Part shown: piece by piece, positions 1 to 39,256 of the stretch
Position numbering within the stretch: position 1 is the stretch's first letter
Layout of the letters: every line of letters starts with the position of its first letter
Origin: Vermamoeba vermiformis
Taxonomy: Eukaryota
Reading direction: 5' to 3'
DNA length: 39,256 bases
Assembly (NCBI GenBank): GCA_045837725.1
Contig: JBEWZL010000081.1
Location: 62,001-101,256 of the forward strand
Translations under genes and position numbers: made by a program
Notes under the pieces: generated by a model
Databases searched by the model: none
Seen by the model: only the letters and a program-made list of their open reading frames with translations
Told to the model about the DNA's origin: nothing

Positions 1-935
1 TTTAGCCAAGGTTCTGGCGACTTTTCGGCAGCAGGTCCACTAAAAAGCAATTTTCTGATATTACTTTTTGCCAACGCATCCAGCAAAACTTGAAGTCTGG
101 TCGGTGCCTTCGGTGTAAGATTAATTTTTATGCATCGCAAATTTGTCGTCTTTGTTACTAGGTTTGCTAAATATGGTATTACTTCATCTCCAGAAATCTT
201 ACTAAATTGAAATGACTTCAATTGATCGTGTTTGATCACGTGATCGATGAACTTTAAAAAGTGTCCATCGGGGGCCACAGGCAATTCGTCTTCGAAGAAA
301 ATTCCATCCATACAGTCGATGTGATTGACATTTGTTGTTTGCAATACTTCAATTAGTTGTCGATAAAGACCGTCGTTGTCCACCAAACTGAGTATTTCTA
401 ATTTGAAGTTTTTAGCTGGTACATTCAGTCCTTTAATACTGTCCAGAATTTCCTCTAAATCTTCAGGTTCAATTTGTAGTTCTAACTTTTTGAGCGGGCG
501 GTTATTGAGTCTGATCGAGTTGGTAAAGCTATCAAAGGCTTCGTGGTCTATCTCATCGAGTATTGATAGCCGAATCTCCTCTATTGATCGATTATGTGCC
601 AACATCGCCGAGTAACCACAGATCGGACGCATCTACCGAAAATTCGATAACGAGAGATTTTGGGGATGTTGAAGTCTTCAGCACTTGACATACATTGCTG
701 AATGAGTCTTTAAAATCTCCACTAACAAACACACCCTTTTCCACAAGATTGTAAACTTCTCCTGGCCGCATCTTCATCCCCAGTATCGACGTCAAAAATC
801 CAATCTTTAAGTAATTAAAATAATAGTTTAAATTATAAGCGACGAAAATAGTTAGTAAAAATTCCGGAATTGAAAATGAGTTTAATAGTTCTTGGATGCC
901 CTACTTACGTTTATTATTTGTGGATTGTTCTCCAT
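1..935 (-). CDS. 5' part of an LRR/RNI-like protein gene, continuing past the window start, with an apparent frameshift near 605-625
   Basis: ATG at 935, exon 909-935 (MENNPQIIN), GTAAGT...TTAAAG intron 805-908, then in frame IGFLTSILGMKMRPGEVY...DLWLL. A different frame is open from ~625 to base 1 (MLAHNRSIEEIRLS...LKKLEL...LRCIKINL...IRKLLF), with LxxLxL-like periodicity. Confidence 0.55.
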
Positions 936-1130
936 GATCGATTAATATTAATTATAAATATTATTATGACTTTGTCACAAGTGGTCGTGATCTTGTGGTC
1001 GTGATTGAACTGTATTTTGTAAAATAAAAATTGTTGCTTCATTGACGTAGATATCTGATGAAGAAATTTCTTTATTAGAGTATAGGATGATCTTTAGATT
1101 TTAAAGTTCTGTAGAAATAATGTAACACTA

Positions 1131-1281
<151 letters not shown>

Positions 1282-1304
1282 TTATTGCTTCCACAGTAAC
1301 AAAG

Positions 1305-2907
1305 CTAGTGGTCAGTCTCGCCAAAGGTAAAGATCATATGTTCTTCGTACTGCAGCTTCGTCAAATGATTTTGAACCGTCGTGCAGAAGCCAACAGGGCC
1401 GCACACAGCAATCAAATTTTCGTCTTTAGGAGCAGGCAAATACTCGTGCAAAAGGCTTCGCGTCACGCGACCACTTCCAGCGACGAACATGACGTTGAAT
1501 TTGTGCGGGAACTGACGTGCTAATTGCTCTAGCTCTTCCTGGAACATGATGTCTTGTTCGCTCGAAGCAGCGTATAACAGTTTGATAGTCGTTTCGTCGC
1601 TTTGATTGGTCAGCACGGCCATAACAATGCTGAGCAGAGGAGTGAGGCCCGTGCCACCAGCAATCAGTCCCAAAGATCGGTATTGATTCGGCAAGTAATA
1701 GAAGCCACCGCTCGGTCCCATCATCTCGACTGTATCTCCGATTTTCATTGAATCGTGCAGCCAAGAGGACATCGCTCCATTTTGGTATCGCTTGATGGCG
1801 AGCGCGACTGTGCCAGGTAAATTCATTGCTTGCATCTTCGCACTAGTGCTGCCTTGACGTCCAAAGTAGCGTACGAGTTCAGTGACCGGCGTGTAAGGCC
1901 TGCAAACGACCTCGGTCTTGGTCTGATGCCGCAAAGTCACGTGATGTCCAGGGAATGTGAAGAGTTCGGCTTTGTCGGGCAACTGCAACACAAATAGTGC
2001 TGTGTTGCGCGCTACTTCTAACTTCTGAACAAGTTTGGCGTGTACAAAGTTACGTTTGTAACTAACGACACGTGTCACACCGTCCTCTTCTGACACCGCC
2101 GACATTGGTACAGCAACATAATGACGTTCAATGTTGACTTGATTCGCTCGCTCTCGTCGAATATGTATCTCCAACACGACTATTGCCAATGTCCAGAGGA
2201 ATGGCGCGACGATGGCCAGCGCGTCACCTTGACTTGTCGACGGATCCAGTGCACCATAAAGAAGCACTCCTGGACGCATGAGCACGATGGCATATGACAG
2301 TACGTAGGCCCTTAGCATCCACTCTCGATGCTTTGTAACGTTGGCTTGGTAGCGCATGTAGTACCAGCCCAGCACGCACTAATTCACCGAGTTAAAAAGA
2401 TTCATTTGAAGAAGTTAAAACTTACACAAACGATCCAGCTAGCAAAGAAGAATACGCCAAATATTTCCGACGACTTTCCGCCCTCTGCTTTGCCAGAAGC
2501 TACGATGATGAGTCCGCCACTAACTGATCCAAGCACGCTAAAAAGTGAAATGACGCCCATCACTCGATGCGCTTTAGGATTCTTGGCACGAATAAAAGAG
2601 AAGAACTGAAGAGCGCCTAATATTAACCATGTTGAGCCAGGGAATGCATGGAGGTAGAAGCCAACTTGAGGCAGTAAGTCAGGGTAAATCCGTTGCAAGT
2701 TGTTGATCGGCGGCATTAGCATTAAAATACCGACGTAGCCTACTGCAAATAGGCATGCCAGGATAAATACCGCCCACCTTAGTGTCGCCCATAAGCGTAT
2801 TCGGTGCTTGAGCGGGATGTTTACGCTCATAAACCGATCGGAACCTTAACTCAACAATTAACTTTTGTGGTTACAAAAATAGTTAAATTATTACCTTCAG
2901 TGTCCAT
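1305..2907 (-). CDS. DUF2306-like polytopic membrane domain fused to an NADH-cytochrome b5 reductase-like FAD/NAD-binding domain
   Basis: Exons 2895-2907, 2426-2844 and 1305-2378 join in frame through GT-AG introns of 50 and 47 nt. N-half has TM helices with YLHAFPG, LQF, HRVMG and HREWMLR motifs. C-half has RPYTP, GAMS, GPSG, LIAGGTGLTP, CGP and a C-terminal IFTF. Confidence 0.85.
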
Positions 2908-3646
2908 TGTTGTTATTTGAAGTAAATTGCTTTGACATATGGTATCTTAACGCTTTTAAGTAGTCGGTAGTCGCGCGAGAGACCGTTTTATGATGTCATT
3001 ACCTTTTTTGGTACCAACCATGCACACTTTCACCCGTCGAAATTCCTAATCTCAAACGCGGATATCCGAACGCCGAAAGCCGAGCGCCGAAGCAGCGATA
3101 GTGATTGTGTAAAGGCGGAGTTGAAAGTAATTGCGCGAGTCGTGTCTCCTTAGACTTCCGATCTTCCCTCAGCATTTGTTGACTGTGCCATTTTTCTAGT
3201 ACCTTCAACTAGCATTTCTTAGTTTTGTTGGTCTTAATCACTAAAATTTGACGTAAGTTACATTTACTTTGGATTTTGATCGGATCTGGAAAATAAAAAT
3301 AATTCAAGAACTGAAATTATTGACAATATGCTTAATATTATTATGTCATAATTATTCAAATATTACCATAATTAAACCGCGCATTTTAAACAATAAGCGA
3401 CGAAAAAACGGCTTGTTTGACTATACAGAAGGATCTTGGCTTCAATTTAGCGTGGAACCAGCCACATTAATTCACGAATACGAGTCGGGGTGCTTACTGT
3501 GGTTCCATTAATGCAGAACAAAAACTGAAATGTTCGTCGATCTTTCCATTTTTCAAGCCACGAAAGACAAGCACGCTAGATATTTCTTGCTTAGCTAATA
3601 TTTATATATGATCGTATGACACAATTATAGAACAACCCGTCAAAGA

Positions 3647-5459
3647 ATGCGAGCATTATTATTCACGGCTCTGATCGCTATCTTTGTTTGTGTTTACCGA
3701 TCAGATGTGGCTTATGCCGCTAAATTATCAGCGAATAATATGAATTTCACTCTATGGGATCAATTATTAAATAATTACGTGTACAGAGGTAAATATTTTG
3801 ATCCACGGAATGAGAAGCTGCAGATCTTGCGTGCAATCAGCATTCTAATATTAAAATTAATTTGTAACGACCTATTTCTCAATTATGCCCAATTTTTAGC
3901 TTTAAGATTAAAATTTAAAAATTAATTTTTGTTTTATTTATTAGGCACACTTGAAAGTATTGATGTCAATATTGTAAATTATACTGCCATGGCAGCTGAT
4001 GAAAATTTCTATCGATTTGGTGACGAGTTAGTGCACGCGAACACATCTGGCTTCAATCAACAGCAGTATTATGCCTTTTGGATGAATGTCTATAATTATC
4101 TCACTATTAAACTCGTAAGTTATTAATAACAACTAATTATAGCATTAAAAATCAATATTAGCAATATTTTCGGATTTTTAAGCAATGGAAGATTACAACT
4201 AATTTTCGCTTAATATTTCCTAATTAGGTAATCGATCACCCGTGCCAGAAAGATCTATTCGGCAGCTGTCGGCCATTGACCTCAATCAGACAAATTGGGC
4301 AACAACAACCCTCGTGGATAGTGACCGTATGGAACAGGCCTATTGAGGACCTGCCTGTGGGTGGTGTGGTCTATACTTTGGATCAAATTGAGGTAAGTAC
4401 ACGTGCTCGCATTTTGATCAAATTAGATTGTGCATTTTGCTGGCAAATAGAGAGGCGACAATTTTCATGAACGAAATAATTGTTGCAATTGTTGTCGCAT
4501 TGGCCCGCTTTAATAACGTCAATTGTGACACAAATGTATCTAATATGTTTAATTTAATAGGGCTCATTGCGATCACCGTCTAAATCGTCGAACATAACGG
4601 CAGATCCAAGGTTACACGCTTGCATCGGTATGACGACTATAATTAGTTTACACATCGTACCTTAAATTAATATACTTAACAAATACTAGTGTGTGCATCG
4701 ATTAGTTGTCCAGACTTGCAAATTGGCGCGTTTACTCCAGAGCTTTTAGATTATCAAATGGACACGCGCATGAGACTATTTTTAGCTAACCCGGGCAAGG
4801 GCTCAAAGTTAGACAAGTAAGTAGACAATAGTTAGTTACTTATATATATATATATATAAGTGCTTATTTATGGCGGTACCTGGTACTAATTGAGTGGAAA
4901 TACTTTTAAAGGACGCAAGATCTGTTGACGCAGTCACCAATATTCAATTGGTTCGAGAGTGATTTTACTGGGCCGAATATTAATAATACCTTACAATGGG
5001 GTAAGTAGAGTACTATAGTTACAGTTGGTGATTCGTCCATAATACCCCGAATTTTATCCATGGATCTAACCGTAGTTTTACAGTCACGCAGTACTTGCCT
5101 TCAGATTACCAGTCGTTCATTCAGTACGTAATAAATTCGATAAAATATAGACTACACAGTGTTTGGTGGCTAACAATCCACTTTTAGAGCCAATTCGTCG
5201 CAAATAATTGTGGAGTACTTTAATTACAATTGGGACCTGAATGGCGATATGAGCTGTAACTGTTCGGCAGTAAGTTGTAACGTTATGGCAAATATAATTA
5301 TATAATGCTGAGTAATGAATTTTGAAATAGAATCGAGCGTGTTTCCCGTGGTGGGCGTTGTTGGCAGCCTCAGGAGGTTTAATCATTTTAGTAGCGAGTG
5401 TAACGGCGTGTATTCGATATAGAGATGCTAGAAGAGCTAAATATGTCACTGTGCAATAA
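3647..5459 (+). CDS. DUF547 domain protein with signal peptide and C-terminal TM helix (multi-exon)
   Basis: Signal peptide MRALLFTALIAIFVC. Motifs LWDQLLNNYV, VNY, AFWMNVYNYLTI, YTLDQIE, DPRLHACIVCASISCP and SPIFNWFESDF. Last exon WWALLAASGGLIILVASVTAC...VQ-TAA (5457-5459). Confidence 0.85.
4841..4858. repeat. (TA)9 microsatellite in an intron
   Basis: Direct reading. Confidence 0.9.
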
Positions 5460-5633
5460 AAAATTGAATTTAAGTAGAAATCTTATTTTGTTTGTAATTA
5501 ACCTCGCTTCAATTGAATACGCGATGATCTGTAACAAATAGTTTGAATTATTTAATGAATTATTTAATGCGTTGAAATACAAGCGTTGGTGAGATTAATT
5601 CTTGTGAAAAGAATTCGATCCGGATGGAGATCC

Positions 5634-5878
5634 TCACAAGGGTTCTACTTGTATGTTGTCCTTGCCATAAACGGTAATTAATTTTGAGGGCTGTAGGTAG
5701 ATGCCTCTTCTGTCTTCGTCGTCGAATTTGACGGCAACTACTTCCGAGAACTGCGCGTCCATACGTCGCTGTCGCCGTGCACGAGTTTGAACCACGAGTC
5801 TTCGCCTTGAATATTGGAATACTTCGAGACAAAGACCCAAATAGTTCTGTTGGATAAGTTCAAGACTCTGAAGCTCAT
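5634..5878 (-). pseudogene. Small ~81 aa beta-rich protein gene with a 1-nt frameshift (pseudogene or indel error)
   Basis: ATG 5878 gives MSFRVLNLSNRTIWVFVSKYSNIQGEDSWFKLVHGDSDVWTRSS. Adding one base near 5744-5748 continues into EVVAVKFDDEDRRGIYLQPSKLITVYGKDNIQVEPL-TGA. The span is 245 nt, one short of a multiple of 3. Confidence 0.65.
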
Positions 5879-6265
5879 TGTTGTGTGTTGGTGCGTTGAG
5901 TTTGCGTTGAGTAATTGAATTATTTTCGCACCTCTTCTTCTCTTTTTATGGCTGTGAAGAATTATCCACGTGATTAATTCTTTCCGTAGAAATCAGGTGT
6001 CTAAGAATGGAGAGAAGCTTCGATTTTACCCTAGGGTGATTCTTTGTGCTTTCAAAAGATCTATTTTTAACATAATTGGAATTCTTTTGCTTAAAATCAT
6101 AAATTTTATTTAGCAAAGCGGTGTTCTCAACTTGGTTCTGGCTGTTTAAGGGCGATACGTGTCAATTCTCGCTCTTTTATGTTGAAAAATTGACTCCTTT
6201 GAGAATAGCACAATTCTTCATATTTACAACAAACATGATCAACTTAATATAACCATAGCATAAAC

Positions 6266-7294
6266 ATGGAAACCAACGTTAAAGAAACGGATCCTTGGTT
6301 TGGATTGCAACCTATCGAAGCTGGCGAGCTTTACGCGACAATTGAAGATGGAATAACTCGTTTAGATATTCAAGCAAAAATGGAACACCCAATTTTAGAG
6401 GTAAACTGTCAGCGGAAGCGGAAAATCGGATCCCGCAATTTTATTAAGCTAATCATAGTAATGAGCAATTCGACAATTAAATTTAATAAATATGCACGTC
6501 TGTATTATTTTCGCTTTTTCTAAATTTTTCCAATTACAGGAGAGCGAGATATCAAATCCACCTTCTTTAACGATAGTAAAGCAAGGCGACGTTGTAGGTG
6601 AGCTTAATAACCTATTGTCCATAACAATAATAACCCCCTTTCTGTTATTTATAGGCTGGGGCGTTATCTATACTGGCACAGATCCGTTACAAAGAGGTAC
6701 CCGAACCGTAGATCCAGTCTTTTCTCAATTAATCCTAAATTTCCAGGCCAATATATTTGCATTTACAAAGGTGCTGTAAAGACGAAGCAAGGCCTCGAAG
6801 ACACCCACAGCACAAAGAGGTACTTGACCCAATTGGACTCGCGCAAGCAGATCTACGTCGACGCTGATATTCATCGAAACATTGCTGGATTTATTAATCA
6901 CTCGCACGGTAAGTACTAGTTCGATATGATATTAATATATAAGCAAAAACTCAAGCGAGATCTATCCTTGTCGCATTACGAGATCAGGACTCTTTTGTTT
7001 GTATACAGCACACCTAAATATATCTCATGATAGATGCTAACCTAGCTCAAAACAGATCCAAACTGTGACTTGGGTGTTGAGAACTACAACGGCGTTCAAG
7101 TTGTCGTGGTACGTGCTTCAAAGCAGATCGATCCGCACGAGTTCCTCTCCCTCGACTATGGTTGGACTTCAACGGACCCGAATGAACTCAGCATTGCGTG
7201 TCAGTGCCATGCGGTTAATTGTCCGGGCACACTGTTTCAACCGTCACTCATCGCGCTGATCCAAGCCAAACACGGACTCGTAAATCCGAAGTAG
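6266..7294 (+). CDS. Small SET-domain lysine methyltransferase with post-SET zinc motif (about 5 exons)
   Basis: Spliced product contains GWGV, ICIYKG, VDA...NIAGFINHSHDPNC, LSLDYGW and post-SET CQCHAVNC. Confidence 0.88.
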
Positions 7295-7855
7295 CACGGG
7301 TGCCCTCTGGGTGGTAAGCGATAAATAACACTAGAATAGTATGAGCCTAATGCCAAAAAGGAGTGAGTGGCTTACTCGAATGAATGGAACTTGAGATCTT
7401 GCGTCGCGGATTACAATATGACCGTCAATCAGCCCTTGCCTCCGGGAGATCAGTTCGACAACTGATCCTATGGAAGGCGTGGTTGGTCTTAATATCTTTC
7501 CTTTGGATACGTGCAACAGGATCCCGTACCTCGGCTACGATTACTACGTTGAAGCAGTTGCACGGTGTGAAATCAAGTCGAATTCCTATTCGAGGCAGCT
7601 ACTTCCTCGACAAAGTGAACTATCGCACCAACTGCACTGCAGCGCCCTATATGAGTCTGAAAACAGTGGCAGTGCTTGTGTCGTCACACCAACTTCACTT
7701 GAATTTTGTGGCTCGCTATCCTGGCTTGCTCGTACAAATGATTAATTAGTTATTTCCTTAATAATAAATCAAGTGCTCATTGACCATGAAAGGTTTGTGT
7801 GGGTGTTACATGACGTTGGACAAAATATCTTTTTTCCGGATTGCAATACAATTCA

Positions 7856-10800
7856 ATGGAAGACGCAACAAAAGAAACAAAAAAGAGACCACGCGAAGGT
7901 GGATTAGACAGCAGCGATCCTAGCATTACTCGTCCAATCAAGCGAAGACGTATTGAAGCAGATTTCGAATCTCCAAACGTTATTTTGCCAGCAGAAATAA
8001 TGCGCGAGGTATTTCAAAATCTTCCTCGAAATGATTTATTGCACTGCATGGAGGCTTGTAAATATTGGCATCAGAATGTTTTGTCGGTCTTTCACGGTTG
8101 GATGCTTGTTTGGGAAGATTACTTGAATTACAGACATTCTTGGGGCAATAAACGCGGTAAGTAATATGACTTAATATTATTTCTTATTTTAATTTTTCCC
8201 AGGTTGGTGGGTTGCAAGGCGAAGTTTTATGGGAGCTGATCGTGGATCTACCAGCTATTTTACCGTAAAAATCTAATTTAATGAAATCTGTGATATTTAA
8301 CTAATTTTATCGACCGGACAGAAAGACACGGGCAAACCTCTATTCGAAGAATTGGTCGACAGACAGATCATACCACCCAACAAGGAACTCGCCAATAAAG
8401 AGAGCGATTATTGGAAATTCGATGTAATTTCATCGTCAAGCTATAATGCAAACGCAAAGTACTATTTTAATACCAAAAAGTACGGTACTTCATTTGATAC
8501 CAGATTTGCTTTTTTTAACCGTTCAATATGTTCAGCATTGAGCGCGATGTCCAACAAGGAAAAGACATAGATAATGAAGATCTGATTATTGATGCTCTAG
8601 TCACGCAAGAAGTGCTTAAATTTATGGAGGATAAAGGACCTGCCTTGCTGGACGCTTCAAAAGCGATGTTTCCATTCGTATGTCTCAAACTATCTTGCCT
8701 TTACTTATAAAGCCTCTTCTTCAATATCATATTAATGCTCAAGAAATTAATCAGATCCCACCAAAACGAGATGCGCCTAAAGGGTTGAAACAAGGGACGA
8801 AATTTCATCGCTATCAACTCGATGCCATAAATTGGATGCTTTCAGTTGAAGAAGAGTCCGAGAAAGGTATTATATAACTTAAAATATTTGCGTTAACGAA
8901 ATCAAACCCTAACCCTCTCTCATTTGTAGAATTCAAATATTGCGTTCTTGTGCCGTGGCGTGCATCAAGACTCAACGTACTCGTTAGTTTGAGCGATGAG
9001 AAGTTTGTATCACCTTCTAATATGGACGAGTACATTGGTTCAGTGAAATCGAAAGGAGGCGTTCTTGCGGATGCCGTTGGACTTGGAAAAACGATCGAAA
9101 GTACGTTGATTTATAATGAATTTAGCCTATTATAACGAAACTATTACAACTTGGTACTAATTTATCGTAGTTATTGGTCTGGCGCTCTCTTCTTACACGA
9201 AAGAAAAATTGCCTGATATTGACGCTGAAACCGGCTTCTTGAATACAAAGGCCACTTTAGGTACGATAATCATTAAATAGATTAGCAATGACGCTAAAAT
9301 CTTTTAAGGAACGCGTTTTGTCGAAATTCCGACCAAGTTTCCGCATTAAATGTTAGCACAAAATATAAAAGCACGATCGTCCCTTAAATATTTTTTTACA
9401 TATTTTTATTTTTACCCTTACAGTTGTTTGTCCGAATCACTTGCACCAACAGTGGTGCGAACAGATTGAAAAGTATACCGATTTGAAAGTCGTGTCAATG
9501 ACCGTATTCAACGATTACTCTAATCTTACTTACGGTGATATTGCTAATGCTGGTGAGTCGTAAAAAAAAATGGAACCAACTTTTAAATACTAATATGATT
9601 AATATGCCTAGATTTCATTGTCGTGCCGTCAACTTTCATCAAAAACAAAAAATATTTTATGATTGGCTGTCCAGGCACCGACTTTGGCCGCGGAGGTGTC
9701 GCGAAGAGAAAACAACTCTTGACTGAAAAACACTTGCCAGCGATCAAAAAGAACAAAAAACTTGCCGCGACTAAAGAGCCCGTGCTCGATCTGTTCTTGT
9801 TTAATAGGATCATTGTCGATGAAGCGCACGAAGTGCTCGCGGATCCGTTTGTTACCGGTACGAATCGAAATTTCTCACTTTGATACCAAGATATGCATTA
9901 ATATGTAATGTTATTAGATCTCGTGTCATCGATTCCAAAGAGGTATGGCTGGTACGTCAGTGCAACGCCTTTTCCTTCCGAGTAAGTTCTTTTTCTTACT
10001 TTACGATCAAGTGACTTTACCTAATTTGGCAATTAACGAAGAAAACTCTATACGGCTGCAAAGATATTTTTGGAGATCTTGCCGCTTGATTTCGTGGACG
10101 GAAAAACTGTTGCGGAACAATACGAGGGGTAAAATTAAAATTCCAGAACTTTCCCAAATATAACATTTGACATTGTAGCTTTGTTGAAAACGACATTATT
10201 TTTAACAATCTGATTTGGCGCAACACCAAAGAGTCTATTCACGATGAATATCAAGTGCCTGATTACGAAGAAAAACTCATTGAAATTGACTTCACGCCCA
10301 TCGAACAGCTCATTCACGATACCAGTACGCTACGACTATTGAATAATATACTAGTAATAATATATTTAACTTTAATAGGCAACAATAAGCTCGCTTTGTG
10401 TGCAGGACAAGCAAAAATTCTAAATTTGGACATCGAACGTGACTTTCAAATCAATCGAGTGAAGGTAAGTCAAAGCTATTTATTTTGTAATATTTAAAAT
10501 ATTTATTTAATAAATTAATGTCTTGGTAGGACGATATTAAGAATTTAGAACGAAAAATCGAAGACCTGAAGGCACGAATTGAAAAGAAAAACAATGATAT
10601 TCAAGCTGAAGAAAAAGTAATAATACAAATCATTATTTATTCTGACATGCGTATTAATATAAGTATTATAGAAACTGGAAGAAGAACTTGCGGATCCAAA
10701 AGAAATGGATCCGTTCGAAGTCCACGATATCAACAGAACTTTAAAGGCCTATCAATCGATGCTCGAGCAGTACATTGAATCGCTTGAGCGACTCGAAAAA

Positions 10801-11634
10801 GAGTTAGTGAAGGAAAAAGAATTATTAGAAAAGTGGTTGAATACGGAGTACTTGTTGAAGGGCAAAGAGATCCGCGACAAAAAAGAATTGGCTCATCTCA
10901 AGCTAGTGACTACTAAAGGTAGCAAAATCACTAAATTAATTGAATGGTTACACGAGGCAATTAAAAAGGATAGAGATAATCGCTTCATAGTGTTCTCCAA
11001 GGTACGTTACAAAAATCATCCTGTAGAAATTCTACGAATTTAATTTGTCTTTTATTTCCAGTACACGGAATACCTCGAAAGTATTCAAGAAGTGCTGCTC
11101 GAAAATGGAATCAAGTCCGTTTCCGTTGAAGGGTAAGCACAGAATTTAGATTTTAAATCAGCACCTAATTTGGATCCAGATCGAGCGCGCAAAAGATCAA
11201 AGCGATTCAACAGTTCAAAGAAGAGAATATCAAAGTGATCATGTTAAGTCTTGAAAAGTCAGCTTCAGGCTTGAACTTGATCGAAGCCAATCACGTGGTC
11301 TTGTTGGATCCGATGGACGGTACGGTCGAAGAAGCACGTGCTTTTGAAGTCCAAGCTCTTGGTCGTGCACATCGCCAAGGACAAGATCAAAAAGTCAATC
11401 TCGTGCGTCTAGTCATGAAGAACAGCAAAGAGGAAGAACTTTACTTGCGCAACAAATCTTCGGGACGAGGTACGCGTTGATTTCTTATAGTTTTTGTTTA
11501 CCTTAAAAGATACTTAGATTGCTGCTATGACAGATTCCAAACAAGGTGCGAACAAGTCAGGCAAGCCAATGTTAGCCAAATCCAACAGCGCCACTTCACT
11601 GCGAAATCTTGCCGAGTACAACGCAGACGATTAA
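7856..11634 (+). CDS. F-box + SNF2-family (RAD5/16-like) ATPase/helicase, many exons
   Basis: F-box LPAEIMREVFQNL...CMEACKYW. Helicase motifs HRYQLDAINWM, GGVLADAVGLGKT, VVCPNHLHQQW, RIIVDEAHE, WYVSATP, SKITKL...FIVFS, SGLNLIEANHVVLLDP and QALGRAHRQGQ. Stop TAA 11632-11634. Confidence 0.9.
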
Positions 11635-11778
11635 AATTAATAAGAATCGTAATTACAGATTTATCAATGAGGCAGATGGTTTTTTGACAACCCTGCTCCC
11701 TCGATCCGAGGCGCAGTCAATTTAGGTGTCATATTTTTTCACATAAAATCACCGTTTCGGTGTCTTTTGTCGATCTGT

Positions 11779-14700
11779 TTATTTCGTGTCCTTAACAGCT
11801 TGAGCAATCATCGCAATATTATGTTCTAACAGCCTGTGCAAAGATCTCTTGTAGTACACGATTGATTTTTGCACCAAACTTGCAAATTGATTATTAGCGA
11901 TCATTTGTTCCTCTTCCTGCAAGGTGTTAAAACAAAATAATACAAAACATAGGAAACTCTTACCTGCTTCATCTCGCTGAGTCCTAATGACCCGGCAATG
12001 CCCTCCAACATGGCTTGCAAATTGTTCAACACTTCAGTACTGCTCGTAATGTCGTCCAAATCAGTCACGGCGTCAATTTCATCTTCGTCGCTGTAACACA
12101 CGCGCAGCACTTGAATCAACTTCGGCGATAATGAATTTGGACGGAGTTTGTTGCTAGGACTAAATTTGTTGAATAAGAAAGGTTTCAGTGAACGGATGCG
12201 AGATCCAGATCTTACCTCAACATTCGCTCGCGGATTATTTGTTGCTTTTTTCCTCCCAAGTCTTCAGGCATATCAATATCAATAGGGAATGTGTCTTGAG
12301 GGTTTCCAAGAATCACCGCGCCAAAATGCAGCATGAGCGAAGTGTTGTCTCGGCCTCCAAAATTCGATATATACGTCTATTAGGAATATTAATAATGTCT
12401 TATTAAGGACGTATTGTTTTCGTGCCTGTCCTTGTGATTGCAAGTAAGTGATTGGAATTGAACTTTTGAGCAACAGGTTGTCGCTAGTGTCGTAATTATA
12501 GACCACCGCGCAATGTTCGTTGAATAAATTTGGCGGGAAAACAGGGATCCAAGTCAATTGCACGATGAATTCTTCGTACTCTTGCTCGTGTTCGACGCGT
12601 TTAACCTTTTTAGGAAATCTTTCGGCCATCATCTGCACGAGCGAGTACGCCCATTTAAAGGACTCTAATGTGTAGTTATCGTCGAATAATTCTGGAATTT
12701 CTTGCTTAATTGCATCGACTACGGAAAATTGTTGTTCCAGATCCTCTTGTAGTTCACGTGCATCCACTACAAAATACAATTAATCTCATTTTCAAACAAG
12801 TACGTGCGGAATTTATCATACCTGCTAAGGGGGTGTCGCCCAGCATTTCTAAATCTGATTCTTCGAGGAACAAACCATTGGGGATCCGTTCGGGGATGAG
12901 ATCTGGCAAACAAAATCATCAAATATTATTCCAATTATTTTAATATCAGATCGCCCTACCTAAGAACTCCTTCCAAACAGAATTTGAATTCTTTTGTTTG
13001 ATTAAAAATAAAGCGATCAAAATCTCCGGATCCAGTTCGATTCCGTTTTCAGCGACTAATTCTCCGAAACTAGTGCTCATAATAGTATCAACCGATATTA
13101 AGTATTGACTAGGTACTTCGAATAGTGTGTTATCGCTATTGTTATCTTTTTTCGTGAATTTGCTTTGCCATTGCGCTAACTTCGATTTGTCAATCATTTC
13201 CAATAAAGGAAATACGAAATTGTCTCTCGGTTGGAATTCTTTTGAAGCTGATAAACTAGTCAAATATGAATCTCGCTTAACAGTGATTAATCTAGTCGCC
13301 TCTAGTAAGATCTGTCGTTGTTCGAGTCTGTATTGAACAGCCATTCGTTTTCTATACTCTAAATCCTTATTTTTCAATAAATTTTCATCTTCCTAATGAA
13401 AAAAGTTAATAATAAATAAAATCGAAAAAGTTTTTTTTACCTCGTTTGTGGATCCGTTAATGCGTTGCAATCTTGTCTTCAGCAAGTCCAATAATGTTGA
13501 AAATACTAACAACTCGTTTCTCACGCTAATAATCTCGCTTTGAGGGGTGTAAAAGTACACTTCGTCTTCGTTCATCAAACAAATTCTCATCGCGCCAAAT
13601 AACGACTCGGGAATTGCATTCTGTGTCATATGGTGACGCAAACTAATTTAAATATTAATATTATTGTCCTTTAATATAGATAATAATCTATTTTACCCTA
13701 ATTTCTTGCTGCGTAACAGTCTAATTTTTTCTTGTCTGAATGGATCGTTTTGATGAATTCCGATTTGCAGCCAATAAGTGTTATATTCGTTATTATCCAT
13801 AATAAATCCATAAGACAACATCAATGCCTCGTTAGACTTGGTACCGTAATTGCTACAGACCTAAAAATAGCAACATCGTTAAACTGAGAAATTATTCCTA
13901 ATTTAGTAATTACTTACTTGATTGCCCTGCTTGACAGGATCATATGTAACTTCGAAGAATAGGCTATCGGAACTTTTCACCGCCGAGAAATGTGCCTGGA
14001 TCCGACTTAGTAAATTTCGAATATTTAACAATACAAAACTTACGTGAACGTCAGCGTGATGATTCATGCTGTCACCATAAGGTACCAAACAAGGCACAGT
14101 ACCTTCATCGTCCTCGTCATAGTACAAGTTGGTAGTGTCTTCCACTTGACCCTTTTCAAACATGTGTTGATTGGGTTCACTTTGTGGCATTGACTTTGGT
14201 TTAGTTTTGACTCCAAATGATCGTGAGGCATATAGAGTATGCACCCACTTCACTTCGTCGATTGTAACGAGCGGATCCACTTGCTTCAACAAATTTGTAA
14301 CGTAATCGAGCAACAAATTTACTTGAATAGTTCCCTCTATCAAAAATATTATAATAAAATTCTTAGTATTTGTATAATGTCGATTACCGTATAAATTAGT
14401 TCCCTTAATTTCCTCCAGCTCTTCTTCTGTCCAATAAATCGTCGAATCAAATGACTTTGGAATCATATCTAAGAGTTGTTCGTTAATATAGCTCGTATCT
14501 CCATATTTAATATGTACCTATATAAGGTTTCCAAAGACTGTCAGGCTTTCTGCTTTCTTTAATGAATGCCCAATACGCCAAAACTAATTCAGAATTGATT
14601 TGCAAGTTACTGCTGTTTTGAACGACCAAATGAGATTGATGACCAATAGATTTGACGCTGAATATTTCGGGGAATTTTTTTGTGAGCTCTTCTCGCAAAG

Positions 14701-15241
14701 GGTTTGTGAGATCAGGCTGAAAGTGTGGATGGAACAAAAGTTTGAACGGGATCCACAACTCTAACATGATAGTTCCCTCGTCAGACTAAAAATTACATTA
14801 GTAAAGTCGTATTTATGAGCACGATACTACCCTTTGTTTTTTTACAGGCCGATCGTCTCCATCGTTCGAAGTTGGTACGAGATCATGCTTTAGGTATTTA
14901 CGCGCAACATTTGCATCGCCATCAAATATTAAAGCAGCATTATTTTCTAAGAAATTTAAGTCAGTAACTATGACAGAACCAAAAAAAAATGATCGATCGC
15001 GTGTGGATCTGACCGTCAAATATTTATTTGTTATTATTAAGGCAATAAATCGCTTGAATGTACGTTATATAACATGTCTATATTAATTTGAATATTTTTA
15101 AAATTATTTGAGCGATAAACACTCGCGGGACGACAGATTCATACCTGATAGTTTTGTCACTTTGACCTCAACGGGCTTCTTTATGCCATTATTAGTTGCC
15201 CACGCTTCAAATGCATCGATTTTTGACTGAAGATCGCTCAT
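11779..15241 (-). CDS. Rubisco-LSMT/SETD3-like protein lysine methyltransferase with two tandem SET + substrate-binding modules
   Basis: Start MSDLQSKIDAFEAWA. Module 1: WKPYI, YWTEEELEEIKGT, YASRSF, LVPYGDSMNHH, NYGTKSNEALMLSYGF, MRICLM, SVRNE. Module 2: WKEFL, FKWAYSLV, NFGGRDNTSLMLHFG, LRVC. Stop at 11779-11781. Confidence 0.82.
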
Positions 15242-15292
15242 TGCTGCCGTGTACTTCGTGATCAAGCAAAAATCAAAGAGAAAATATCTAAA

Positions 15293-16341
15293 ATGAGCGA
15301 TAACACACCTGAAGCGCTTAAAAAACTCGTACAACAGTTGAGTTCAGCTGTTACATACACTGAATCGAGCAACTTCGATACTAATAAGAAGCTTTGGGAC
15401 AACTACGCCAAAGACTGGACACCTGAAGCGGATTTTGTTCAGAAAATGGTTAAAAATCTCCCAGACTTTGACGAAAATAAAAATAAAGCAGATGAGTATT
15501 TAGAACACCTCGGAGAAGAATGGTATGCATTATTGTTAATTTTTTCGGAATTTTTGAATTGATTTTTGATTATTAATTATTTCTGTCTTTTTAGGAGTGA
15601 TAAAAATTCATTCCAACAAGTATTAGAAGAATTTTTATATCCTTATGTTAACGACACAATGGAAATAGCCGAGATCGGATCTGGCGGTGGTAAGTCCAGG
15701 CCTTTGTCTTCGTGCAAACAGGCTATTTTAACTGTAATAATTTTTACTATAGGTCGTGTAGCATCTAGAACCGTTGGTAAGGCTAAACGACTCACTTGCT
15801 TCGACATCTCAGAAGAAATGCTGAAGAAAGCTAAACAGGCCGTTCAAAAGGAGAATCATACCGCTGATTTTGTTCTATTAACTCAATCGAGTCTACCCGC
15901 CAAGTACAAAGAACACTTCGACTTTATCTACAGTTTCGATGTCATGCCGCATCTGGATCTGCATACAATTTGGAAGGTACGAACTTGTTTTAATATTATT
16001 CATATTTTATATCACGTTTTTATCGTTCATTTGAGTTTATAACGCAAAAGAACATTTACTAAGTATGTTGCATCCAGTACGTGAACTCGATCCGCGACTC
16101 CCTCAAGACAGGCGGCAGGGCGCTGATTCATACTGCAAATTTATTAGCACCCCTCGGCTGGAAGAGATTCGCGCAACAAGATAAATACACTGTTGGTGGC
16201 TTTTACTTTATGACCCCTGAAGGGCTGAACATGCTCGTGCAACAAGCAGGCAAATTGAAGATCATTAAGAAATCCGAAGTTGGAGGCGATAATATGTACT
16301 ATAATAGAGACTATTTAATAGTCGTTGAAAAGACAGAATAA
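15293..16341 (+). CDS. Class I SAM-dependent methyltransferase (4 exons)
   Basis: EIGSGGGRVA motif I (split by an intron), CFDISEEML, FDFIYSFDVMPHLD and LKTGGRALIH. Confidence 0.88.
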
Positions 16342-16426
16342 ATCTCAAGAAACTGATTGGATCTTGGCAAATTTTATTGGTCGATCCGAAAATTTATGAT
16401 AAAATACTTCTTTACATTCATTATTA

Positions 16427-18855
16427 TTAGGGCTTAGTGTTAGTAGCAATAGCATCAACTAAGTGCTCATTGGTAGCCAACTCTTGAAGGTTGAATGCAA
16501 TCGATTTGGCCATTTCACCGAGGACTTGTTTGTTGATGTTTGCAACGGTATCGCAAGCTTGGTGATAGCAAGGCTAGTGATCATTCATTAACACGTGCGA
16601 GTTACTTAGAATTAATTATGTTACTTACATCGTACGAAGCACCAGCAAGACCACCGTAACGCTCTGCATCCACGACGGATTTAAGAACTTCGGCACCAGT
16701 GAACAAACCTCCAGCAGGAATACCGTTCTGGTTATATCATTGTCAGTACGGATATATTACTATTAAGTATTCTTACAGCAATGAAAGGTCCGTAGTCAGA
16801 TCGGCCGTCAAACTCAGTCAAGTTGTAAGCCAGGCCCTTGTCGTTGAAGTATTTCTCCCACATTTCTTGCAAGAGACCAGAACCAATTGCAATATTTTCG
16901 GGGCCAGAGCTGCCGTTGTAAATACCGCGGAAGAAGTTGGGTGAGCCTATTTACAAGAGCATTAGAGGCACGTGTACATGTAAGATCTAACGGATCCATT
17001 TCAACGCAACAAAAAGACAAAAGCAACAAATTAGGTTGTTATATTGAAAAGAACTCATAACTTGATATTAGTAAATAATATTATTTACCACTATAGTGGG
17101 AAAAGATTCTTACCAAGCATGTCGTAGTTCAAGTTGAAAGCAATGGTCTTCAACTCTTCAGGATGGTTTGCAACCAAATCACCAACATAGTAAGTAGAGC
17201 CCAACAAGCCAAGCTCCTCAGCGGCCCACCAAGCGAATCGAATTCTGTTCTTCAACTCGATCTTCAACTTGGCAAGGGTCAAGGCGAGCTCCAAGTTGGT
17301 AGCACTGCCGGAACCGTTGTCATTGATTCCAGGACCTATAGCGCATTAAATGTTAGTCTAAGTGCCTTTAAGGTACAGATGGTAATATGTTATGCAATAT
17401 CTCAAGTATTTCTTACCAGCAGGAACGGAATCCAAGTGCGATCCAACAACGATGGTTCGGTTGGCTCTGCCGTCCTTAGTGTCGGCAATGATGTTGTAAG
17501 TAGGAGTAGAAATTAAGCTAGTGTTAACGCTGAGGCTCAAAGTCACGGTCTGATTTTCGGCCAACAATTGTTGCAAGATGTTGCCCAAACTGGTCGAGAC
17601 AGTGACCACTGCATACAAAGCATTAGTATTGCTATTAGCACAACACACGGGGTGCATATAATGAAATGATAAGGAGTAATGCACAAAGCATCACTTTGGT
17701 ACTCCGGTCGAAATTTGAATCTGCAATCTGACTTACGAGGGAATTTGACCTCGTCGTACTTGTGCCAGTCAAGTCTAGTTCTGTAAGGTCCAGCGACACC
17801 AGGGTTGTTGTTAGCAATCAACAAGCCACCAGCGTTAGCAGCAGTAGCGTTGCCAACAATGTTGACAGTGAGGCAAGTTGATCTAGTTACGAGAGCTATG
17901 TCACCAGCAGTGAAACCCTTTTCGGTGTATCTCTCTTGGCTGCATCCGTCACCAACTAAATATAACGTATTCAGTAAGAGGAGCGTCCATTAAGCCTCAG
18001 ATACTAGCAGGTCACACGCATCTGAGCTAAATCCGGTGTTGGTTCGTACCGTAAACGAGCTTCTTGGCCGTAACTACACCACCGAATGAGTACACAATAG
18101 GAGTGAAATCAGCAGGATAGTTCCATGAGAATTGAACGGGTTGGTTTTGGATCATTTCAGCACTAAGAACGCTCCAGCTTGGCGCAGTGAAGTACTGCAC
18201 GACTGGTTCATAGCCTGCTGCGCGTAACTGTGAGAGCACATACTCGCCTAATATGAATGATTAGTCATCGAAATCAACGGTTGGAAAATCAAACGGAAAA
18301 GTTCTCGCGATCCTACATACCTGACGCGTTAAATCCGGCTGTTCCCATCGCGCGATTGCCTCCACCAATATTGTATGCAATATCTTGTAGTTGTTTCTAT
18401 TACAATAAAAGATCGTGAGTCCATTTGAAGGCATGATTGAGTGGGTAAGGCGAATCTTACCAGATGACCCATAACATTTTCAACATCGACTGCGTTCGTC
18501 CAAGCATTAATGTCATCAGACTTAGGTCTTAATGTAACAATAAGGACAACGATAACAACGATCAGGACAACAATAAGTGCAACGAGACCGATCAACCAAA
18601 ACTTTTTCTTGCGTTGTCGTTCATGTCTCTAAATTAACATCCATTAATTAATTAATTATAATATTTATGCGGGCAACAGTTCTTATTTAATTATGGATAA
18701 ATTGCGATATTTTTGGCATTTATTGGATTTGGCAAGAGAATCTTCTTTAAGCATCAAAATATGCAGTAGTTGGTTATTTTTTATATTAAGCATACCAGGT
18801 TATCACTTGAGCCAATAATGGGTTCGTCTTCCAAATCAGTGGGAAGATTCGACAT
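16427..18855 (-). CDS. M28 family aminopeptidase with PA domain and N-terminal type II membrane anchor
   Basis: Start MSNLPTDLEDEPII. TM WLIGLVALIVVLIVVIVVLIV. Zn-ligand motifs GSHLDSVPAGPGINDNGSGS, WWAAEELGLLGS, LNYDMLGSPN, DGRSDYGPF, GLFTGAE and YHQACD. Confidence 0.92.
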
Positions 18856-19391
18856 GTCTTGTTACAGCTGAATACTAATCAATAAATAATCGATACTATG
18901 CACTGATCGATGTTGTGTATCAATGCCGATCCAAAACACGAATAATCGAACAGCACAACAGAAAAAAGCTCGATCGAAAATTCGAACCAAATTTCTCGCT
19001 TCTCCCTCGTGCGTTCTCATCAATATTGCCTTTTAAGAATAGTATCACTGTCTGTATAATGTACCCTTGGGGATAAAGAAAAAGGTAACTTTGTAACGGT
19101 CAACTGGTGTTTGCTTTTTCATGAACGAGGACGATTTATTTTTGAAACGAGCTGGAATAGGAAACCACATTAACAACTTCAAATTACATATTTGCTGTTG
19201 TTTGTACAATAATAATCAAGTGCTGATATGATTGTACGGTGTAAGTGCAAGATTTGACACGATCTACAACTTAGCTTATTGAGTCCCGCTGCGTTTAAAC
19301 AAAATTATAAATACTTTAAATATATACCGCACAATCATAGTATTATTTAAATATATTAATCGAATTTCTCTTCAGGGTTGTAATATTTCAG

Positions 19392-21498
19392 ATGATGCAG
19401 ACTTGCAGAGCAGGCCAGAAGGTGGCTTCACGAGTAAGGATTTGATTTTAATGATGTAACATCGATGTAATATTTAATATAATAGGTAATTACAACGCGC
19501 TCTGTGTTGAACGCAGCAAACTCAATGCTTAGATCGCAAAAATCAAAAAAAATTAATTCGAATTGCCGGTATCGTAAGTATTATTAAAATAATACTATTA
19601 GCATCTCCGATCGTGCAATATTTTAAAAAATTCATTATTGCCGTTTATTTTCTCTAATCTGATCAACTCTTTGCTCGCAGGTTTTTATTCAACCGACAAA
19701 CCAGAAGATTCAAGCACGAATGGCACATTGACCTATGAATATTTGAAGAATTTATCGCACGTGCCAAGACCTCTGCAGATCGCTCATTTATTGCAGCAAG
19801 ATCTGCCTTATTTAATCAAATCAAATGCACCAGAGGAACAAGTGACGCACGCTTTTGAAAAATTATTGGAAATAGGATGTGCCACAATATATAGCTATAC
19901 AATTACGATATCTTATTTGGCAAAACGTGGACGAGCAGATCTGGCTTTGGAATATTGGAATCATTTAAAACAACAGGGTAACTATAAAAATCGCCAAAAT
20001 ACTAGTATTATTTTATTAATAGTCCGTTATAGATATTCGGCCCAATGAGCGAACGTACAGTGCAATAATTTCGGCTGTGTGTAGAAGCGGAGATCTTGCC
20101 AAGGCCGAAGAGCTGTTAAAAGAGGCATTAGAACAAAAAATTAGGAACAAAACGCAGTTATATAAGACAGTATTAATGGACTATTTCTTTTTCAATCGTG
20201 GATTGGACCCCGAAGGAATTTCTCGCGCGGAAAAACTTTTCTTAGAATCTCTGTCCTGCGAAGCCGATGAAGCAAACAAATTGGAGATGTTTGAAGTCAT
20301 GGCAAAGCTATATGCTAAGAACGGCTTGACTAAGAAGATCACGCTGTTGTTAAGTGAACTCACCAAGCGCAGCATCCAGCCAACAGTCAACTTTATGAAC
20401 TCGCTGATGGAAGTCTATTTGCACGACGATAATATGACCGATGCAATGCTGGTCTTCTCGACGTTCTCGACATTCAAATTGACACCCAACGCTATCACTT
20501 ACAGCATATTGTTGCTCAAGTTGTTGAAACATGCCAAGGCTAACAATTACGCGCCAGATAAGGAAAATGACGAAAAAATTGAAGCAATATTTAAAGTGAT
20601 GCGCTCAACGATCAAAGACACGCACCATAGCAAGTCAGCATATACAGATATGATACAGTATTATTTCATGCGAGACATGCCCAAAAAAGGAAACGAAGTC
20701 TTCGATCTGATGCGGAACAATGGCCTTGCAGACGTGATTGCGTACAATGTAATGATCGACTACTATCGTGAAGTTGACATCGAGTACGCATTCACGCTGT
20801 TCGATGAAATGTTGGCAAAGAATATCGCACCAAATATGATCACGTATTTGCTGCTGATCGATTACTACTGCAAAGTTAATCAAATCGACGAAGCCTTTGA
20901 TTTGTTATCAAAAGCCAAAGCGAGAAACCTTCACCCTAATGTCGCGACATATACCACGTTGATCGACTATTTAGGCAAAACAAATCGATACGATCGAATA
21001 GAACTCTTGCTGAAGGAAATGATCGAAGTTGGTGTCAATCCTAATGAACACACATTTGCAGTCTTGGTCAACAACTTGATCCGCACCAAGAAGTTCGCGA
21101 AGGCTTACATGTTCGCGAAAGAAATGAAGAAGTTTGGTTTGCGGCCGAATCGAGTAGTCTACACGACGTTATTCGATGGCATATTGAACAATGTTGAAGC
21201 TGCTTCACCACACGCAGATTCATTCATCAAATTGGTGCAAAGTAATCAGGAAGAGTACCCGCTAGACGAAGCAGTCAAATATTACGCAGAACGAAGAAAA
21301 AATCAACGAATCATTGCGCTTTGGAAGATGCTCGATGAATATGGACTGGAACTGAGTGAAGAAACTGAAGAATTTTTGCATGATCTGCTCAACAAAGACG
21401 AGAACGAGCGCGAGACTAAGAAAGAGACGGAAACGAGTACGGAGCCAGAAGAAGATAGAAACTATTATAGAAATGTTCCTGTTCCGAATTTCAGGTAA
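19392..21498 (+). CDS. Pentatricopeptide repeat (PPR) protein, probably mitochondrial
   Basis: Repeated 35-aa units (PNAITYSILL, DVIAYNVMIDYY, PNMITYLLLIDYYCK, PNVATYTTLIDYLGK, PNEHTFAVLV, PNRVVYTTLF). Two short 5' exons encode a basic, acid-free presequence (MMQTCRAGQKVASRVITTRSVL...). Confidence 0.88.
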
Positions 21499-21548
21499 AA
21501 TAAAGTGCCCAAAAGTTCACTTTACCAAAGAAGGAAATTTTGTTTTAT

Positions 21549-22833
21549 TTACAAATAGTTTTTGGCTTTGCACAACTCCGCAGCTAAAATAGCACCGCCA
21601 GCAGCTCCTAGTACTGTATTGTGCGACAAGACAGTGAACTTGACGTCTAATAGCGGGCATTCACGAATACGACCCACACTGACGGAATAACCATTGCCTA
21701 AGTGTCTGTCGAGACGTGGCTGAGGTCTGTCTTGTTGATTCAGCACGACAATCGACTTTTGCGGCGCTGAAGGCAATTTGAGTTGTTGAGCTTCAGAGGT
21801 GTATTCTTGCAGCACTTTTTTCACTTGATCGATCGATGGCTTGGACTTTAGTTTTACCGACACTGATTCGGTATGACCGTCCAGCACGTGCACGCGGTTA
21901 CATTGTGCACTTATTTTAATATCTGCGTATGTGAACTGTTTTTGTTTTGAAGTTTCATCTGTTGTTATTTGACCTAAAATCTTCAGTGGCTCAATTTCCA
22001 TTTTTTCTTCTTCGCCGCTGATGTACGGCACAACGTTATCGAGAATATCCAACGACGCAACACCTGCGAGCAATCAGTATTGATTCGTCGCCATGCGAAT
22101 TGGAAGTAATTACCAGGATAACCAGCGCCACTGATCGCTTGCATTGTTACAACAAAAACTTTTTCGACACCGAAGGCGTCATCTAGCGCCTTTAAAGGCA
22201 CGACTAGACCAGCAGTGGAACAGTTGCAGTTCGTCACAATAAATCCTCGTCCCTCGCCCCGTGATTTGAGCTGGTGGTCGATGATGTCTAAGTGCGAGGC
22301 ATTGACCAAAGGCACGACCATAGGCACATCTGACGCGAGTCTGTGGTTCTTGGCGTTGGAAATGACATGAATACCCACTAAGAACGTCGTTAATTTTCAA
22401 CATTACCTCACGTTGAGTGTCTACCTTTAGCAAAATCTTCTTCGATAGTGCCTGCTATGCTCGCATCCAGAGCTGAAAACACGAGTTGACACTTCGACAG
22501 CTGGCCGCTTGGTAGAGGCTTGCATTCTTCAAGAATAAGAGGGGCTATATTTTCTGGAATAGGTGTCGATAACTTCCAATTAACAGCGGCTTCATAAGAT
22601 TTTCCCTGTGATTTTTCAGACGCGCCGAGTGCAGTGATCTCGAACCAAGGATGATTCTCGAGCAATTGAATAAATCTATTTTTACGAATAAGTACCATTA
22701 TTTTTACGCCCTTTTATTGCGTTTACAAATCATGATTTTTAATGAATTAATTTTTAATATTTTGGTAAATTTTTCCTTACCTTTGACCAACCGTTCCGGT
22801 AGCACCGAGAATACCGACTTTAACCTTGCTCAT
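21549..22833 (-). CDS. asd: Aspartate-semialdehyde dehydrogenase (fungal HOM2/archaeal-like type)
   Basis: [31 protein letters not shown], catalytic [37 protein letters not shown] and [10 protein letters not shown]. Confidence 0.95.
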
Positions 22834-23023
22834 CTTATGTGTAGTATTCAAAAAGCTTGTAACGTCAACCAAGAGAGTCGTTGTTGTTACAATTTAGTGG
22901 TCTGAAAGTTGAAGGAAAATTAAACCCAGGAAGATTGCGCTGATTTTAATTCTAATTTATTTAATCTACCACAGCACCTCAGCTAACAGTCTTATTTTTC
23001 ATTCTTTTGCTGACAGAAGCGAA

Positions 23024-25972
<2,949 letters not shown>

Positions 25973-26069
25973 GACCTATTCACAAGTATTTATTCCTCTG
26001 TATATACAAAACTGACTTTAAACGAAAGTCAAAACTCAAAATTGTTCGAAATAAACGACCGAAGTTCAT

Positions 26070-27689
26070 TTACAACTTGGCCTTTTGATAGTAAAGAGGC
26101 TTGTCGCCATTCTCCTCAACGATATGTTTCGGAGTAGTAGCGTTCTTATTAATCGTAGGAAGTTTGACCTTTTTTTGAGAAGGATTTGTGTCGAGCTTTG
26201 GAGCTGGATCTTGCATCTTGGGCTGCTTTAAGTTGCCAGCAGCTGCGAGGACATAAAAATTATCGCATTTGAGTAATATTATAAAACATTTATTCACAAA
26301 AATTAAAAATTATTCGAAAAGGTCATTTAGGCCTCGATTTTCTTCTTCGTACCTTCTTCCTCAGCGATGATTTGTTTCTCTGACGGAGTTGTTTCGGTGC
26401 CCAAAACTTTGTCCTTCACGGTAGTGGCAGCGTGAACGACTGTGTCCTTGATAGATTCGAGACCTTCTTTAGCCTTCTCAATAATAGACTGAGGCTCGCC
26501 TTCGATTGGTTCTTCGGTGACGATTTCTTGACGACCAACTTCGATGCGCTCAGGGCGGTTTTGAACTGTGAGGTCGCTTTCTTTAATGGTTTCAGCAGGT
26601 TCACCTTCAATAGTTTCTTCAATCTTTTGTTCAGTGTTGCCGAGCCATGAACCAACACGTTCCTTGAGCGACTCCAATCCTTCGCGAGCCTTCTCGAGAA
26701 GCGACGCGCTTTGTTCCTTTGTAGTTTCGACAGTTTCAGTAGTCTTGTCTTTGGCTGATTCGTAAGTCTCGACAGTCTTGTCCTTGGCAGTTTCGTAGCC
26801 GCTCTTAACTGTTTCGACAGCTTGTTCAGCCTTCTCGCTTGATTTCTCTGCAGCGACGCCCAATGTTTCTTTAATGCCGTCCTTCCACTCGCCAAGCTTC
26901 TCGACGACTTGGTCCTTAATGTGGACGACACCTTCTGAAACATCGTGCGCTTTCTCGGCAACGTAGTCCTTGGCATCGACGACTTTCCCAACGACTTGGT
27001 CCTTGATGTTAACGGCGCCTTCCTTCACATCTTCAACTTTCTCGGCAACGAAGCCCTTGGCTTGATCGGCCTTCTCGCCAGCGTATTCCTTGACGTCTTC
27101 GGCCTTGTCAGCAACGTAGTCCTTGGCATCGACGGCCTTTTCCTTGAGTTGTTGACCCTTCTCCAAAGCGGCCTCCTTGAGGTCTTGGCCCTTCTCGACG
27201 GCCTTGTCCTTGAGTTGCTTGGCGTCTTGTTTGAGTTCTTCGCCCTTCAATTCGGCCTTGTCCTTCAAGCGTTGAGCCTCGAGCGAGATTTCGCTAGAAA
27301 CATCACTGCGGGTAGCGACGGGTTCACGGGCCTAATGATATAAGAAAATTTAGTGAGTTTAAGCTCAGATCGGAACAACTTAATAATTGCATTTTGAAAA
27401 TTTTGCTTACCTCAGGCAATCCAGAGGAAGAGAAAGTGACCTTTTCTTGGGGCATAACAGCCTTGATATCCTTGACGATTTCAGGCTCGACTTCCTTTTG
27501 TTTTTCGTAGTCTTCAGCGTTTTGTTCAATTTGTTCCTTTACGGCATCTGCGAAGCTCTTCTTTTGATCATTGAAATCCTTCTCGACTGTTTCGGCAATC
27601 TCGACGAGCTTTTCTTCGGCAATATCGGGAACACCCTTAGGCTTGACGATACCCAAAGCAGGAGCGTGAGTTTGTTCTTGAGCGGACAT
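26070..27689 (-). CDS. LEA (group 3-like) hydrophilic repeat protein, with short (stop 26327) or spliced long (stop 26070) C-terminus
   Basis: Exon 27411-27689, intron 27332-27410, exon 2 rich in K/E/A/D 11-mer repeats (AKDYVADKAED, VKDQVVGKVVD, YETAKDKTVET). An optional intron 26243-26352 joins in frame to exon 26070-26242. Confidence 0.8.
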
Positions 27690-28324
27690 GTTTTTAGTTG
27701 TTGTTATTGGTTTTGTTTGTTAAATTGAATTGATTAAAAGTCGCTTCGATTTGAGTATTTGTAGTTGCAATCGTGTACACAAGACTCTTAATTTAAATGA
27801 AATTTCAGCTACTTTTGTGAGTAATTTCCGGATGCACGCTTTTTGTCTTCCACCTCGCGCGCTAATTTTGAAAATTGCTATAAAACTCATAAGAATACCG
27901 TGGTTTGGTCGTAAAAATTTGCCTTGCTGTCAACGCCGAATGGTTGTTGGTAATGTCGTAGTAATTTTTTTTACTTCAGTATTTTTGATATTCCCACACA
28001 GCTGCTATGTCAATTAAACTCGAACCCTTGTTAGGAATTATGGCTGTACAATTTACTTGACTTTTTGGACGTAATTATTGTTGCAAGCAAGAGTTGTTTG
28101 GAGGTCGAGATTGCTTTTTGATCAAATCAGATCGAAGACTGCGGTAATTAGAATATTGCATATTACTGATGATAAATAACTTGATAATAATATAAATTCA
28201 ATAGCGTGTTCTTATTCTTCAACCATGTTCATAATTTAATTCTGAACTTCGAACATTTTGTTCCCAAAAAATCTTGCGATTCGCTCCACGTTCCTAATTA
28301 ATTCGCCGTACATAGCACAACCAC

Positions 28325-30836
28325 ATGGCTGCCATCAACAAAATTTTGGCCGCACTCTGCGTGCTGGTTGCGATCTTGGCTGTCGCCCAATCAGCAGGCA
28401 CTTTAACGAGCGTGTTCGCGTAAGATACACAACTGATAGGCACCAAAAGACGCTTAATAATATTTCTTGATATACTCATTTCATTTTTGAGCATTCCAAC
28501 GCAGATCTTTTGAAACGCTGCTAACGATTTTTACTCAGGACCTTCAATTCTATTGGTATCACTGTTGACATTGGCGCTTCAGATGACCCTTCGCAAACAG
28601 GTATATATCATAGATCATATTTTGACGCGACAGTAGTTAATTTCCAAAAAATCTTCAGGATCAGCGTCCGTTCAATACCGCCAGTCCGGATCGCAAGATT
28701 GGCTCAATGGGCACCCACTCGTACGCACTACAAGTACTCGCTACGTAGGGAGTATAATGTGGCTCAATGAGAATACTTCGTAAGTGGACCAGTTTGGCAC
28801 GTGGCGAATCTTTAATTCAATGCTGTCAGTTATGACATCAAAGTGCGCGTGTCAACGGACAGCGCGGACTTGACTCAGACTATCAAGACACGAGCGGACA
28901 GTGAGACTCAGTTGCCTGCTGCTACAAAGTCCTACTACGCGTCACCGAGCGGCACTGGATCTGCTTGCAGTGATCAGTCGCCTTGCTCATTAGCTACAGC
29001 ACTCGATACGGCGAATGGTGACGAGGAAGTTGTGCTGAAGGACGGCGTGTACTACGTGGGCGAAATAACTTTGAGTAATTCCGCAAACAAATACGTTGTC
29101 ATTCGTGGTTCGAGACAAGGTCAGCTGCGCTTCGTTGATAATTGTTAATGCACCTACTGACACTATAACAGCGATTATGGATGGCAGCGACCCTGCAACG
29201 TTCACATGGACCAACACAGGAGGCACTATCTACAAGACTACGATCACCGTTCAAGATCCGCAAGTCGTCGTGGCTAACGGCAAAAGACTGTTCAAGCACA
29301 CTTCTCTCTCGGGTCTTCAGACCTTGGACAAAAAGTCTCCTGGATTCTACACCTCGGGCACCGATCTTTATGTCAACTTGGACGGCATGGCGTACGTTTC
29401 GATATGGCTGCATCGGTCATTCTAATAGTCTTAATAGGCAAACCAATCCCGCCAATGCTGATGTCAAGATCAGTCGTTACGAGTACGCTTTCGTCTCAAG
29501 TAATTATATCTTCTATTACGGCTTCAGCATGCGTTACTACGGCGTTGGAGATGTAAGTGACACGTGTCATTTGCCGCACAGTTTAACACATGTTCCTGCA
29601 GTACGGCAAGGGTATTTACTTGGACACTGCCAATAACAACGTCATCTCGAACATGTATTTTGAGCACAACGACGCGTCAGTAGCGCTGAAGCGTCCTTCG
29701 TCCAACAACGTCGTTCAAGACTGCGAGTTCTACGACACGAAACACGACTTCCTTTGGGAGAGTGTCAAAGGTGGGTCCGTGTACGAAACAGCTCCGGTCA
29801 CCATCTTCGAGACAACTGATGAATCAGGACGTGGTCTTGTCATTCGTAGAAACAGATGTAAGTTGATCGTTGACCTTGCCAAACATTGTTTTAACCTTGA
29901 ACAGTCGAAGGATTTTTCGATTCAATCTCACCTGTCGGAGGCTTTGCAGTTGGTCACTTGCCCATTGAAATGGACTGTCACGACAACGTAATCACAATGA
30001 GTGCCGATGACGCCCTCTCGTTGGACGGAACGTGCGCCAACTGTCGTGTGTGGGGCAACAAGATTGATAACAGCTTAGTGGCGTTCTCGATGGCACCGAT
30101 CGACGAAGGACCAGTGTTCGTCGTGCGCAATCTGGCTTACAACATGCAAGGATCACGCTCGGATGCTGGATACAAAGGCTTGGCAATCAAGTTGAACAGC
30201 GGCTACAGTGAGCAAGGCAAAATGTTCGTGTACCACAACACCTTCGACATGCGCGTGGCTGACACGATCGGCTTGAATATTGAATCACCGGGAGTGTGGA
30301 ACTTGGTCACGCTGCGCAATAACATCTTTTGGGCTGCAGACAACACCTATGCTATTTACAACGTAAACACGGGCAATGCAATGGACATGGACTACGACTT
30401 GTACTACACGACCAAGAGTGACTACATTGCCAATTGGGACAACAAATACGCGACACTTGCTGCATTTACAACGGCGACATCGCAAGAAACTCACGGTTAC
30501 TTCTCATTGCCCTCATTCAACGATCGCGATGGCGGTGATTATCGCTTGACGAGTGCTTCAACACCTCAAATCGACAAAGGTGTGGTGATCCATGGCATCA
30601 ACGACAATTATCGTGGTTCAGCACCGGATCTCGGTTACTTTGAATACGATGCCGGCACACCATTAGCACCTCTGTCATCGAACCCTCCTCCTTCTTCTCC
30701 TCCTCCAAGTGGTGGCTCGCCCAATGGTAGTTCGAACAGTCCTTCAAAGTCGCCGCTCTCCGTTTCTACCGCTGCAACGAATGGCGTCGCTTGGATCTTC
30801 AGCGTTGTCATATTTTTTTTATTTTGTGTTAGTTAG
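28325..30836 (+). CDS. Secreted, probably GPI/TM-anchored protein with an FN3-like N-domain and a right-handed parallel beta-helix (pectin lyase-like fold)
   Basis: Signal MAAINKILAALCVLVAILAVAQS, then TFNSIGI...VQYRQSGSQDW..GHPL, YYASPSGTG, VVLKDGVY, DDALSLDG, GPVFVVRN, VYHNTF, LRNNIF, GDYRL, IDKG and GSAPDLGYFE. Ends with a Pro/Ser linker and a hydrophobic tail. Confidence 0.85.
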
Positions 30837-30903
30837 CGAGTGTTGGATAGATTGTAGAGTAGATTAGTTAAATTACATCCTATTAACAAATTTATTTTTT
30901 ACA

Positions 30904-33310
30904 TCAGATTGTTTTTTGTTCGAGTAGGCCATTATTATAATGATTACCACTCGTCAAAAATTCGTATCTTACATCAAGTGCAGCGGCATATCCGTTCGAT
31001 TTTGGAAACTCGCTTGTCGCATCCCGCAACATTTGCAATACGAGGAGCTCATTGATATTGTTCCGCTCGCACACTATTTGTATATCATACATGAGCGCAT
31101 AGATTAGACCTCCGTGTTCCTGGTTCGTTAGACTCAGAATTGACGTGGTGTTCAAGTCTGAAAAGAGTTCTTGTCGGATGTCGTTGGAGAACTGGATCGC
31201 AGTGTTGCTAGGCTGTGAAATTATATACAAAATAGCCCGCAGCACTGCAATCAAGTTGTTGGCACCAGCTGTTATGTACACGTTGTAGAATTGATCTCGC
31301 GTCGATTCATGTTCGTAAAGCGCGAGTGTTTCAGTCACAAAGTTCTTTGCAATCTGTGCTTTGCCTTGATAGGCCCACAATCGACTCTGCACCAATAACA
31401 AGTCCGCTTTGGGTTCGCTGAAGTCTTGCGTGTCAAGCTGAATGGCCTCATGAAGTGCGTGCAAGGCCAAGTTGAAGTTGCCAACGAGACCGTAGCAATA
31501 GCTCATCATGCACAACGAGAACATTTCGAGGCCCTTCGAGAACGGTGTTGTCGTGGTGCGAATCACTTGGATGCTGTCGTGCAGGTACTTCAGCGCTTCA
31601 GTAAAGCAGCGTTGATATGCGCATCCCGCGCCAAGAGCGGCAAGTAGACGAGCGTTGCTGACCTGTTGATTCTCGCCGTGCGCTTGAGCCAAATTTTGAA
31701 CCACAAAGAGGCCGTGTTTAGCCGATTGACGCATCCGTGCCCAATCACCGGTAATTGTGTAGACCGTTGCAAGCATGAACAGATAATCGGCAAAGCTTGT
31801 TTCGTTGGGATCAAATATAGTAGTGAAAGAGCTGACTTTGAAAGCATTGAGAGCATCCGTCGATCGGCCGATCTTGAAAAACAAATATGATTTGAGGAGA
31901 AGGGCAAAAACGAGTTGATGATCATAGAAATATCGCAATTGTGCGTTCGTCTACGATATTACAGTTAGCCAGGATGAATTGATGTCGAATCACTTTTGAC
32001 ATACCTTGAAGGGCACGATACTTGCCGAATCTAGCGAAGGTGAGGCGAAGTAGTCTGAAAATATGTCAAAGACGTATTGGCTGATATTCAACGCCTTTTT
32101 AGTTTTGCCCTCGATAAAGCACTTCCATCCTTCGGGCAGCATAATTATCGCGAGATCTTGATCTTGTTCTTTTGTCCGCTTGACTACAGCAAGGGGCATC
32201 TCGGGCTCGTCCAATTCTTGACTTTGTGTCCTCGGATTATCACCGTCGCTACTATCATCATTATCTAAGAAAATAAAGTCGTAAATTCTCCGTTCCGAAA
32301 GATCTGTGTTAATTGCAATAAAGAATACCTCGCTCTATCTTTTGATTAGGGCTCGTTTGCACGCCATCCACATTAAGCCGTGTGCTCTGACTCGATGACA
32401 AGAGCGCAATCGATTCTGTCATCAAGCAAGCTCGATCGGGCTGATACAAGTTGATCCCGACCAGCAGCGCGTAGTCCGTGCCTTTTTTCTTGCCAAAACA
32501 TCGCACAGTGCAATTAAGCTGCAGAGCTATGTGCAGGAAGCTGGTCGCATGTTGAAGATCTGTTGGTGTTGGCGGATCTCTGCCCGTAGTTTTACCAGGA
32601 GAACTGGTCTGATCTCGCTCAAAAGTGCTGACTACTTTGATTTGAAAATCATTTTTGCACGGACAGCCATGATTGGGGCAGAGTTTCACTTCAGTAATTG
32701 TGTTGTCATTCTTTTCAAAAAAGGCAACTTCGATAAAAGGCCCATCTAACAAAAATAATATCGATTAGACGAGAGACTATTTATAAATTTAGCGATTAAA
32801 TTAAATAATTCTTGTTTATTCATAAACGCATCTGTTATTGTTAAGAAATAAATTGGCAAGGAATAATTGACGTTTATATTGGTATTCGGTAGAATAATGT
32901 ATTATTTAAAAGTGCCACCGTACCTTGCCTTATGGTTGGATATTATTTGCTTTATCGGCCACGATTAAGAATTATGAATTTCGGGAGGAAAAAAAAAACT
33001 GAAACACATCCGTAAAATAAATATTACCTTCAGGAGCTCTAATAAAATGTCGTGCAATAATTAAATCAGCCAGTGGTGGGCTCTCATTTAATTTTCGCTT
33101 CTTTTTCTTCGGCTGACTCTCCTCATCGTTTGACAAGTTCTCTTTCTGTCGATAACACTCGTCGAATATGCGACAGAATTCGTTAAATCGCGTTTGTGCG
33201 TTCGCAGAACAGTCTTTTGAATCAATAACGAACCGAATCCACCTATTTACTTGTTGTGAACTCGGGCGGCGATCTTTTGTGATACACCGCAGCTTGAGTT
33301 TTTCGCTCAT
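30904..33310 (-). CDS. Uncharacterised multi-exon protein with NLS, Cys-containing middle domain and C-terminal TPR-like helical repeats
   Basis: ORF pieces 32972-33310, 32309-32752, 31990-32214 and 30904-31938 are bounded by GT-AG sites. Contains PKKKKRK, and ALGAGCAYQRCFTEALKYLHDSI and YCYGLVGNFNLALHALHEAI resemble TPR helices. Confidence 0.65.
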
Positions 33311-33835
33311 TTGTTGGCGATCATTTAATAAATATTAATATGATGGTGCCAACACAAATGCAAATTATTCGAAACGAGCAATCACCAGGAGATTTCGACC
33401 AACTAGCCGGAAGGCACCCGATCCGCCTAAAACAAGCAATAAACAATATGAAATACGATCACACTTTTACAAAATTCATATTACAAGGGATCGAATCATA
33501 TCAAATTGGTATTAATTGAAGTGCATTAATTTCGTCTTGTTGACCTTGAGAACAACTCCAATGGCGGCTCTGCTAATTTAGCATGTTATATTTGTTACAT
33601 TAGGTAGAGCCATATCCATTAGCAAGATTGGCACTTGTCACGTAAATTAAATTTCCGATTTTGTTATTTGCTTATGTTTTCGGGTCACGCGACATACTTC
33701 ATTCTTCCTCTCATTACAGCACAACAGTTGATATATGGTATTGATGTGCTTGTAGCAGCTACTTGATAAACGTTCAGCTTGATCTTCAACGCCAAACAAC
33801 TTTTTTAGTGGACTATTAAAACGGGTTCCGTTGAG

Positions 33836-36127
33836 ATGGAAAGAACCACTAAAAATGGTGACGATTTTTGTAGGGCTATAAATTGGATTTGGAGCTTCAA
33901 ATTTACCTCCGCGGAGAACTATTTTAATAATCCGAAAAGTGCGGAGAGCCCTATCCACTCGTACTATTATGGAGAGGTATAATAAGGTACTATAAAATAA
34001 TTTTCTGATTTTTATGATTTAGACGCTAGCATTGCGAGCATTATTGACGGAAGATCCAGATGAAACCAAAGAGGCGACCAAAAGACTTGAGTTGGCTGAA
34101 AAGATATTATCCAAAACTCAAAACTCTTCGAGCATTATGGTACGTCACTAAATCGGACGAGCGATTTCTGAACCGTCGGGCAGGATGTGTTTCGCAGGCT
34201 TAGCTTGAGTGAGGCACGCAAACAAGAAGATCGAGTGACGGCGGAAACGAGGCTGCTTCACGCTGCTGTACGTAGCTTAAAAATTCTCTATCGGTAGCTG
34301 ATTGTCATGCTAGCTACTAGCGGAATTGAACGCTCTTCTCGGCTGCTTGTTCTTCCGAAGGGGGCATTACGTGAAGGGTATGGAATTCTTCATTTATATA
34401 GCGTCGTTAATTTTCACTGTAGGAGGCTTGTATATTCGCAAAAGTTGGAAAGCGTTCGAGTCATTAGCCAAAAAGACTGGAATATTGCGCGACAACAACA
34501 ATGAAACAAACGATAACAACACGGAACAGACAGAAGAGATCAAAGCATTGATAGCTCATCGCAATAGTATATTATACTTCGGAGTTGGTGCATTTTATTA
34601 TTTCGTGTCGCTGGTGCCATCAAATTTTGCGTGGCTCGTTGAGGCTCTTGGATTCAAAGCCAACCGTCAGTTTGGACTTGATTTATTAACCAAGTGCTAT
34701 GAAATGCAAGGTCCACGAGGTAACGAATGAAATTTACAGTTTGAATGTTTGTTGAACTAATCGATGGCGATAGCGATGATTGCCTTGCTGCTCGTTCTCT
34801 GGATTGAAATATTTTTCTTCGAAGACAAAGTCAAAGCCGCTGAAGCACTTGATTTAGCTCTGCAGCGATATCCGTAAGTACCGATACTATTAGTTCGACG
34901 AGCATGTGTTAACCACCGAATAGTGAAGGAACGCCGTACTACTATCTGGGTGGTTATTTTGCCCGCAAACAACGTGACATTAAGCGAGCGATCACGTACT
35001 TCGAGAAAGTGAATGAATTGACGGCGGATGTGAAGAGATTTCAAATCACGTCCTATTATGAGATTGGATGGTGTCACTGGCTCGGAACTGATTGGCGCGA
35101 GGCTGCTAATTGGTTTGAGAAGTTCTTGGCGGGTAATTATTAAATTCGTCCATTTTGATTAATAACCAAATTGCAGAACACAAGTCGCCCAGTTTCAAAG
35201 CGTACTGTGGCTATCAGTTGGGTATCGCGTACGACATGCTTGGTGAAAAAGATAAAGCACTGAAAGCATTCACTCCAGTACCTGGTTGGGTGCGCAAGGT
35301 AAGTATGCCCACGTGCTGTAAATAGGATTGGGGCTAATGATTGTGCAGCACTACACTTGGGATCAGTTCGCGGCTCGTAAAGCCAAAGAGTACTTGAAGA
35401 ACAATGGCATGACTCAATACGAGAGATTGATAGGTACGTGACGCGTGTAATCTGTCAGGCATGCTCTTATTGTAACTGCAGTGCACGCGCAAATAATTGC
35501 AAAGTTACTTCCTGAAGAAGCACTCGTCCTTCTAAAGCAAGCTCAAGGCACAGGTAAATGCTTGTTTACATGTGACGTTGCAAAGCGCTAACACTGCCAA
35601 TTGCAGGAGAGTCAAACGATGAGCTGAAAGCGGTGTATTACTACATCAAAGGATTGGCTCAAAAAGGATTGCAACGATTTGAGAAGGCCAAAAAGTCGTT
35701 CGAAGTAAGTTATAAAGAAATGCAAATTGTATGTCTAACTTTTAACTTTCAGCACGGAATTTCGCTCGAACGAGTCGCGAAAAGAGAGATTTATGCTATT
35801 CCTCATTGTTTGACGGAGTATGGTGAAATACTGCTTCAGGAGGGCCATATAGATGAAGCAAAGAAGCTGTTCACAAAGGCGCGCAAAGCTTTCAGCAACT
35901 ACGACTTCGACAAGCCTCTGATTCGTAAGCTCGAAAAGAATTTAGATCAGATCAAGCTACGGCAGAAACAAGAAAAGCGCGATGCCAAGCGAGAAAAAGC
36001 AACGAAAGAGCATGAGGATTACAAATCTTTGCGGCGAGTCAAGTCGTACTCTGGCACTTTAGAAGAGAGCGACGCAGACATTTTAGGAAAAGTCAACAAA
36101 GAAGATATTGATGATGTCAAATACTGA
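33836..36127 (+). CDS. TTC39/IML2-family TPR protein (5' end uncertain)
   Basis: YFGVGAFYYFVSLVPSNFAWLVEALGFKANRQFGLDLL, LQRYP, YEIGWCHW, SPSFKAY, YAIPHCLTEYG and NYDFDKPL across ~10 GT-AG exons. In-frame ATG at 33836. Confidence 0.82.
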
Positions 36128-36888
36128 ATAATTCGTAAGACAAAGACCCCGCTAAGGTGCGTCGGACAAATTGTCCCGTCCTTAAAGTGACGACTATTGT
36201 ATTAGCTTTAACTTGAGCTTTAATTATTTTAGATACGGCTTCACACTGAGTGAACAGCCACACTTCTATTGGCAATGAGATCCAAGTCTACCTAGTGGAT
36301 ATTCCTGAAGATTTTATTGACACTGTGGTTCATGGAGCAGTAAATCACCACTTATGTGGCCAACTGTGAGGAGCAAGTGGAGGCTATCATGAAGAAGTAT
36401 GACTCTCTGGCATCAACAAGTACAACAGATGAAACTAGAACAGTTATTATTTGTACCCCTAATAAATTGGTTTGGTTAAAAGACGGAAATGAATAAATGA
36501 GAGCCCCTTTAATGTGACAAACTTACCACAGGCTGTCAATTGGTTCAAAAACACAGAAATTGAATGATTGCATTTCAAATTGTTCATTACTGCTTGGAAC
36601 TGGTGAAGTCTGGAGTTTGAAGCAGCAACTTGGCATGATCATGTAGACAATATTCAGTCCATCCCTTAATTCCATTGTAGCAATACATATTCAATTGACT
36701 TATGTTTACTGTCCATTATATACCCTTTAGGGTTAGGGCTGGTGGGGCTGCGGTTGGGTGTGAGGCAAGTCAGCCACAGAGGTCAATCAAACATTTATAC
36801 AAATCAGCTGCCACCCGTGGCCAATGTATGTGACAGCTAATAAACAAGATGTTTAGAGTAGCCTGTATACTAGGAAATTGGTACCTTA

Positions 36889-36935
36889 GTTGATAACTGA
36901 CCCGTCCGCCAGGGGGACGGGGGCACGTTATCAAC
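36889..36935. repeat. Imperfect 47-bp palindrome/hairpin
   Basis: GTTGATAAC-tga-CCCGTCC-gccaggg-GGACGGG-ggcac-GTTATCAAC. Confidence 0.85.
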
Positions 36936-37011
36936 CCATGCTACACTGGGAAGGTAAACAGTACCTAACCTGCAAGGTTCAGCTTGAGGTATACCCAGTG
37001 ATAAAAATGAT

Positions 37012-37187
37012 GGATCCCCGTCCGCCTGGGGGTATATTTATTTAATAGGACCCCGTCCACCAGGGGGTATATTTATTTAATAGGACCCCGTCCACCAGGG
37101 GGTATATTTATTTAATAGGACCCCGTCCGCCAGGGGGACGGGGGTATATTTATTTAATAAGGGCCCGTCCGCCTGGCGGACGGGGGG
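37012..37187. repeat. Tandem ~35-bp repeat (4 units plus a terminal palindrome)
   Basis: Unit GGACCCCGTCCRCCAGGGGGTATATTTATTTAATA starts at 37012, 37048, 37083 and 37118. Ends in the perfect palindrome CCCGTCCGCC-T-GGCGGACGGG (37164-37184). Confidence 0.92.
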
Positions 37188-37506
37188 TGCTGTATCACTT
37201 CAGGACGCACTATCATGTACCTTTACCTCCTGCATTTAATATGTGGAAAAACCTGTTTCCTAGGAGTTAGGGTACAAAGGAAGCTGTTTTGGTGTAAAAA
37301 CATGAAAATAAAAATACCTTAATTTGACATCAAAAAGCGTGCAATTATTAAAAAGTATGCAATTTCAGCAGTTGCTGTGCAACTTCCTGATCTGAAGCCA
37401 ATCAGGAAGAGTACACACCAGAAAAAAAAGCCCAAGTTTTTGCTAAAATCTGTTCCCGATTGGGCTCAAATCGGGAAAAAACAACAACATGGTTGATATC
37501 GGCGCA

Positions 37507-37553
37507 GGTTCGAAGCCCAGTACTTGCAAATTGTTGCCGCCAGGATTCGAACC
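37507..37553. promoter_or_regulatory. Two inverted Pol III B-box (tRNA T-loop) motifs
   Basis: GGTTCGAAGCC on + (37507-37517) and GGTTCGAATCC on - (37543-37553). No full cloverleaf is recognisable. Confidence 0.6.
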
Positions 37554-37701
37554 TGTGTGTAGCAAGCAACAGAATTATAAATGCAGTTGGAAAATCCTCC
37601 CAGGGAGGCAGGGAGGCAATTCACCCAAAGTTGAGAAAGTCAATCTGCATCATTTTAATTACCCCATAACGCAGAGCAACACACAAGTCGCCCGCCCAAA
37701 T

Positions 37702-39226
37702 ATGGCAAGGTAAGTCCACGTGCTTTGAAATCTCTGGTGAAATTTCGTTTCCCTGTCCCGATTAGCAGCCAATAGGGAGCAATTTTAAGTTGTTAATTTT
37801 ACAATCCCGATTGGCTGCGTATCGGGAAGCTCCAATTTTTTTAATTCGTTGGTAGCAATCCCGATTGGCTCCAGATCGGGAAGACCCAAATTTAACGAGG
37901 CCCTCGTTAACATCCCGATTGGCAGCCAATCGGGAAAGGAAGGGTTTTTGTCTATGTTGTGGTTCATCCCGATTGGCAGCCAATCGGGAAAGCTCAAATT
38001 TTACAAGTCCCAAGGGTCTTCCCGATTGGCAGCCAATCGGGAAGGGTGCCCTGGGTTGTTTCTTTGCATCATCCCGATTGGCGCCAGATCGGGAAACCTT
38101 TTGGTCTAGTCTACTTTTTGCAAACTTACTAACCTTTTTAACCTGCAGTAACAACACCAACAGATCGTTCAACCCCCCTCGCCAGCACACCGCCGAAGAG
38201 CTGGATAACATGGTACAGCACGTCACAAGGTCTGTGACCAGGAACTCACCCCCAGCTGCCCAAGGCCCAAACAACAACGTCAGCCCTCCGCGACCTGGCC
38301 AAGCAAAGACCCAAGCAGTGGCCAAGGGAGGACTCAAGCTCGCCCTGCCAAGGAGCACCATTGGTGGCAAAGCCCAGGCAATTTTGGCTCCGTCAACACC
38401 ACCCAAGGAAAGGCTTATCCCCCAGTTTGCCACCCCAGACAAGTTTCTTATGGCTGAGGCGGATGACTCTTCCTCTGCCGAAGGTGATGCCGCTGGTGAT
38501 GCCATTGGCCAGGACAACTTCGATGGGATCACCGACACTCAGGCTATAAGGGCAATCGAGGCTTTGGAGTCCGAAGCTGCTGCAGGATCAACAAGACCCG
38601 AGGTTGGCGAGAAAGATAGCGAACCCCAGCAGCAGATGTCGTTGCGAGAATGGGTGGAGCAGCAAATGGACTTGGTGTCCACCGCATCAACATCCATGTC
38701 CAAATTCAGCGATGACATACGTTCGACAGGCCCTACAAATGGCAACTGGTTTATTGAGCCAGATGCCCAGAACCAAGTGTTGGTTTACCGTGGGACCATG
38801 TTCGATGATAAGAACCAGGTCATCAAATTGTCGGGGCCACAAATTATGCTCAAGGTGGTGAAAGCCAACCCATACCAATGGCTTGCCATGCTAGACTTTT
38901 CGCGAGAGGTGCCCACGCTTTACTCACTGAAGGTTACGTCTTGCTGGGCCGTCGACAGTGTCAATGGATGCCTGAAATCCTGGAAGTTGACAAAGCATAC
39001 GACAAAAGGCCAAATCAGCTGGAAGTTTGAAGAGCGGTTCAAAAATTGGAAAAACATGTACGACTTGGCCGTGCAGGAGGGTCCAGTGTCACGACCTGAC
39101 CAACTGACCGATAACCAGCTCGAGTCCATCAGAGAGCTTGAAACCAGGGAGGAGGTCATGATCCAATTGAGCACCCCAGCCCCGCCAGCAAAGGACCCCG
39201 AACCCACGATTACCGAAGAGCAGCAA
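37702..39226 (+). CDS. Unknown protein, 5' part (exon 37702-37709 + exon 38149-39226), probably continuing beyond the window
   Basis: ATG GCA AG|GTAAGT donor at 37710. TACTAAC branch (38127-38133) plus pyrimidine tract and CAG acceptor at 38148 give in-frame MASNNTNRSFNPPR. Open to a second GTAAGT donor at 39227. Disordered Pro/acidic N-half, then a ~130 aa Trp-rich globular segment. Confidence 0.7.
37756..38094. repeat. CRISPR-like array: seven 23-bp palindromic repeats (consensus TCCCGATTGGCAGCCAATCGGGA) with 26-31 nt variable spacers
   Basis: Repeats start at 37756, 37805, 37859, 37913, 37967, 38020 and 38072 (period 49, 54, 54, 54, 53, 52). Degenerate outliers at 37385 and 37454. Confidence 0.92.
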
Positions 39227-39256
39227 GTAAGTTTGGTGCAATTCTAGAATACATCC

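Follow-up and report, generated by a model that had tools for sequence, protein, structure and literature searches.

EBNA1 of Epstein-Barr virus binds repeat units of about 30 bp that follow one another almost without spacer. In oriP, the arrays of EBNA1 sites are described as a platform on which a dimeric protein serves replication, partition and transcription (PMC2654434). Baculovirus hrs, as described in PMC4535591, consist of 3 to 8 units of about 64 bp in tandem; every unit contains a 24-bp imperfect palindrome, and the hrs serve both as origins and as enhancers. For Drosophila enhancers, helical phasing and homotypic clusters of binding sites are discussed in PMC2761283. Also, matches to a CRISPR finder have been reported for the human genome, without cas-type machinery (PMC8993844). 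We describe here an array of regularly spaced 23-bp palindromes, detected in a window of 39,256 nt (the whole stretch of DNA that was analyzed).

The Palindrome Array

The palindrome TCCCGAT-N9-ATCGGGA was matched nine times at two mismatches or fewer in the whole window, against a mean of 0.06 in shuffled sequence, and none of 100 shuffles reached nine matches. The array is genuine and far above chance expectation. Of 16 ATCGGGA heptamers in the whole window (3.2 expected), 15 fall at the array locus. Seven copies constitute the array itself (37756..38094, unstranded as are all palindromes below), with starts at 37756, 37805, 37859, 37913, 37967, 38020, and 38072. A sequence-only reading of the same DNA had counted seven copies at these positions, and these seven were all recovered; the total is nine, as two copies lying upstream had been missed. 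Copy -2 (TCCTGAT...ATCAGGA, 37385..37407, two mismatches) lies 317 bp 5' of the ATG and copy -1 (37454..37476) 248 bp 5' of it. The latter has perfect outer arms and retains the left ATTGG. In copy -2, which retains the right-hand CCAAT, a C-to-T change is matched in both arms, a symmetry of the kind that a hairpin model predicts. All nine copies are thus found within 710 bp around the ATG, and no further copy exists in the remaining 38.5 kb of the window, where the sole other match to the motif is a weak look-alike at 13758 (15.4 bits). Elsewhere in the 39-kb window no promoter carries the motif, and no regulon is visible there. Tandem Repeats Finder gave 32 rows, none of them containing the array, since outside the core the units have diverged too far.

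The start-to-start steps of the array are 49, 54, 54, 54, 53, and 52 bp, and the spacers measure 26, 31, 31, 31, 30, and 29 nt, exactly as the sequence-only reading had it. With a helical repeat of B-DNA of about 10.5 bp per turn, the mean step of 52.7 bp (sd 1.8) corresponds to 5.02 turns. Orientation and phasing are uniform among the array copies. Copies 4 to 6 (37913..38042) are perfect palindromes of the form TCCCGATTGGC-A-GCCAATCGGGA, the identity of copies 4 and 5 being unbroken over 28 nt, while copies 1, 2, 3, and 7 have two to three of their 11 arm positions unpaired, mostly inner ones. The earlier description of three perfect copies, of inner variation in the other four and of nearly fixed arms is thus borne out. 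The closest resemblance is between neighbors (copy 2 with copy 3, copy 4 with copy 5).

Conservation of the Copies

The mean pairwise identity of the seven 23-bp repeats is 87%, and it is unevenly distributed, reaching 98% for the outer 14 bases and 69% for the inner nine. Identity between spacers is 48.7%, against 45.7 ± 1.4% for shuffled spacers (4 of 200 shuffles as high), and by another score 71 of 500 shuffles were as high. Units 2, 3, and 5 are 70-78% alike across 46 nt, and the weak likeness of spacer starts, announced by the sequence-only reading for spacers 2, 3, and 5, is found in units 1, 2, 3, and 5.

Pairing between the arms is not better preserved than in shuffled alignments: 77.9% of cells are paired vs. 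79.0% in shuffles (403 of 500 shuffles at least equal), and the covariation score is 0.082 vs. 0.080 (247 of 500 at least equal). The inner pair 11-17 is broken in six of the eight distinct rows. Therefore, what is conserved is the sequence and not a hairpin. At least one CCAAT or ATTGG is present in each of the nine copies, and both are present in three of them. The ATCGGGA arm is retained beside a lost CCAAT in copies 2, 3, 7, and -1.

Host Gene and Intron

The array is located in a putative gene on the forward strand. The coding part of putative exon 1, ATGGCAAG (37702..37709, +), joins exon 2 in frame and is followed by a 5' splice site GTAAGT at 37710. The putative first intron of 439 nt (37710..38148, +) begins with this GTAAGT, contains TACTAAC at 38127-38133 and terminates with TTTTTAAC then CAG. 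Putative exon 2 (38149..39226, +) encodes an orphan protein, and the further GTAAGT at 39227 indicates that the host gene continues beyond the window. The array takes up 339 of the 439 nt of this intron, which is about 5 to 9 times longer than the other candidate introns of the window (47-83 nt). The genes adjoining the array are ordinary intron-bearing eukaryotic genes, and Pfam, which covered 37 of the 48 ORFs of at least 110 aa, assigned only families usual in eukaryotes, with no cas, nuclease or transposase domain among them. The eukaryotic intron context without cas genes, as proposed from the sequence alone, thus holds for the probable intron 37710-38148 and for these 37 ORFs. The tRNA search and Rfam at gathering score found nothing in the window.

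The host protein has no Pfam family. A word-index search gave one copy at 99% and nothing longer, whereas HMMER retrieved four distant relatives, all unnamed, and one of these relatives (P0002) had no match in viral or prokaryote contigs. No usable match was obtained against the Atlas. AlphaFold gave a poor model (mean pLDDT 49), and fold searches were unclear (best Foldseek E = 0.11; best VIA Z = 3.4). A reading of the array itself as a repeated peptide was rejected, because the 53- and 52-bp periods disrupt the frame and because the open frame across the array has no ATG.

Other Strains and Sequence Collections

The array sequence was also found in an independent read set (X1) and in a water metagenome (X3); therefore the array is no assembly artifact. 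X3, which represents a second strain, has the same cores, with no difference listed over 37750-37877 and 37909-38094, the nearby differences being listed at 38117, 38118, 38180, and 38194. Spacers 1, 2, 4, 5, and 6 are unchanged and spacer 3 is left uncovered by the contigs. Three contig ends of X3 (37859, 37909, 37911) join the core to sequence unlike the spacers of the window, so that the core must also occur somewhere between different flanks. In X1, variant contigs show deletions of 1 nt at 37779 and of 3 nt at 37835, from which it follows that the phasing of the array is not rigid. Two RNA runs under the same species label gave 0 reads over 2.7 kb, a result without bearing on transcription.

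The exact 23-mer with a free center base gave no match in viral, metagenome or prokaryote genome contigs. A relaxed pattern, TCCCGATTGG-N6-ATCGGGA, was matched in at least 122 metagenome stretches and in three viral stretches. Among the matches listed, 120 of 124 loci hold a single site and four (L015, L017, L042, and L086) hold two to three, and none of the 124 presents an array like the present one. Their central sequences partly recur between loci (e.g., L031, L042, L102, and L103). In our view these loci match by chance or belong to repeats of another kind. No viral contig matched two cores spaced as in the array. The blastn search with 37740-38110 returned no phage match and a single plasmid match at E = 0.3, from phage and plasmid collections, which contain no eukaryotic viruses. 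In the literature, at the level of titles and abstracts, the motif searched as 8- to 13-mers returned primers and unrelated sequences only.

The CCAAT Motifs

As for NF-Y boxes, a CCAAT or its complement is present in every copy of the palindrome, and the perfect half GCCAATCGG resembles the extended NF-Y consensus. An NF-Y-type CCAAT-binding complex is one candidate for reading the inner part of the palindrome. NF-Y alone cannot explain the dyad or the outer arms: it requires no dyad, whereas here the outer arms are kept even where the adjoining CCAAT is lost. Several CCAAT boxes per promoter are described as common, with none closer than 19 bp for double occupancy (PMC4889920). The two CCAAT pentamers within one palindrome are 8 bp apart, center to center, and therefore cannot be occupied together. 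A CENP-B-box reading of the palindrome was also rejected, the TTCG part of the consensus being missing by eye.

Interpretation of the Array

The explanation that we favor, and to which we give about an even chance of being right, is that of an old tandem repeat of about 53 bp of which only a dimer-binding site survived, and which is now a helically phased cluster of regulatory sites. The array would be a cis-regulatory cluster for one sequence-specific, probably dimeric, DNA-binding protein, and would control the gene that contains it. It is from the copies, their spacing, their conservation pattern and their position in the gene that we infer such a protein, its binding and any transcriptional effect. 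A unit of about 53-54 bp would have been tandemly duplicated within the first intron, after which the spacers would have drifted nearly to randomness while selection held the 23-bp dyad, chiefly the outer half-sites TCCCGAT / ATCGGGA together with at least one CCAAT per copy. The faint likeness of the spacer starts fits an origin by tandem duplication. Also, a young 35-bp tandem array of a different palindrome (96% identical) lies 600 bp upstream, and the genome thus does make palindrome-bearing tandem arrays. As the mean spacing comes close to five B-DNA turns, the seven sites would all lie on one side of the helix. Bound dimers on this common face could touch each other or one shared partner, and the cluster could work as an enhancer, a silencer or a roadblock. 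With two further sites 250-320 bp upstream, the cluster brackets the promoter and the start codon, and the position of these two copies 5' of the ATG, outside the intron, fits recognition on DNA. The sequence-only reading had leaned toward two alternatives, phased operators recognized by a dimeric protein or a diverged minisatellite that keeps only the binding site. Both agree with our findings and they fit together as two halves of one explanation, the minisatellite being the origin and the operator the present role.

Several observations sit less easily with this phased cluster. Half-site centers 16 bp apart, or about 1.5 turns, would put the two outer arms on opposite sides of the helix for a compact dimer. 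Few binding sites demand as much as the 28-nt identity of copies 4 and 5, which stands next to unrelated spacers and could come from local gene conversion. The lack of a visible regulon in the 39-kb window, the variant contigs of X1 with their looser phasing and the symmetric change of copy -2 also speak against it.

Should the array be a working site cluster, it would be an unusually clean natural case of a tandem repeat that decayed except at a protein-binding dyad, with the sites kept five helical turns apart. The paralogous "footprint" would then mark the bases that matter, namely TCCCGAT in the outer arms and one CCAAT in each copy, and, in a microbial eukaryote that has been little studied, the array could be used as a probe for a DNA-binding protein.

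It appears unlikely to us that the repeat is neutral or selfish and does nothing for the host gene, whether as a minisatellite in decay or as clustered copies of a tiny palindromic mobile element. The cores would then be conserved only through recent copying or homogenization, for example by short-tract gene conversion between palindromes, and several data agree with this: the 28-nt identity of copies 4 and 5, the greater likeness of neighbors (2 with 3, 4 with 5), the three X3 contig ends where a core meets unlike sequence, and an intron 5 to 9 times the length of the others, as after insertion or expansion. Just upstream there is also a high-copy palindromic tandem repeat, with a depth of 130-650 in X1 vs. 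15-27 in flanking bins. However, homogenization in tandem normally carries whole units, yet the spacers here are near random, and orientation and phasing are uniform. Terminal repeats and target duplications are absent, as are transposase domains from the 37 ORFs covered, no copy occurs elsewhere in 38.5 kb of the window, and neither the metagenome nor the viral and prokaryote collections contain the exact 23-mer (center base free).

An action at the RNA level seems to us quite improbable. The intronic palindromes would, once transcribed, fold into hairpins or pair with neighboring copies, with possible effects such as a shorter effective length of this unusually long intron, the recruitment of an RNA-binding protein or the release of small RNAs. 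The folding energy of the intron is -184.5 kcal/mol, vs. -123.2 ± 5.8 kcal/mol when shuffled (z = -10.7), but repeated palindromes give a strong fold by construction. Perfect copies give stems of 10-13 bp at -16 to -21 kcal/mol and neighboring copies can pair as 23-24-bp stems with loops of 28-31 nt, whereas the fold of copy 1 is matched or bettered by 36 of 200 shuffles. Rfam scores the hairpins of the array as weak miRNA-precursor look-alikes, far under gathering score (best 32.8 bits vs. 100). The two-sided change of copy -2 preserves a pair; nevertheless, there is no covariation above shuffles, the inner pairs are broken without compensation in six of the nine copies, and the two copies 5' of the ATG may be untranscribed.

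We consider it very improbable that the array is another cis-acting element on the same plan (a replication origin, an insulator or boundary, or a segregation-type platform) and not an enhancer specific to the gene. Two perfect motifs resembling the B box, the kind of site bound by TFIIIC, stand between the upstream copies and the array, where 0.15 were expected. Palindromic sites in tandem are also the plan on which known origin, partition and enhancer elements are built, as described for baculovirus hrs (PMC4535591) and for the EBNA1 clusters DS and FR in oriP (PMC2654434). Against such a role, the window has no pointer to replication or boundary function, the array lies inside a small gene and not between domains, and it is the single such array in 39 kb.

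A more speculative scheme, to which we attach little credence, would have neighboring palindromes of a transcribed array pair as 23-24-bp stems that are cut into self-complementary small RNAs, around cores with strain-specific spacers. This would be a cas-independent, repeat-centered eukaryotic system with a CRISPR-like layout. Such small RNAs, being self-complementary, would be complementary to every genomic copy of the core, and the X3 contig ends might hint at strain-specific spacers around cores.

Finally, the CRISPR-like reading as a guide-RNA precursor, suggested from the sequence alone, finds no support. An adaptive array of CRISPR type, with palindromes as repeats and with spacers acquired from invaders as guides, is close to refuted and keeps next to no chance, for its layout (23-bp partly palindromic repeats, dissimilar spacers of 26-31 nt) and the strain variation that X3 might conceal (cores with other flanks, spacer 3 uncovered) are outweighed by a eukaryotic, intron-bearing locus, by the lack of cas-like or nuclease domains in 37 of 48 long ORFs, by five of six spacers unchanged in X3, by two copies separate from the array and beyond the start codon, by spacer starts faintly alike in units 1, 2, 3, and 5, by hairpins under threshold in Rfam, by a blastn search of the array without phage match and with a lone plasmid match (E = 0.3), and by the absence of the paired-core arrangement from viral contigs.

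Comparison with Known Systems

The present array shares with CRISPR arrays a repeat of 23 bp with partial dyad symmetry, and spacers of even length (26-31 nt) that are unlike each other. It differs from them in that no cas genes are seen (37 of 48 ORFs), the host is eukaryotic, copies exist outside the array, inner positions of the repeat vary and those spacers that are covered in a second strain show no change. The locus is also a caution that the geometry of a CRISPR array can emerge in eukaryotic DNA with no CRISPR biology behind it.

The likeness to baculovirus hrs lies in seven units of about 53 bp, each with a 23-bp palindrome. However, hr units are conserved throughout, occur several times per viral genome and are bound by the viral IE1, whereas here conservation is confined to the core, the array lies in a probable intron of a cellular gene, and there is no second array in 39 kb. 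With the EBNA1 arrays (family of repeats, dyad symmetry element), our locus shares the arrangement of sites for a dimeric protein, the dimer being putative here; those arrays are viral and the present one is cellular.

Homotypic clusters of transcription-factor sites differ from our array in that its 49-54-bp regularity, and a 23-bp site with three perfect copies, are unusual for a cellular gene. They resemble it in the many copies of a motif that a gene's 5' end carries over a few hundred bp of non-coding DNA, in the conservation of the motif and not of the intervening sequence, and in spacing by whole helical turns. At this locus, these features take the form of nine copies in 710 bp, against 0.06 expected, and of identities of 98% in the arms, 69% in the inner part and 49% in the spacers.

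Palindrome copies at the array locus

Direct reading of positions 37400–38500, combined with a repeat search, showed seven copies of a 23-bp dyad at 37756–38094, starting at 37756, 37805, 37859, 37913, 37967, 38020 and 38072 and separated by spacers of 26, 31, 31, 31, 30 and 29 nt. Copies 4–6 are perfect dyads, TCCCGATTGGC-A-GCCAATCGGGA. These seven dyads and the spacer lengths of 26–31 nt had been described in an earlier sequence-only reading and were borne out here; its count of seven holds for the array, but two additional copies upstream, at 37385 (copy -2) and 37454 (copy -1), had been overlooked, giving nine in total. All nine came from a search for TCCCGAT-N9-ATCGGGA with at most two mismatches, for which shuffles gave a mean of 0.06 matches per window and never reached nine (0 of 100). 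Also, 15 of the 16 occurrences of the heptamer ATCGGGA in the 39 kb of the window fall at the array locus (3.2 expected). Tandem Repeats Finder reported 32 arrays in the window, and the palindrome array is not among them because its units resemble one another in the core alone. Contigs assembled from an independent read set (X1) and from a water metagenome (X3) contain the same array sequence, which is therefore no assembly artefact. A single look-alike of the core was seen at 13758–13780 (17 of 23 bases, 15.4 bits; 0–2 sites above 8 bits per shuffle in 20 shuffles), in or next to a minus-strand SET/Rubisco-LSMT-like gene.

Gene setting and neighboring repeats

The window is ordinary eukaryotic DNA. 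Pfam, run on 37 of the 48 window ORFs of at least 110 aa, identified PPR, TPR/TTC39 and F-box proteins, a methyltransferase, aspartate-semialdehyde dehydrogenase, aspartokinase-homoserine dehydrogenase, and LEA-type and beta-helix proteins; no cas, nuclease or transposase family was found among these ORFs. The array lies in the putative first intron of an orphan gene. The coding part of putative exon 1 would consist of 8 nt from the ATG at 37702, followed by GTAAGT at 37710; the putative intron (37710–38148, 439 nt) has TACTAAC at 38127–38133 and TTTTTAACCTGCAG ending at 38148, and the putative exon 2 frame runs from 38149 up to a second GTAAGT at 39227. Ten other introns predicted by pattern in the window share the layout GTAAGT...TTAAC/CTAAC...AG and measure merely 47–83 nt, so that the array-bearing intron, of which the array occupies 339 of 439 nt, is probably several times the usual length. 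No reads from two RNA runs under the same species label mapped here, which says nothing for or against the putative intron.

The N-terminal stretch of P0002, a distant relative of the host protein (44% identical), aligns with residues that precede the first Met within exon 2; translation should therefore start upstream and would need the spliced exon 1, which lends the putative intron slight support. No Pfam family matches the host protein, and its four distant relatives are all unnamed. Its structural model is poor (mean pLDDT 49), and no convincing fold match was obtained for it (best Foldseek E = 0.11, best VIA Z = 3.4). This small unnamed family shares a conserved beta-rich domain of about 115 aa (query residues ~198–311). 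The exon 2 region (38001–39000) has the highest G+C content of the window, 53% compared with 41% overall.

Other repeats were observed nearby. A second palindrome-bearing array extends over 36684–37235, with a tandem part at 37016–37186 (about 3.5 units of 35 bp, 96% matches) and a solitary copy at 36901–36923; its unit associates a GC-rich dyad of the CCCCGTCC...GGACGGGG type with an AT-rich spacer. X1 depth reaches 130–650 over this array against 15–27 in flanking bins, so that it belongs to a repeat family with multiple copies, which may be a transposable element. The tRNA B-box consensus GGTTCGANNCC has two perfect matches, at 37507 (+) and 37543 (-), in the stretch that separates the upstream palindromes from the ATG; both lie within a 13-nt inverted repeat (region 37505–37555), and 0.15 would be expected in the window. 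ARAGORN found no tRNA. At 1137–1283, a tract of 147 T (98% matches) adjoins a minus-strand oxidoreductase-type gene, and 33-bp (11-codon) repeats at 26874–27265, inside a LEA_4/apolipoprotein-like gene on the minus strand, are an ordinary coding repeat.

Conservation of palindromes and spacers

When the seven array copies were compared in pairs, identity was 98% for the outer 14 bases and 69% for the inner nine. Spacers were 48.7% identical, compared with 45.7 ± 1.4% for shuffled spacers (4 of 200 shuffles reached the observed value). A second spacer score was not significant, with a mean pair of 3.05 against 2.70 ± 0.30 (reached by 71 of 500 shuffles) and a best pair equalled by 35 of 500. 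The weak likeness of spacer starts previously reported for spacers 2, 3 and 5 was found again, in units 1, 2, 3 and 5, while likeness over whole spacers is borderline. Such shared starts would fit units that arose by duplication of a single ancestor, and not spacers taken up from foreign DNA.

Base-pairing as such is not preserved among the copies: 77.9% of cells were paired, where shuffles gave 79.0%; covariation scored 0.082, a value reached by 247 of 500 shuffles (0.080); and six of the eight distinct rows do not pair at the inner positions 11–17. Only one symmetric change was seen, in copy -2 (TCCTGAT...ATCAGGA), counting as one event; as CpG shows no depletion across the window (observed/expected 1.15), simple CpG decay does not account for it. 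As pairing was not preserved, selection would have kept a sequence read on both strands, and this reads as the signature of a dimeric DNA-binding protein.

Comparison with other sequence collections

X3 contigs span 37750–37877 and 37909–38289 with no within-array difference from the window listed, a zero not to be over-read since two X3 contigs over 36753–36902, with 0 and 9 differences, indicate that several haplotypes or copies are represented at some positions. The differences recorded were at 38117, 38118, 38180, 38194 and 37465, the last being the free center base of an upstream copy. Five of the six spacers are unchanged in X3, spacer 3 lying outside contig coverage. Three X3 contig ends (37859, 37909 and 37911), where the core is joined to sequence unlike the window spacers, speak against a simple reading of all spacers as identical. 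Two of these ends are mutually reverse-complementary over 15 nt and together suggest a single, longer spacer flanked by two cores; the core thus exists with other flanks, which may belong to another locus, another strain or a related species in X3. In X1, one contig tracks the window to 37452 and continues with 255 nt of unlike sequence, and depth over 37236–37419 is 2–4 times that of flanking bins, suggesting that a segment immediately ahead of copy -1 may be repeated or structurally variable.

The exact core, with the center base free, had no match in viral, metagenome and prokaryote contig collections, and two cores at the array spacing were absent from viral contigs. Among the matches listed for a relaxed pattern, 120 of 124 loci held a single site and four held two or three; no array resembling this one was present among them, and they are taken as chance matches or unrelated repeats. 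The array gave no useful match in phage and plasmid records. Pieces of the motif, searched in literature titles and abstracts, returned at that level only primers and unrelated sequences.

Spacing and candidate binding proteins

Array intervals are 49, 54, 54, 54, 53 and 52 bp (mean 52.7, sd 1.8). With a B-DNA helical repeat of 10.5 bp per turn, this mean corresponds to five turns, which would place all sites on one side of the helix. This phasing is not rigid, since variant X1 contigs are shorter by 1 nt at 37779 and by 3 nt at 37835.

The inner part of the palindrome is a pair of inverted CCAAT boxes, and the perfect half-site fits well what we take to be the extended consensus of NF-Y, the CCAAT-binding complex. 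At least one CCAAT/ATTGG is found in all nine copies, and both in three; with one in three boxes lost overall, the chance that no copy would lack both is about 0.35 by our estimate, so this retention is only suggestive. The everted CCG...CGG triplets are loosely reminiscent of zinc-cluster proteins. The two pentamers of one palindrome are 8 bp apart, center to center, whereas in human data, according to PMC4889920, double CCAAT boxes are never closer than 19 bp, in agreement with the shortest spacing that allows NF-Y to bind both. Also, the ATCGGGA arm is retained beside a lost CCAAT in copies 2, 3, 7 and -1. NF-Y was rejected as the sole reader on these two grounds, and a dimeric factor would be needed to explain the element.

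Origin and possible function of the array

We favor, with an even chance in our judgement of being right, an old tandem duplication of a unit of about 53 bp that would now provide phased dyad binding sites around the promoter and in the first intron of the orphan gene. The unit would have been duplicated long ago, the phased dyad sites alone surviving, and the array would most likely be a platform at which a dimeric factor exerts an enhancer or silencer function.

That the array is instead a neutral or selfish repeat seems unlikely. A role at the RNA level appears still less probable: the intron folds at -184.5 kcal/mol against -123.2 ± 5.8 kcal/mol in shuffles (z = -10.7), perfect copies yield stems of -16 to -21 kcal/mol, and adjacent copies are able to form stems of 23–24 bp with loops of 28–31 nt, to which Rfam gives weak miRNA-precursor look-alike scores; but the best of these is 32.8 bits for a gathering score of 100, covariation does not exceed that of shuffles, and repeated palindromes give strong folds by construction. 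Another kind of chromosomal cis element is a distinctly improbable reading. The CRISPR-like label of the sequence-only reading is hardly credible, as it fails on machinery (no cas family among the ORFs run through Pfam), on the eukaryotic host, on layout (two copies outside the array) and on spacer stability as far as covered.

In print, the closest architectural match is the baculovirus homologous region (hr), in which a 64-bp unit containing a 24-bp imperfect palindrome occurs 3–8 times (PMC4535591); unlike the present array, hrs are viral and dispersed, and their conservation extends over the whole unit.

Follow-up and report, generated by a model that had tools for sequence, protein, structure and literature searches.

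A predicted long first intron filled by a phased palindrome array at the start of an orphan gene in Vermamoeba vermiformis

Mirtrons are whole short introns that form one hairpin of about 22 bp, and introners are many near-identical copies found throughout a genome, each of which carries or creates splice sites. Budding yeast introns are bimodal in length, and stems that bring the 5′ splice site nearer to the branch point are widespread among them, according to one study (PMC12350175). The locus considered here has points in common with each of these systems and differs from each of them. It lies in a window of 39,256 nt of Vermamoeba vermiformis DNA (the whole stretch that was analysed), in which seven regularly spaced palindromes fall inside the predicted first intron of an orphan gene. 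The reading that accounts best for the locus joins two statements, namely that the intron is a genuine first intron and that the array works at the level of DNA as a cluster of binding sites. We put this joint reading forward tentatively, at close to but short of an even chance. The elements of the gene model are as follows.

37576 to 37582, plus strand: TATAAAT, a candidate TATA box, 120 nt 5′ of the ATG at 37702.
37702 to 37709, plus strand: the coding part of predicted exon 1, ATGGCAAG; its unspliced reading is ATG GCA AGG TAA.
37710 to 38148, plus strand: the predicted first intron of 439 nt, with the donor GTAAGT at 37710-37715, TACTAAC at 38127-38133 and CAG at 38146-38148.
38124 to 38129, plus strand: ACTTAC, which overlaps the branch motif and is fully complementary to the GTAAGT donor.
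38149 to 39226, plus strand: exon 2 of the orphan gene, with codons from 38150; a GTAAGT donor comes next at 39227 and the gene continues beyond the window.
38210 to 38212, plus strand: an alternative start codon, aacATGg, at which P0001 and P0007, two prokaryote-style gene calls, begin.

The start ATG is read directly in the sequence at 37702-37704, and between the candidate TATA box and this codon (37582-37701) there is no other ATG. The predicted splice gives ATG GCA AG/T AAC AAC ACC AAC (M-A-S-N-N-T-N) and enters the long open frame whose codons run from 38150, and the branch A of TACTAAC is located 16 nt before the 3′ end of the intron. The ATG, the GTAAGT donor, TACTAAC, the CAG, the restored frame and the intron length of 439 nt had all been claimed in an earlier note on this DNA, and each of them is indeed read at its position. 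The "8-nt first exon" of the same note holds for the coding part of the exon and not for the physical exon, which must also accommodate the 5′ UTR.

The neighbouring gene, in which seven introns of 44-54 nt restore a frame of 461 aa, provides the local standard for these signals. The donor context aag/GTAAGT is identical to two of its seven donors, and GTAAGT itself is the donor in three of the seven. The 3′ end at 38148 (CTAAC, a T-rich stretch and CAG) resembles the motif of CTAAC, CTAAT or TTAAC type that stands shortly before CAG or TAG in the neighbouring introns. Positions 37710-38148 combine several marks of a U2-type intron: the donor fits the local consensus, a branch motif and a YAG acceptor stand as far apart as is usual here, and removal restores a frame started by an ATG. 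Among 36 in-phase candidates upstream of exon 2, the donor at 37710 is the sole one that matches at 6/6 positions, and TACTAAC occurs only twice on the plus strand of the whole window; no more than 47 of 1000 shuffles produce an ATG in phase with such a donor. Two further candidates were rejected: a strict ACTAAC as the genome-wide branch motif, which is too rare in the window (6 on the plus strand and 8 on the minus strand) and is looser in the checked introns (yTAAy); and a precedent for a very small first exon at 28767, which proved to be out of frame on inspection. A longer exon 1 from the ATG at 37489 is less likely: 87 codons 5′ of the donor form an open frame, but coding signal is absent there. 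Three RNA runs under the same species label carry a diverged relative; they yield 4, 6 and 13 reads, which are 90-95% alike and all fall on the neighbouring gene, with none in 35721-39256. Judged by these signals and by the coding evidence given below, 37710-38148 is probably a real spliceosomal intron, the first in a gene that is restricted to its lineage. Translation would begin at the ATG at 37702, and the eight coding bases would then be joined to 38149.

In length the predicted intron stands outside the local range, being 8-10 times as long (439 nt) as the introns of the neighbouring gene (44-54 nt). That it is much longer than other introns here had been noticed before and is correct, whereas the norm of 45-200 nt offered for comparison was too wide, since the seven checked introns are shorter. 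An unfiltered scan that merged open reading frames gave 21 short intron candidates of 44-81 nt; longer putative introns exist as well. The excess over the local norm is due to the array of seven 23-nt palindromes, which takes up about 370 nt. When the array is subtracted, 69 nt are left (36 + 33), a length like that of ordinary introns at this locus. The members of the palindrome family are listed below.

37385 to 37407, no strand assigned: a degenerate palindrome copy 5′ of the start codon, TCCTGAT..ATCAGGA, the sole copy changed on both arms; one CCAAT is kept.
37454 to 37476, no strand assigned: a degenerate palindrome copy 5′ of the start codon that still has its outer arms, TCCCGAT/ATCGGGA, and its left ATTGG.
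37756 to 38094, no strand assigned: seven 23-nt palindromes with the consensus TCCCGATTGGCNGCCAATCGGGA, the cores starting at 37756, 37805, 37859, 37913, 37967, 38020 and 38072.

The earlier note had placed the array entirely inside the intron, which is true of all seven array copies and not of the palindrome family, two further copies of which precede the ATG. The core-to-core spacings are 49, 54, 54, 54, 53 and 52 nt, with a mean of 52.7 nt or about five helical turns. When up to three mismatches are allowed, the whole window contains eight matches, all of them at 37454-38094, against an expectation of 0.00 from 100 shuffles. Pairwise identity is 0.867 among the cores and 0.333 among the 26 nt that follow them; three of the seven array repeats are identical and stand next to unrelated spacers, and the other repeats carry two or three changes. 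CCAAT or ATTGG is present in all nine units (both in three units), all ten occurrences of CCAATCGG in the window fall in the palindrome region, and the invariant parts of the palindrome are its outer TCCCGAT/ATCGGGA arms.

Two aspects of this pattern are highlighted. First, cores that are 87% identical, spacers that are 33% identical and a spacing of about five turns together suggest either sites that act at the DNA level or a self-propagating palindrome; second, the retention of CCAAT in every unit suggests binding sites, and the CCAAT flanks of the palindromes may match the NF-Y consensus. If the intron is real, the array may consist of phased sites at which a dimeric factor or one of CCAAT type binds, a proposal drawn from the sequence to which we give somewhat less than an even chance. 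Two of these sites would precede the start of the gene and seven would lie within its first intron; together they would serve as a promoter-proximal or intronic regulatory module.

The alternative that survives best also accepts the intron, and regards the array as selfish or neutral: a foldback or MITE-like palindrome, or a minisatellite, would have multiplied in an ordinary short intron and nearby, and the cores would have stayed alike through short-tract conversion or repeated insertion. We consider it rather unlikely, although several observations agree with it. The remainder after removal of the array is near the local intron size, and the spacers are more alike than their shuffles (mean score -4.07 against -6.64, sd 0.83; reached by none of 200 shuffles), so that some units arose by duplication. 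In the contig of a related strain, two of the three listed differences in 37836-38026 strike a palindrome and are uncompensated, which gives no hint of stronger constraint on the cores. A second palindrome family, CCCGTCCRCCWGG, occupies the same intergenic stretch, and transposon-derived introns are known in many protists, according to one report (PMC9860276). However, identical cores beside unrelated spacers at a constant 52-54 nt are not a product of simple duplication followed by drift. Moreover, the other 38 kb of the window contain no further copies, and searches of public collections found the palindrome in no viral contig and no prokaryote genome; a scan of metagenomes returned eight single chance matches, none of them with the full TCCCGAT-N9-ATCGGGA. 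Neither terminal inverted repeats nor a target-site duplication were seen around the array on inspection of the sequence. For a tandem array the signs are mixed: the period is constant at 49-54 nt and the spacers are weakly similar, and TRF did not call a tandem repeat at a score of 50 or 30.

The second palindrome family is unrelated to the first and has nine matches at 36901-37184; the region thus gathers palindromic repeats. The GGTTCGAA motifs at 37504-37557 were considered as tRNA- or SINE-like, a reading unsupported by ARAGORN or Rfam.

A different alternative, which we regard as unlikely, dispenses with the coding intron: transcription would start at about 38100-38200 and translation at the ATG at 38210, the palindromes would be upstream promoter elements and the splice signals coincidental. 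On the one hand, the ATG at 38210 has a good context (A at -3, G at +4) and is the start of two independent gene calls on related contigs, P0001 and P0007; the predicted intron is an outlier of about ninefold in length; palindromes are also present farther upstream; and dinucleotide shuffling of the 952 nt upstream yields a perfect in-phase ATG..GTAAGT in 47 of 1000 cases, so that its chance occurrence is not vanishingly rare. On the other hand, the two gene calls are prokaryote-style and run through the next donor as well (...QQ/VS..), and so their start carries little weight. More weight attaches to 38150-38209, the 20 codons between the acceptor and the ATG at 38210, where GC3 is 16/20 (0.80), GC1 0.50 and GC2 0.40, and GC drops to 0.38 immediately 5′ of the acceptor. 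Per codon, this stretch has a log-likelihood of +0.32 with the gene's own codon model and of +0.40 with an independent one that was trained on the neighbouring gene and in which the other two frames are negative; only 4 of 1958 non-coding 60-nt windows attain the latter score. By its codon usage the stretch looks coding, and a textbook branch motif and acceptor stand exactly where the coding signal sets in.

Comparison of homologues points in the same direction. The alignment with P0003, a homologue of 45% identity, begins seven residues upstream of the Met at 38210, and P0003 has Leu at the position of that Met, which is therefore not conserved. In BLASTP, residues 14-330 of P0002 align with 2-300 of P0003, "TAEELDNM" being opposite "SASELDQL". 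The N-terminal likeness to P0003 comprises about seven residues of a low-complexity region, where P0004 agrees only in the MAFFT alignment. The open frame contains no ATG before 38210 (no in-frame ATG in 37856-38210). Taken with the coding signature and the alignment upstream of Met 38210, this lends indirect support to the suspicion that the listed start of the open reading frame, a TTG at 37865, is not the N-terminus of the protein.

The reading preferred here, a genuine intron with an array that acts as DNA, also has to be set against readings in which the RNA matters. That the intron exists in order to carry the array is very unlikely; the array would then be read in one of two ways, as an intronic enhancer or as excised hairpins that either are bound by a protein or give rise to small RNAs, with dosage tied to transcription or splicing of the lineage-restricted gene. 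Should this nevertheless hold, a spaced repeat array and the neighbouring gene would form one functional unit at a eukaryotic locus. All seven array copies are intronic, and the predicted fold of the intron has an energy of -186.5 kcal/mol against -124.3 in shuffles (z -9.5; none of 100 shuffles as low), but low energy follows trivially from the palindromes. Adjacent identical palindromes are able to form 23-bp duplexes with loops of about 30 nt, whereas single hairpins have at most 11 bp. Among the nine palindrome copies, 87.9% of the cells are paired against 87.8% in shuffles, and the covariation score of 0.091 (0.074 in shuffles) is reached by 120 of 500 shuffles. Changes affect both sides of two palindrome pairs and both arms of one copy, and G-U occupies three cells on the plus strand; 6 of the 11 pairs are invariant, and no compensation accompanies the decay of the inner right arm, where pair 9-15 is unpaired in six of nine copies. 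Rfam gave seven matches, all far under the gathering threshold (the best at 32.8 against 100 bits), and no snoRNA within the intron. With two palindrome copies outside the intron and a protein family in which no nuclease or RNA-binding domain is recognisable, it is the least likely of the readings, and highly improbable, that the intron functions after excision as a structured RNA coupled to the encoded protein, whether as hairpins bound by a protein or as the source of small RNAs in the manner of mirtrons or intron-hosted snoRNAs.

The window protein has no match to a Pfam family, a PADLOC family, a PDB profile or the ESM Atlas. The sole match in the defence library, that of P0003 to Cas8g (E 0.015, 12.6 bits), was taken as noise, and the window protein itself lacks it. 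Five homologues came from HMMER over 1.84 billion representatives; a search at near length returned only a 99% twin, a profile search two proteins and a search among longer proteins none. When the DNA of homologous loci was scanned, viral contigs with P0002 gave no pattern stretch, and prokaryote genomes with P0003 gave 62, none of which was confirmed. The two AlphaFold models are poor (pLDDT 37.1 and 45.7) and hint at strands with a helix after them at the C-terminus. The genes nearby are eukaryotic (PPR, TPR, AK-HSDH and LEA) and form a cluster with spliceosomal introns. A repeat-spacer RNA produced together with an effector, as the earlier note envisaged, is not upheld: the spacers are weakly related, covariation does not rise above shuffles, the Rfam matches are below threshold, two copies lie outside the intron, the protein is without Pfam, PADLOC or PDB match, and the gene cluster is eukaryotic.

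What does this locus tell us if the gene model holds? The N-terminus of the orphan protein would be M-A-S-N-N..., not the TTG or the ATG picked by ORF finders, and a genome whose checked introns have about 50 nt would tolerate an intron of about 440 nt if its additional length is made up of self-pairing repeats. For a eukaryote the array is unusual: cores of 23 nt that are identical, separated by unrelated spacers and phased at five turns, lie astride the start of a gene. It would be a convenient test case in which phased transcription-factor sites, intron-mediated regulation and a self-propagating palindrome can be set against each other. It provides no evidence for a CRISPR-like system in eukaryotes.

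The likeness to CRISPR arrays is one of appearance: short, partly palindromic repeats recur at a constant period, separated by dissimilar spacers of about 30 nt, beside an uncharacterised gene. The context here is eukaryotic, with spliceosomal introns, and cas or defence domains are absent (Pfam, PADLOC). Unlike CRISPR repeats, those of the array degenerate over its length and have copies beyond it, only three of seven are identical, the spacers are partly related and the array would be intronic. It is not a CRISPR-like RNA array. With mirtrons and with intron-hosted snoRNAs or miRNAs the locus shares that a structured RNA would be freed from the intron of a protein-coding gene; it differs in its 439 nt with seven short palindromes and in having no snoRNA or miRNA family at threshold. 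As in introners, transposon-derived introns and intronic minisatellites (PMC9860276), repeat DNA makes up most of an unusually long intron in a genome of short introns. Unlike in introners, the splice sites here lie outside the repeat and there are no other copies within the window; unlike in tandem minisatellites, the array is not scored by TRF.

As in start-proximal first introns, the start codon stands a few bases before GTAAGT and a branch motif of TACTAAC type lies near the 3′ site; as in the long structured introns of budding yeast, a self-folding interior is predicted, in a genome of mostly short introns. The structure, however, comes from a repeat array and not from a single stem like the yeast "zipper stems". 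In the path-length test, which addresses the notion that structure shortens the intron, the value is 27 against a shuffle mean of 14 and does not discriminate. The predicted fold pairs the donor with the ACTTAC at the branch site, and this pairing would hinder splicing rather than help it.

Multi-CCAAT promoter modules of the NF-Y type differ from the array in four respects. Their reported spacing is 26-30 bp against about 53 nt here; the two CCAAT boxes of a unit here stand back-to-back, 8 nt apart, within the palindrome; the invariant TCCCGAT/ATCGGGA arms fall outside the CCAAT box; and most of the sites would lie downstream of the transcription start. What the array shares with such modules is a repeated CCAAT, at least one per unit, at a regular and helically phased spacing by the start of a gene.

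Four indirect lines of evidence make it fairly probable that the predicted first intron of the orphan gene, 37710-38148, is a genuine one: the splice signals, the coding signature of the sequence following the acceptor, the alignment of a distant homologue and the position of the start codon. The coordinates and splice signals described in the earlier note were correct on direct reading of the sequence, and its gene model, a mini exon 1 followed by a long first intron, is probably right on the same four lines. The features concerned are as follows.

Features of the predicted first intron and its surroundings (window positions)
37702-37715, plus strand: end of exon 1 and donor, reading cccaaatATGGCAAG / GTAAGTcc
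38127-38133 (TACTAAC) and 38148 (acceptor G), plus strand: branch motif, acceptor and start of exon 2, reading aaACTTACTAACctttttaacctgCAG / Taacaac
37756, 37805, 37859, 37913, 37967, 38020 and 38072 (starts): seven array cores, all within the predicted intron
37385-37407 and 37454-37476: two upstream palindrome copies, 230-320 nt 5' of the ATG

Joining 37709 to 38149 gives ATG GCA AGT AAC AAC ACC AAC, in frame with the open frame of the gene, whose codons run from 38150 up to the next GTAAGT donor at 39227, after which the gene leaves the window. Among 36 in-phase ATG..GT candidates in the 1.9 kb upstream, a donor matching at six of six positions occurs only in first exons that end at 37709, and when the 952 nt upstream were shuffled 1000 times with dinucleotides preserved, 47 of the shuffles contained a perfect in-phase ATG..GTAAGT by chance. 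TACTAAC is found only twice on the gene's strand of the window. The hexamer ACTTAC at 38124-38129, which overlaps the branch motif, is the exact complement of the donor GTAAGT at 37710-37715, and both are paired in the predicted fold; such pairing would join the ends of the intron yet mask the donor.

Local comparison is provided by the neighbouring gene (34380-36127), which yields a continuous frame of 461 aa once seven GT..AG introns of 54, 50, 44, 50, 48, 53 and 48 nt are removed; the sole change in an alternative solution is a sixth intron of 56 nt. GTAAGT is the donor in three of these seven, and their 3' ends resemble that of the predicted intron, with a CTAAC/CTAAT/TTAAC-type motif, a T-rich stretch and CAG or TAG. 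None of the sequencing runs listed as containing the stretch is recorded as RNA. Three RNA runs sharing the species label of the best DNA match, together with one low-share contig run, were compared with 34200-39256. From about 13 million records each, the RNA runs yielded 4, 6 and 13 reads, all with 90-95% likeness and on the conserved neighbouring gene, where they corroborate three intron boundaries (35347 and 35704 by loose ends, 35431>35481 by a joint). Because the likeness is only 90-95%, the runs hold a diverged relative and are silent on the orphan gene, the bins of 35721-39256 being without reads; since this applies even to a conserved coding gene (34369-35720), the species label spans strains or species that have clearly diverged.

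The stretch of 20 codons from the acceptor to the following ATG (38150-38209) has the look of coding sequence. Its GC is 0.50, 0.40 and 0.80 at the first, second and third codon positions (0.55, 0.45 and 0.61 in the main exon), with G or C in the third position of 16 of 20 codons (binomial P 0.027); in the 60 nt preceding the acceptor, GC falls to 0.38. The gene's own codon model gives +0.32 log-likelihood per codon in frame, the other frames totalling +0.67 and -10.75, and the independent model from the neighbouring gene gives +0.40 in frame versus -0.36 and -0.21 off frame, a score matched by 4 of 1958 60-nt windows in 36131-38148, or 4 of 823 if these are stop-free. Residue 2 of the best distant homologue, P0003 (45% identity, HMMER), aligns by BLASTP with exon 2 residue 14 ('SASELDQL' against 'TAEELDNM'), so that similarity extends seven residues upstream of the Met at 38210. 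This Met is Leu in P0003 and, in the MAFFT alignment only, Phe in another homologue, P0004. Upstream, the frame stays open as far as 37856, with no ATG before 38210; if the region upstream of 38210 is coding, the start must therefore come from an upstream exon.

Several points stand against the intron. It would be 8-10 times as long as the checked introns, and the context of ATG 38210 is good; P0001 and P0007, gene calls on related contigs, take this ATG as their start. However, both calls read through the next donor (QQ/VS) and are thus prokaryote-style calls rather than gene models. On the 5' side of the donor the frame runs through 87 codons free of stops and includes a further ATG at 37489, but codon-model scoring of the stretch from this ATG to the donor detected no coding signal in any frame.

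Exon 2 encodes 359 aa and has a 99% twin on related contigs. Four distant relatives were found among 1.84 billion representatives (E 6e-57 to 4e-06), and their common C-terminal portion spans roughly 130 aa, in which positions occupied by G, W, E, K, W, A, W, N, W, Y, A and G do not vary. All of the relatives seem to be gene predictions made from genomic DNA. In P0001, P0003, P0004, P0006 and P0007 the conserved exon stops at the same place and is followed by V-S, V-R or V-K (GTA...), which suggests that the intron position after it is conserved across the family. Predicted structures were of low quality (pLDDT 37.1 and 45.7), so no fold is named. GC is 0.53 in the orphan gene (38001-39000) versus about 0.40 for the window, most of which lies at 34-47%; the gene could be recently acquired or fast-evolving.

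The 23-nt palindrome TCCCGATTGGCNGCCAATCGGGA occurs in eight copies at no more than three mismatches, all in 37454-38094 (0.00 expected, 100 shuffles); the looser pattern TCCCGAT-N9-ATCGGGA finds the identical eight sites, and a ninth copy, more divergent than these, was picked up at 37383-37410 by a repeat finder. The earlier claim that the array is nested entirely in the intron thus holds for the seven-copy array and fails for the repeat family, two copies of which lie upstream of the ATG. Array spacings are 49, 54, 54, 54, 53 and 52 nt, averaging 52.7. Pairwise identity is 0.867 among the cores and 0.333 over the 26 nt following them; three identical cores stand beside unrelated spacers, and the period holds at 52-54 nt, roughly five turns of the helix. 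Invariance is confined to the outer arms TCCCGAT/ATCGGGA and the left ATTGGC, at least one CCAAT pentamer is present in nine of nine units, and all ten occurrences of CCAATCGG in the window lie in the palindrome region. An inverted repeat at 37504-37557 has arms with GGTTCGAA motifs (B-box/T-arm-like); ARAGORN found no tRNA there, and Rfam gave only a tRNA-like match of 12.6 bits. Elsewhere in the window, a 46-aa open frame at 36356-36496, preceded at 36332 by another arrangement of ATG, 5 nt and GTAAAT, had no significant Pfam match; a small gene missing from the annotation may lie here (36332-36496), flanked by the TPR gene on one side and the repeats on the other. A T run of 147 nt occupies 1137-1283 at 98% purity.

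Conserved cores, divergent spacers and a constant period are not what duplication followed by neutral drift yields, and the core would be either read by something or self-copying. The contrast between cores and spacers, the CCAAT in every unit and the helical phase favour reading at the DNA level: the array could be a phased cluster of putative binding sites that spans the start of the gene and is recognised by a dimeric or CCAAT-type factor; the CCAAT flanks would match the NF-Y consensus. The strongest competing explanation is a palindromic repeat that is selfish or neutral. The same intergenic stretch contains another palindrome family, CCCGTCCRCCWGG, unrelated to the first (36901-37186, nine matches at no more than one mismatch, 0.05 expected; among them, at 37016-37137, is a tandem repeat with a 35-nt unit and 3.5 copies), the intron minus the array measures 36 + 33 = 69 nt, and repeat-driven introns are documented in protists (PMC9860276). 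In the contig run (probably DNA), the pieces 37408-37712 (seven other letters, two gaps), 37836-38026 (five) and 38938-39095 (one) show about four times the divergence in the upstream region and array that the coding exon does. Two of the three differences listed for the array piece fall inside a palindrome (37917 and 37924), neither compensated. On balance the locus probably has a long first intron, swollen by a phased palindrome array of an unusual kind; any function of this array is more likely to be exerted at the DNA level.

A conserved RNA in the array finds no support. Paired cells in the palindrome copies (87.9%) are as frequent as in shuffles (87.8%), and the covariation score of 0.091, versus 0.074 in shuffles, is attained in 120 of 500 of them. 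Decay of the inner right arm is uncompensated, pair 9-15 being unpaired in six of nine copies. The folding energy of the intron is -186.5 versus -124.3 kcal/mol in shuffles (z -9.5) because palindromes are present at all, and a test for shortening of the donor-to-branch distance by folding did not distinguish the intron from shuffles. Rfam returned seven matches, all far under gathering (best 32.8 versus 100 bits).

The array is not a CRISPR-like one, and the pairing of array and effector proposed in the earlier note is unsupported: the setting is eukaryotic, with PPR, TPR, aspartokinase/homoserine-dehydrogenase and LEA domains in open frames of the window, and the orphan protein has no match in Pfam, PADLOC or PDB, the Cas8g match of P0003 (E 0.015, 12.6 bits), which the window's own protein lacks, being read as noise. 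The spacers are more alike than their own shuffles, with a mean pairwise score of -4.07 versus -6.64 (sd 0.83; none of 200 shuffles scored as high) and a motif ..C(C)AAATTTT.. common to spacers 2, 3 and 5; nor are the repeats uniform, for, unlike in CRISPR arrays, only three of the seven are identical.
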